IMG/VR virus record: IMGVR_UViG_3300032280_000504
Span: 1 to 50,170 of that record
Source: a virus
Taxonomy: Duplodnaviria; Caudoviricetes
Length of the DNA: 50,170 nucleotides
Reading direction: 5' to 3' (one strand)
Shown piece by piece: positions 1-50,170 of the stretch. Each line of letters starts with the position of its first letter. Within the stretch, counting starts at the first letter, position 1. The translations under genes and the position numbers were made by a program. Below the pieces are notes generated by a model. It saw nothing but the letters and a program-made list of their open reading frames with translations, did not search any database and was not told the origin of the DNA.

Positions 1-84
1 GGTGATTTCTTGGCCGATTGTAACCGCTAATGAATCAACCGCAGATTGTCTATCAGAAACTTCCTGATTTAGTCTTTGATCAAA
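1..84. repeat. Terminal direct repeat, copy 1 (circular assembly overlap)
   Basis: Bases 1-84 (ggtgatttcttggcc...tttgatcaaa) are identical to 50087-50170, and one reading frame continues across the join. Confidence 0.97.
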
Positions 85-1530
85 CGATGCATCAAAAAGC
101 TCTCTTGCAAATTGCTCTGCCATGACTGCGACTGAAATGGCGGCATCACGAGCCGTTGCTTCAGCAGCGACTTGACCGTCGACGTAAGTTTTAGTCGTTG
201 GGTCAGCTTCCAAAACATTCAGACGACCAGATAGAACGCTATCAGCAGCAGCGCGTGCTTGTGCTTCAGCAGAGTCAGCGGCTTGACGATCAGAAATTTC
301 TTGCGAAAGTTGTCCGTCAACCATTGAAATTTGGTTGGCCAGCCCTGTTGCAACGCTTCCACCGTTTTCGATGGCGTCGGCAATTTCTTTCAGGGTATCA
401 AGCATGGCAGGAGCGCCACCAATTAGGTCGCTGATCTTACCGTCTGCGTAAGACTTAGCACTTGCAACTCCCGAGTCTACGTATGTCTTTGTGGTCGGAT
501 CTGCTTCGAGCACATCCAAACGTCCCGATAGAGCAGAGTCAGCCGTCTGACGTGCAGACTCTTCAGCCGATACCGCACCTTGACGGTCCAAAACTTCTTG
601 GGCTACTTTGCCATCAACATAAGACTTTGTGGTAGGGTCAGACTCGAGAACGTCCAGACGTCCCGATAGAGCCATGTCGGCAGCTGAACGAGCAGCTGCT
701 TCACCGCTGACGGCACCTTGACGGTCTGAGATCTCTTGATAAAGCTCGCTTTCGATGCGGCCTTCTTCGCCCTGAGCCCGGCTAACTTCAGCCGTTACGG
801 AGTCTATAATTACTTGTTCAGATACAGCCCTGTTTTGAATTTCGCGGATAAGCCGGCTTTGAGCCCCTTGTATAGCGTTTGAGACTGCTATTGTTCGATC
901 TGCAATCTCTTGATTTAACTTGCCTTCGATGCGGCCTTCTTCGCTGGTTGCGCGAGTTTGCTCAGCAGTAATCTTTCCATCAAGCACAAGGTCTGCTGCC
1001 TGACGATCCGATACTTCTTGAGAGATGCTGTTAGCAAGTCCTGTTGCCACATCAGAGCCAGCACTAATTGCATCAGAGATCTCTTTAAGCGTATCAAGCA
1101 TCGCCGGTGCGCCACCGATCAAGTCACCGATTTTGCCGTCGGTGTAGGATTTTGATCCTGCCACTTCAGAGTCAACATAAGCCTTGGTCGTTGGGTCAGC
1201 TTCGAGGACGTCAAGTCGTCCACTTAAGCCCATGTCAGCAGATTGACGAGCGCTTTGCTCAGCGCCCAAGTCAGCGGATGCACTTTGACCAGCGGCTTCA
1301 ACTTGTGCGTCAACGTAGCCTTTACGGGCTAGTTCGTTGTCGGCTGTTGGGTCAGACGATACAACTGGTAGCTCTGGAAATTCAACTTTGTCTTGGGCAT
1401 TGACCTTGACGATCTCTTTGTCGGAGCCGTCAGATTTTTTGCCTTTGAGTGGTTGGAGGTTGAGGAGTTTGAGTTTTGTGCCGTCGAGCGGCGAGTTGGA
1501 GTCGATAAACTTACCTTTAATCAATGCCAT
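1..1530 (-). CDS. 5' part of an origin-spanning ~788-aa repeat-rich coiled-coil virion fibre/head-decoration-like protein (missing from the ORF track)
   Basis: ATG at 1530 (MALIKGKFIDSNSPLDG...) with an upstream GGGGA. The frame stays open to base 1 and continues at 50086 into the 49250..50068 ORF. RLDVLEADPTTKxYVD occurs 4 times and DLIGGAPAMLDTLKEI twice. Confidence 0.85.
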   Translation of the reverse strand, partial: MALIKGKFIDSNSPLDGTKLKLLNLQPLKGKKSDGSDKEIVKVNAQDKVEFPELPVVSSDPTADNELARKGYVDAQVEAAGQSASADLGAEQSARQSADMGLSGRLDVLEADPTTKAYVDSEVAGSKSYTDGKIGDLIGGAPAMLDTLKEISDAISAGSDVATGLANSISQEVSDRQAADLVLDGKITAEQTRATSEEGRIEGKLNQEIADRTIAVSNAIQGAQSRLIREIQNRAVSEQVIIDSVTAEVSRAQGEEGRIESELYQEISDRQGAVSGEAAARSAADMALSGRLDVLESDPTTKSYVDGKVAQEVLDRQGAVSAEESARQTADSALSGRLDVLEADPTTKTYVDSGVASAKSYADGKISDLIGGAPAMLDTLKEIADAIENGGSVATGLANQISMVDGQLSQEISDRQAADSAEAQARAAADSVLSGRLNVLEADPTTKTYVDGQVAAEATARDAAISVAVMAEQFARELFDASFDQRLNQEVSDRQSAVDSLAVTIGQEIT

Positions 1531-1541
1531 CGGTAGTCCCC

Positions 1542-2039
1542 CTAGTTCAGTGCTGTTCGTGTATAGGTGATTCTGATTTTGTCACCGGGTGAAAAAATAC
1601 CATGCAGTTCTTTTCCACCCCAAGAAATGACACCGCCACTCACCACGTAGTCGTCTCCCAAGACAAGGGCCCCTAACCCAATGACGTCAAAGGTTACGTC
1701 GATCTCGCTTGTTGGCAGATGGGCTAAAACAACTGCGGCGTTGTCGACTTGTACCGAGTCGAGCGTAAAATATTCGACGACATATTGCTGCGCCGTGATG
1801 TCTGAAATATATGACTTGATTGCTGAAACACTGGGCGCCAACGTCGTAGCGTTTCCAGCCATGTCGTTAACGACGATGCCGTTAGATACAGAAAAACCTG
1901 CGGCAATCACCCAGTCGTCGACGGTTTCACTTCCAACGCTAAGATAGGAGTCCTTGGTGAGGACGTCAGTGTAATGGTGGCCGACGTCTTCAGGGATAAA
2001 GTTCGGAGCTCCAACGCCCCTATAAATGTGCTTGGCCAT
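1542..2039 (-). CDS. Putative virion structural protein (beta-rich)
   Basis: 165-aa ORF in the head module with an AGGA RBS. Its C-terminal motif (DYVVSGG...GDKIRITY) resembles the ESYTLS...GDKVYCQY domain of the neighbouring fibre gene. Confidence 0.6.
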   Translation of the reverse strand: MAKHIYRGVGAPNFIPEDVGHHYTDVLTKDSYLSVGSETVDDWVIAAGFSVSNGIVVNDMAGNATTLAPSVSAIKSYISDITAQQYVVEYFTLDSVQVDNAAVVLAHLPTSEIDVTFDVIGLGALVLGDDYVVSGGVISWGGKELHGIFSPGDKIRITYTRTALN

Positions 2040-2048
2040 GATCCTTCC

Positions 2049-2495
2049 TTAGCTAGATATGACGTTGCCATTGTCGTCTACCAGAACCGTCAAGCCGTTT
2101 ACGTCGGTAAATATTTTAGAGAAATCGACCGAGTTGTTTGGCGTGCCGGGTATATTTTGCTTGCCGGAGATGACAACTCCGTAGCGAACCGTTCCACCGC
2201 TGACGGTGATTTTAAACACGGGCTGGCACAAAAAACCTCTGACGGAATAGCGTTTTGATCCTACCGCCGTGATGTCTTCCGTGCCGCCAAGGCTGTAAGC
2301 CTCCCCCTCTTCTGCACCTACAATCGATTCCGTGATGTCAATTTTTATCGAGGCCCCTGGGTCAATCGCTGCAACGAAGACGGTCATGACGATCGTGTCG
2401 CACTCGGCGTAGACGTTTTCTATGTGAACGCCAACATCTCGAGTCGCCAAAGGCATGATCGTATGCGTTTGATAGAGTGCGAGTTTTGTTGCCAC
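2049..2495 (-). CDS. Hypothetical virion protein (possible head decoration)
   Basis: Directly downstream of the capsid gene; likely GTG start at 2495 after GGGAG. Confidence 0.55.
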   Translation of the reverse strand: MATKLALYQTHTIMPLATRDVGVHIENVYAECDTIVMTVFVAAIDPGASIKIDITESIVGAEEGEAYSLGGTEDITAVGSKRYSVRGFLCQPVFKITVSGGTVRYGVVISGKQNIPGTPNNSVDFSKIFTDVNGLTVLVDDNGNVISS

Positions 2496-2511
2496 GTCAA
2501 GACTCCCAGTC

Positions 2512-2543
2512 AAAAGAGGCGGGGTTAAGTTTCCCCGCCCCTC
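2512..2543 (-). terminator. Rho-independent terminator after the major capsid gene
   Basis: Minus strand reads GAGGGGCGGGG-aaacttaa-CCCCGCCTC-TTTT. Confidence 0.75.
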
Positions 2544-2566
2544 TCGTCAGACTATGAAACCAGAAA

Positions 2567-3967
2567 TTAAAGAGCAGCTTTGATACCGTACACAACGCTT
2601 TTTTCGGCAGCCGATTGAGGCAATCCGACAAAAGTTTTGCGTTGGTAGCTCGCGAGCAAGAAACGGTCTTGCATCGGCAAATCAGCCTGCGCCTTCACGA
2701 CGATCGGGCGACGTTGACCAACGTAGAAGCGTGACTTGTTGACGCATAGCAGGCCTGTGTAGGAAGACGTTACGCCGTCATACACGCCGCTGGCGTTGAG
2801 GTCATCGCGCATGTACTGCGATACGACAATCTTCATGCCGAGGATCGTTCCCAGAGCGCCAGTGTTGATCGTAGCCATCGGGCCATATTTTTCCATCGTC
2901 AAGACTTCGCCGGTTGCCAAGAGCTGGCTATAGCCGCTTGGAGACACAACCAACATCAACTCGCTTGGGTTGACGCCAAATTTAGCCATCTGAGCTCTGA
3001 GCTTGCGCAAGTGAGCCACAGACAACACGCCGCTGTTGATGGTCGAGCAGTCAAACGTGCCGCCATTGGCAGAGTTAGCGATGGCAAGCTTACGAAGGCC
3101 GTCCCATGCTTTTTCTGCAACGCTTGCACTCAAGGCTGCCGTATCGCTATCGATATGAGTCCCTGTAGCGCCGTTGATGATGGCAGCTTCGACCGCACGA
3201 GCTTGGGCTGCGATCACTTCGCCGCGCGCCATAGCCAATAGATCTACCACGCTGTCTTCAGTCAATTCTTCTGGAAGTACGTAGTACTCAGAAAACTTCT
3301 TAGCCGTCATGCTTAGCTGTGCGGTTTGAAAGTTAACGTCAGACTGTGCTGTGCTTTCAGCGACGACGCGTGCTTTTGTTACAGCCTTTTGAACTGGCAA
3401 GATGAATGGGTTAGTCGGCATGGCGACCGTGCGGAAGTTTCCTTCAACCACGCGCTCAAGCTCATACTCTGCGATGTAGTTTTGGCTGATGGCAGTCGGA
3501 ATCCACTCAAGGCCTGCGCCAGAGCTAGAGCCAAAAGACTTAGTCATCGGGATCAAAACTTCTTTGCCGTAGTGTGTATCAAAGATATTTTTGACGGCTA
3601 CCAGGCTCTCACCTTCGTCGCCACCTTTAGCGCGACCGTCGACGTTACCGCTCATGATTTGAGCCGAGAAACGTGCGATGTCGACAGCTTCTTTTAAGTT
3701 ACGAACGGCACACTTTAGTTCCTCTGGAACATGGGTGTACTTCGTGTCGGCCGTGTTGACAGACAAAAGCTGCTTGGCTTGGCTGCAACCAAAGGCTGCC
3801 ATCGCGCGGCTTTCGACGCTGTCTGAACGTCCGCCGACGACAGGAGCTGCAAGGGTTTTAGCCTTCTCAGCTTCCAATTCTTTGACGCGAGCTTCGGCTG
3901 TGCCCACGCGCTCAGCAAGAGCTTTAGTCTCTTGGAGCAACTCATCTACTTGCTTCGTGACTTCCAT
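2567..3967 (-). CDS. Major capsid protein, HK97 fold
   Basis: 466 aa with an N-terminal coiled-coil delta domain, LPEELTEDS and AIINGATG motifs; follows the prohead protease; strong GGAGG RBS. Confidence 0.92.
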   Translation of the reverse strand: MEVTKQVDELLQETKALAERVGTAEARVKELEAEKAKTLAAPVVGGRSDSVESRAMAAFGCSQAKQLLSVNTADTKYTHVPEELKCAVRNLKEAVDIARFSAQIMSGNVDGRAKGGDEGESLVAVKNIFDTHYGKEVLIPMTKSFGSSSGAGLEWIPTAISQNYIAEYELERVVEGNFRTVAMPTNPFILPVQKAVTKARVVAESTAQSDVNFQTAQLSMTAKKFSEYYVLPEELTEDSVVDLLAMARGEVIAAQARAVEAAIINGATGTHIDSDTAALSASVAEKAWDGLRKLAIANSANGGTFDCSTINSGVLSVAHLRKLRAQMAKFGVNPSELMLVVSPSGYSQLLATGEVLTMEKYGPMATINTGALGTILGMKIVVSQYMRDDLNASGVYDGVTSSYTGLLCVNKSRFYVGQRRPIVVKAQADLPMQDRFLLASYQRKTFVGLPQSAAEKSVVYGIKAAL

Positions 3968-4041
3968 GTTTCCTCCTGGATAAAAATGAAGTCGTTAATA
4001 AAGACCTAGAGCGTCATGCTCCAAGATGTTGACCGCTTTGA

Positions 4042-5271
4042 TTAGACCATCGCGGTTTTTTTTACTTTCTCAAGCGTCGCCTTGATCTCGGCCAGCTTTA
4101 ACTCTAACAGTTTAGTCGCGGCATCCTCTTCGCTTGAAGTTTTGCCACCCGCATCCTCTGGGGTCTCGGCTGGTTTGTCGGAAGGCTCGCCTTGACCGTC
4201 GGCCGGTTCCTCAGCCCCTTCCTCTTCGTCTTCCTGCTCAGCCTCCACCGCCTCAGCCGCCAGGTACTGCGTCATCAAGGCGTTAAGCTTTTGCACCTCA
4301 CCAATCAAGGCCGCCATTAGCACATTGTTTTGCGTCATGATCGCCTGGATGTCGGTCTGCACGGTCATCTCAGGGGCTTTGGTGGCAACGCTTGACGCCA
4401 GTTTTTCCTCGTCCTCTGCGTCGACTTTGTCCGCTGGCTTTTTAGATTTTTTTGGTTTCGTAGGCTTTTTGTCTTCATCATCGACGTCACCATCTGACTC
4501 CGCGTCAGGACCATCATCCGTGGGCTTGGCCTTGGCCTCAGGGGACTCGTCGTTTCCGTCGTTGGCTCTTAAGTCTTCTAGCATGCGCTGGGCCTCGGTG
4601 GTTACCGCCTCGGGCACGCCGTCGGCGTCACCAGCTAAGATGTCTCGCAGCTCGTCTCTCGTCAGACCGCACGCCTCACACAGAGCCAAGATGCACTCCT
4701 CACGCACAGCGCCGAGGTTTTCCATGGCGTCTAGCATGTCTTGCAGTTGCAGCACGTCTTCACCGGCCGCTTTGGCTTCTAAAAACTTGCGGCGAATATT
4801 TTTAAGGCCACCTGCGGATGCCAAGTCTTTCATCGTCACAGAAAAAAGGCTCTCTTGATTCATGGGAATCGAGACGACCGACACCTCGTAAAGCTCGGCA
4901 GCTTTGATGGTGTTGACGCCGTCTTTAGTTTTCTCAGAGTCTTTGGCAGAAAAGCCTACGGAGAAAGCATTGATCATGCCCTCTTCGATCATGTCACGCA
5001 CGTAAGAGACCATGGAGTCCCGGGACTTTGAGATGCGAGCTCTGACGTGCAGACCGTCTTCTTGGGGCTTGATGTCCACCGCACGGCCGATGATCTTATC
5101 CCTGTCGTGATTGTAAAGAAGCACGGGGTTTTTCACGTAGTTTTTAAGATCCCACGCCTTCGGGTCAATCATATCATTGCCACGGTCGACTACGGCCTTG
5201 TTGGCGACGCCCTCGATATACATGTAGCCGTCAGAGGCGGCCTTGACTGTGAACGGAATAAACTTCTTCAT
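4042..5271 (-). CDS. HK97-family prohead protease with acidic scaffold-like C-terminal extension
   Basis: Motifs NPVLLYNHDRDKIIG, AFSVGF and LYEVSVVSIPMN; long D/E-rich tail. Confidence 0.92.
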   Translation of the reverse strand: MKKFIPFTVKAASDGYMYIEGVANKAVVDRGNDMIDPKAWDLKNYVKNPVLLYNHDRDKIIGRAVDIKPQEDGLHVRARISKSRDSMVSYVRDMIEEGMINAFSVGFSAKDSEKTKDGVNTIKAAELYEVSVVSIPMNQESLFSVTMKDLASAGGLKNIRRKFLEAKAAGEDVLQLQDMLDAMENLGAVREECILALCEACGLTRDELRDILAGDADGVPEAVTTEAQRMLEDLRANDGNDESPEAKAKPTDDGPDAESDGDVDDEDKKPTKPKKSKKPADKVDAEDEEKLASSVATKAPEMTVQTDIQAIMTQNNVLMAALIGEVQKLNALMTQYLAAEAVEAEQEDEEEGAEEPADGQGEPSDKPAETPEDAGGKTSSEEDAATKLLELKLAEIKATLEKVKKTAMV

Positions 5272-5272
5272 C

Positions 5273-7648
5273 TTATCGATCTCCCTCTGGGTCTTGTGGT
5301 GTGATGTCGCCCCAGTCGATGTCGTCGACCTGGTCGGCGGGTACGTTCACCGCATCGCAGCGGCAGTTAATCGTCTCGGCAGGATCTCCGGCTGGGTCAC
5401 GCGGAAACTGGAGTCCATTGGTAAAAGTATTATCCCAGTCCACCATCTCGCCTTCGACGTCGGCGTGGGTGTCTCGCACGCGGTCATCGTTGGCTGTGAT
5501 CCAAACCTTTTTGAGGTTGGGCACATAACGCGCCACGTCTTGCGTACAAGCCGCCTGCCCAAGGCTTGCAGCGGTGAGTGTCTCTGTGCGTACGATGGTG
5601 TTGATGCGACCCTCGAGGTTATCGCCGGCAAGCACCGTGTCCATGATGTTGGAAGCAATCAATGTTGCGCTATCGCCGCGAGCCAGCCCGTCATCTACGG
5701 CCGTCATGATGCGGTCCGTTGTCGTAGCGTTGAGGTTTTTAAATGTCGAGAGGCTTCTTGTTTCGAGCATCGCACGACGTTTATTGTCGTTGCGCAGGCG
5801 CAGCGCTTCAATCGCCTGCTCGTTCGGGTAATCAAAGGCAAAGCGCAGCTCCCACTCGGCGTCGTAGCCAAGCTCCACGGACGCTTTAAGGCTATCAACA
5901 TAGCCGTCCATGTAGTCTTCACGCATCGAGTCCAGGGCCTGCCTGATCGCTTTTTTAAGTTTCTTTTTCTCGGCGTCATCGGCCTTGGTCGACATCACAA
6001 GAATGGACTTCAGGTTAGACCGCACGGCTTTGGCCACGGCCTCGGCTTGGCCTGCAAACATATCCGCCATGACGGGCAGTAGTTTTTTCTCGCCCCGTTG
6101 TGACGATTCTTCTAAGAGATCGCGGCGACGCTTGGGCCAACCGTTCGTTTCTCCGGCCTTAAAAATAGAGCCGATCATCGACCTGTTTTTTTGCTTGGTC
6201 TGGCGCAGCTCCAAAGTCTTTGCATCAGGGCCCTCATCATTTGCATCACTTGGAGGAGTTTCCTCCGCCGCCTGATCCGCGCGAGAAGCCTCGTCGCTGC
6301 CGTCTTGCGTTTCAGCCTGTGGGCTGTCTTGTGCATCGTCTACGCCTCCCGGCGCCATCATCATCGGTACTGGGGCTGCAAGGCCTGGGGCCTTATCACC
6401 ACCATCGAGAGGCGGCAACTCAAGCTCAGCTCTGACTTCGTTGAGGGTCATGTAAGACATTTTCTTTGTCACCAGATCAGCCAAGGCCACCTCATCGGGG
6501 CGCAGGGCTTCCACCTCCGACAGATCAAAATCGATGTAGTAGCCCTCTCCCAGGCGGTCACCTAGTTTTTTATTGAGTGCTCCGGCTATGAGCTTCATCG
6601 TGGTTTTGAGCGTACCTTGCCAAAATTGGCGCACGGCCGCGTCGAATTCTTTGCTGCCGAGGCCACCGGCTTCTTGCAAAGACACCACTTGTTTTGGAAT
6701 GTCGAGCAGCGCCAAGATCACCTCGCGGTTTGACAAGATGTAATCTTTGAGCTGTTGATCCCCAAGGCTATCGCCCACGGGCTTAGCCGTGACACCTTTA
6801 GGCAAAACCATCGGTCGGCGTTGATTGCGACGGCCTGTGTAGGCTTGCTCAAAGGATCGTAAAAGCCTCAGTGCGTTTTTTTCGTTGGCCTCACCTGAAA
6901 GCTCGAGAGCCATGCCAGGGTGTGCGCCCTTGATGTAATAATTCAGCAAATATTCTTGCGAGTAGCGGTTAAAGAGAACCGATCTGCGACCTGGCACAAA
7001 AGGACTGAGGCCCCACCACATGCTCGACGGATTGGGACGACGGACGTGGCAGATATCCTCGGGTTTGATGTAGAGGCTCGACTTATCAAAAAGTGGCATC
7101 CCGTCATCATTAAACATCGTAGTCACCATGTAGTTATCAAGAACCACAGGGCCGCCGTTATGGGCGAAGTTTAACCGCACGCGTTCAAACGGAATTTGCA
7201 GGAGCTGACTTTTGACGTCGTAAATAACGGCATTACCGCCAATCGAAATATCGGTGGCGACGTTATAAATAAATTCACTGCCCGACTGTTGCTCGTTAGG
7301 CTGTTCCAGGAGTTTATTGAGCGGGTGATCGTCGACGCGGTGGCACTTGGTGCGGCCATCCGGGAGCGTTTCTTTTTTGTAGACCACGCACGGCACACCG
7401 GCAATTTTTGAGGCGATGCGGTCGACTGTGATAAAAACCCAGTCTTCTGAAAACATCAAACCCTTGAGGGTTGCGCTTTCAATGTAGGCCTTCGTCTCCT
7501 GTGAGAACATGGAGCCGCTGCCCAGCTCATCGGCGCCAAACCCATCGCGCACGATGTTGTAGTCTTTCGTCGAAGCCTCGGGCGTCGAATAGTAGGAATC
7601 AAACTCTTGAGCGACATCGCGCTCAGCTTTTGTCGTTAGATCATCCAT
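5273..7648 (-). CDS. HK97-like portal protein fused to a Mu gpF-like minor head domain
   Basis: Portal motifs (ICHVRRPNP..WWGLSP, PMVLPKG, YMTLNEVRAELELPPLDGGD) are followed by MuF motifs (IVRTET, KKVWITANDDRVRDTH, ETINCRC). Confidence 0.88.
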   Translation of the reverse strand: MDDLTTKAERDVAQEFDSYYSTPEASTKDYNIVRDGFGADELGSGSMFSQETKAYIESATLKGLMFSEDWVFITVDRIASKIAGVPCVVYKKETLPDGRTKCHRVDDHPLNKLLEQPNEQQSGSEFIYNVATDISIGGNAVIYDVKSQLLQIPFERVRLNFAHNGGPVVLDNYMVTTMFNDDGMPLFDKSSLYIKPEDICHVRRPNPSSMWWGLSPFVPGRRSVLFNRYSQEYLLNYYIKGAHPGMALELSGEANEKNALRLLRSFEQAYTGRRNQRRPMVLPKGVTAKPVGDSLGDQQLKDYILSNREVILALLDIPKQVVSLQEAGGLGSKEFDAAVRQFWQGTLKTTMKLIAGALNKKLGDRLGEGYYIDFDLSEVEALRPDEVALADLVTKKMSYMTLNEVRAELELPPLDGGDKAPGLAAPVPMMMAPGGVDDAQDSPQAETQDGSDEASRADQAAEETPPSDANDEGPDAKTLELRQTKQKNRSMIGSIFKAGETNGWPKRRRDLLEESSQRGEKKLLPVMADMFAGQAEAVAKAVRSNLKSILVMSTKADDAEKKKLKKAIRQALDSMREDYMDGYVDSLKASVELGYDAEWELRFAFDYPNEQAIEALRLRNDNKRRAMLETRSLSTFKNLNATTTDRIMTAVDDGLARGDSATLIASNIMDTVLAGDNLEGRINTIVRTETLTAASLGQAACTQDVARYVPNLKKVWITANDDRVRDTHADVEGEMVDWDNTFTNGLQFPRDPAGDPAETINCRCDAVNVPADQVDDIDWGDITPQDPEGDR

Positions 7649-7673
7649 TGCGCCGTCCTAGCGTTTTAGCACC

Positions 7674-9059
7674 CTAAGCCTCGTCATCCTCGACCAGACT
7701 CTCGTAGTATGCTGCCAGCCCGTCCCTGGGCTGCTGATCGATTGCTCGACCGATCTCATTAACGTAGCGAACTTCTAGTTCCCTGTCACCGTATTCTACC
7801 AAAGCCGCATTCGCCATCATAAGAGATGACACGCAGTCATCATGCTTACCCGCCGGAGCCCCGTAGCTCATGGCCCCGGTCGATGTGACCGTCACCTCAT
7901 ACTGGTCCAGCTCTGAGATCAATTGACCCCAGCGCGGCAGTTTGATCTGCCCCTGCTCGAGAGACGTCATCAGCCGAGCCACCATCTCATTTTTCGTGGC
8001 ACTGGTCCACGTTACCCCTTCGTGCGGTAGATCCGTGTGCGCCATGAGATCATCGATGGCAGACCCCACCCCCGTCTTGTCGTGGCGTATCGTCACCACG
8101 CTTTGAAACCTGGTGGCAAACCAAATGAGACGCCTGACGCCTTCCGTGTATGGGACCTTATGAAATCTATAAAACCCTACGACTTCACTTGATGCAAGAT
8201 CAATTGCAACAAAAACGGTGTAGTCGACACTCTTGGCCCAGTCGACCCCGATGACGACGGTGCGATCTTTGGCGTCGTCGGTGATCCACTGCGCCGCGTC
8301 GCCGTCAAAGTCGAGGCTTGGACCGTAGATGGATTCGTTGACCCCTGCAAACACAGTCCCCTCGTCTAAAAACTCGGCCAGGTAATACTGGCGAAAAAGA
8401 CGGTCTGGTAATTCTTTTTTAGCACGAGCAATGATCTCGGGGCTGATGTAAGGGTTAGCCGAGGTCGGAGCCTCCAAGTAAATTTGCTCCAAGGGTTTGC
8501 CGTTTTTAATGGCCCACTGCATGTGAGCTTTGGCCTCCATGCCGCGCTGATAAAACCAGTTTTTCCCGAGAGGAGTCGAGATGCACATGATCGGCCCCTT
8601 GGTCATGGTCACCGTCGTCTTGGCTGAAATGTAGACCTGCTCTTGACACTTGGCCGCCTCGTCGATGATGTAGCCGTGGACCCCTGCGCCCTCAAGACTC
8701 ATCGGGTGTTGGCCGTGCCAAAACTCAATCCTCGAGTCGATGTCTGGGGCATAAAGATGCATGAGCGACATGTTAGCCCTCACGTCAGGCTCCGGAGGCA
8801 TGATCTTTTGACAGTACTCAAGGCCGATCTTGGCTTGCTGATAGATCGGTGCCACCCACCGCCACACGGTGCCGGGGCGCTCAATGCAAGGCCCTGCAAT
8901 CGCCGCAGCCGAGGCAATGGTTTTGCCAAACTTCGTGCCCATCGCAACAAAGATATTGCGCACGCCGTCGCCTTTTAAAGCATTCATGATGATCGTCTGC
9001 TCGAGGCTGTGAGGGGCCGGGGGGATCATCTTGACGATGTCAAACTGCCTGCTCGTCAT
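7674..9059 (-). CDS. terL: Terminase large subunit
   Basis: Walker A-like GTKFGKT, Walker B IIDEAA, coupling motif ISTP, nuclease IGVDWAKSVDYT and HDDCVSS. Confidence 0.93.
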   Translation of the reverse strand: MTSRQFDIVKMIPPAPHSLEQTIIMNALKGDGVRNIFVAMGTKFGKTIASAAAIAGPCIERPGTVWRWVAPIYQQAKIGLEYCQKIMPPEPDVRANMSLMHLYAPDIDSRIEFWHGQHPMSLEGAGVHGYIIDEAAKCQEQVYISAKTTVTMTKGPIMCISTPLGKNWFYQRGMEAKAHMQWAIKNGKPLEQIYLEAPTSANPYISPEIIARAKKELPDRLFRQYYLAEFLDEGTVFAGVNESIYGPSLDFDGDAAQWITDDAKDRTVVIGVDWAKSVDYTVFVAIDLASSEVVGFYRFHKVPYTEGVRRLIWFATRFQSVVTIRHDKTGVGSAIDDLMAHTDLPHEGVTWTSATKNEMVARLMTSLEQGQIKLPRWGQLISELDQYEVTVTSTGAMSYGAPAGKHDDCVSSLMMANAALVEYGDRELEVRYVNEIGRAIDQQPRDGLAAYYESLVEDDEA

Positions 9060-9535
9060 GTCTCCGCGTCCACGTCGATGATTTTTTCCTGCTCTTTTTC
9101 TTTGGCCTCTAAAAGCTCTTCCACCAGGTGACGCACGAGCGTGCCGTCAGACCGCACCTCGGACTTATAGACCTTCACCTTTTGCACGTTATGATCCACC
9201 GTCACGCGGTTGAGGATTGGACCGAGGAGACACTTGGCTGCTTCAAAAGCAATTTTCTTGTCGTCGCACTTGGTCAGCTCCAGCATCTTGCGTGCTGCGA
9301 TCGGTAAAGCCCTTTTTAAGATATCCTCCACCGGCTCAATCGCGCGGTCATAGGCTTTATTGAAGGCTGGCCTCAGGCGACGCCGACGCACCTGTGCCGC
9401 ACAAAGGCCGATGTGCTTGGCCAACTCCTCGTTGGTGATGGCTGGAAACTCGACGAGAATATTTAAAAGCTGCCGGTCCACCTGATCAAGCTTATACTCT
9501 TCGTAAAGATCATCTTTTTTCACATTTTTTGACAC
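9056..9535 (-). CDS. Putative terminase small subunit (HTH)
   Basis: HTH-like ITNEELAKHIGLCAAQVRR; overlaps the terL start. Confidence 0.7.
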   Translation of the reverse strand: MSKNVKKDDLYEEYKLDQVDRQLLNILVEFPAITNEELAKHIGLCAAQVRRRRLRPAFNKAYDRAIEPVEDILKRALPIAARKMLELTKCDDKKIAFEAAKCLLGPILNRVTVDHNVQKVKVYKSEVRSDGTLVRHLVEELLEAKEKEQEKIIDVDAET

Positions 9536-9549
9536 GCGCTTAACTACCT

Positions 9550-9864
9550 TTAATCATCAGGAAAATCATCGATCATCGCGTTCTTTCCGCGCCGTCTGAT
9601 GCGAGGCTTGATGGTGGGAATCCGCGGCGACGTGTAGTCGACCGTAAACGCATCGATGTTTTCTCGTTCCATCATGTCGAGGACGGATTCAAGGAGGTTT
9701 CTGATTTCTGCTAGATGCCTTGCGGCGGCTTGACGGCGTTTGTCTTCGCGTTGTCTGGTGACGCCAGTCATGTGGGGGGCGATCAGCGCTTCTTTCAGCA
9801 TCTTGATGATGCGGTAAAGACTCCGAGCGTCCTCTGAAATTAGTTCCATCCTAGAACCCTTCAT
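9550..9864 (-). CDS. Hypothetical protein
   Basis: 104-aa ORF in a tightly packed operon. Confidence 0.55.
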   Translation of the reverse strand: MKGSRMELISEDARSLYRIIKMLKEALIAPHMTGVTRQREDKRRQAAARHLAEIRNLLESVLDMMERENIDAFTVDYTSPRIPTIKPRIRRRGKNAMIDDFPDD

Positions 9865-9897
9865 TAGATTGCTTACTGATTAGGCTAACCGTGTCCT

Positions 9898-10233
9898 CTA
9901 TTCGTCGCAAGTGCAACTTGGTCTCGGGGCCATCAGCATAAACTGGGCCACCACAGAAGACAGTTTTCCTTCGAGGGCATAGATGGTCTTGTGCGGTATT
10001 TTTTTGTCGGTTTCAAACTCGATGGCGTGAAGCACCTCGTGCCAGAACGTGCTAAAGCGCTCTTCAGGCGTTTGACCGAGGACGATGTAGATGGTCTTGG
10101 TTGAGGGGCACGCCACCCCGGCTAGGCCGTCTTCTTTGATACCAGGAATTTTACGACAAAACTTAATCGAGTAGATGGAATCCATGACGAGGATTTCCCT
10201 GGGATACTCACGCATCTTCGGATACATAGTCAC
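9898..10233 (-). CDS. Small zincin-like metallopeptidase-fold protein
   Basis: TFWHEVLHAI (HExxH) motif. Confidence 0.7.
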   Translation of the reverse strand: MTMYPKMREYPREILVMDSIYSIKFCRKIPGIKEDGLAGVACPSTKTIYIVLGQTPEERFSTFWHEVLHAIEFETDKKIPHKTIYALEGKLSSVVAQFMLMAPRPSCTCDE

Positions 10234-10241
10234 CTCGTTTT

Positions 10242-10943
10242 TTAGAACCGTTCGTAGGGAACAAATATCGGCGTGAGCCCATTATCAACCACAACACCCA
10301 CGCCCAACACTGGCTTGTGACGATGCTCCTTGCCGTATTGAAATGCGTAGGACTTGTCGTCAATCAAAGAGCCTACGTTAAAGCCGTAAAATCTTTTGGT
10401 TTCCGTCTTGATAAACGTGATGGCTGCATGCGAGTGAAGATGTCCGATGATGGTATTCATGCCAGCGTCGACGGCTGCATTGCGAGCCCCGTTTTGTCCG
10501 CTGTATCCCATGCCGTGGATCATCAAGATGGGATGCTTGGTCGGGATCTCCCAGCGCTCTTTCCAAACCCAGCCCTTTGGAGCTTCGATGATTTTTTGGT
10601 ACGGAATCAACATTTGAGACGGGATTTGTGCGGCGGCTGCCTTGCGAGCCCAGCGAAGGCCGTGATTAGAGACCGCTAGTTTCATGTCTGGGAAAGCTCT
10701 GTACCAAGCTTTTAGTCTTTGCTTGGTGTCTTCAATTTCAGACAGAGCCGTATGATGTCCGTCTATTGCCTTGTCCCACTGGCCTCCGAAGTAGTGATCG
10801 ACTTCGTCTCCGACATTGTAGATGGCGTTGAGTGGTATTTTAAAGTCTTTAGCGACGGCTTGGCAGAATTTCAACGCGTTCGGCGCTTCGAAGGGAATTT
10901 GCAGATCAGAGATAAACATCAACCGGTCTAGGGTCTTAGTCAT
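10242..10943 (-). CDS. Calcineurin-like metallophosphoesterase
   Basis: Motifs ISDLQ, GDEVD, SNH, IHG and GHLH; ATG at 10943 after GGAGG. Confidence 0.85.
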   Translation of the reverse strand: MTKTLDRLMFISDLQIPFEAPNALKFCQAVAKDFKIPLNAIYNVGDEVDHYFGGQWDKAIDGHHTALSEIEDTKQRLKAWYRAFPDMKLAVSNHGLRWARKAAAAQIPSQMLIPYQKIIEAPKGWVWKERWEIPTKHPILMIHGMGYSGQNGARNAAVDAGMNTIIGHLHSHAAITFIKTETKRFYGFNVGSLIDDKSYAFQYGKEHRHKPVLGVGVVVDNGLTPIFVPYERF

Positions 10944-11018
10944 TGGCACCTCCCGCTTCCACCAGTTTACGGAGGAGCGGGCAGCGGCCAAAATTTTGCC
11001 TCTTTTTTAAACCAAGGC

Positions 11019-11723
11019 TTACAGCTCAGGCGGATAAAAATAATCATACCAGTTGGGACTTATCGGTGGTGCGATGTATTCCACCACAGCATACTTGGCC
11101 AGCATCCCCGCCGGTGTGCAAATGATCCAGTAGCCCGTGCCCCACGTCCCAATGTCGCAGGCAATTGACACGCCCCAAAACGCGACGACACCGCACAGCG
11201 GTACGAAATGTTTTTTGTACTCAGCCGGGCTGATGGCGTAGTCCGGGATCGAATCAAAATGAAAAACGCATGGGATGGCGTAGTTGATCACCTTGATATC
11301 TTCCAAGTGCGTGATGGCCATGATTTCAGGCCCAAGCTTTTCTAGAAGCATGTCGTAGGTCTTCGTGAGAAATTCAGACATGGGCGCATAGTCGCCGATC
11401 TCTTTAAAATGCATATTTTTATGGTTGGTCACGATCGCAAGGAGCAGGCCAGCGTAGTGGCGGTGATATTTATCTTCGAGAGCCTTCGCGTCGCTGCGGT
11501 AGCCTTTTTGACGAAGCTTATGGGACGCGATACTAATCATCTTAGCCAGCGAGGCGTCGACCTTTACCGCCAAGGCGTCTTGATCCATGTCCCGGATGAA
11601 AACTCGAAATTGCTCGACTTCGGATTGCTCGAATGTTTGAACCGCTGGATCATCCGCTGCGACTGAACGAGTCGACGACAGCACGAGAAACGCAATCAAC
11701 GTGATAAGCCTCATCATAGACAC
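11019..11723 (-). CDS. Secreted/membrane hypothetical protein
   Basis: N-terminal signal peptide (LITLIAFLVLSSTRSVA) and a hydrophobic Cys-containing C-terminal segment. Confidence 0.7.
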   Translation of the reverse strand: MSMMRLITLIAFLVLSSTRSVAADDPAVQTFEQSEVEQFRVFIRDMDQDALAVKVDASLAKMISIASHKLRQKGYRSDAKALEDKYHRHYAGLLLAIVTNHKNMHFKEIGDYAPMSEFLTKTYDMLLEKLGPEIMAITHLEDIKVINYAIPCVFHFDSIPDYAISPAEYKKHFVPLCGVVAFWGVSIACDIGTWGTGYWIICTPAGMLAKYAVVEYIAPPISPNWYDYFYPPEL

Positions 11724-11786
11724 CCCCCGATGTATGAGATGCCTTGACTATAGGCTGCTTTGAATTATTCGGTGAGCTTTGACAGC

Positions 11787-12023
11787 CTAGTTGTCAAACC
11801 AGGCAAGGCGTCTACGGCTTTTTGTTTTTGATTTTTTGACGATGTCGAGAAAGTCCATGATTTCGTCGTGAGAAAAACCAGCCTCTAAAAGCAGGTTGAT
11901 CGACTTTTCTTTACCGTGATTATAAACAGGATGATCCGTATTTTTTGCAGCACTCTTTTTTTGAAACGTCGTGTAAATAAAGTTCTTTTTAAACTTGTCG
12001 TCCATGACTAGTTTTCCTTTCAA
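11787..12023 (-). CDS. Hypothetical protein
   Basis: Small basic ORF in the small-gene cluster. Confidence 0.5.
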   Translation of the reverse strand: MKGKLVMDDKFKKNFIYTTFQKKSAAKNTDHPVYNHGKEKSINLLLEAGFSHDEIMDFLDIVKKSKTKSRRRLAWFDN

Positions 12024-12041
12024 CTTGATTTAATGATTGCG

Positions 12042-12239
12042 TCACTCGATTTCGTCGAGCCTTTTTAAGGCTTCTCTAAACCTATAAAACACGGCGTCCC
12101 CAGACCCAGACGACTCGATGTAAACCTTTTGGTGTAGATACAAAGCCTCGGCAGCCAACAAAGCCTCAACGATGGCGTCCCAGTGCTTTTCAACGCACCA
12201 CGAGTTTTTAATGCAGCGATGTAGGTCTTTGATTTTCAA
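12042..12239 (-). CDS. Hypothetical protein
   Basis: Translationally coupled small ORF. Confidence 0.5.
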   Translation of the reverse strand: MKIKDLHRCIKNSWCVEKHWDAIVEALLAAEALYLHQKVYIESSGSGDAVFYRFREALKRLDEIE

Positions 12240-12430
12240 TCAAGCTCCAGGGCATCCAGGGCTTTTTTAAGATCAAACGTCGACACGTCACCTTTGACGT
12301 AAGACCGAGCGGCATCGGCAATAGCTACAAGCCTTTTAAAATGATCGGAGGCCAACTGAATGAATTCAAAGCTTTTGAACTTTGCGCCATCAGTTTGAAG
12401 GTATTCTTTTAATTGATCAATTCTTGACAC
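12236..12430 (-). CDS. Hypothetical protein
   Basis: Translationally coupled small ORF. Confidence 0.5.
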   Translation of the reverse strand: MSRIDQLKEYLQTDGAKFKSFEFIQLASDHFKRLVAIADAARSYVKGDVSTFDLKKALDALELD

Positions 12431-12433
12431 CAG

Positions 12434-12622
12434 TCACCTCAAAACATCATTTAAATAATGTTCGGTTGGGTAGTGCTTTAAAAGCTGTCCTGCACGCCGC
12501 CTAATCTCTCGCGGAATTCTGGGAGTTTTCTTGGGGTCAAGTAATTCCAGCAAAAATTCACGGGTATTAATGACGGCATATTTTCTTTCAAACGGCATGG
12601 TCATCGTTATCTCCCCAAACAT
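12434..12622 (-). CDS. Conserved small phage protein
   Basis: Motif TMPFER...TREFL..L..PKKTPRIPREIRRRA..LLKHYP, recognised as a common small phage family of unknown function. Confidence 0.6.
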   Translation of the reverse strand: MFGEITMTMPFERKYAVINTREFLLELLDPKKTPRIPREIRRRAGQLLKHYPTEHYLNDVLR

Positions 12623-12628
12623 TTCTAG

Positions 12629-12814
12629 TCAGACAGGCTCAACCATAATCCTTTTGCCGCCGTCTGGGTCAATCACGACCATCGCCACGCAGTGCCCGGG
12701 GCTATCGATATAGATGCCATGCGTAACGTCTTCATAAGACGCTTGCACCTTATCGGGAGTGAGCAGCGTGAAAAACTTTATCGGCTCGTCCTCAGTAAGA
12801 AAGATATGTTTCAT
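12629..12814 (-). CDS. Hypothetical protein
   Basis: Likely start MKHIFLTE after a GAGGAG RBS. Confidence 0.5.
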   Translation of the reverse strand: MKHIFLTEDEPIKFFTLLTPDKVQASYEDVTHGIYIDSPGHCVAMVVIDPDGGKRIMVEPV

Positions 12815-13031
12815 CGAACATCTCCTCGTAAATTTCAACCTCGCGCACCAGGTCGCAATAGTCTTCATCTCGAAGGTGTCTTTTTGAAAGCGATGCATAA
12901 CCCACCACGCGGCGAGCCACGTGAAGCTCCGTCACAAGGCTTTTGATAATCTTAACCGGCACCATGGCAGCGTCATCCATCTCAGCGTAGCAGATCCAGG
13001 CCCTCAGTTCGTCGAGATTGACTTTTGTCAC
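12792..13031 (-). CDS. Hypothetical protein
   Basis: Coupled ORF with a GAGGT RBS. Confidence 0.5.
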   Translation of the reverse strand: MTKVNLDELRAWICYAEMDDAAMVPVKIIKSLVTELHVARRVVGYASLSKRHLRDEDYCDLVREVEIYEEMFDETYLSY

Positions 13032-13282
13032 AGCGCCACCTCATTAGACCACGCATTTCCGCGCTCAAGGCTATGGACGGGGTTGCCCTTAATATCAAGC
13101 CATCCTTGCAAAAAAGCTCCCTGTTGGGCCGCCATCCTTGACTTGGGAAATAGCTTAGAGCAAACCTCAGCCAGGCTTGCATTGCCGTATATTTTTCGGC
13201 TTTTTCCCGTAAAGTTTTCAAGGTCAGGCCAACCGTCAAACCGGTAAAGCTTAGAGTCCTTTTTCACGTAATAAACTGCCAC
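13028..13282 (-). CDS. Hypothetical protein
   Basis: GAGGAGG RBS and GTG start. Confidence 0.55.
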   Translation of the reverse strand: MAVYYVKKDSKLYRFDGWPDLENFTGKSRKIYGNASLAEVCSKLFPKSRMAAQQGAFLQGWLDIKGNPVHSLERGNAWSNEVAL

Positions 13283-13388
13283 GACGCACCCTCCTCATCA
13301 TTTTTTTTAACCAACCCATGGCCCCGCACTGAGAGCAGAACCAACCTGTTTCCGTGTAAATCAGCCGAATCAAACACACCGCGCACAT
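13251..13388 (-). CDS. 45-aa zinc-ribbon-like peptide (missing from the ORF track)
   Basis: MCAVCLIRLIYTETGWFCSQCGAMG... has two CxxC motifs; its ATG overlaps the TGA of the upstream gene. Confidence 0.5.
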   Translation of the reverse strand: MCAVCLIRLIYTETGWFCSQCGAMGWLKKMMRRVRRGSLLREKGL

Positions 13389-13582
13389 CAGGTCCCACCC
13401 TCAAAATAGCGATCCAACACATGATTCATCGACATGAGCGTCGCATAAGGCAAAGCCAGCACAATCCCACCGATCATATAAACGGCAGCCGCCACCGTCA
13501 TAAACGGAGCTAAGACAAGCGAGACAAACGTCCGCACGGCTCCCACTGGTTTTTTTGGAAAATTGATAATCTTTGATTTCAT
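13388..13582 (-). CDS. Small membrane protein
   Basis: Long hydrophobic stretch FVSLVLAPFMTVAAAVYMIGGIVLALPY. Confidence 0.55.
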   Translation of the reverse strand: MKSKIINFPKKPVGAVRTFVSLVLAPFMTVAAAVYMIGGIVLALPYATLMSMNHVLDRYFEGGT

Positions 13583-13710
13583 CGAAGCCCCAGTCCATTT
13601 TCAAAACATTTTTTTGAGCAATAAATAATGTCGGTCTCTGCTACCGGGTGAGGCCCTATCGCCGACTTCCAGTGGGGAACCCAATTACAGCCGGGGCAGC
13701 GCTTTGACAT
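13579..13710 (-). CDS. Small Cys-rich zinc-finger peptide
   Basis: MSKRCPGC...YCSKKC; coupled to the next gene. Confidence 0.45.
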   Translation of the reverse strand: MSKRCPGCNWVPHWKSAIGPHPVAETDIIYCSKKCFENGLGLR

Positions 13711-13922
13711 GACGATGCCTTTGGTTCTGCGGCGAGACAGATCATTGGCTGACTGTCTTGGTCCTCGATCCATGTCTCGGTAGTAGTGGAGGAAGACGCG
13801 GTCTGATCCGGGTACAGGCACACGTAGCTTGTCAGCGTCCAAATCGGATAGCCCCCCGTCTGAAGGCAAATCAGAGGCACCGACGTCAGGCTGAGCAAGA
13901 TCAGTAGAGCTTCGATAATCAT
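13656..13922 (-). CDS. Hypothetical protein with hydrophobic N-terminus
   Basis: ATG overlaps the upstream stop; signal-like N-terminus. Confidence 0.4.
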   Translation of the reverse strand: MIIEALLILLSLTSVPLICLQTGGYPIWTLTSYVCLYPDQTASSSTTTETWIEDQDSQPMICLAAEPKASSCQSAAPAVIGFPTGSRR

Positions 13923-14224
13923 CCAAAAGTAAACCCAGAATCATCGTGGTCCTCCCGCGCCGTTACCCTGACGCCGTAAATGTTTATCGCACCATCGGAG
14001 GCTGGCATGATCATCCAAGCATCCGACAAACAAGCCAACATTCTTGGGTGGCAAAAGGCAAACTTGGGGTTGCGCTTTGCGTCGCTTTGAAAGCGTCTAA
14101 AACCGTCTTCAAAAAAATCAATGGCACGTTTCATGTCTCTGCCCTTAAAAATCGATTCATAGTTGGTTCGATACTCCTGAGAGCTTGTCCACTTTGCATT
14201 GGTGTCGGCCTTCACAGATCTCAC
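13919..14224 (-). CDS. Hypothetical protein
   Basis: Coupled ORF. Confidence 0.5.
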   Translation of the reverse strand: MRSVKADTNAKWTSSQEYRTNYESIFKGRDMKRAIDFFEDGFRRFQSDAKRNPKFAFCHPRMLACLSDAWMIMPASDGAINIYGVRVTAREDHDDSGFTFG

Positions 14225-14478
14225 AGGTCAAACCTTGCGTAAAATTTGCCGTTTTTTAAAACCACATCCGAACACTGATCAACCAAGCACCAGTCGTCGG
14301 CTAAGACGTCATCAATCGAGAACATCTTTTGAGAGCAAAAATCTTGAAGCCTACCGACAAAATCGACGCCGCTTATTGCGCGATCATCTTCGGCCGATGG
14401 CCACCAATATTCCACGTCACGGCCGTTTCTAAAAAAAGGCCTTTTGCTTTTAATCGCCTCAACCAAATCCATGATCAC
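14221..14478 (-). CDS. Hypothetical protein (DUF2829-like pattern)
   Basis: MDLVEAIKS...SIDDVLADDW pattern. Confidence 0.5.
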   Translation of the reverse strand: MIMDLVEAIKSKRPFFRNGRDVEYWWPSAEDDRAISGVDFVGRLQDFCSQKMFSIDDVLADDWCLVDQCSDVVLKNGKFYARFDL

Positions 14479-14486
14479 CCTCAGCG

Positions 14487-14726
14487 TTAAATGGAAACGT
14501 CGTTTTCTTGTAAGATGTCAAAAAACTTTTCTCGCACCTGCTCCACGTCATAAGACTTTGGATCTCCGTACTTGCATATAGAGCGCAGCCAGTTTTGAAA
14601 GTCCCAAATGGCAGAATGCATCGCCAAGGCTTGGCTGTGGATCTCATAAGCCTCTTGGTCTTCAGGCAAGGAAAACTCAAAGTGTGCCTTCATGACCAAA
14701 ACGTCCTCAGGTCCTCGCAAACCCAT
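14487..14726 (-). CDS. Conserved small phage protein
   Basis: MKAHFEFSLPEDQE...LRSICKY pattern; likely start at 14693. Confidence 0.55.
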   Translation of the reverse strand: MGLRGPEDVLVMKAHFEFSLPEDQEAYEIHSQALAMHSAIWDFQNWLRSICKYGDPKSYDVEQVREKFFDILQENDVSI

Positions 14727-14814
14727 TCAGAGGCTAGGACCATGTAAGTGCCGACTGCCATCAAAGCCATGCCCAAAACCCAGACTGGCGCAACCACGAT
14801 TTTTAAAGCCAACC

Positions 14815-15216
14815 TCATTGCTTATAAACCCCCACCTCTAAAACTTTTTGCTCAAGTGTTGAAATCAAATCATCAAATTCCATCGCGGCCACGGCATCCA
14901 TCTCCTCTTCGGTGAGAGAACAATAAAGCTCATCTCTGAGGTAAATGAGTAGCTGTGCTGCAATGTAGGTACGCGGGTCGATGTCTTGCGACTCCCAAAA
15001 CTCGAACTCGCCGTGTTGATGAAGCTCCTGATGTTCCTCGTGAGTCAGTGGAACGACGCGGTAGTCGCTGGGCTTTAACCCCATGCCGCCCCAGCCAAAG
15101 CAACGAACGTGGTGAGCCACGACGTATTGACTTGATTGCGACACGATTGATTGTTGCCCTCGCACCCATTCCAAATACTCCTTACTTCTTAGCTGTTTTC
15201 TTTTTTGTAACAGCAT
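14815..15216 (-). CDS. DUF968-like HNH-related protein
   Basis: RSKEYLEWVR...AHHVR..GGMGLKPSD...VPL...HQELH. Confidence 0.75.
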   Translation of the reverse strand: MLLQKRKQLRSKEYLEWVRGQQSIVSQSSQYVVAHHVRCFGWGGMGLKPSDYRVVPLTHEEHQELHQHGEFEFWESQDIDPRTYIAAQLLIYLRDELYCSLTEEEMDAVAAMEFDDLISTLEQKVLEVGVYKQ

Positions 15217-15505
15217 GATGCACCGGACTGACTTTGTATTTGCCAATGACCCAGCATCGCAACGTCTCGGCTGGGATCTTATTGAGGCGAGCAAACATGC
15301 GCAAAGACACGCCGCTTCGTTTATAGCGAAGAACTAGATCAAGCCTTTGTTCTGGCGTGTATTTAAATTTACCTAGTTTTGCTTTTTTGACCCGAGCCGA
15401 TTTTTTCTTGCTTATTTTTTGTTTTGATTTCCAAGCCGAGGCCAAGGCAATCATCCTGGAGATGTCTCGGGCTTCTTCTTTGGAAATAGGTTTGATCTTT
15501 CCCAT
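15182..15505 (-). CDS. HTH DNA-binding protein
   Basis: YTPEQRLDLV...SGVSLRMFARLNKIPAETLRCWV, a homeodomain-like HTH. Confidence 0.6.
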   Translation of the reverse strand: MGKIKPISKEEARDISRMIALASAWKSKQKISKKKSARVKKAKLGKFKYTPEQRLDLVLRYKRSGVSLRMFARLNKIPAETLRCWVIGKYKVSPVHHAVTKKKTAKK

Positions 15506-15543
15506 GCGTCTTAACTGCCTTCCTTTGCAAAATTCATTTACTG

Positions 15544-16062
15544 TCAGCGTCCTGCAAACAGCGGATAGATATACTTGAACCATATTTTTTGCCAAAACGA
15601 CGCGTAAACCGGGACAACCTCAAGCTCGGCCGCTCGGACTGGCAAATCACCAAGGTTTAGCATGACGTTCTTAATCCGGTTTGGGATGTCATCGCTGCGA
15701 AAACGTCCCGAGATTTTTCCGCTGATGAGATCCTCGATCAAGTGCGGGCTGATGCCACCGATCAAAGCAAACTCGCCTGGAGTCATTTTTTTTTCTTGGC
15801 AAAATTCAGCGACAGACAGCCCTAGATCAGAAATCTTTGTCTTTTTTTTCCGAGTAGCCCGAGGCTTGGTCTCCATTGCCGCTTCAAGCTTGACCAAGGT
15901 CTCAAACGACATCTTGTGGTCGTAGGTTCCTCGGTAAAGCGCGGAGATCGTGTTGTGATGAAGGCCGCTTTTCTTGGCAAACTTCGACTGTGACACGCCG
16001 TACGTGTTGATATACCGGCGAAGCCTTAAAGAAATAGCGTCATTAGTTGAAAACAAATCCAT
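15544..16062 (-). CDS. Tandem XRE-type HTH regulator
   Basis: Two HTH-like segments (SQSKFAKKSGLHHNTIS and TPGEFALIGGISPHLI). Confidence 0.7.
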   Translation of the reverse strand: MDLFSTNDAISLRLRRYINTYGVSQSKFAKKSGLHHNTISALYRGTYDHKMSFETLVKLEAAMETKPRATRKKKTKISDLGLSVAEFCQEKKMTPGEFALIGGISPHLIEDLISGKISGRFRSDDIPNRIKNVMLNLGDLPVRAAELEVVPVYASFWQKIWFKYIYPLFAGR

Positions 16063-16073
16063 CTGTTTACTCC

Positions 16074-16439
16074 TTAAAAAGGAAAATCTTGGTCCGTTTC
16101 TTTTTCAGCTAACGACACGCCATCCTTGCGCCCGCCAGCAATTGTCCAATGATCAGCTAACACAGCCTGCTCGGTTTTCTCTGAGCCATCTTTTCCACGG
16201 TAAGCCCTTGCCGAGTGGCGACCGATCACCTGAACAGTCGAGCCCTTGGCTAAGATCTTGGCAGCGGTGGCTGCACTTTTTTCATTAAAGATTTTGACGG
16301 AATACCAAGTCGTTTCCTTCTTGTCGCCGTAGCCATCGTTGACGGCCACAGAAAAGGCGCAGTAGGACTTTCCGCTTTGCGTCGTCTTGATTTCTGGTGC
16401 CCTGCCGATGTTTCCTAGAATTGTGATGTGAGCTGACAT
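16074..16439 (-). CDS. ssb: Single-stranded DNA-binding protein
   Basis: OB-fold motifs (ILGNIGRAPEIK, FSVAVN, TTWYSV, KGSTVQVIG) and acidic DFPF C-terminus. Confidence 0.93.
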   Translation of the reverse strand: MSAHITILGNIGRAPEIKTTQSGKSYCAFSVAVNDGYGDKKETTWYSVKIFNEKSAATAAKILAKGSTVQVIGRHSARAYRGKDGSEKTEQAVLADHWTIAGGRKDGVSLAEKETDQDFPF

Positions 16440-16440
16440 T

Positions 16441-16764
16441 TTATCTCCCCCTGATCGTTCTTTCGTTCATATAGTTTTCAATATCGATTACTGAGTACCG
16501 AATGCTTCTTCTCTTGCCATGACCAAGTGCGATGTACTTTGGTCCCATGCCGCGAAGACGCCAGATGGCGAGCGTGTTGGGCCGACATTTCATCATCTCG
16601 GCTGCCTCGATCGTCGTTAGGTGAAGCGGCCTTTTAGGCTCCACAGGTTGGATGTGTTGCGGCTCTGCGCGCTGTGGCATTTGCTTTGCCAAAGTCGCGA
16701 TCACTTCGCTCATCGCCTGAAGGCTTTGCGCCACCACGTTCAACTGGATCTCTGCTGCTGTCAT
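16441..16764 (-). CDS. Excisionase-like winged HTH protein
   Basis: LTTIEAAEMM...TLAIWRLRGMGPKYI...IRYS..DIENY. Confidence 0.8.
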   Translation of the reverse strand: MTAAEIQLNVVAQSLQAMSEVIATLAKQMPQRAEPQHIQPVEPKRPLHLTTIEAAEMMKCRPNTLAIWRLRGMGPKYIALGHGKRRSIRYSVIDIENYMNERTIRGR

Positions 16765-16788
16765 CGTTGTTTGCTCCGTTCATTGTTA

Positions 16789-16844
16789 GTTAATTATTTT
16801 TTGCGGTCAATAATAAATTGCGTGCACGTTAATTATTTTTTGCG
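16789..16844. promoter_or_regulatory. Two 17-bp direct repeats (candidate operators) overlapping a putative leftward promoter
   Basis: gttaattattttttgcg at 16789-16805 and 16828-16844; minus-strand TTGACC lies upstream of the xis-like gene. Confidence 0.5.
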
Positions 16845-17122
16845 TCGAAGTATTTGGAAAATTCTTGCTCCACATAACAGCCCATTTTTGGCAGGACACT
16901 CGCGTAACTCGATCAGGCCAGCATCAACGGGCCAGCGTGCGGCCAAAAAATTTTTTGATTGCATAATAAGGATGTGCCAAGGTCGGATCGATAAAATCGC
17001 TTTTATTGCGTTTGATGTCAGTTTGTATATCCAATCTAGTAATTTTAATTTACTCGCAACAGAATCGATTTTAGACCCGTTTAAAACGATTTCTGACGGT
17101 GTAGCTACCTGGCTTGGGTGGC

Positions 17123-17335
17123 TTAGCATTGGGTCACCCCCAAAAGCTCTGCCACTTTATTAATCACTTCACGCACTCGGCTCGTGTCGCCGCACCGCAC
17201 CGTGAGCATGCGACAAATCGTTTCAAAATCTTTTTGGCAACGATCGGCATCGGAAAAATTTCGAGACATGTTTTTAGAAAACCTATTCCAGTCATCCAGG
17301 CGCTCGCTGAAAATTTCGTTAACGTGACGATCCAT
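17123..17335 (-). CDS. Hypothetical protein
   Basis: Coupled ORF downstream of the replication genes. Confidence 0.5.
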   Translation of the reverse strand: MDRHVNEIFSERLDDWNRFSKNMSRNFSDADRCQKDFETICRMLTVRCGDTSRVREVINKVAELLGVTQC

Positions 17336-17600
17336 TTTTTTTCCTCCCCGCTCTTTTTTGAACTTTCATTTCAATCTGCCTCCAAGTCCCCTCCCAGCTA
17401 GCCAGCATTGACATCGCCTTGTTAAAAGGAACCTTAGGCGTCAACTCTTGTTCAATTTTCAAAGTCTTTCGCCAAAGCTCCGGGTATTCATACGAAAGCC
17501 TATTGACCACATATTCAGGCGGGATTTTTAAACGCTTTACTCGTTCATAAGCAGCATCGATTGCCACGTGAATGTCGCGCGTTTCGTTTTCGCTCCACAT
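17319..17600 (-). CDS. Hypothetical protein
   Basis: GAGGAG RBS; directly follows the helicase. Confidence 0.55.
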   Translation of the reverse strand: MWSENETRDIHVAIDAAYERVKRLKIPPEYVVNRLSYEYPELWRKTLKIEQELTPKVPFNKAMSMLASWEGTWRQIEMKVQKRAGRKKNGSSR

Positions 17601-17602
17601 GA

Positions 17603-18892
17603 TTAGGACTCCTCATACAAATTAAAAGGCAGGTAATGCATGAGGCGGACGTCGCCTATTTTTCCCTTACGACTTTTGAGGACTTTGGCCACGACCTCCT
17701 GGTCATCAAGTTTTTTCTTGTGAAGAATGATGACCCCGTCGGCGTCCTGCTCAATCGATCCGGAATCTTTGAGGTGATGAAGTCCAGGCCCAGTTTCTTC
17801 GTCAGCTTTTTCAGCCTCGCGACTTAACTGCGCTAATGCAATGACGACGATATTGAGGTCTCGAGCCATTTTTTTCAGCTCTTCAGATACACGGCTAACT
17901 TGAATATGTTTCGTTTCAGCCCCACGAACGCGAACTTGCTGGATGTAATCCACAACAACAACATCGCACATCTTTTCGTAAGCCTTTTGATGAACCACCG
18001 ATACAAGCTGATCTAAAAACCATCCCGATCGTTCATCAATCCAGCCAGAACCATCGACATTTTGCACAAGCTCAAGACCGATGTAGTAAGACCTCTGATC
18101 GTCGGGAGACTCCCAGTTCCCACCAAGAAGTTTTAGGCTGTTTAGGCGCCCCTCGCGAGATATCAGCTTGTTTGCAATATCTTCGGCAGGCATTTCGTTT
18201 GTAAAATAACCGGCGGCATAGCCCTCCTGGAGAACATTTCCAAAAATTGACGTCGCAAATGTTGTTTTTCCGACAGAAGTCCGTGCTGCAATGATGTAAA
18301 GACCGCCACGTTGCATGCCAGCGCCAAGATGCAAGTCTAATTTCGGATACCCTGTTGTAATCCCAGCCGCCGTGCCATCCGATTTTTTGCTGAGAATGTC
18401 CAAATTTTGCTCGTGCGCTTTTGGCACAACCTCGTTCACAAAATCTTTTGCCGAAGATGAGGCTGGTCTTAAACCATTTGCTTTGTCTGCAAGCTCTGAA
18501 ATTTTCGTCAAAACATGCGCCATAGAAACCGAAGGCCTGCAAGCTTTCATTTCACTCAAGATGCCAATAACATCCGGCTCCATGTTTTTTATTTTGTTAA
18601 GCAAAGCTAACTGAGAAATTAAATAACCGAAGTTTACCTCGATGGGAGCGTTTCGGATTAGAGCTCTAACAAGCGCCGCAGATTCTCCGCCTAAAAGATC
18701 GATGACCATCGAGTAACTAAAATCGACGTCTTCATTGGCTGAGACCTTTTCTATCGCCCTCGCGATTTTCATCCGTTCGAGTTCTTCAAAGATCTCGGGG
18801 GAAAATCCATTTTGCTTGGCAATTGGCCAATAGCGACGATGGCTGCTAAGAAGCATGCCAAGAGCGCTGTCGTGAATCTCGTACGTGCTCAC
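17603..18892 (-). CDS. dnaB: Replicative DNA helicase, DnaB family
   Basis: IIAARTSVGKT, VVVDYIQ, LAQLSRE and LKDSGSIEQDAD motifs. Confidence 0.95.
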   Translation of the reverse strand: MSTYEIHDSALGMLLSSHRRYWPIAKQNGFSPEIFEELERMKIARAIEKVSANEDVDFSYSMVIDLLGGESAALVRALIRNAPIEVNFGYLISQLALLNKIKNMEPDVIGILSEMKACRPSVSMAHVLTKISELADKANGLRPASSSAKDFVNEVVPKAHEQNLDILSKKSDGTAAGITTGYPKLDLHLGAGMQRGGLYIIAARTSVGKTTFATSIFGNVLQEGYAAGYFTNEMPAEDIANKLISREGRLNSLKLLGGNWESPDDQRSYYIGLELVQNVDGSGWIDERSGWFLDQLVSVVHQKAYEKMCDVVVVDYIQQVRVRGAETKHIQVSRVSEELKKMARDLNIVVIALAQLSREAEKADEETGPGLHHLKDSGSIEQDADGVIILHKKKLDDQEVVAKVLKSRKGKIGDVRLMHYLPFNLYEES

Positions 18893-19872
18893 GTTGCCGT
18901 CCTCCTGTTTTCTGGCAAGAGAGCCCTAAACTCTTCTTCGTAGGCGTAAGGGTTATCCAAATCGATAGTTTTAAGTTTTATTTCTTTAGCTGCTGGTGGC
19001 GGCGTCATTTTTGCTGTGATGTTGTCAATTTTTCTCATCCCGTTTTTTGATATTTTCATCAAAGTACCTGGGCTGATTGCATTGGCGCGCCAGAAGTCGT
19101 CTTTGCGGATAAATTCTAAAACCAATTCCATAAAAGCTGCATCTCGACCTAGGTGCTCCGCAACTTTTCTGATTTGTTTTGCAAACGACTCAGTGTTCCA
19201 GTCTTTGTACTGGGAAGTTCCGTTTGGCATTATCGATGAAGAAAAATTAAGCCACTTTGATCCCAGCTCAAGCCATGATGGATCAATCTGCTGTGCTGAT
19301 GATTTTTTAGGCTTCTTATGCTTTGAAGAAAAAATGTGGGTATTTAGTATTTTATTATCAAGAGCAGGAACAGGAACAAGAGCAGTATCAAGAACAAGAG
19401 GTTCGGGAGCTGTTCGGGATATGTTCGGGATGTGTTCAAGATCTGTTCGAGATCTGTTCGAGGTGTGTTCGAGATCTGTTCGAGGTGTGTTCGAAGTATT
19501 TTCCGAGACTGGCTGAGCCGTTCCGTACTTGACCCTCCTGATTGCAACACTCTTTTTTCCTGCATCTCGCTTATTTTTTATCCACTCAAAATGTTCTGAC
19601 GACCCTCTAACGTAGACCCCTGCGTCTCTAATTTCGGCAAGTCCAACGTCAACTAAAGCATCGAACCCTGAAGAAGACCAAATGTGTAACGGTATAAGAC
19701 CTTCGGATTCTCCAGCTTTTGGAGCCCAATATTTTTGAGCCAATCGTATTGCGCTAACAAAGCAGCCGCGTGCTTCGTGTTTAATGTTGCGCCTATTTGA
19801 TGCAAGTTTTTGCTCTAACAGCTCAATCCTGAGATCATCCCAAAAGTCATTGTCTAAATTGATTCTTGCCAT
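18889..19872 (-). CDS. Phage replication initiator (lambda O-like organisation)
   Basis: Upstream of DnaB; internal iteron repeats; C-terminal DDFWRANAISP..L motif typical of initiators. Confidence 0.8.
   Translation of the reverse strand: MARINLDNDFWDDLRIELLEQKLASNRRNIKHEARGCFVSAIRLAQKYWAPKAGESEGLIPLHIWSSSGFDALVDVGLAEIRDAGVYVRGSSEHFEWIKNKRDAGKKSVAIRRVKYGTAQPVSENTSNTPRTDLEHTSNRSRTDLEHIPNISRTAPEPLVLDTALVPVPALDNKILNTHIFSSKHKKPKKSSAQQIDPSWLELGSKWLNFSSSIMPNGTSQYKDWNTESFAKQIRKVAEHLGRDAAFMELVLEFIRKDDFWRANAISPGTLMKISKNGMRKIDNITAKMTPPPAAKEIKLKTIDLDNPYAYEEEFRALLPENRRTAT
19400..19498. repeat. Nine 11-bp iterons: probable replication origin
   Basis: Nine tandem degenerate copies of tgttcgagatc/tgttcgaggtg, next to short purine-rich repeats and an AT-rich stretch (about 19340-19400) inside the initiator gene. 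Confidence 0.8.
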
Positions 19873-19980
19873 AAGATCCCCCAAACAAAACAAATAGTGA
19901 TTTAACCAACTGGCTCACCCTGAGCCGCTCAACCAACGTGAAAACAAAAAAAATTAAAACATATCGAGTTTTTGAAAAAC

Positions 19981-20262
19981 TTATCCCCCGGTAAACATCT
20001 CTGAAACTCGAGGATTCATTTCAATCTTTGCAAGCATTGCAAGAGTCTCGCTGTCAAAGCCATGCATCCTGGCGATCTTTGCAAACTCGTCTTCGTCAAA
20101 TTTGACGGATAAAGACTCGGAGACACGCGCCTCAATGTCTGGCGCCGTCTCTTCGGTAATGTCTTTTTCGGATACGTTAAACGACATCCTCAAAACCTCT
20201 TGCGAGATCCCTCGGCTTCCTAAAAACGAATTTAAACGAGCAACATTCGACATGCAGATCAC
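19981..20262 (-). CDS. Hypothetical protein
   Basis: Coupled to erf. Confidence 0.55.
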   Translation of the reverse strand: MICMSNVARLNSFLGSRGISQEVLRMSFNVSEKDITEETAPDIEARVSESLSVKFDEDEFAKIARMHGFDSETLAMLAKIEMNPRVSEMFTGG

Positions 20263-20930
20263 CCCGGTATGACCGAGAGATCGGTGATGTATTCCCTAAT
20301 TTTCAAAGCGGCATCGCGCTTTTGAAGGTTTTTGCATTCGCTGTCATAAAAGGATTCAAGCGATTCTTTTGACAAGCAAACCTTGTTTTTTTCAGCCTGG
20401 CCAATACCCCAGGTTATCAGCTCCACTTTAGTATTTGATGACTCGGATGCCTTGGCGTTTTGCCAAGCAACTTGTGCGTGGACTTCGGCATTTTTTGCAA
20501 CCCGTTGAGCGGTGGTCGCTACTGGCTGAGACGCGGCGTTTCCGTCGTCGTCATCATCACTTGTAACCCCAACCATCGAAGACAGAGAATATCGCCTTGC
20601 ATAGGTAAGGGCTGATCCCATCCCTTGAGGATCGTCTTTTGTTGGCTTTAAAATATAATCACCAGCAAGGTATTGACCTGACGTGTGAAGTAAAAATGTG
20701 CGAAGCATTTGACGCCCATCAACAGCTATCGGAATCTGAGACACGGCAATACCGTTTGTCGCTAAAGCTTCGCGACATGCATCAAACACGGCAGGAAGGT
20801 CTGCATAGCGGCTTCTAAAATGAGGATTTACTGCGTCTTTAGGTGCAGATTTAATCTGCCTTTGTGCTTTGGCAAGTGCCGTTGCAAGCTCGCCTATTTC
20901 TTGGCTCATGATCATAGTCATAAAATTCAC
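20259..20930 (-). CDS. erf: ERF-family single-strand annealing protein
   Basis: NPHFRSRYADL, LLHTSGQY and QGMGSALTYARRYSL...DDDG motifs. Confidence 0.93.
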   Translation of the reverse strand: MNFMTMIMSQEIGELATALAKAQRQIKSAPKDAVNPHFRSRYADLPAVFDACREALATNGIAVSQIPIAVDGRQMLRTFLLHTSGQYLAGDYILKPTKDDPQGMGSALTYARRYSLSSMVGVTSDDDDDGNAASQPVATTAQRVAKNAEVHAQVAWQNAKASESSNTKVELITWGIGQAEKNKVCLSKESLESFYDSECKNLQKRDAALKIREYITDLSVIPG

Positions 20931-21505
20931 CCCTTTCGTATTGAAAAATTTATGTTTTTATTTGTTTTGAGCGCGGCAAAGTCAAAGGTCCTGCCCGACT
21001 TCATCGCTTTTGCGAGAGCCGGTTTGTCCCATGAATAAGTGATCTCGGTTCGAGTGACTTCATCGTTGTCGCTTAGAGCGTCTTCGGCGGTTGCTGGTCT
21101 GCTGACTTCAACCGAAGTGCTTGTTCGAATGGAGACTTGAAATGCTTCTCCCGGTAACTTTTCGAAGCCATTTTTTTCCATTGCGTGAAGGATGTAGCTC
21201 CTGAACCTCTCAGCCTCTGCCTCTTTTTTACGGCCGTGATCGGCGAATTTTCTTGAATACTCGCGGGCTCTTTTTGCTTCGTCGTCAAGTTTGTCTAGCC
21301 ACTCAGCACATCCATCTACCTTGGTGAGCAACTGATTCTTTAAAAGCAGTTGCTCGCTTTCAGTAAGGCATGTTTTTGGGTCCGGGTTGCTATCATTCCA
21401 GTTGAGGCAATAACTAATTGCTTCAAAGGTCATATTTTCGTGTAGAAGAGGCTTTGGGGGATATGGTATAAGGTCGATCGCGGTCGTGGTTTGCAGTTCG
21501 CTCAT
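20927..21505 (-). CDS. Siphovirus Gp157-like protein
   Basis: Coiled coil, YILHAM, WDKPALAKAMKSG; adjacent to erf. Confidence 0.8.
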   Translation of the reverse strand: MSELQTTTAIDLIPYPPKPLLHENMTFEAISYCLNWNDSNPDPKTCLTESEQLLLKNQLLTKVDGCAEWLDKLDDEAKRAREYSRKFADHGRKKEAEAERFRSYILHAMEKNGFEKLPGEAFQVSIRTSTSVEVSRPATAEDALSDNDEVTRTEITYSWDKPALAKAMKSGRTFDFAALKTNKNINFSIRKG

Positions 21506-21710
21506 CGCCGAACTCCTTGTCGCATAAGGGGTTTATCGTTGTGGGGACTAATTACCACGGCCGTTTTGGCTTTGCAACAAAAAAGTACCTGTCACGCAAT
21601 TGCTTTACCGGTAAGTATATTTATTTTAGTTGGTATAAATTGATAACTATTGATATTTATTGATTCTGTGATATTGTCCGAGATTGATTTAAGCGTAAGG
21701 AGAAGTCACC

Positions 21711-22022
21711 ATGCGCGCTAAAGAACGTTTTGGGCATAATTTGAAGCAACTTATGGCGCGTGATGGCATCAAAGGCGTCGAACTTGCCGAGCAGGTTGGG
21801 GTCAAGCCGAGCGCTGTTAGTCGGTGGGTTTCTGGAATTCAGTGGCCCGACGCAACATACATCGACCATCTCTGCGAGCTTTACGGATGGAAAGTTGAAG
21901 AGCTTTTTGGCTCAACACCTGGAGAAAAAGCAGAGACACAAGAAATTCCACTGCGCGACGCTATAGACGTCGTGTTAAGACATTTAGGCTTTGAACGAGC
22001 AAAGCTAATCAAAACAGAATAA
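21711..22022 (+). CDS. XRE/CI-like immunity repressor (HTH only)
   Basis: GVELAEQVGVKPSAVSRWVSG HTH; divergent from the early operon; no S24 peptidase domain visible. Confidence 0.8.
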   Translation: MRAKERFGHNLKQLMARDGIKGVELAEQVGVKPSAVSRWVSGIQWPDATYIDHLCELYGWKVEELFGSTPGEKAETQEIPLRDAIDVVLRHLGFERAKLIKTE

Positions 22023-22045
22023 GAATGACTTAGGAGGCCGACGGA

Positions 22046-22795
22046 GTGGCTGAGGTCAAAATCACATTCCCCGTTTCAAGGGCCGTCATTTATCCTTCAG
22101 TAGTAAGGCTAGCAGAAAAGTTCGGCATGGCGTTTGTCGCAGCAAGCGACGCCGAGCCTTTAAATTCCGTTGTCTTTACGTCTGAAAATCTCGACTCAGT
22201 TACAATCAAAAAAATTCAAAAGCTCTGGAAAATGGTCAAGCCCGTCAAGGGTTCTTCATTTACCATTGATGGCTCCTCGTCTTTTATGCTTGAAAGCAAC
22301 CTTTCAGGCGTCACGTCTTGCATGAAAGATTATGACTATGCCGAGGATCAAGAGGCCTATTGCAATGGTGCGGAAGGAAAGCCGTCTCAAGCCTTTGGAT
22401 GCAGGCAGCTCAGCGGCATTTCAAGCGATCATAAGCTTCCAAATGCCATGATCTTTACGGGAAGATTTGTTTCAAGGAATGTCCAATCACTGTTGGACCC
22501 AGACGGTAAAGCCTGGAAAAACGCTCCAAAGCCTATGCCGTTTTCATTGTTTGCAAAAAAAACAGACAAGGGATGGGTGATTGATCCCGTAAAAATAAAG
22601 GCGAAAGCTCGAGACCTTGCAAAAGGAAAGGCTTGCCAGATGTGCCCACATTTTTCGTGGGACCGCGTGGACCAGGCCATTGAGCTTAAGTGTGTTACCG
22701 CACCTGCGCTATTTTCTGCTATGTCAATTCGAGAGATCTATGGACTAGACGTTAAAGTTGGCGACTTTGACGATGGATTTAGCAACAGCGATTAA
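22046..22795 (+). CDS. Cys-containing hypothetical protein co-oriented with the repressor
   Basis: 249-aa ORF with an AGGAGG RBS; motifs C..FGC..L and CQMCPHF. Confidence 0.65.
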   Translation: MAEVKITFPVSRAVIYPSVVRLAEKFGMAFVAASDAEPLNSVVFTSENLDSVTIKKIQKLWKMVKPVKGSSFTIDGSSSFMLESNLSGVTSCMKDYDYAEDQEAYCNGAEGKPSQAFGCRQLSGISSDHKLPNAMIFTGRFVSRNVQSLLDPDGKAWKNAPKPMPFSLFAKKTDKGWVIDPVKIKAKARDLAKGKACQMCPHFSWDRVDQAIELKCVTAPALFSAMSIREIYGLDVKVGDFDDGFSNSD

Positions 22796-23079
22796 ACAGC
22801 TTTATTTTGAGACCCACTAGTTACAAAGGGAACAAGTTCTTCAAAGTTGTTTTCCCAGACGGATGCAATATCACTTAATTCTTCTAATCCGTCTTCAATG
22901 CTAATCTCTTTAGCTTCAATCTTTTTCATGATGATTGAAAGCCCTCGGGCAGCAGCCACGGAAGTCTCAAAAAACATGGATCCATTTTCTGTCTTTTTTG
23001 CAAGTCCTGCGCAATCTGGACTGACTGAAATTGCAATTTGAACTCGTCTTTTGCTGGCTTTCATTTTTGGTCGTCCCAT
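22792..23079 (-). CDS. Putative antitoxin / RHH-like protein
   Basis: Starts 15 nt downstream of relE; AGGAGG RBS; N-terminal MGRPK...VQIAISVS beta-strand and acidic C-terminus. Confidence 0.55.
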   Translation of the reverse strand: MGRPKMKASKRRVQIAISVSPDCAGLAKKTENGSMFFETSVAAARGLSIIMKKIEAKEISIEDGLEELSDIASVWENNFEELVPFVTSGSQNKAV

Positions 23080-23094
23080 TTGAAACCTCCTTTA

Positions 23095-23346
23095 TTAATA
23101 AGCGTCTTTTCTGCCAGATACTTTTTCTATGATCACCGTTATCGTTTCGTCATTCCTTGTATAAATGATTCTGTAGTCTCCAACGCGGACTCGATAAGTG
23201 TTTTCAAAACCTGAAAGTTTTACGCATCCATGTGGCATAGGGTTAAACGCTAGGCTTTCGATTTTTTCCTCGATACGCGATTTCATGACTAGCGGCAGCT
23301 TGTCGATCATCTTTCTGACTTTTTTAGAAACAATAATCTGATACAT
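23095..23346 (-). CDS. relE: RelE/ParE-family toxin
   Basis: NPMPHGCVKLSG..TYRVRVGDYRIIY...GRKDAY. Confidence 0.92.
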   Translation of the reverse strand: MYQIIVSKKVRKMIDKLPLVMKSRIEEKIESLAFNPMPHGCVKLSGFENTYRVRVGDYRIIYTRNDETITVIIEKVSGRKDAY

Positions 23347-23371
23347 GCCTACCCCCTAACTTATAAAATAC

Positions 23372-23398
23372 TCATCGGATTTTTTCAATATTTATTTA
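23372..23398 (-). promoter_or_regulatory. sigma28-like promoter of relE
   Basis: TAAA-N15-TCCGATGA versus consensus TAAA-N15-GCCGATAA. Confidence 0.55.
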
Positions 23399-23508
23399 AT
23401 ATAAATATCATATAACTATTATTCCAAATATATCGGTATGTTATGGTGAGTCCCTTCACCACAATTAGAAGAGTTTAGACTGAATCATTAAGACCTATTA
23501 GCGGGTCA

Positions 23509-24696
23509 TCAATTTAACGGTGACCCCTTATAGTCGGCAAAGGACAAAACTTTGCTTGCGTGGCGGTTGAGAGCCTCTCGCAACGGCTCGTCTTGGAAGT
23601 GGGCGTAATGGTCATAGGTGACCCCTGGACCGGAGTGCCCCATTAGTTTTCCGATGAGCTGCAAGTTTTCTCCGCTCATGCTCATCCACGAACCGAATGT
23701 TCTTCGAAGGTCGTGAATCGTTTTGTCTTTAAGGCCTGCATTTTCTCTAATGCGCTTCCAGGACCGGACCACGCCTTTTAGATGGTTTTGGCCGTGCCAT
23801 CCCCTAGCCTGATGAAGGCAAGGGAAAAGCCAAGGCGAGTTTTCGTGCTGAGGTATCATCTTGACGATCTCAAAGGCATCGTCACCCAGCGGTAGGAAGT
23901 GCTCTTTGCCGTTTTTCATATCTTCCCAGTAGAGCCTTTTTTGTTTGAAGTCTATGTCCTTGCGGCGAACCCTTAGGATTTCGTCCTTTCTTTTTCCAAG
24001 AAGGATGTAGAGCATAATCGCAGCTCGTGCGTAGACGTTTTCCTCTTCATTGATGGCCTTTAGGAGTGCTGGCATTTCTTCAAATGTGATGAATATGCGC
24101 CTTGCCTTTTGCTTAAACTTTTTGACAAATTGACAAGGGTTCTGCATCTGTCGGAACTCTTTAAAGTCACCCCTCGTAAAATTGATGGCCGCGCTCAAGT
24201 AAGAAAGAGCTTTATTAGCCTGAGACTGGCTACGCTTGCCGGCTCGATCTTTAAAATCTCGGATGTCTGGCGTATCGAGATCAATAAGCCTTTTGCGCCC
24301 AAGGGCTGGAACAATGTAGAGGCGGTTGATCTTTATCACTTCTTTGTACCATTTTTTTTCAACCGAGTGGTTTTCGATGTAGTAAGTCATGACATCGGCT
24401 ATCGTCATGTCGGATGCCTTTGGCTTGGTAATGTCGTTTCCGTCACGGGCCTCCATGATGATCTCGCGAGCTTTTCTCCTTGCCTCAAATGGAGTCATTA
24501 AATCGCAGGGACCGATGACGAATAATTTCAATTTTGCTTGGCGGCCAGATCCTATTCGACGATTTACAATGTAACTTTTGACGCCTGTCGGGTAAACGCG
24601 CACGCCAAATCCAGAAACCTCATCGTCCCAGGCCACGTATTGTTTGACCCGAAGATCTAAGTTTTCAATGTTTGTTTTTGTAATTTTTATCTTCAT
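23509..24696 (-). CDS. int: Tyrosine integrase with N-terminal arm-binding domain
   Basis: WDDEVSGFGVRV..TGVKSY arm domain; catalytic GKRKDE, HDLRRT, LMGHS and YDHYAH. Confidence 0.95.
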   Translation of the reverse strand: MKIKITKTNIENLDLRVKQYVAWDDEVSGFGVRVYPTGVKSYIVNRRIGSGRQAKLKLFVIGPCDLMTPFEARRKAREIIMEARDGNDITKPKASDMTIADVMTYYIENHSVEKKWYKEVIKINRLYIVPALGRKRLIDLDTPDIRDFKDRAGKRSQSQANKALSYLSAAINFTRGDFKEFRQMQNPCQFVKKFKQKARRIFITFEEMPALLKAINEEENVYARAAIMLYILLGKRKDEILRVRRKDIDFKQKRLYWEDMKNGKEHFLPLGDDAFEIVKMIPQHENSPWLFPCLHQARGWHGQNHLKGVVRSWKRIRENAGLKDKTIHDLRRTFGSWMSMSGENLQLIGKLMGHSGPGVTYDHYAHFQDEPLREALNRHASKVLSFADYKGSPLN

Positions 24697-24725
24697 CTGC
24701 CAATCCCCTCGCAATCCCCCAACGG

Positions 24726-24998
24726 TTCAAGTCAACACCAAGTCAACACCGTGGCCCAAACGTAGTCAATAATTAGGCAGTTGTAAAGCCATTAAATAGT
24801 TGATTTAATTGACATGTGTAATTTAAACGTGCTTAAAAAAATCTCAGTAAATTCATTTTTTCAAGGATTTAAAATCCCCCGCCAAAAAAGCGTGCCAGTT
24901 CAAGTCTGGCCGGGAGCACCAACAAAATCAAAGACTTATCCTATCTAAAAATTAATCAGCAAATTTTGTCACTTTCAAGTCAACACCAAGTCAACACC
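24726..24998. mobile_element. attP with arm-type sites and IHF sites
   Basis: The 25-bp ttcaagtcaacaccaagtcaacacc (two caagtcaacac units) occurs at 24726-24750 and 24974-24998. IHF consensus WATCAANNNNTTR matches at 24793-24805 (minus) and 24926-24938 (plus). A tRNA fragment lies between them. Confidence 0.88.
24865..24921 (+). tRNA. 3' fragment of tRNA-Leu(TAA) forming the att core (not a complete tRNA)
   Basis: Anticodon arm gga-tttaaaa-tcc, long variable arm, T-arm gccag-ttcaagt-ctggc, then cgggagc-A-CCA. No 5' acceptor strand or D-arm upstream. Confidence 0.85.
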
Positions 24999-25146
24999 AA
25001 TTGAAAATGATCCCCCGAACTTAAACCTCAATTAACCACCGACTTCAATTCCACCAAATTGATCTTGCTCAAGTGGTTTTCGACTGAAAATATAAATCAA
25101 AGCTGAACCAAGATGGTAAGGCAATCGATTTTATCCGGAGGCTAGG

Positions 25147-25680
25147 ATGGCATCACCGGTCAATCTATCTATTAGCATCGCCTGCGAGGGCGCGCGCAAG
25201 CTCCCCATCTCATCACTCAAAGAGTTTCAAGGTGACCTCAAGTCTTTGTCGGTCGATAACTTTGAACGCCTCAAAAACGAAATCATCGAACGTGGATTTT
25301 CTGCGCCGTTCTTTGTCTGGCAAAATGATCAAACTAACTACCTCCTAGACGGCCACCAGCGCTTTAGAACACTGAAGGCTATGGCAAAGGAAGGCTATCA
25401 GATCCCAGATCTACCGGTCGTCCTGATCGAGGCTAAAAACAAAAAAGAAGCTAAGCACAAGCTCTTATCCTACGCCTCTCAGTACGGGAAAATTGAAAGC
25501 CAAGGCTTGTATGAATTTGCCGGTGACGCTGGATTTACTCTTGAAGAATTAAAAGACCACTTCTCATTTCCAGACGTCGACTTCGATAGCTTTCAAGAAG
25601 AGTTTTTTGACGTCGACACAGAAAAAGACGAAGCGCCGGATGAAGTGATTTCTCCCAAGTGTCCCACTTGCGGCAAGTGA
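25147..25680 (+). CDS. ParB-like N-terminal domain protein with C-terminal zinc ribbon
   Basis: GFSAPFFVW...LLDGHQR; ends in CPTCGK. Confidence 0.8.
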   Translation: MASPVNLSISIACEGARKLPISSLKEFQGDLKSLSVDNFERLKNEIIERGFSAPFFVWQNDQTNYLLDGHQRFRTLKAMAKEGYQIPDLPVVLIEAKNKKEAKHKLLSYASQYGKIESQGLYEFAGDAGFTLEELKDHFSFPDVDFDSFQEEFFDVDTEKDEAPDEVISPKCPTCGK

Positions 25681-25683
25681 GCC

Positions 25684-26043
25684 ATGAACGAGTCAGACTT
25701 ACAACGAGCAGCGTCTGCGTGGATGACCAGCCACGGAATCAAGTGGTGGCGTATGCCAATCGGCGGAGTAATGCACCAGGTGGGCGGGAAGATGGTTTAT
25801 AAAAAGAACCCGCTAAAGGGCTTCCCGGACATTGCTGGTGTCTTAAAGCGCAGGGACCGAGGCCGGTTTTTTGCAATTGAACTAAAGACCAAGACGGGCA
25901 AGCTGTCGCCTGAGCAAATCATGTGGCAGATAGCCCTAGACGACGCTGGGGCTGCCGTAGGGGTTATACGGTCTATTGAAGACCTGGAGGCGTTCTTTAT
26001 GGAACATGGGGAGCTAAGGCCATCCCTGAGCCAAGGAGCTTGA
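25684..26043 (+). CDS. VRR-NUC domain nuclease
   Basis: ESDLQ, GFPDI and AIELKTKTGKLSPEQ motifs. Confidence 0.88.
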   Translation: MNESDLQRAASAWMTSHGIKWWRMPIGGVMHQVGGKMVYKKNPLKGFPDIAGVLKRRDRGRFFAIELKTKTGKLSPEQIMWQIALDDAGAAVGVIRSIEDLEAFFMEHGELRPSLSQGA

Positions 26044-26045
26044 GT

Positions 26046-26261
26046 CTACTTATTTCCGCGCCTATCTGGACCACTCATGTAAATCACATTCTCTTTGCCT
26101 TTAGCATCTTTAATTTTATGAAGGCGCTCAGCCAGGTGATCGACAAGGTGGCCAATACCTGAAACCTCCTCGTGGCTCATCCCGCTTGTCGACGACATCA
26201 GCAAATTCGCGAGAGACCTGGTCATGTGAATCACTTCGTCAAATTCAATTTCTGAGTCCAT
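26046..26261 (-). CDS. Small helical protein, paralogue of 29985..30155
   Basis: LANLLMSSTSGMSHEEVSGIGHLVDHLAERL aligns with LAKLLRSSTEGLEPHEVEGISHIMQDLADRL. Confidence 0.7.
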   Translation of the reverse strand: MDSEIEFDEVIHMTRSLANLLMSSTSGMSHEEVSGIGHLVDHLAERLHKIKDAKGKENVIYMSGPDRRGNK

Positions 26262-26305
26262 TTTTATCTCCTTATGTAATAAATTAATTCAATAATTACG
26301 TGTGC

Positions 26306-26518
26306 TTAAAAATCTATTATACCCTTACGTGTAATAGACTTCTCGTCGTCTGATTGCTCAAGATCACGCAATACATCAGCCATCGTCTTGTAAATCAATT
26401 CGCGACTTCCGCACTTCGAGCACTTAACCTGCTTGACCCCGTGCTGGTACATTGACAGGTCGCACTCCTTGCAAGTGGAGACGATCATCCCTAAAAAACT
26501 TTGGCGGCTGTCATTCAT
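26306..26518 (-). CDS. Small zinc-ribbon protein
   Basis: CKEC...CSKC. Confidence 0.6.
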   Translation of the reverse strand: MNDSRQSFLGMIVSTCKECDLSMYQHGVKQVKCSKCGSRELIYKTMADVLRDLEQSDDEKSITRKGIIDF

Positions 26519-26838
26519 TGGCGCACCTTTTTGATGTCCAAGACGGCATAGACAGACACCTTCTCAAAGTCGCTAAAACGCTCTCCAAGCTCTGATCTTA
26601 AAAGATCCTTGTCCAGGTCACGGCGTTCACGCATCGTGCGTGTGAGGGCATATTCTCCCGCGATAATGATGTTGGATGCGCCAAGGTTGGAGTCAATGAT
26701 GGGGCGAAGCTGCTTGGCTTCAGCCTCCAGGGCTCGGATCTGCTCGCGGATTTCGTAGGTGCGGTCGATTGCGTGGACAAGAGATGCGGCGCTTGCTTGT
26801 GTCTTCGATGCTTTAGCGGTCTTCAATACAGTAGCCAT
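26515..26838 (-). CDS. Hypothetical coiled-coil phage protein
   Basis: First gene after the repeated leader; AGGGG RBS. Confidence 0.65.
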   Translation of the reverse strand: MATVLKTAKASKTQASAASLVHAIDRTYEIREQIRALEAEAKQLRPIIDSNLGASNIIIAGEYALTRTMRERRDLDKDLLRSELGERFSDFEKVSVYAVLDIKKVRQ

Positions 26839-26868
26839 GATTCATTTCCCCTTAGGGTTAAATGGCCT

Positions 26869-26929
26869 TGGGAACCAACTCCCTGCCACTTTATGAGATA
26901 CTTATCGGCATTTTCTCTGCTATCGCTTA
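26869..26929 (-). promoter_or_regulatory. sigma28-like promoter plus conserved 40-bp leader, copy 1
   Basis: TAAG-N16-GCCGATAA; 26869-26908 matches 27944-27983 at 37 of 40 positions. Confidence 0.7.
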
Positions 26930-27020
26930 CTAATCCTTTTTTTATTCGTAAATACAGGCTCTTATTAACGCTAATTTCTATGTTTTTGTAACTTATTGAT
27001 ATCATTGGTTATAATTTAGC

Positions 27021-27047
27021 TAATGATTTCAGACACTATGCCGATAC
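27021..27047 (+). promoter_or_regulatory. sigma28-like promoter of RHH paralogue 1
   Basis: TAAT-N15-GCCGATAC; shares gctaatgattt-N7-tatgccgatacg with 28094-28123. Confidence 0.7.
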
Positions 27048-27073
27048 GTCTATGACCTGGGAGGGTAATCCTA

Positions 27074-27325
27074 ATGGTGCGAAAAAAAATTGTAATCGAC
27101 GGAGAAGAAATCAGCTCAAGGTTAAACCTGGCAATAACTCCGGCAATGGAAAGACATTTGGACGCAATCTGTTTAATTACTGGAAGCGACAGAACAGAGA
27201 TCTTGAGAGATCTTTTGGGGCAATTTATTAAGTCGTTCTGCGAAAAAAACTCTGACAATCCGATTGTCGAGGCAATGAAAAAAGAAAGTTCAGACGCAGT
27301 GGTAAATAAACTTTCGACGAAGTGA
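27074..27325 (+). CDS. Ribbon-helix-helix-like regulator, paralogue 1
   Basis: RLNLAITPAMERHLDAICLITGSDRTEILRDLL: beta-strand plus two helices. Confidence 0.7.
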   Translation: MVRKKIVIDGEEISSRLNLAITPAMERHLDAICLITGSDRTEILRDLLGQFIKSFCEKNSDNPIVEAMKKESSDAVVNKLSTK

Positions 27326-27337
27326 AAAGAGCCTCGA

Positions 27338-27574
27338 ATGGCAAGACCAAGAAAATTTATAGACGGCGTACCAGCAACTAAGCGTTTGGCATTTAACGTA
27401 ACACCACAAATTGAGGCAGAGTTGGAAATGATTGCGTCGCTGTTAGGGATTGAGGTTGGAGACATTATTCGCGAACTATTGAACGAGTATACATCCACCA
27501 CGCTTGAACGCATCCACAGTGGTGAAATAACCAACGAAACAATCGAGCGCGTTCTAAAAAAACAGGGCACTTGA
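27338..27574 (+). CDS. RHH-like regulator, paralogue 2 (more divergent)
   Basis: RLAFNVTPQIEAELEMIASLLGIEVGDIIRELL. Confidence 0.65.
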   Translation: MARPRKFIDGVPATKRLAFNVTPQIEAELEMIASLLGIEVGDIIRELLNEYTSTTLERIHSGEITNETIERVLKKQGT

Positions 27575-27602
27575 TCACGATGATTCATAAAAGCCACCTT
27601 TT

Positions 27603-27920
27603 TTAGTAGTTCTCGTTGACGTATTCCTGGATACATTCCTGCATATCAGGATGGTTTAAGATTTGTTTACGGTGCAATTCAAAGACGTTTTGATTGTGGC
27701 CAAAGGTTTCCATGCAAAAGACTTCATCGATTGCGGCGGTATATTCGAGCTCCAAGTGATTAATAACCACTTCTTTCTCGATGCCCCCTGTGTCGCGCGT
27801 GTCGTGGATATCAACGATTGCGGAAACCAGAACGTTAACCTCGGCGTCCTCGATCTCAATGCCGTCGACGATCAAATTCATGCAAGTTGTGAAGTCAAAT
27901 CCGATGCGGCGAGTTTTCAT
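27603..27920 (-). CDS. Acidic hypothetical protein
   Basis: ATG at 27920 after GGAGG; first gene after leader copy 2. Confidence 0.65.
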   Translation of the reverse strand: MKTRRIGFDFTTCMNLIVDGIEIEDAEVNVLVSAIVDIHDTRDTGGIEKEVVINHLELEYTAAIDEVFCMETFGHNQNVFELHRKQILNHPDMQECIQEYVNENY

Positions 27921-27943
27921 GGGGACCTCCCCTGAGATGGACC

Positions 27944-28003
27944 TGGGAACCAACTCCCTGCCACCTTATGAAATGCTTATCGGTTTTTTTTCCTTTTTTC
28001 TGA
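27944..28003 (-). promoter_or_regulatory. sigma28-like promoter plus conserved leader, copy 2
   Basis: TCAG-N15-ACCGATAA; 37/40 identity to copy 1. Confidence 0.65.
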
Positions 28004-28095
28004 GCAATTCAATATAAAACAATATATTCAATTACTTGCATATCCATTTAAACGGCTATACTGTAAGGCTCTGATTTTATTGACGTCTAAAACGC

Positions 28096-28122
28096 TAATG
28101 ATTTTCGCTGGTATGCCGATAC
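28096..28122 (+). promoter_or_regulatory. sigma28-like promoter of RHH paralogue 3
   Basis: TAAT-N15-GCCGATAC. Confidence 0.7.
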
Positions 28123-28146
28123 GATAAGAAAGAAAGAGGGGCGGAG

Positions 28147-28404
28147 ATGGCGAGGAAAAAAATAATTATAAACGGCGAGCACGCCGCTGAAAAAATCGAT
28201 GTTTCATTGACGCCAAGTTTGATTAGGTTTCTTGACGCCATCGCTTTGATCCACAACACATCGCGAACTGATATAGCGCGAAATCTGATGGTTGATTTTA
28301 TCGATGAATACCGCAAGCAACACGGCACACATGCGATTATCAAACAAATCGAGTCAGAAGTTTCAGACAAACAAATTAAAAAACTCGCCCAAAAAAGCGA
28401 GTGA
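28147..28404 (+). CDS. RHH-like regulator, paralogue 3
   Basis: MARKKIIINGEH...KIDVSLTPSLIRFLDAIALIHNTSRTDIARNLM. Confidence 0.7.
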   Translation: MARKKIIINGEHAAEKIDVSLTPSLIRFLDAIALIHNTSRTDIARNLMVDFIDEYRKQHGTHAIIKQIESEVSDKQIKKLAQKSE

Positions 28405-28459
28405 TCAAGTAACGAAATAACTTATTTTTGTTACCTGTGAATGAGATTGCACCCCCACC

Positions 28460-28971
28460 CTAAAAAATTAGATCTATAGATGGCACCCGAATAAGGGGAA
28501 GAAGGGTCCCTGGATTGACTTCCATTTGCCATCGCGGAGCGTGGCTCTAAATGTATTTTTCTTTCTCAGGCATTTTGCATTTCTGAAATTAAAAGAGACA
28601 CCAAGGAGCGTGGGCTGGCTTTGACAGGCCACTAGGCCTATCCGGCTATGAGGATGCCTCACCGGCGAGGTGATTCTTCTAAGACATGGATGGTTGTTTT
28701 GTCTGCTTAATTGCGAAGAAAGAGATAGCTTTTTAGGTCTTTTGAAAAAGACACACCTATTCATTGCCGACAAGCAACCGGATGCTCAATCAATCCAAGC
28801 TCATTCGGAGCCGCGCCCTGCGACGGCAATGCAAAATTCTGAATCAATCACCTGCGGTGGGCTCATCAACTCGCCGTTGGGGCCCACTCATTGCCGTGGA
28901 GGCTAGGGTCTTTACTCGCTTCGCCTCGCCAGACCCCCTACGTGTTTTCTAATCTTAATCTTTAAATGCGA
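28460..28971 (-). ncRNA. Candidate ~500-nt structured non-coding RNA
   Basis: GC-rich island with no convincing ORF, many nested inverted repeats and an upstream sigma70 promoter. Strand is inferred from the promoter. Confidence 0.55.
28469..28508. repeat. Dispersed repeat element, copy A
   Basis: 37/40 identical to 29922-29961. Confidence 0.9.
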
Positions 28972-28977
28972 ATTCCA

Positions 28978-29007
28978 ATTTTACAAATTACCCTGATTTT
29001 TCGTCAA
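28978..29007 (-). promoter_or_regulatory. sigma70-type promoter
   Basis: TTGACG-N18-TAAAAT with an A-rich upstream sequence. Confidence 0.65.
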
Positions 29008-29160
29008 GGGAAATTTTTTTTCATTTGAAACTGTAAAAACAGCGGTGAAATGATTTTTATTGATTGATTCAATGTCACAAAAACTTACCATTTTTTGTTT
29101 TGTTTACGGCAAGAAGAACAGTTTTATATTTTTTTCATTTGTTTAATGGACAAAATTTTT

Positions 29161-29733
29161 TTACTGCTTAACGCCGTAGGTAGCTGTATTGATCGATGTA
29201 GGCCTTTTTTCTGGGGTGGTGCCATCACCAGTGGCTAAATCTCCTGAAAACAATTTTCCACCATCCAGCTTAAATATCCAGTAACTCTTGGTACCGTTTG
29301 CGTCCTCTTTATCACCACTGGATGCGGACATCCCGGCTATGTCTTTTTTTGTGTTCAAAGCCCAATCGGAATAGCCAAATTCTTTTTTAGAGTTTGCATC
29401 ATCCAAAACTGATTGATCTTTTATTTCAAGTGTCGACGACGTCTGCGTGTAATCAATTTTATAGGTGTTTGCTAGGTTTGATAATTGATCGCCTATCGTA
29501 AAAGTATATTTACTCTCCCAAACCATTGATAAATCCACGCATTTACTGTCTTTGTAAGTCGACATAGTCCAAGTCAACTCATTGCCAGAAAAAGCTCTGA
29601 TCACCTTTGTTTCTGTTATACATTCAGAAATATAGGTCCCGGTCAAATCAACCAAGCTTCCTCCATGACTTCCATCGCTTGATCCGCAAGATGTCATCAA
29701 CAAACTAAATAAAAGAGCTGCTTCTAGTTTCAT
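29161..29733 (-). CDS. Lipoprotein moron (beta-rich)
   Basis: Lipobox LLMTS-C; AT-rich gene with AT-rich flanks. Confidence 0.8.
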   Translation of the reverse strand: MKLEAALLFSLLMTSCGSSDGSHGGSLVDLTGTYISECITETKVIRAFSGNELTWTMSTYKDSKCVDLSMVWESKYTFTIGDQLSNLANTYKIDYTQTSSTLEIKDQSVLDDANSKKEFGYSDWALNTKKDIAGMSASSGDKEDANGTKSYWIFKLDGGKLFSGDLATGDGTTPEKRPTSINTATYGVKQ

Positions 29734-29864
29734 GTTTTGACCTTTCCTTGTTTATGAAGACAAAGTCGGACATGGTTAAAACTCATTTAAACTATTTTAT
29801 AAACCTCTATATTTACTGGCAAATTTAGGGCTGAATAATTAAAGTCATTTTTAAACCATATTTT

Positions 29865-29971
29865 CATATGTAAAGGTGGCACTCCCGGAAGGGCTAGAAG
29901 GATCGCCGTCCACTTGAAAACTAGATCTATAGATGGCACCCCGATAAGGGGCAGAAGGGTCGCCGTCCACT
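29865..29971. repeat. Tandem copies C and B of the ~50-nt element (period 57)
   Basis: 29865-29914 and 29922-29971 align without gaps, sharing tggcac...aagg...agaagg.tcgccgtccact. Confidence 0.85.
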
Positions 29972-29984
29972 GGCGTCAGCCCGT

Positions 29985-30155
29985 CTAGTCGCACTCGCAG
30001 TCGTCTTCAATTTCTGCGCGCATCCGTTCAAGGCGGTCTGCGAGGTCTTGCATGATGTGCGAGATCCCCTCTACTTCATGCGGCTCGAGCCCTTCGGTGC
30101 TTGATCTCAAAAGCTTGGCTAAGCAGTTTGCGATCTTTACTACGTCATCAGTCAT
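29985..30155 (-). CDS. Small helical protein, paralogue of 26046..26261
   Basis: GAGGTG RBS; similarity to 26046..26261 as aligned above. Confidence 0.7.
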   Translation of the reverse strand: MTDDVVKIANCLAKLLRSSTEGLEPHEVEGISHIMQDLADRLERMRAEIEDDCECD

Positions 30156-30397
30156 GGTCACCTCTTTCAATCATTTTATTGCAGCTTTGATACCAGCGCC
30201 ATAAAACCCTTGAGCCACGTGCCTTCTAAGCCTCTGATCAACCACTTGCGCTCTCTCTCATTCTCAAATCTGGTAATCCTGCACACTCGTTTCTCAAAAC
30301 AAAGACAACTTCTGAAATATAAAACCCGTCAATTTGAGCATAAAAACACCGGATTTCGTCGCTTAAAACGCTTTTAAACCGCTCAACGCATATTTAT

Positions 30398-30425
30398 TTA
30401 TCGGTCAATTTACGCAAATTTCTGA
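30398..30425 (-). promoter_or_regulatory. sigma28-like promoter (cassette 3, leftward)
   Basis: TCAG-N16-ACCGATAA. Confidence 0.5.
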
Positions 30426-30515
30426 ACGGTATTAAAAACCGTTTTCGTTTCGAAGGCTTACGATAACGAATTAACACCTATCCATAAGTGCTCGTAATCG
30501 TTACAAAATAATACT

Positions 30516-30542
30516 TTAAAGTTTGTGGAGAAAATCCGAATC
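30516..30542 (+). promoter_or_regulatory. sigma28-like promoter of RHH paralogue 4
   Basis: TAAAGTTT...TCCGAATC; spacing is one base shorter than consensus. Confidence 0.5.
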
Positions 30543-30566
30543 TGAGTTGTGGAGAGGGAGGTTTAT

Positions 30567-30812
30567 ATGGGAAGGAAAAAAATAACTGTCGCGGGCGAGC
30601 ACGCCACGCGGCGCGTTCACTTTGCGATTACTCCGCGCATGGAGCGCTTTCTCGATGCCATCGCACTGATAAATCAATGCGACCGCACCGAAATTATTCG
30701 CGATCTCCTCGCTGACTTTATCAACCAGTACCGCGAGCGCCACGCCGACAATCAAATCTTAAAAGAGATTGAAGACGAAACCGCCACCGGTGCCGTTGAT
30801 AAGAGTAAATAA
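30567..30812 (+). CDS. RHH-like regulator, paralogue 4
   Basis: MGRKKITVAGEH..RRVHFAITPRMERFLDAIALINQCDRTEIIRDLL; GGAGG RBS. Confidence 0.72.
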   Translation: MGRKKITVAGEHATRRVHFAITPRMERFLDAIALINQCDRTEIIRDLLADFINQYRERHADNQILKEIEDETATGAVDKSK

Positions 30813-31047
30813 AAATACTTTTTGATACTTTAGGTCAAAATAATAATCCTAAATAAATTCGCAACTTACCAGCGATCATTGAACACCTCCGATATTTCCG
30901 TCTCATCGGACAGCTCGATTTAAAACTGATCTTGTTTGATTCTCGCCTTTTTTTTCCGCCATTTAGACGCCTCAATTTATCGGTGGCATCGCTAGGAAGT
31001 TGTCTTTGCTATCTGTGAAAATCTCTTGAACTAACAGGAGGTTTTCC

Positions 31048-31854
31048 ATGAAACAGTTACTTGCAGCTCTAGCATTTTTGTCCGCCACAGCTCACGCACA
31101 ACCAAAGCCAGACATCATCGACACAGTCGACGGTCCAAAGTCCACGGGCTACCATGGCCTTGCGCCGTCAGGATCAACGCCAGACTTGCCGTACGAAAAC
31201 ATCATCGTGAACGCGGCAACCTTGCCCGAAGCATTTGATTGGCGCGAAGAAGGTATCGACCTTCCTTTTGTGAAAGATCAAGGAGCCTGCGGGTCCTGCT
31301 GGGCGTTTGCCATCACAGGCGCACTCGAGTCTGCCGAAGCACTTTTCGGAGAAGACGAAGGCCTAAATCTTTCGGAGCAGCACATGGTGTCTTGCGACGA
31401 TCAAAGCTACGGCTGCAACGGAGGCTACATGACCAGCGCAGATTTTGTCGTCCGGAGTGGCCTTACCGATGAGGCATCGTTTCCGTATAAAGCAAAAGAT
31501 ATTCGCTGCAAGACAAATATTAATATCAAAGCAAAAGCCGCAAGCTATAACCTTTTGGGCAGTCGCAACAAGAAACCCACGACGGACGAAATAAAAGCCG
31601 CTCTTGTCGAGCATGGCCCTTTGTTTGTCACTGTCATGGCCGGAGGCTCGGGATGGAACGGCGCCGGTGATTCTGTGACGAGCTGCCGCAAGCGTGGATC
31701 AACGAACCACATGGTGCAGATCGTTGGCTACACGAAAACCCAGTGGATCATGAAAAATAGCTGGGGTCCAAAATGGGGCAAAGACGGCCATGCTTTTGTA
31801 GGTTTTGGCTGTGATCTGATCGGCCAGGAAGCTGGTTTTGTTTCGGTTAAGTAA
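31048..31854 (+). CDS. Secreted papain-family (C1A) cysteine protease
   Basis: Signal peptide (AHA-Q), LPEAFDWR, QGACGSCWAF (catalytic Cys), NHMVQIVGY (His) and KNSWG (Asn). Confidence 0.95.
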   Translation: MKQLLAALAFLSATAHAQPKPDIIDTVDGPKSTGYHGLAPSGSTPDLPYENIIVNAATLPEAFDWREEGIDLPFVKDQGACGSCWAFAITGALESAEALFGEDEGLNLSEQHMVSCDDQSYGCNGGYMTSADFVVRSGLTDEASFPYKAKDIRCKTNINIKAKAASYNLLGSRNKKPTTDEIKAALVEHGPLFVTVMAGGSGWNGAGDSVTSCRKRGSTNHMVQIVGYTKTQWIMKNSWGPKWGKDGHAFVGFGCDLIGQEAGFVSVK

Positions 31855-31862
31855 AAAAAGCA

Positions 31863-31888
31863 AAGCCCCTTGGAAGATCAGGGGGCTT
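31863..31888. terminator. Terminator-like hairpin after the protease gene
   Basis: aagcccct...gggggctt stem; U-tract on the minus strand. Confidence 0.6.
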
Positions 31889-32022
31889 CAGCAAAAAATT
31901 TAACCCTTTCGGAAGTGTTTTTATAGTCTCAGCGTGTGGCCTCTCATTCAAGAGAAATTGATGTATGGCACAATCACCCTAATAAATAGCGTTTAAATGA
32001 ACACAGATGAGGGGGTGCATCT

Positions 32023-32244
32023 ATGCCAGTTTGGATTCCATTGCTAATTCAGCTTTTGCCGTTTTTTGACAACGTCGTTAAATTGATCATCACGGCCTTA
32101 CGAAAAAAGCCAACCGAGCGCAGGGAACGACTAGCGCAACGACTTGAGAATGTCATCTTGAGGCATAAGATTGATCGTAACGAAGAGACTCTTGAAAAAG
32201 ACTTGAAGGAAATTCAGGTAGAAATTCAAAAAGACGATTGCTAG
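32023..32244 (+). CDS. Small membrane-anchored protein
   Basis: Hydrophobic N-terminus and charged coiled-coil tail; GAGGGG RBS. Confidence 0.55.
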   Translation: MPVWIPLLIQLLPFFDNVVKLIITALRKKPTERRERLAQRLENVILRHKIDRNEETLEKDLKEIQVEIQKDDC

Positions 32245-32281
32245 ACTTTAAAAAGTCTCCATTCGGTACGAAAGCCTTCGG

Positions 32282-32923
32282 TTAACCCGGAGGTTTTTGT
32301 TTTATTTTATCGATAAAAACATTTCTAAGATCATTCATCGTCATGGAAATAACGCCGCCTGGGTCGTTTTTTCGGCCAAACGGCATGGCGCACTCATCGT
32401 GGCCACAGATATTTTTTGGATTGATACCCTGCTTAATAGTCCACCACAAAAACTCAGCCAGAGTCGTCTCTTGCTCCGCCGTTGCGATGTCCCAAAAATA
32501 CCAGCCATTGTCGAGGTTTCCCTTGCGCATGGCGACTTCAAATAATGGCACCCTGGTCCCAGCCCAAGAGCTATATTTCATCTCGGTTGGATGCTTGGTC
32601 ACCTCTCCCCACGAGGCCAAAGCAATCGCAATATGTCGACGATTGGGGCTCACCTTGTTCCAGGTTGCTTTCCCTGCGTGATTCACCTTGTGGCTAAAGT
32701 ACGTTGTCTGAATAAAAGAACCGTCACGGTCAATGATCGCATGATAACCGACGCCGTCATCTTTTAAATGCTTCAAAGCGCTTTCAACGTTTCGAGACGC
32801 AAGGTCGTGAATCGTAATGCCGACGGGTGGCCCGTCCATCAAGCCAGCCGATAAAGACACCGGCTCGATGATCTTGACGACGCCAGGATACACGTTTGGA
32901 AATGTGGCCTGATCGTCTGCCAT
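32282..32923 (-). CDS. Endolysin, N-acetylmuramoyl-L-alanine amidase (Amidase_2)
   Basis: ITIHD, GYHAIIDRDG, NHAG, CGHDE and RKNDPG motifs. Confidence 0.9.
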   Translation of the reverse strand: MADDQATFPNVYPGVVKIIEPVSLSAGLMDGPPVGITIHDLASRNVESALKHLKDDGVGYHAIIDRDGSFIQTTYFSHKVNHAGKATWNKVSPNRRHIAIALASWGEVTKHPTEMKYSSWAGTRVPLFEVAMRKGNLDNGWYFWDIATAEQETTLAEFLWWTIKQGINPKNICGHDECAMPFGRKNDPGGVISMTMNDLRNVFIDKIKQKPPG

Positions 32924-32926
32924 GGC

Positions 32927-33277
32927 CTATTTTTTGGCAACCCAGGCTTGAAATATCATCGACACAAGATCAAGTCCCTTTTCCAGGACCACCGATAAGG
33001 CGGCAGGGATCTCTGCTCCTAGGCAGGCCTTACCAAGAGCGTTTAAAGCCGTAATCAAGCGCTTTAAGACAACCTTGATCTCATCACCGTCGAGGTCTTT
33101 GACTTCGTCTACGATTTGATTTGCGCCGTCTAAAGCTTTATTTAAAGCAGGGATGACGTCAGCAAATTTCGGAACATCAAACCAACCGATGGAACCGTCG
33201 GCCCGCGCCGCTACGATGTCGGCTGCTAAGACTTCGACTAGATCCACCACGTCTAAAATGTTTTGAACGCCTGCCAT
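32927..33277 (-). CDS. Lysis-associated hypothetical protein (holin-like position)
   Basis: Amphipathic 116-aa protein immediately upstream of the endolysin; AGGAGG RBS. Confidence 0.55.
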   Translation of the reverse strand: MAGVQNILDVVDLVEVLAADIVAARADGSIGWFDVPKFADVIPALNKALDGANQIVDEVKDLDGDEIKVVLKRLITALNALGKACLGAEIPAALSVVLEKGLDLVSMIFQAWVAKK

Positions 33278-33289
33278 GTCTATGCCCTC

Positions 33290-33467
33290 CTTGGCTCAAT
33301 GGACTTTCAGCCAACGTCATGTCGGCCTTAGAACCGTGATGGCGGGGACGAGCAGCATTTGCTTTGAGCAACAGTTTGCGGACTGCGCTCGGTCCCCTTT
33401 CGATCCCATCATGAGATCAACGCAACTAGAAAGCCGCGCTATATCGGAACATCATGTTCCTCGCTAA
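33290..33467 (-). promoter_or_regulatory. sigma28-like promoter and structured 5' leader of the lysis genes
   Basis: TTAG-N15-TCCGATAT at 33441-33467, followed by several hairpins including ggggaccgagc/gctcgtcccc. Confidence 0.45.
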
Positions 33468-33567
33468 CTATTGTCTAACGGCAAGCATCTAATTTAAAAG
33501 AAAGTCCACACCCGTATTTTTTTAGACGGGCCAAGGCATCCACAGCTTTTTCACAAGCTCAAGATGA

Positions 33568-33801
33568 TTAGTGTTTTTTTTCAATACTTCTCAGGCGGTT
33601 TTCGTGATCACTTAAGGCCGTTTTCGTCAGGCCCATGTCGTTAGCAATCAATTCAAGGCGAGCATTGAGCTTGATGACGCTTTGGGTCATTTGCTCCATG
33701 TTTTCAGACAGTTTGCCAAGGTGAGATGACACCGTGCCGGCAATGCCAAGCAATAACGCAACTAAAAGTTTTTCGGCAATATTATCCGTGTTTAGCTTCA
33801 T
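33568..33801 (-). CDS. Putative holin-like membrane protein
   Basis: One transmembrane segment, coiled coil and HENRLRSIE ending, typical of small lysis-cassette proteins. Confidence 0.6.
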   Translation of the reverse strand: MKLNTDNIAEKLLVALLLGIAGTVSSHLGKLSENMEQMTQSVIKLNARLELIANDMGLTKTALSDHENRLRSIEKKH

Positions 33802-33875
33802 GATGCCCCCCCCTTCTTTTTGTCCATTTCATTGCTATTCTAGGGGGTATTTTAGGGTCATTTTGGCCGGGATTG

Positions 33876-34259
33876 TTAGTCTTGCCACGACTCTCCAACC
33901 CTTGTCCCGCAAGCGATAGACAGCTCAATTTCGGTGACAAGTTTTGGCCTTGATGGGAACGTTGCCCTGCCTAGCTCCGCCCCTTTAAAACAAGCCCCGC
34001 GCATCGTTGCATAGTCGAGGTCAGCGCAAAAAAGATCGGCTTCCGTAAAATCGACATGAGTGAGGTCTGAGTCGTAAAAAGAGCAAAATCTAAGAACCGC
34101 TTGGCTGAGGTTACAGCCTGTAAGGTCCATCTGACTTAAATTTGCATCGGTGAAATCACATGTCGAAAGATCTGCCATTGTCAGAGATGCGCCGCGCAGG
34201 TCGCAACGCTTTAGGTCACGGGCCACGCGCAGGAGTTTTTTTGCCTCATCAGACGTCAT
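33876..34259 (-). CDS. Pentapeptide-repeat protein
   Basis: Tandem (A/C)(D/N)(L/F)xx repeats: CDLRG ASLTM ADLST CDFTD ANLSQ... Confidence 0.9.
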   Translation of the reverse strand: MTSDEAKKLLRVARDLKRCDLRGASLTMADLSTCDFTDANLSQMDLTGCNLSQAVLRFCSFYDSDLTHVDFTEADLFCADLDYATMRGACFKGAELGRATFPSRPKLVTEIELSIACGTRVGESWQD

Positions 34260-35141
34260 CTAAAGTCTCTCGTCTAGTTGACCAGCCACCCAGGCCGCGA
34301 TTAAATAATCCACGCCGTCATGTATTTTATCTGAGTCGCATGGCAGCCAATCATATCCTGGATCGCGTTGCCACAGATACTCTTCGCAGCGGTCTTTAGA
34401 TGTCGGCAGCCTGTCATTTGGAAAAAGGGTTTCATCAAGCAAAATGGCAATCGTTTCAGATTGATCACCGTCGTCTCCAAACTTGTGGTAGATGGCCTGC
34501 ATGAGAGCGTTCTTTGGATTTTCTTCTCTGTAGCGGCGTATCTGTTCATATTGTAAGGAGTCGATCGTCCCGTTGACCATCCATTTGTTTATCAAATAAA
34601 TAGCGTCCAAGTGTTTTTCAAACCCTGCTTTTTGAATATCTTTACTCAGTGATTCCGTACGCCAGACGCCAAGCATCTGCTCGATTAAAAAAATGACGCT
34701 AGGCGTCAAAAATGTTCGGCTTAAATATCCACGCCCCATCACCCAGCCGTTCTTCTGGCCGTAGTCGTAGATCTCTTGAATGTTTTGCTGATCTTTTGAC
34801 GCGTAGAGATATGGCAGCAGCATGATAAACATGTCTTTGCTGATGTCAGACTTTGAAGCTCCGGTGTCGTAGCAGGTTTTGCTGGGGTTTCTGTACCATC
34901 TTCCAGGCTCGCCCTCAGCCTGTAAAATGTCTGCTTCACCAGAGCCACCTGCTAATTTTGCTAAGGCTGTAAATCCGAGGCTGTCACAACCGCCTTGATG
35001 CGCCCAGCCTGCGTGCAATCTTTTGTAAAGCTCGGCCTTCTCGACCACCGAAGAGTTGATCTGCTTCGGTTTTTTAGGCTCATGTTTTTGACACGACAAA
35101 GCCAGCAAGCAAAAGGCTAAACTGGCTAGGCATGGCTTCAT
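34260..35141 (-). CDS. Lipoprotein of unknown function
   Basis: Lipobox LALS-C; 293 aa, largely helical; directly follows the tail fibre gene. Confidence 0.75.
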   Translation of the reverse strand: MKPCLASLAFCLLALSCQKHEPKKPKQINSSVVEKAELYKRLHAGWAHQGGCDSLGFTALAKLAGGSGEADILQAEGEPGRWYRNPSKTCYDTGASKSDISKDMFIMLLPYLYASKDQQNIQEIYDYGQKNGWVMGRGYLSRTFLTPSVIFLIEQMLGVWRTESLSKDIQKAGFEKHLDAIYLINKWMVNGTIDSLQYEQIRRYREENPKNALMQAIYHKFGDDGDQSETIAILLDETLFPNDRLPTSKDRCEEYLWQRDPGYDWLPCDSDKIHDGVDYLIAAWVAGQLDERL

Positions 35142-35151
35142 GATTAACCTC

Positions 35152-37740
35152 TTAGGCGATTCTTATTGCTCCGCCTCTTAAAACAGAGCTACCAGTTATA
35201 TTAGCTCCGTTTGGCTGTGATTGAAGTTTTATAACCGTTGAGTCTGACGTTACGACAACATGAGCGGTATTCATCATTTGCAAGCTGTTGCCGCTGCTAT
35301 CCATAGATAAACCACTGTCGTAATGACCACCAATCAAAGATATTGTAGCCGCACCCGATGTAACAGTTAATTGATGCAAATTTCGCATACCTGATATTCC
35401 TGGAACGCCTGTTCCAGTAACACTTAAAAAATAAACTCCTTTATTTAGAGTTATTCCTTGCGTTGCACCGCCAACGTTTTGATAACCTGAGCCACTTGTT
35501 AATGTTGTTGATACACCAAGACTCCAATCTATTTTTTCACCAACATACCCAGTAGGCACCGCAGTGCCGCTTATATCGCCAACTATATTTCTAGCTGATA
35601 CTGGGAATCCTACGGCTGCTCCGCCAGAAATTTTTCTCACTCTCCAATAAAGACCCGCCGCTGTTCCAGCCCATACATCAATAACACCAGTCCTATATCT
35701 TCCAAAAAATACGCTCACCGTACTAGTAGTAGTATCTATTCCTATTCCTATAAAATTTGATCCGTCATATCTAAAATTATCTACTACTGCTCCAGCGACC
35801 GCCCCTCCTGGCTGCCTCCAGTTAATTCTGTCATCAGATATTTCTAATAAAATTGTATCTGTAGAAATAATCGGTGATCTAAATTGAACTCTTCTTGAAA
35901 TAAATGCCGTTATCGCACCTATTTGTGCTCCTTGAGGGCCATATCCAAAGCTAGTAGTATCGCTAGTTGTTGTGGATGTACTTGTATTAAACGCATACTC
36001 CTCAACCGCTCTATCTGCGAGGGTTGTGGTGCCGGAGGACCATTGTGATACTGGAACGCTTGCAAATATTTCTACATAATTATTTTGTCCAAGATCACTT
36101 TCACGAACTCTTATTTGTCCAGAAGCTTGAGTTAATAACAATCCGGATGTTGATGTTGACGATTCAAAAGAAACAGAAAATTTGCTATTTTGAACTAAAT
36201 TTGTTGAGTTTATATACAGAGTTGATACTCCGCATATATTTAAAATGGCTGAATCAGATACCGATGATGTATCTACGTTTAAACCGCTAGGCAAACCAAT
36301 AACTAACACGCTTGTTGATGGACTTGCGGTGGTTGTTTGAAAACGTCCATTTATTTCTACGTTTTGCCCAACACGTCTATATTTAAAGGAAATATTTGCT
36401 CCGCCAACCAAGTTGACAAATGTTGGAGTATAACTTTGCCACGCCGTAACCACCGCACCCTGTGCCAGCGACTGCGGACCTACAGTTAAGCTATCAATCC
36501 GGACTTGAGTGGACCCTGTGCGGCGACGCAGGCGAAGCGCATAGACGTCCGTTGCTGTGGAGCTAGGGATAAAAAACCCTTTAAACTGGGTTGTGCCTGT
36601 CGGCAATTGTGCTCCGGGAGTTCCAGTCATGCTGGACGCTGTACCGGCTACAGAGATCAATTCTGCAAACGTTCCAGTCGTTCCTGAGACGGTATATCTT
36701 GCGACAACGAGATCCCAGTCGTCGGCTGTCGTCACACCTGAGAGATCAAAGCTGATCGTCACAGGCTTGCCAAGATCAGACCCGTCGATGTTAAAGGCAG
36801 CCGTCTGAACAAACCTGGCACCTGACGCGCTCGCGCCTGAAAGTGCCGTCAAATAATTCGCCGATCCGCGCAAGAGAGTGCTTGTGCTTGCAGCAATTGC
36901 AGCTGCGCCAGATGTCGAATCAGCATACCACGCGCTTGTAACAGCCGTGGCAGATCCACTGACCACGATGTTTCCATTGGCAGCAACTGTCGATACCGTT
37001 CCAACTGGTTTCGTAGCGTCATACCAATCACTCAGATAATTGACGCCACCCGTTCCTGCGCCTGACCCAATCGAGGCCTCAGCCCCAGTGCTGTCCATCT
37101 TATAAAGCTTATTATCTGCTTTAGCGTAGACGCGCACGGTGCCAGCGGCGGCAGTGGCCGGGGTCGATGTCTGATTAAAGACGGAGAATGTATTAAAGAC
37201 GGGAGCCGCTAGGGTCTTATTGCTAAGCGTTTCAGCCGTGTCGAGGTCTGCCGGAACTTTCCACGCGGTGCCGTTGTAATAAACGACTTTCCCAAGGTCG
37301 GAGTCATAGACTTTCATGCCACTTGTGGGGCTTGCCAGGGCCGTGCGCTGTGCTGTCGTTAAAACCCGTTCTTGCATGGCGGCGTTATGAACCACCAACA
37401 CATAACCAGAAAATGGTCCGCCAGACGCTGGGGCCGTCACGTCAATCTTGGTTTTTTCAAAGCCTGTCGTCGCTGCTACCGTGAACGTTTGCGCTTGAGT
37501 CAAGTTCGGGTAGGTGCCTGTGTAGACCACTACTTTAAGGTCATCAAGCGAGACGCCAAAGCCATGCGTCACAGTCGTCGTAGCCGAGTTTGCGAGATCT
37601 GTAAAATCAACCCAGCGCCCGATGTCTTGATCTGAAAAAAGCTGGTAAATATTGTCAATCGAGGTCCAGAGGGAAGATCCACCGGCCGTGTTGAGCGCTG
37701 GATGTGAAATGCCTGATCTGTTGTTTCCCATGTCTACCAA
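35152..37740 (-). CDS. Tail fibre / receptor-binding protein
   Basis: 862 aa, T/S/G-rich; LTTAQRTALASPTSGMKVYD, ETLSNKTL and WQSYTPT fibre motifs; last gene of the tail module. Confidence 0.8.
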   Translation of the reverse strand: MVDMGNNRSGISHPALNTAGGSSLWTSIDNIYQLFSDQDIGRWVDFTDLANSATTTVTHGFGVSLDDLKVVVYTGTYPNLTQAQTFTVAATTGFEKTKIDVTAPASGGPFSGYVLVVHNAAMQERVLTTAQRTALASPTSGMKVYDSDLGKVVYYNGTAWKVPADLDTAETLSNKTLAAPVFNTFSVFNQTSTPATAAAGTVRVYAKADNKLYKMDSTGAEASIGSGAGTGGVNYLSDWYDATKPVGTVSTVAANGNIVVSGSATAVTSAWYADSTSGAAAIAASTSTLLRGSANYLTALSGASASGARFVQTAAFNIDGSDLGKPVTISFDLSGVTTADDWDLVVARYTVSGTTGTFAELISVAGTASSMTGTPGAQLPTGTTQFKGFFIPSSTATDVYALRLRRRTGSTQVRIDSLTVGPQSLAQGAVVTAWQSYTPTFVNLVGGANISFKYRRVGQNVEINGRFQTTTASPSTSVLVIGLPSGLNVDTSSVSDSAILNICGVSTLYINSTNLVQNSKFSVSFESSTSTSGLLLTQASGQIRVRESDLGQNNYVEIFASVPVSQWSSGTTTLADRAVEEYAFNTSTSTTTSDTTSFGYGPQGAQIGAITAFISRRVQFRSPIISTDTILLEISDDRINWRQPGGAVAGAVVDNFRYDGSNFIGIGIDTTTSTVSVFFGRYRTGVIDVWAGTAAGLYWRVRKISGGAAVGFPVSARNIVGDISGTAVPTGYVGEKIDWSLGVSTTLTSGSGYQNVGGATQGITLNKGVYFLSVTGTGVPGISGMRNLHQLTVTSGAATISLIGGHYDSGLSMDSSGNSLQMMNTAHVVVTSDSTVIKLQSQPNGANITGSSVLRGGAIRIA

Positions 37741-37746
37741 CTCCTG

Positions 37747-38139
37747 TCAGTAACTTGCATAGTTATATTTTTGATCCTCAGCCGTTCTTGCATCCTGCGT
37801 AACGCGACCTGAGGCGAAAACCGTGACTTCATCGTATCGGCTTAAAAGCTTCATTCCAACGACATTTTGCTGCGTCACACCGCCGCCGAATGGACTAAAG
37901 TGAGCTTCGGCCACCCACTGAAAATTGCAGAAATCATCCCCTGGACAAACAGCGAGGATCTTATCTTCTCGGCTCACCGAATGACGCCCCTCGATCATTG
38001 CAAAAGCTAGATTGGCCTTTGTTTGGAAGGCCGCCATGTCGACAGGAGACTTCCCAGGATGAGACCACATGCCGTACTTTGGGGCTTTACCGTCGGCGTA
38101 TTCAAAACGCCAACGCAGTAAATAAAATCCGTCTGTCAT
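37747..38139 (-). CDS. Tail-associated hypothetical protein
   Basis: Located in the tail operon. Confidence 0.6.
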   Translation of the reverse strand: MTDGFYLLRWRFEYADGKAPKYGMWSHPGKSPVDMAAFQTKANLAFAMIEGRHSVSREDKILAVCPGDDFCNFQWVAEAHFSPFGGGVTQQNVVGMKLLSRYDEVTVFASGRVTQDARTAEDQKYNYASY

Positions 38140-38153
38140 CTAAAACCCTTACA

Positions 38154-38831
38154 TCATGCAGTGTATGAGTAGCTTACAATGAGTCCAGCCTGCAAAAATC
38201 CGCCGTCCGTTGCGGCGCTGTTGAGGTAAAAGCGAGACTTCAAATGCCCACAGTTTCCAAGCACGGAGTCCGTAGACTTTCCAATCTTGCCAGCCACCGG
38301 AGCACTGGCGTCAACCTCGGCCGTGCCGTTGTAGTAGCTCATTGCATCGGCATGGAGAGTAAACGCTTTGGCGCTGTCTTCTCCGGTGAGTCCACCAGCA
38401 TAAGATTTTCCAAAAATTCTTTTTTGTCCCGTGGTCTCACGCGTGTAGTCAAACTGGTTGGCCGATGAAACCTGCCAGTCCATGTCAATCTGAAGGCCTT
38501 GGCTATTACCGTCGCTATTGTTTTTAGTGGCTCCGGTATCAGCAGCGCCGTAGGCAAGGAGCTTGGTTAAATCCGCTGACGCTGAGTTGGCTCCGCCGTA
38601 ACTGCCAGTGTACTGAGCTACGTAAAATTTGAGGCCCGTAATGGGGTCAATCGTTGCATCGTGGCTAATGAAGATGTCCATCGCACCGGTATTTGCCGTC
38701 TGCGATATGATCGGCGAATAAGAACCGTTGGCAACCTGACCAAAGTCAATGCCAGTCGATCCACCCGCCAGGGCGTCCGAGGCTTCTGAACCTGTTATTG
38801 TTGTGTTGGACACGGTTAAATTAACGGCCAT
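38154..38831 (-). CDS. Tail structural protein (beta-rich)
   Basis: S/T/G/A-rich, ends YSYTA; AGGAG RBS. Confidence 0.65.
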   Translation of the reverse strand: MAVNLTVSNTTITGSEASDALAGGSTGIDFGQVANGSYSPIISQTANTGAMDIFISHDATIDPITGLKFYVAQYTGSYGGANSASADLTKLLAYGAADTGATKNNSDGNSQGLQIDMDWQVSSANQFDYTRETTGQKRIFGKSYAGGLTGEDSAKAFTLHADAMSYYNGTAEVDASAPVAGKIGKSTDSVLGNCGHLKSRFYLNSAATDGGFLQAGLIVSYSYTA

Positions 38832-38879
38832 GGGCAGATCTCCTTCCTAGAGACATTGAGAGCAACATCCTGTCGCCCT

Positions 38880-40652
38880 TTATTCTTCAGTTATCGTCGC
38901 CTGGTAGCCCCCGACGGTTCCTGCATATTCAGGATTGTATCCAGGAAAAGGCAGCAATGCCAAGAGCCATCCTTTGATCGGTATCGTAATCCCCGCCGGG
39001 TTATAGCTAATCTGACGAAGCATTACAGGTACGTCGGTCATGACGGTCCCACCGATGTCGACCGTCATTTTCGCAAAGTCCCCAAGCTCCCGCAACATTG
39101 ACCGCCATGTGAGGGTGACCTCGACATCTTCGTGAAGGCTTGACGACATGCGCAGGATCTCGATGAGCTGGTATTTGACATCAGCCTCGACGTAGAGATT
39201 GGGAAAATCCACCTCCTTAGAGATGACCTTGCCTCCGAGCTGATTAATTGAAGCCTGGTTTTTATGGACGGGAGTGGTAAAGCCAAGCTCCCCGCGGTTT
39301 GGACGGTAATCGTAAAAGGCCTGGGCCCGGTTAAAGTTATTGATCTCTGACAAGGACGGCTTAAAGGTGCCCTGGACGACGTCCCAATTCGATATCTTGT
39401 TGCTGGTCGTCGCCGTAAACTCCTCAAAATGCATGGCGTGAAGGCTCATTTTCTGCGACCGATTTATAAATGCCTCTAGGCGCACCTGTTCAAGCATCGA
39501 AAGCGCGTACTCGATGACGCTCTGCTGCTTTTCAATCCACGCCCTAGCCTTGATGTTCTTTACCGCACTCTTCGCAGGGTAGGATTTATTGCGGTAAGTG
39601 GTCCACGTACTGTCAAAAGCAGTATTTTCATCAAGGCCACCAAACGTGACCAAAATATCTTTGGCCTGGGATACGATATTGTCCGAATGAGTGCCGAGGT
39701 CTTTACCCCTGCATCGCACATAAAACAAATCACTGGTTGAAAATAGGAACTTTTCGGTCGTGGCGTCGTCTTTAACGACCCAAGTCGGACCGTTTTGCTT
39801 CACCTTAAATGATTTATTTCCAGATCCGATATCGATGATCTCCGAGGGAGGAACGAGGCTCCACGTGTCGCCGCGCTTCATCCAAACGTTTCCCGTATCA
39901 AGATAGGCCAGGTCGTTATAACTGATGATGCACTGCACCGCTTGGCGCTCTTCGTCGGTCACGGGAGTCGACGCTGCCGATGAACCAGAATACTCTTGTC
40001 CGCCGTTGACAAAGCGATTGGCGCCGTTGACTGGATAGGCCGGGATGACGGCAGGGTCTGGGTCCAGGCTTACCGTATAGTCGCCGTAGATGACCGGGAT
40101 CATCTTGCCCACTTGGCGGTCTTCCAGATCAGGATAAGCAGTCCTGGTAAAAGCCGCGCTTGGAAACTTGGAGTCGAGGACGTAAAAGTTATCACGGGCT
40201 AGGAACGTGATGGACTTGGTCGACCGTTTCATGCCGCCAATATCGGTAATTTTTCCAGAGAAAATTGACGTGTATGTCGACTCTTGCTCGGCAAGGCCAA
40301 TTTTGACGGTGATGGCGCGATTGATAAACCCGCCGTAATTGTCGCCTCCCGGAAGGTATTGATTAAACTTTCCGTCCACGTTTGACACTTCTATATTAAG
40401 GGTTGAAAATTCAAGTTTACTGTCCAGCCACTCCCCTAGCGTTCGTTTGATCGTTGGAAATTGGACCCTGGCCTCATAAAAGTTACTCCCTACGTACTTG
40501 TTGCGATCACTGACGCGGATAGTCGAACCGTCTGGGGCCTCGATGTCGCAGATCATCTCAATCCTGGTCTCAAGGTTATCGTGACACCAGTCCAAGAGTG
40601 CTTGGTCTAGGGCCGAAGCCGTCAAATATTTTCGCCTGTCGCGCCCACTCAT
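38880..40652 (-). CDS. Tail tip/hub protein
   Basis: 590 aa, two genes after the tape measure; GKMIPVIYGD motif seen in tail-tip proteins. Confidence 0.7.
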   Translation of the reverse strand: MSGRDRRKYLTASALDQALLDWCHDNLETRIEMICDIEAPDGSTIRVSDRNKYVGSNFYEARVQFPTIKRTLGEWLDSKLEFSTLNIEVSNVDGKFNQYLPGGDNYGGFINRAITVKIGLAEQESTYTSIFSGKITDIGGMKRSTKSITFLARDNFYVLDSKFPSAAFTRTAYPDLEDRQVGKMIPVIYGDYTVSLDPDPAVIPAYPVNGANRFVNGGQEYSGSSAASTPVTDEERQAVQCIISYNDLAYLDTGNVWMKRGDTWSLVPPSEIIDIGSGNKSFKVKQNGPTWVVKDDATTEKFLFSTSDLFYVRCRGKDLGTHSDNIVSQAKDILVTFGGLDENTAFDSTWTTYRNKSYPAKSAVKNIKARAWIEKQQSVIEYALSMLEQVRLEAFINRSQKMSLHAMHFEEFTATTSNKISNWDVVQGTFKPSLSEINNFNRAQAFYDYRPNRGELGFTTPVHKNQASINQLGGKVISKEVDFPNLYVEADVKYQLIEILRMSSSLHEDVEVTLTWRSMLRELGDFAKMTVDIGGTVMTDVPVMLRQISYNPAGITIPIKGWLLALLPFPGYNPEYAGTVGGYQATITEE

Positions 40653-42067
40653 AACGACTCGTCCACGTCGACGTTGAAAGATACATAGTCAGCCGTCGGT
40701 CCTAGGGCATTGTGCTGCTCTTCAGGGATGGCCGCCAGCTTTCCGAAGACTGCAAAGCGTTCAGCGTACTCTGGCGTCGGGATCCAAAGGCATTTTAAAG
40801 AGGTCCTCGCCGTGTCAAAGATACGCCGCAGGTTCGTGTAGTCCGTACCGTCGTAGGCAATAGATCTAAACTCAACGCCAAGGCCGTACTTGATGGCTCT
40901 GTCATTGGAGACATTGGTGAAGCCTTCTGTTTGGACTTTATCCGAAAAGTGCTTGGTCGAGCGACGGACGCTATCGGTGATGTCGTTAGCCACCATCAAG
41001 ATGGAGCTTCCAAAGACGATCGAGCCAATCTGTAGGTATGGATTGGTGTTGGTCGTGTCGGCAATATAAAACCGCCAGTACTTGTAAGCCACCGTCGGAG
41101 CTGTAGGGGCGACCCAGTAGATATTGGCCGTCCTGTTAGTTTCGATGAAAAAACTTTGATAAACGGCAAACGATGGAGAATTTGACGCCTGAACCTCAAT
41201 CGTCGCGGACCTAGTGAGGTTATGGCCGAGGACCGCAATCGTATCGACAAAGACGCCTTGAGACACCTGCGTGTCGCACGTCAAGGCCACGATCTTAGAA
41301 CCACCAGGCTCTGAACGCCAACACTGCTCGACAATATCCGTATTGAGGTTATTGGCCGAGAAGTCACCCGCAGCCGTGGTAGATGCCGTCCAATTGCTTC
41401 CCGTGGTTCCCCTCGAGGCAAAGTCTAAAAGCACGCGCAGGCGCTTTGTATTGTAGAGGATACGGTTAACCTGATAGAGGATCGCCTTAAACTGGATGCG
41501 GTTAACCTGAAAGCCGACTGGATGGCCCGAGTCGATGCGCTGCTGAACTTGAAATTTTTTGGTTTTTGTAACGTCGGTAATGACTCGGTCTATTTCAAAC
41601 TGGTACGTCTTGCCCTTGGTTAAAAGAGACTTCACCTGAAACGGCACCCAAGCCATCACGCCATTGGACATGTAGGTATCAGATAGATAGGCGCTGGCTA
41701 AATAGAACCGATCGGCATTGATCGTATGCAATATGCGCCCACGCTTAGCCGAGAATTTTACGACTCGTGGCTTAATCGGTGAAAATGAAATCTGAAATAG
41801 CTTTGACTTAGCTGCGCCATTGATGACGCGGTTTATATTAAACAGTCTTAACGCATTTTTTGTAACGACTCTCAAAACCTGGAACGTCCTGACTACGGGA
41901 GCTGCGAGCGTGATCAAGCGAGCGATCTGAAATCTGTTATCGTGCGTGGCGCCATTGATAACTCGAAGCACCTGCACGTTTTGAGCGTTAAGAGCATCAG
42001 CCCCCAGGTAGCTTTCGCGGTTTAAATAGGCACCATTCAAATAGCCCTTGTCTAAGATGAGGCTCAA
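40649..42067 (-). CDS. Distal tail protein with C-terminal galactose-binding/discoidin-like domain
   Basis: Follows the tape measure; WTASTTAAGDFSANNL...WRS, LGHNL and YKYWRFYI motifs. Confidence 0.65.
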   Translation of the reverse strand: MSLILDKGYLNGAYLNRESYLGADALNAQNVQVLRVINGATHDNRFQIARLITLAAPVVRTFQVLRVVTKNALRLFNINRVINGAAKSKLFQISFSPIKPRVVKFSAKRGRILHTINADRFYLASAYLSDTYMSNGVMAWVPFQVKSLLTKGKTYQFEIDRVITDVTKTKKFQVQQRIDSGHPVGFQVNRIQFKAILYQVNRILYNTKRLRVLLDFASRGTTGSNWTASTTAAGDFSANNLNTDIVEQCWRSEPGGSKIVALTCDTQVSQGVFVDTIAVLGHNLTRSATIEVQASNSPSFAVYQSFFIETNRTANIYWVAPTAPTVAYKYWRFYIADTTNTNPYLQIGSIVFGSSILMVANDITDSVRRSTKHFSDKVQTEGFTNVSNDRAIKYGLGVEFRSIAYDGTDYTNLRRIFDTARTSLKCLWIPTPEYAERFAVFGKLAAIPEEQHNALGPTADYVSFNVDVDESL

Positions 42068-44979
42068 CGGACACCCCCTGTGCTCAAGAGGCGCTCGCCG
42101 TCTAACGAGGAGCGACGCAGCTCATCTTTAATAACTGACATCAGACGATTTCTAATAAACGCCTCGTCCACGTTCCCTTTAGAGTCGATCTTGATGTTGA
42201 ATTCATTGTTATAGACAGCAGACGATGCCGGTGATTTACCAGCATTGATGTTTCGCATGGCGTCTAGGCCAAGGTTTTTTACCGCACCCGCCGACATGAC
42301 AAATTCACCAGGCGATAGCATGGCCGGGATGGTGTCGGTTCCCACTGGGTTCATAAGCATTCCGGTCGAGGCGTAAACAGGTCCTCCTAATGAAAATATT
42401 TTTTTCTTTCCAGTGAAAACATCGCCGACGTTTTTAGCTCCCTCTGAGATGACTCCTGAACCACCGCCTTTTCCACCGGACGGGCTCCACCCCATCAACT
42501 TATTTATGGCGTCTATAAATGGAGAAAACACCGACTGAAGTGTATCGACGGCTTGCTTAAATAAATCGCCAATGGGTTTTAATATTTCTACGGCCCCCTT
42601 GAACGCGTTAACAAATAGATCAAAAACTGGCTTGATCAAATCAACAATGTTGCTGAATATTTTACCTAGACCGTTGAAGATGTTATTAATCCCATCGGTA
42701 AACCAGCTAAATACTGCTTTAAACGCGTTGACAATAGGCATGATAAGCATGTCGTAGATCCATCTCCACGCTTTCACAAGTTGATCGATGGCCCACTGCA
42801 TGCCGTCTTTGATTGACTGAGCGAATTGATCTGATTGCGTCTTAGCGCTATCTAAAATTCCAGACGTCAAATCCTTGACGTTGAAAAGGTCTGACGATGC
42901 TCCGGTCAATTTCTTTATGTCATCGCCAATCCCGCTAAATTTCGGCATCTCGATCTTTGGTTTAAACGTTCCTCCAAAAATTTTTCCTAACTCTTTAAAT
43001 CCAGTGACTAGGCCGTTTATAAAAGCCTTCCAAATGGCAGGCATTGCTTTTACAAAACCTACGATAATCTTTGGAATTCCAAAAACGATAAATTGAATCA
43101 AAGAGACAACTATTTTTGGGATTGATGTTAAAAATCCGTTGACGAATGTCATCACAATTTCAGGTATTGAATCCATAAATCCAGTCAAAAGATCCGGAAG
43201 CGAGTCAATCAAACCAGAAATCGCATTGGGAAGGCCTACAACCAAAAACTTTATAAAAGACGAAACAAGCTTAGGCACGTCTTTGATGATGTTTGGAATA
43301 AAATTAGTTATCAAATTTAAAATGGAATCCAAAATTTTCCCAAAACTAGACAGTATTTTGTTTGGAAGATCCGTCAGCGAGTTAAATAAGTTTGCAATCT
43401 TGTCTAAAAGGCCAGGGATAAAATCAACCACCGCCTGGGCCGCACCTACAAAAGCATCAACCGCACCAAGCATGCCTGTCACCATGCCCATGGTCCCGGT
43501 TTGAAAGGCCTTGGTAATATCGTTGGTCATCGATTTTCCGGCAATGATGGCCTGCTCATACTCTTGCCCAGGGGCCTGTTCTTTTTTTGAATCGATATCT
43601 TCCCCGGCAGCTTTACGCTGATCCTCAAGAGCCGCTATTAGATCTGCACCTTGTTTTTTTGAATATTTACCTGCTTCAATATTGGCTTGTATTTCTTTTT
43701 CCTTGGCATCGATGACTTTATTAATCATCTGGAGCTGTTCGTCCAGTATCTCAAGCTGAGTCATTCCTGACTCACGAGCAGATAATTTAAGCTCGTCTGT
43801 TTTCTTTTGAATTTCGCTTAAAGCTTTTTGGTACTCAGCTGCCTGGGCGGTTATTTTTGGATCTACGGGGCTTGCGATTGGTTTGCGTTTTGGACCTTCT
43901 TCAGACGGTTTTCCCTCTGTTTTAGGTGATGCTTTAAACGAAAATAAATCTTTTGACGCCTCAACCATAATGGCGGCAGATTCTTTTGCCTTTTGCGTCA
44001 TTTTGTCTGCAAAGTCTTTAAACCCAACTGCCTCAGACAGTCCGGCCAAACTACCTGTAATTGTCATAACAATGCCTGAAACAGCCGCAATAACCAGAGA
44101 AGCAACTCGTTCAAAGAAATCTATTATTGATTTTCCAATTTCTACGAGTTCATCGTGATATTCTTGCACAAGGTTTTTTGCTGACGTGAGAACTTCGCCT
44201 ATAACGTTTTGTCCTTTTCCAATGCTAAAAATATCTGCCACGACAGAACCAATAGCTTTTTGCAAATCCTCGAGTGCAACGGCGTTCTTTTTCATGGTGA
44301 CGCTAAAGCTATCGGCGTTGGCCTCAGCAAATCCTGACATCCTCTCAGCAAAATAGTCAGCCGCTTTTCCAGCCTTGGCTTGCTCTTCGGTAAAGTTTTT
44401 TATAACGGGTATATAGGCTGCCAGAGACCTTGTGTTTCCGCGCAAGGATGCCGTGATGTCGTTAAAAGCCGTCAGCATATCGACGCCTGTTGCCGCTGAA
44501 GCATCCGCAGCCGCCCTGATGTATCGGTCAATCTGATCTGTATTAAGCCCCATGGTCACACCAAGGCGCGCCATGTCTTGAACGGTTTCATCTTGTACGC
44601 CAGTGAGGTTTGTCATTTCTTCGGCAAGATTTTTAAAATGCTCTGTCGTCGAGCGAACCGATGTACTACCCATCAACCTTAAAGCATTGCTCAAGCGTTT
44701 GGTGTGCTCTTCACCCTCAAGAAATTTAAAAACAGTCGAATCTAAAACCTTTTTGACGGTTTCAAATGCTTTCTTGGCGAGCTCTAAACTCTGGTTGAGG
44801 TACATGGCCGTCATACCAAAGCCGTTGACGGTTTTTTCGGTGTTGAGTGCCGCCTTGTTTAACTGGTCAAACTTTGACGACAGGTCAATTATCGACTTAT
44901 TAAGCGCAGAGATGCTGGCCGTCGCATTGGCCGTGTCGGCTTGTATCTTAATTAAGAGGTCATCTTTTGAGACAGCCAT
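42064..44979 (-). CDS. Tail tape measure protein
   Basis: 971 aa, helical and amphipathic; C-terminal GTDTIPAMLSPGEFVM motif; follows the chaperone genes. Confidence 0.9.
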   Translation of the reverse strand: MAVSKDDLLIKIQADTANATASISALNKSIIDLSSKFDQLNKAALNTEKTVNGFGMTAMYLNQSLELAKKAFETVKKVLDSTVFKFLEGEEHTKRLSNALRLMGSTSVRSTTEHFKNLAEEMTNLTGVQDETVQDMARLGVTMGLNTDQIDRYIRAAADASAATGVDMLTAFNDITASLRGNTRSLAAYIPVIKNFTEEQAKAGKAADYFAERMSGFAEANADSFSVTMKKNAVALEDLQKAIGSVVADIFSIGKGQNVIGEVLTSAKNLVQEYHDELVEIGKSIIDFFERVASLVIAAVSGIVMTITGSLAGLSEAVGFKDFADKMTQKAKESAAIMVEASKDLFSFKASPKTEGKPSEEGPKRKPIASPVDPKITAQAAEYQKALSEIQKKTDELKLSARESGMTQLEILDEQLQMINKVIDAKEKEIQANIEAGKYSKKQGADLIAALEDQRKAAGEDIDSKKEQAPGQEYEQAIIAGKSMTNDITKAFQTGTMGMVTGMLGAVDAFVGAAQAVVDFIPGLLDKIANLFNSLTDLPNKILSSFGKILDSILNLITNFIPNIIKDVPKLVSSFIKFLVVGLPNAISGLIDSLPDLLTGFMDSIPEIVMTFVNGFLTSIPKIVVSLIQFIVFGIPKIIVGFVKAMPAIWKAFINGLVTGFKELGKIFGGTFKPKIEMPKFSGIGDDIKKLTGASSDLFNVKDLTSGILDSAKTQSDQFAQSIKDGMQWAIDQLVKAWRWIYDMLIMPIVNAFKAVFSWFTDGINNIFNGLGKIFSNIVDLIKPVFDLFVNAFKGAVEILKPIGDLFKQAVDTLQSVFSPFIDAINKLMGWSPSGGKGGGSGVISEGAKNVGDVFTGKKKIFSLGGPVYASTGMLMNPVGTDTIPAMLSPGEFVMSAGAVKNLGLDAMRNINAGKSPASSAVYNNEFNIKIDSKGNVDEAFIRNRLMSVIKDELRRSSLDGERLLSTGGVR

Positions 44980-45419
44980 CAGTGGCCTCCGAGCTTGGTT
45001 CCGTCACCTAAAAACGCGTTGGCAATCGCCGCAAGCTTGCGCTGCTTGTAGAGGGGCACAAACCACGATGCCAGTTCAATGAACCAGTCCGGTTGATCCG
45101 TCAGGCCACCCGCCTCGTACATTGTGCCAGTTTCAGCCGCAAGCACCAAAATACGGAACAAACCCATCGCTTCTTGATCCCACGAGGCTTTGGCCGGACA
45201 AAAACCAAACTGCGTGCCGCCTGGGCTGATCACCATAGGCCACACCGAGCCGTCAGCTTCGGTAAAATCATCGCGGTCCTCACGGCATCGCCTTAACGTC
45301 TGGACGCGCTCCGGGCAATTGGCGCAGTTAAAAGACCGCCCCTCTTTTTTAAGCCTCCCGTGGTCAGCCGTGGAAAGCTCAAGAAGGGCGATGATCTTTT
45401 CAGTTATGGATTTTTTTTT
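44979..45419 (-). CDS. Tail assembly chaperone frameshift extension (gpGT-like)
   Basis: The -1 frame is open from the A9 run (45411-45419) to 44979; contains CANC...C...FCP. Confidence 0.75.
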   Translation of the reverse strand, partial: KKKSITEKIIALLELSTADHGRLKKEGRSFNCANCPERVQTLRRCREDRDDFTEADGSVWPMVISPGGTQFGFCPAKASWDQEAMGLFRILVLAAETGTMYEAGGLTDQPDWFIELASWFVPLYKQRKLAAIANAFLGDGTKLGGH

Positions 45420-45859
45420 GCCGTCTCACGAGATTTTTTGGCCGTAAACAAGTTCATAGCTACGCCGCAGCCGACGAGCTGGGCCATAAGGTCTTTGCTT
45501 GCGCCGCCGTCGCCGTCTCGTTCAAATTTGATCTGCTTATCCGCAGGCAACGACGCAGGGTTTTTAATGCCTACGAGAGAGCACCGCACCTCTTCAGCGA
45601 TAAAGGTCATCGAAACATTCACCTCGCCGCCTCCGGTCATTTTAACCATCTCAGACTGGACTTTTTGCGACAGGTTATAGGGAAGCACTTTGCGCAGCGT
45701 AAACCTTGTCGGCTCTTCGCCATCGGTAAAGATCAGGTGAGACTCGTCGCCCGTCTCCAGGTACTTGTCGTAGGAGTCTTCTCCAGTTTTTGCAATGGCC
45801 GAGTCGATGCGCGCGATAACGTCGATGGTTTCAGACAGGGATGGGAGTTGTAGTGCCAT
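45404..45859 (-). CDS. Tail assembly chaperone (gpG-like)
   Basis: Lies between the tail tube and tape measure genes; ends GCA AAA AAA AAT CCA TAA. Confidence 0.8.
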   Translation of the reverse strand: MALQLPSLSETIDVIARIDSAIAKTGEDSYDKYLETGDESHLIFTDGEEPTRFTLRKVLPYNLSQKVQSEMVKMTGGGEVNVSMTFIAEEVRCSLVGIKNPASLPADKQIKFERDGDGGASKDLMAQLVGCGVAMNLFTAKKSRETAKKNP

Positions 45860-45903
45860 GTTTTTTCCTTCCTAGAAAAAAATGAACCTTGATTTGAAAT
45901 CAA

Positions 45904-45928
45904 TAAGCCCCAGCAAGGCCAGGGCTTA
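45904..45928 (-). terminator. Hairpin terminator after the major tail gene
   Basis: taagccc...gggctta stem. Confidence 0.55.
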
Positions 45929-45956
45929 AAGATGGTTAAGACGAGGGGTGCTTGTC

Positions 45957-47189
45957 TTATATAAACTTTACTTTCAGCTCATCGGCAGCGTCAAGGGAAG
46001 TTTGAAGCGCTGTCCCTTCAAACGTCACTGGAATTGATCCGGTGTCTGGAACCGTGACGGCAGGTACTTTAAATAGAATTTTCGGCACGAGAACCTGGAG
46101 GTGACGTTTTGCAGCGTCGCCTAAAACGATCGTACAAGCCTGCGCCTCAAACTGCTGGACGGCGTTTAAAAACTTCAGGGTGTTGGCGCCCAGGTTCATC
46201 TCAACCGACACGTCGACCGTGACGCGCGAGCCCGGCGTAAAGATCGGACCAGACAAGGCGTCGGTTCCAAAGCCGTAGTTGTAAAGCTCGTGAGAGTTTT
46301 TAACGTCGATCTTAGCCATGCGAAACGCCTGAGAGCCTCCAAGGCTTGGAATGGTGATCGAGCCTTTAAGGCCTGTCACAGGGTTATCAATCCCAGATTT
46401 CGTGGCCGGCTCGTAGTAGCAAAGGTACACAGGAGAGCTTGAACCATCGGCGTCCGCCAGGTCTGCTCCAGACAGGGTCACCATGTCTCCGGAAACAGCC
46501 GTCACGACGCGAGCAGATCCAGCGGCCGTGTCAGCTGAACGAGTTGAACCGTCAGATTTTAAGATCATAACCATGGAGCCCACGGGGAAAAATTTCCCTT
46601 CACCCGTCTGCACGGTGATGGTCTTTCCAACCGGCGCACTGGTGGACTTACCAATGCCGACCATAATGGCCTCAGCTGCATTGCCAGCCCAGTCACACTT
46701 GGCCTCGCCGTCACCGGGAAAGCTCATGGCGTTAGACTCGACAAAACAACCACGACCTTGCTTCGCCCACTTGTCGCCGATTTCAAAAATGGAGAACGTC
46801 ACATCAGGTGCTGTGCTTGAATCATAGATCAAGCCTGCCGTCGCGTCTTCGGCACCGAGAAGGGATTTGTACAAAAGACGAACCGGCCCATCAACTTCGG
46901 CAGCGTCAGGGTTGGCAAGGGTTTCGTCGATATTGAAGTAAGTGGACAAAGACCACGAGCACTCTTTTTTCTTTTTGATCACGTTATTGGCGTGACGTCC
47001 CGAGCGGTGCGGTGACAGATCAAACGGTTGGCTATGTGAAAGCCCACCGCCACTAAGCGTATAAAGAAAGTCTGTTGCTTGAGGGGCAATCAACTGACCG
47101 CGACTGGCCTCTTGTTTAACGTAAACTGCCTGCTCGATTGCATAGGAATCATTGCTGGACGCGTATAGCGCCGCGTAGTTCTTAGCCAT
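45957..47189 (-). CDS. Major tail tube protein
   Basis: 410 aa, beta-rich; between the tail terminator and chaperone genes; strong GGAGG RBS. Confidence 0.75.
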   Translation of the reverse strand: MAKNYAALYASSNDSYAIEQAVYVKQEASRGQLIAPQATDFLYTLSGGGLSHSQPFDLSPHRSGRHANNVIKKKKECSWSLSTYFNIDETLANPDAAEVDGPVRLLYKSLLGAEDATAGLIYDSSTAPDVTFSIFEIGDKWAKQGRGCFVESNAMSFPGDGEAKCDWAGNAAEAIMVGIGKSTSAPVGKTITVQTGEGKFFPVGSMVMILKSDGSTRSADTAAGSARVVTAVSGDMVTLSGADLADADGSSSPVYLCYYEPATKSGIDNPVTGLKGSITIPSLGGSQAFRMAKIDVKNSHELYNYGFGTDALSGPIFTPGSRVTVDVSVEMNLGANTLKFLNAVQQFEAQACTIVLGDAAKRHLQVLVPKILFKVPAVTVPDTGSIPVTFEGTALQTSLDAADELKVKFI

Positions 47190-47290
47190 GTTCGCCCTCC
47201 TGGCGTTGGTAATATTGTAAGTCGTCCTGACTTCACCGATAGTTTAACTGTGCCCATGGGCGTGCCCCGAACTTTGACACCAGGCCCCCG

Positions 47291-47734
47291 CTAAAGATCC
47301 CTGACCAGGGGCTCGTAGTACTGGCATAAGAGCTCTAGGCGGCAATAATAATAAGGCTCTAATAAATGCAGGTCCGTCGTCGCCGCAAGGTACTGCAAAT
47401 GAATGACCCCAGGAATCGACAGATTTGGGTCTGCAAAAAGAGCCCTTTCGACCGTGTATTGCATGTCCCAGAGGTCTTTTTGGCTGACGTCTCCAAACTC
47501 GTTAGGCTTCATGATGATCTCAAGCCCAAGCCTCCAAGCCTTTTTAGCCCGAGACATTTCATGGGTCACCTGCTCGTCGACGTCGATGATTTGAATAGCC
47601 GGAAGCTCGTGGTCTTGAAAGTCAGACGAGTATAACCGCACGCGGTCAAACGATTTCGTCTTGACGCCTGTCACGCCGTCGAGCTTTGAAAGGATGGCTT
47701 CTGAGATCGCTCTTTTTTTGCTGGTCATCGTCAT
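47291..47734 (-). CDS. Tail terminator / completion protein
   Basis: KRAISEAILSKL...ELPAIQI pattern and gene position. Confidence 0.7.
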   Translation of the reverse strand: MTMTSKKRAISEAILSKLDGVTGVKTKSFDRVRLYSSDFQDHELPAIQIIDVDEQVTHEMSRAKKAWRLGLEIIMKPNEFGDVSQKDLWDMQYTVERALFADPNLSIPGVIHLQYLAATTDLHLLEPYYYCRLELLCQYYEPLVRDL

Positions 47735-48186
47735 TTTTTACCTATCAAGCGAATCTGATCAATGATGAATTCCCTGTTTTTATCGATGGCCGGATTAACA
47801 AACGGCCTGGCCATCATGCGACCCCCTCGGACCACGCCTTTAGATGGCTGCGGTTTTTGGCCGGTCTTTCGCATGTAATAAAACATGGCGCGTTTATTTT
47901 TTTCGGTCCACTCAGAGCCGTACTCATGCCATTTGGCGTAGCCTGCACCGAACACACCAAAGATGATGCCGTTGTCGGCCGGCATATAGGAGATGCTATT
48001 GATGAGGCGGCCCGTGTTGACAATCCGTAGAGCCCGAGCGTTAAGCTTAGCCTGCGTTTTAAGGCGCTCACCAATCAGGTAAAAGGCCCGCTTAAACTCG
48101 GCGCTCCCGGGCTCCCACGCCCGCCACATGCCTTCGAGGCGGTTTAAAATCCTTTGCACGTCGGCTTGGATGGGCCTTTGCGCCAT
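47731..48186 (-). CDS. HK97 gp10-like neck protein
   Basis: VNTGRLINSI, YAKWHEYG and ARPFVNPA motifs. Confidence 0.8.
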   Translation of the reverse strand: MAQRPIQADVQRILNRLEGMWRAWEPGSAEFKRAFYLIGERLKTQAKLNARALRIVNTGRLINSISYMPADNGIIFGVFGAGYAKWHEYGSEWTEKNKRAMFYYMRKTGQKPQPSKGVVRGGRMMARPFVNPAIDKNREFIIDQIRLIGKK

Positions 48187-48188
48187 GG

Positions 48189-48788
48189 CTAGACGTTCCT
48201 AGCGGGGCGGTCTGGAACCGTAAACTCTGTGCGCCTGAAAGGATCAATCATTGACTTGATGATGCCTGGGATGTCTTGCAAGATGGTCGTCGATTCATCT
48301 CCTTTGGAGATCGCCGAGCGGCCAATGCTGCCGGTATTCCTGAAGCGGTAGAGCCACTCGACAAAGAGCAAACAAGCCATTTCAAGGTCAGCCGGCACGG
48401 TGGCGTAGCCTGCCGTATAGATGACCTGCACGTTGCCGTAGCCGTAAGGAAACACCGAATCATAAACCACGGTGCCGTCATCAATGATGCGGTATCGAGT
48501 GGGTTCAATAACGGTGTCTTCGGAAAATTGGCCACTGAGATCAACCGATACGCTTTGAATGGACGTGACAGGCCACTCTTTCAGCATGAGCATATTATTC
48601 ATGCCGCCGTGGACCTTTTCCGTCACCGCACCACTCGTGAGCTGGCGGTTGCAGTAGTTGGCAATTCGGTCCGAGCAGACGTTGATAAACCTCTCCACAC
48701 GCCCATCTTGCGACGTGTCAGAGGCTGGTATACCGAGATGATCCTTGGCCACGGCGACCGAGGTCAAAGCATTCGCGTTTAATGCCAC
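48189..48788 (-). CDS. Head-tail connector/adaptor
   Basis: LTSVAVAKDHLGI, IANYCNR, WPVTSIQSV and YTAGYATVPADLEMA motifs. Confidence 0.85.
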   Translation of the reverse strand: MALNANALTSVAVAKDHLGIPASDTSQDGRVERFINVCSDRIANYCNRQLTSGAVTEKVHGGMNNMLMLKEWPVTSIQSVSVDLSGQFSEDTVIEPTRYRIIDDGTVVYDSVFPYGYGNVQVIYTAGYATVPADLEMACLLFVEWLYRFRNTGSIGRSAISKGDESTTILQDIPGIIKSMIDPFRRTEFTVPDRPARNV

Positions 48789-48800
48789 GGCAAGTCCGCC

Positions 48801-49022
48801 TTATTTTTTTGCGACCATTTTTAAAAGCTTGTCGTCTGCCACCAACTCAAGAACGCCCTTGTACTGGCTTAAAAGCTTGTAGCCAAGGTCATCGTCGACC
48901 GTGACGACTTCGCCGACGGTCAAGTGTTTGGTGTAGAGGTGATCATTGTCAGCGCCATGCTCGCATTGAAGAACGACGTGATCTTGTCCTGGCCAAGCGG
49001 CCTTTGCAAATTTGATTTTCAT
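48801..49022 (-). CDS. Small hypothetical virion-module protein
   Basis: GGAGG RBS; precedes the adaptor gene. Confidence 0.6.
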   Translation of the reverse strand: MKIKFAKAAWPGQDHVVLQCEHGADNDHLYTKHLTVGEVVTVDDDLGYKLLSQYKGVLELVADDKLLKMVAKK

Positions 49023-49168
49023 GTGGTGTTTCCTCCCTGAAACTTAGGCGCTCGATCCATGAGCGACCCATGAAATATGGTTACCATGCTTTTGATTTTT
49101 TATGATCATGGCCATTAATTCAAGATCAATTTGACAAATAAAACGGCGAGGCCACTTGAAAATGCAAA

Positions 49169-49235
49169 CGGGAGCCATGCATTGGCCCCCGTAAGCTTTG
49201 GATTTTTTTAGATGGCAGGGAGCCCGAAAGCTCCC
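49169..49235 (-). terminator. Two hairpins after the fibre-like gene
   Basis: gggagc-ccgaaa-gctccc (49218-49235) and cgggagcca/tggcccccg (49169-49191). Confidence 0.55.
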
Positions 49236-49249
49236 AACCAGGTTAAAGA

Positions 49250-50086
49250 TTATTGTCCATCAACAGTTAAAGCTGGAAGATTCACATATTTATCTGCATC
49301 AACTAAACCGCTTCTCAGCAGTTCAATTTTACAGAGCAGCTCGTTTCCAGTCGCACCGTAAGCTGGTCGCGTTATTCCATAAACCCACAGCCCACCATAA
49401 TTTGGAGAAGGTATAGTTGCTTGTTCAACAAATCCCTGACCAGTTATAAATCGATAGACCTTCATCTCTTCGATATCATTATGGCTACCGTTCCATTCAA
49501 TATATAAATCAACAGTTGATGGCTCACCAATTCCATCCTGGAGATTGTAGAACCTTACATCACCAATAGTATAAGTGTGCGGTGTGTTATCTACTCCGCC
49601 ACCTGTTCCACCGCCGCCAGACTGTCCAGCCGCTGCGTTAACCAAGTATTGACAGTAGACTTTGTCGCCTTCAGCCAGTGGGTTTAGACCACCAGAAGCA
49701 AGATCACCTGCGAAGGTCAAACGAGTCACGCTGCCTTGAGTGCTGAGCGTATAAGACTCGCCCTCATGGTGAACGATACCGCCTGTGATAACCATCATCG
49801 TATTGTCGAGAGCCAATCCAGCCATGTCGACGTAAGCCAGGTCGCCTGCGCCTAATGTCTTCACTTCCTTGCGACCTTCAATGTGCGGCGCTGCTTCGAT
49901 CGAGTCGAGTCGAGCGTCTAGAGCTACGTCTGCTGCTTCTCTTGCAGATTGTTCTTGTGCAAGTGCAGCTTCAAGGGCATCTACTTCGCTTTGCAAAGCA
50001 GAATCACCGGCTTGACGATCAGTAACTTCTTGTAAAAGGCTTTCATTAACTGCACTAATCGTGCCCATTAAAGATGTAGCGGTCGT
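49250..50086 (-). CDS. 3' part of the origin-spanning fibre-like protein: coiled coil, beta domain, Gly linker, terminal domain
   Basis: In frame with 1..1530 across the circular junction; QEVxDRQ repeats continue; SGGGGTGGG linker. Confidence 0.85.
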   Translation of the reverse strand, partial: TTATSLMGTISAVNESLLQEVTDRQAGDSALQSEVDALEAALAQEQSAREAADVALDARLDSIEAAPHIEGRKEVKTLGAGDLAYVDMAGLALDNTMMVITGGIVHHEGESYTLSTQGSVTRLTFAGDLASGGLNPLAEGDKVYCQYLVNAAAGQSGGGGTGGGVDNTPHTYTIGDVRFYNLQDGIGEPSTVDLYIEWNGSHNDIEEMKVYRFITGQGFVEQATIPSPNYGGLWVYGITRPAYGATGNELLCKIELLRSGLVDADKYVNLPALTVDGQ

Positions 50087-50170
50087 GGTGATTTCTTGGC
50101 CGATTGTAACCGCTAATGAATCAACCGCAGATTGTCTATCAGAAACTTCCTGATTTAGTCTTTGATCAAA
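50087..50170. repeat. Terminal direct repeat, copy 2
   Basis: Identical to 1-84. Confidence 0.97.

Follow-up and report, generated by a model that had tools for sequence, protein, structure and literature searches.

Phage morons, in the account of Juhala et al. (2000) as quoted in PMC4104026, are extra pieces of DNA between genes, variable among relatives and equipped with a promoter and a terminator. At the moron sites of lambdoid prophages, the sections of Tree et al. (2014; PMC4104026) that deal with them describe convergent sRNAs and anti-sRNAs, the latter being 51-60 nt long and Hfq-bound, with a conserved 3' region and known targets. GOLLD and ROOL are presented, in the passages of bioRxiv 10.1101/2024.12.08.627333 and PMC5737381 concerned with them, as large structured RNAs linked to phages. 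The locus considered here belongs to a window of 50,170 bases, which is the complete 50-kb genome of a temperate phage whose portal protein is less than 30% identical to those of the nearest cultured phages. The c4 RNA of phages P1 and P7 and the CI RNA of P4 are antisense immunity RNAs that target sites in their own transcript, and ERIC and Correia-type elements are imperfect palindromes in bacterial intergenic DNA, whose transcripts can form a long hairpin.

Our locus is a non-coding cassette between two convergent genes, and it contains an imperfect palindrome formed by two inverted, diverged copies of an element of about 130 nt, here called E. Like the morons of the quoted account, the cassette sits between two genes, is missing from close relatives or exchanged there for other DNA, bears a promoter-like site on one edge and is followed by a terminator; unlike them, it has a non-coding payload, a terminator placed in the flank that relatives share and not in the exchangeable piece, and an expression that is only predicted. 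With the prophage anti-sRNAs, as those sections portray them, it shares an intergenic non-coding nature, convergent related copies and variability among prophages, the neighbourhood of moron genes being a feature of the anti-sRNAs; in contrast to these RNAs of 51-60 nt, the E copies measure about 130 nt, lie inside one unit of about 0.5-0.6 kb and have no sequence similarity to them. Like GOLLD and ROOL, as characterised in those passages, it is several hundred nucleotides long, non-coding and phage-associated, but it has no covariance-model match and no sign of an ornate fold, being a simple imperfect palindrome. As in c4 and CI RNA, hairpin loops are complementary to a later part of their own, here predicted, transcript, but the complementary copy comes without a gene or a ribosome-binding site, and the likeness is one of mechanism. 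With ERIC, Correia-type elements and foldback MITEs it has in common that an intergenic imperfect palindrome could form a long hairpin if transcribed; it differs from all of these in its length of 399 bp, in arms of about 130 bp with 65% identity, in its single copy in the phage, and in showing the eye no target-site duplication at its ends, 28574 and 28972.

The candidate region lies inside a 756-bp gap that separates the convergent genes, in temperate-phage accessory DNA (integrase at 23509-24714). The gap and its borders have the following features:

28147-28404, plus strand: flanking gene for an 85-aa protein (codon score 0.16)
28372-28460, minus strand: three hairpins that end in an intrinsic terminator (stem 28402-28383 of 8 pairs plus TTTTTTAATTT, and a T-run)
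28464-28508, no strand assigned: first copy of the boundary repeat D1 (further copies at 29860-29904 and 29917-29961)
28472-29010, minus strand: exchangeable non-coding cassette of 539 bp, delimited by joints in the contigs of relatives
28978-29007, minus strand: sigma70-like promoter sequence TTGACG-N18-TAAAAT (10/12 match; predicted start near 28971)
28991-29009, no strand assigned: weak hairpin that includes the -35 hexamer, is flanked by an A-run and a T-run and resembles a minus-strand terminator
29161-29733, minus strand: flanking gene for a 190-aa protein with a lipoprotein-like signal peptide (from the translation; codon score 0.16)

The 85-aa protein is a paralogue (47% identity) of the 81-aa product of 30567-30812. 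It has no Pfam match at E<=1, a single non-significant PHROG match (E 0.079) and an AF2 model of low confidence (pLDDT 62.8); a ribbon-helix-helix assignment of the two paralogues, suggested by resemblance to the eye only, is not confirmed by these results. The 190-aa protein has one distant viral relative (locus L003, 36% identity), and no relatives of it were found in metagenomes. The L003 gene, too, is followed by about 1.1 kb without recognised genes, in which there is neither an Rfam match nor similarity to the cassette.

The stretch 28472-29010 behaves like an independent, exchangeable module that varies among strains. The relatives cited here are contigs from sequencing runs X2, X3, X4 and X6, where contigs from a single run may mix strains; none of the seven runs found is listed as an RNA run, which speaks neither for nor against expression. 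In the X2 relative, a contig of 14.8 kb, position 28423 is joined to 29011 by 428 other letters that replace 28424-29010. The X3 contig retains 28472-29418 with 39 substitutions and 5 indels, and has 438 different letters in place of 28424-28471. X4 retains 28467-28831 and 28842-29162, and the identity in these two cassette-keeping relatives is about 96-97%. The joints 28423|29011 (X2) and 28423|28472 (X3) thereby bracket the candidate almost exactly, and the cassette, being replaced in the dominant X2 relative, is dispensable. Its divergence in the X2, X3, X4 and X6 contigs is 2-4%, to be compared with values from 0.5% to about 14%, mostly above 4%, for neighbouring sequence in the same runs; this low divergence hints at constraint, but could stem from recent exchange instead of selection.

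The homology of X3 and X4 begins within the boundary repeat D1, of which an X4 contig has an extra copy just past 29162. The further D1 copies are 91% and 64% identical, and their folding is no better than that of shuffles (z from -0.5 to +0.1). The idea that D1 forms a hairpin in RNA or a terminator was rejected (z about 0, with no compensated pair in the three-copy consensus fold), as were, by eye against consensus sequences, a sigma54 promoter and an integron attC site. D1 patterns have no viral matches, and their three other matches, one in a metagenome and two in genomes, are chance hits in unrelated DNA.

The cassette is non-coding. The absence of a credible ORF, asserted in the earlier note, is borne out by codon usage: the region's open frames score from -0.05 to -0.22, where the 20 training genes that define the reference score 0.17±0.05 (minimum 0.077), and across all six frames of the region every 60-codon window stays at or below 0.04. 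A small protein gene, hidden or decayed, is highly improbable. Frames for it do exist, one of 99 aa (28474-28773, minus strand, score -0.22) and one of 78 aa (28670-28906, plus strand, score -0.05), and four of the relatives' indels cancel pairwise, the loss of one base at 28547 being offset by the gain of one at 28569, and the gain of one at 28763 by the loss of one at 28769; but X3 and X4 have both lost two bases at 28719, which disrupts the two frames alike. Furthermore, the 99-aa frame has no homologues among proteins of 54-174 aa, none of the nine open stretches has a Pfam or PHROG match, save for one at E 0.33, and reading of the start codons reveals no preceding Shine-Dalgarno-like sequence, in contrast to the neighbouring real genes. 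The protein-gene reading is already largely refuted, and the cassette lacks the protein-coding payload of a moron.

The GOLLD and ROOL families are included in Rfam, and a cmscan of the whole window with 4227 Rfam 15 families gives no match at gathering score, which agrees with the earlier failure to recognise a known family by eye. When 28100-29300 is searched with lax filters at E<=10, six matches appear, five to eukaryotic snoRNA families and one to a Bacillus sRNA, all of them far below gathering score and all in the AT-rich flank; the best, to a snoRNA model, scores 22.6 bits where 50 are required. ARAGORN finds no tRNA or tmRNA gene in the 50,170 bases. In view of these results it is scarcely credible that the eye overlooked a divergent representative of an established RNA family, be it of the large phage RNAs, tmRNA, RNase P, introns or transposon guide RNAs. 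No homologues were obtained either: a "distant" blastn of the candidate against 50,697 phage records gives no match, a cassette 20-mer has no viral match, and searches by way of the 85-aa protein, a 116-aa protein or a wrong-strand ORF lead to no related loci. A portal-based search returned 13 loci, four of them at 70-95% identity, all fragments without the cassette region. Descent from the peptidase gene or other neighbouring genes was discarded, as tblastn matches are at chance level only, and so was an antisense target inside the phage, for which there are merely 13-nt chance matches (E 0.46). The description of the region as a GC-rich island stands relative to its AT-rich flanks (41.7% GC for the whole gap), but not relative to the genome, as the 48-50% GC of the candidate core equals the genome mean of 48.2%.

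The minus-strand promoter sequence at 29007-28978 is present as previously described. Sites of this quality (10/12) occur nine times in 50,170 bp on both strands, and four of the nine cluster in 26986-29822; a twin, TTGCCA-N17-TAAAAT, is found at 29822-29794, upstream of the 190-aa gene. The promoter match, at the cassette edge, overlaps the terminator-like hairpin at 28991-29009, which with about -8 kcal/mol has a z of only -0.6 to -0.7 and is therefore weak; it is possibly a weak bidirectional terminator. Since the -35 hexamer falls within this hairpin, the promoter match could be incidental. The intrinsic terminator at 28402-28375 is strong, but belongs to the flank common to the relatives (28373-28423), outside the exchangeable piece. 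The hairpin array of which it is part overlaps the final codons of the 85-aa gene, and for the minus strand of 28370-28470 the folding z is -4.50, with none of 200 shuffles folding as well.

The same signals can be read in a different way, with no independent RNA gene at all. The two flanking mRNAs would then have long overlapping 3' untranslated regions under mutual antisense control, the 85-aa mRNA running rightward without a terminator of its own and the 190-aa mRNA leftward to 28402-28375. Past 28404 there is indeed no plus-strand terminator except weak candidates at 28536-28548 and 28655-28672 and the T-run hairpin at 28991-29021, the 190-aa gene has no GC-rich terminator before 29009, and a strong minus-strand terminator is placed within the end of the convergent gene. 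We nevertheless regard this arrangement as fairly unlikely, given that the cassette is exchanged independently of both flanking genes, that in X3 the additional 438 nt separate it from the 85-aa gene, and that it has its own promoter-like site, with an E copy that starts at the predicted +1.

The inverted symmetry of the region was first described as a multi-domain nested structure. All six of its stems are present, five of them perfect and the outer one imperfect, as had been claimed; there is a second copy of CATTGCCG at 28889, and GGAGCGTGG occurs at both 28536 and 28605. Perfect inverted 8-mers number 8, against 3.1±2.3 in shuffles, 15 of 300 of which reach 8. While the stems stand, the nested model is better replaced by that of an imperfect inverted duplication, i.e. 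a palindrome of 399 nt (28574-28972) which takes in the colinear nested stems and has the following parts:

28574-28701, plus strand: left copy of E (EL), inverted with respect to the right copy (cmsearch 140 bits)
28639-28656, plus strand: EL hairpin 1, 5-bp stem, loop GGCUAUGA (from the E alignment)
28660-28672, plus strand: EL hairpin 2, 4-bp stem, loop GGCGA (from the E alignment)
28702-28839, no strand assigned: palindrome centre with the CATTGCCG/CGGCAATG pair, 28762-69 with 28824-31 (from a second alignment)
28840-28972, minus strand: right copy of E (ER; cmsearch 148 bits), beginning at most 1 nt from the predicted start
28867-28879, minus strand: ER hairpin 2, 4-bp stem, loop GGCGA (alignment columns 94-97 with 103-106)
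28883-28900, minus strand: ER hairpin 1, 5-bp stem, 8-nt loop GGCAAUGA (columns 73-77 with 86-90)

When EL is aligned with the reverse complement of 28865-28972, 71 of 110 columns are identical, with many gaps, and the score of 25 is reached by none of 300 shuffles (11.7±1.8). The arms 28574-28674 and 28865-28972, with 65% identity, form a terminal inverted repeat of the kind found in foldback elements and MITEs, and the second alignment extends the pairing to a centre near 28768, a part in which the relatives' indels at 28719, 28763 and 28769 fall. The palindrome score is attained in 0 of 150 and 0 of 300 shuffles. Among 398 windows of 500 nt in the genome, the cassette's own included, the palindrome score is reached by 3 with plus-strand and by 21 with minus-strand scoring, which places it within the top 1-5% of this genome; in a second scan for self-complementarity it ranks about 8th among 331 windows. 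Also highly self-complementary is 48.3-48.9 kb, which falls within a head-tail adaptor gene. No further copy of E occurs elsewhere in the phage window or in five related virus records.

The two copies of E differ within their hairpins. In ER hairpin 1, three adjacent pairs are changed on both sides in comparison with EL and pairing is retained; in hairpin 2 there is one compensated pair, and the loop is the same in both copies. The four compensated pairs of this block, picked post hoc and counted between two internal paralogues only, are equalled in 2 of 2000 random placements. When the E alignment is taken as a whole, again between EL and ER only, 7 of 15 predicted pairs are compensated, which is not significant, as 38 of 500 random placements reach 7. 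Templated mutation in quasi-palindromes could mimic such compensation.

G-U pairs are nearly equal in number on the two strands (13 and 14), and the plus-strand palindrome scores slightly better; these results fit an inverted duplication at the DNA level equally well as an RNA, and the plus-strand score leaves the strand ambiguous. Consider, then, that the cassette is a relic at the DNA level, either a duplication in inverted orientation or the insertion of a foldback (MITE-like) element, without RNA function, with the promoter-like site a by-product of the AT-rich terminator region. The low identity and many gaps of the arms, the similar self-complementarity scores elsewhere in the genome, the -35 hexamer inside a terminator-like hairpin and the dispensability of the cassette in the dominant X2 relative are all as such a relic would have them. 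Yet conserved loops on compensated stems make a pattern of folded single strands rather than of a decaying repeat, the divergence of the cassette is not above that of most neighbouring sequence, promoter matches of this quality are rare (nine per genome) and placed before real units, and the phage contains no further copies. A relic is accordingly a possibility to be taken seriously, but on the whole doubtful.

Folding energies do not support the epithet "highly structured", since the region's z-scores lie within the phage's own background. A stretch of 536 nt, compared with shuffles, has a z of -1.77 in minus-strand and -2.05 in plus-strand orientation. A 595-nt transcript model reaches -2.85, where 11 other windows give a background of -1.27±1.42 and two of them fold better, and local 120-nt windows overlapping the candidate mostly have z between -2 and +1.5. 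The 399-nt palindrome alone gives -3.08 and -3.78, with a rod-like MFE. The whole-transcript models thus do not fold with an energy clearly below both shuffles and genomic background. In the ensemble of the 595-nt model, 17% of the bases have a partner at p>0.8, and four of the six stems described earlier, the three long-range ones and gatggca/tgccatc (28479-85 with 28527-33), pair with probabilities of 0.00-0.07; only the remaining two, both local hairpins, are favoured, with 0.66 and 0.81.

Since it encodes no protein, comes and goes between relatives, and carries a promoter-like site and a palindrome of about 400 bases, the cassette is probably a small accessory RNA gene, as judged from its sequence. 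More specifically, the strain-variable cassette may well be an orphan moron-type transcription unit that yields a foldback RNA, a reading we hold tentatively. Its transcription and strand, the ends of the RNA and any function are what we infer, as follows. A minus-strand transcript would begin near 28971 from the sigma70-like promoter on the upstream edge of the cassette, traverse the palindrome and then D1, and stop at the intrinsic terminator 28402-28375, so that the foldback RNA would measure about 0.6 kb, or about 0.5 kb with an end near D1. Each E copy would present the conserved loops GGCWAUGA and GGCGA on small hairpins. Within a single RNA, the loops of the 5' copy would be complementary to the loops of the 3' copy, which is antisense to it; by contacts between these loops the RNA could therefore double back on itself and form an imperfect rod. 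Most likely it would serve as a moron-like accessory regulatory RNA in the lysogen or during infection. Its exposed loops might be the active parts, or it might be a double-stranded substrate of the RNase III type; a further possibility is an effect on the convergent 85-aa gene, whose 3' end it would overlap.

A bolder proposal, and a rather unlikely one, is that the cassette encodes a phage accessory RNA of a new class, about 0.4-0.6 kb long, folded back on itself and made of two inverted modules that bear the conserved loops GGCWAUGA and GGCGA on compensated stems. Such an RNA, exchanged like a protein moron, would use its loops to sequester a host RNA-binding protein or defence sensor in the manner of a decoy or sponge, or would work in double-stranded form as a trigger or regulator. 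At present the cassette is an orphan from uncultivated aquatic phages. The moron cassettes of temperate phages are usually regarded as protein genes, and if the reading of this one as an RNA unit is true, it would be a clean case of an RNA gene, or of a regulatory palindrome at the RNA level, serving as the exchangeable unit. It would then enlarge the small set of phage-borne regulatory RNAs, and the two hairpins with conserved loops would be a concrete target for binding and knockout experiments.

The 50,170-bp virus record is complete, with direct terminal repeats at its ends, and it encodes a portal, a large terminase, a major head protein, a tape-measure protein and a DnaB-like helicase, together with Erf-like and Gam-like recombination proteins, an integrase and a repressor-like protein. 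From this gene set follows that the window is a temperate tailed phage; the portals of its closest cultured relatives share less than 30% identity with its own. The cassette, the non-coding stretch 28472-29010, lies in an accessory region with the integrase on one side and lysis and tail genes on the other. When the local gene map is re-read on both strands, it falls within the gap of 756 bp that separates two convergent genes.

Genes used for orientation
21711-22022, HTH repressor-like protein
23509-24714, integrase
28147-28404, plus strand, 85-aa gene, left flank of the gap
29161-29733, minus strand, 190-aa gene with a lipoprotein-like signal peptide, right flank of the gap
29985-30170, minus strand, 61-aa acidic protein, no family match
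31048-31854, plus strand, secreted papain-like C1 peptidase (Peptidase_C1, E 6.8e-46) with an N-terminal signal peptide
32282-32923, amidase in the accessory region

Coding potential was scored by codon-usage log-odds, trained on 20 long genes (leave-one-out 0.17 ± 0.05, minimum 0.077), and small genuine neighbour genes score 0.12-0.24. The ORFs within the region score -0.22, -0.20, -0.05 and -0.14, and no 60-codon window in any of its six frames exceeds 0.04. A search of the 54-174-aa proteins in a 5.8-billion-cluster collection gave no homologue of the 99-aa ORF. None of the nine stop-free stretches matches Pfam, and together they give a single PHROG match, at E 0.33. The contigs of relatives show indels of -1, +1, -2 and -1 in run X3 and a further +1 and -1 in run X4; the 2-base deletion at 28719 disrupts both longer ORFs. 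Five lines thus agree that the region is non-coding, as the earlier note had held in finding no credible ORF. The note could not match the stretch by eye to tmRNA, RNase P, SRP or intron cores, and in a covariance search no Rfam family reaches its gathering threshold anywhere in the window; relaxing the limit to E ≤ 10 adds nothing above threshold, just matches in the AT-rich flank to five snoRNA families and a Bacillus sRNA. The window has no tRNA or tmRNA gene. The GC-rich island is so in a relative sense only, with 48-50% GC in the core, 41.7% in the whole gap and a genome mean of 48.2%.

Relatives were compared through contigs assembled in four public metagenome runs, none of which is recorded as RNA, that were aligned to 27800-30400. 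The dominant relative in run X2, a 14.8-kb contig, matches up to 28423, continues with 428 foreign letters and matches again from 29011, just outside the -35 hexamer. An X3 contig retains the 947 bases of 28472-29418, altered by 39 substitutions and 5 indels, and has 438 other letters where the window has 28424-28471. Run X4 retains 28467-28831 (14 substitutions) and 28842-29162 (10 substitutions), and two stretches, 28634-28793 (3 differences) and 28859-29019 (5 differences), are covered by small contigs from X2 and X6. From these joints follows that 28472-29010 is an exchangeable module, which some close relatives keep and others have replaced, with borders that agree with those of the candidate RNA. 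Divergence in the cassette is 2-4%; for contigs of these runs that cover adjacent sequence it spans 0.5% to about 14%, mostly above 4%. This gives only a hint of constraint, because one run may contain contigs of several strains, and a recent exchange would have the same appearance.

Homology in X3 and X4 starts within D1, a 45-nt repeat that closes the cassette.

Copies of D1
28464-28508, closing the cassette
29917-29961, 91% identity, after the 61-aa gene
29860-29904, 64% identity, after the 61-aa gene

One X4 contig has an extra copy right past 29162, where the window carries the 190-aa gene. The copies fold no better than shuffles, and a search of viral, metagenomic and genomic records for D1 gave only three chance matches. 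D1 contains overlapping palindromes around TAGATCTATAGAT, and its copies sit at the downstream ends of accessory modules. It looks like a module boundary at the DNA level and may be a recombination boundary.

The accessory genes have features of their own. A papain-family peptidase with a signal peptide is unusual cargo for a phage. The 85-aa protein has an 81-aa paralogue (30567-30812, plus strand; 47% identity); the ribosome-binding regions are conserved, and each gene is the first in a plus-strand unit adjoining minus-strand accessory genes. The pair appears ribbon-helix-helix-like by eye alone: the AF2 model is of low confidence, Pfam yields nothing, and the one PHROG match (E 0.079) is not significant. 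The X2 relative, in which the adjoining cassette is swapped, has an almost unchanged copy of the 190-aa orphan, a possible surface or exclusion moron. The sole distant relative of this 190-aa gene lies in the viral locus L003; downstream of it there and ahead of a RusA gene, a stretch of about 1.1 kb (4065-5175) has no recognised protein family, no Rfam match and no sequence kinship to the cassette. In the 61-aa gene, differences among relatives fall almost all at third codon positions, so the gene is real and under purifying selection. A 206-aa minus-strand ORF in 27016-27636 scores as non-coding (0.02), while two plus-strand ORFs inside it, 27074-27325 (0.13) and 27338-27574 (0.20), score as coding and lie downstream of a promoter match of 10/12 (26986-27015); the longer ORF is probably their shadow. 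Near the integrase, a weak GmrSD_N/ParB_N-like match (25147-25680, plus strand; E 4e-4, under the cutoff) is directly followed by a VRR-NUC nuclease domain protein (25684-26043, plus strand). The genome's top self-complementarity score falls at 48150-48900, which has long ORFs on both strands, is placed within a head-tail adaptor gene (48189-48788, minus strand) and is probably a compositional effect.

Sigma70 consensus matches of at least 10/12 occur at nine sites in the genome, both strands counted, and four of these fall in 26986-29822, among them the similar site ahead of the 190-aa gene and the cassette's own, which is present as the earlier note described it.

Transcription signals
29007-28978, minus strand, TTGACG-N18-TAAAAT, sigma70-like match at the cassette edge
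29822-29794, minus strand, TTGCCA-N17-TAAAAT, sigma70-like match ahead of the 190-aa gene
28991-29009, weak hairpin with the -35 hexamer in its arm, an A-run on one side and a T-run on the other
28402-28383 followed by a T-run, minus strand, canonical intrinsic terminator

The terminator is the last of three hairpins on the minus strand at 28470-28370 (z -4.5; 0/200 shuffles fold equally well); it overlaps the final codons of the convergent 85-aa gene, in a flank common to all relatives. With a start near 28971, a minus-strand RNA ending here would measure about 595 nt. The hairpin that holds the -35 hexamer is a reservation on the promoter: it may be a weak terminator in both directions, for transcripts of the 190-aa gene and for read-through on the plus strand. 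For the 85-aa gene no convincing terminator of its own was found, so that plus-strand transcripts may also traverse the cassette. As a rival to an RNA gene, the stretch may be overlapping 3' untranslated regions of the 85-aa and 190-aa genes.

The earlier note proposed a highly structured RNA of about 500 nt. Whole folds of 536 nt have z values of -1.77 (minus strand) and -2.05 (plus strand), and the 595-nt model has -2.85, within the phage background: eleven other 595-nt windows average -1.27 ± 1.42, four of them at or under -1.8 and two lower than the candidate. Windows of 120 nt mostly lie between -2 and +1.5, and just 17% of bases are paired at p > 0.8 in the 595-nt ensemble. Folding of the whole transcript is therefore unremarkable. 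The stems and repeats listed in the note are all present at the coordinates it gives, but four of the six stems (three long-range ones and gatggca/tgccatc) have ensemble probabilities of 0.00-0.07. Perfect inverted 8-mers number 8, against 3.1 ± 2.3 in shuffles (15/300 reach 8), barely above chance.

The colinear stems are instead pieces of a larger imperfect palindrome. A pairing-aware local self-alignment of the region places it at 28574-28972, with 101-107 pairs in 141-158 columns of one alignment and a longer alignment carrying the pairing to the centre near 28768. Its scores are 79 (minus strand) and 94 (plus strand), against 49 ± 7.6 and 56 ± 7.5 in shuffles (reached by 0/150). On its own, this 399-nt stretch has a mostly rod-like MFE structure, with z values of -3.08 (1/100 shuffles as good) and -3.78 (0/100). 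Comparison with real sequence makes the palindrome look less exceptional than comparison with shuffles: with its own window included, the plus-strand score is reached in 3/398 windows and the minus-strand score in 21/398, and a simpler genome scan ranks it about 8th of 331. At the DNA level, 28574-28674 and the reverse complement of 28865-28972 are identical in 71/110 columns, with an alignment score of 25 against 11.7 ± 1.8 (0/300 shuffles reach it) and 10 for the direct-orientation control. An inverted duplication of DNA, with no RNA function, may be all that the arms represent.

The most fitting reading of the palindrome is an element E of about 130 nt, present in two diverged copies of opposite orientation; neither the window nor five related records contain a further copy.

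Copies of element E
28972 to 28840, minus strand, right copy, beginning at most 1 nt from the predicted transcription start
28574 to 28701, plus strand, left, inverted copy

Aligned to each other, both copies retain two adjoining small hairpins. In the first, three consecutive pairs of the 5-bp stem are changed on both sides (CCAC/GUGG versus AUCC/GGAU), while the 8-nt loop is conserved (GGCAAUGA and GGCUAUGA); the second, with a stem of 4 bp, has one pair compensated between the copies and keeps its GGCGA loop unchanged. Stems that covary beneath conserved loops are the signature of a folded single strand, and a protein-binding DNA palindrome would look opposite. Statistical support is modest: the seven compensated pairs of the whole element are reached by 38/500 random placements through the same pipeline, and the four in a 45-column conserved block, picked after the data were seen, by 2/2000. 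The compensated changes preserve the local hairpins but introduce mismatches into the inter-arm rod, so that selection, if it acts, targets the hairpins. The count of G-U pairs favours neither strand, being equal on both (13 versus 14).

The cassette is not demonstrably a large, highly structured RNA of the GOLLD or ROOL sort. It is alike in kind to the prophage sRNAs at moron insertion sites described in PMC4104026, and differs from them in size and sequence. The best-supported reading is that the cassette is an orphan, non-coding, moron-like transcription unit with putative transcription, strand, RNA ends and function, the product of which would be a foldback RNA assembled from two E modules.
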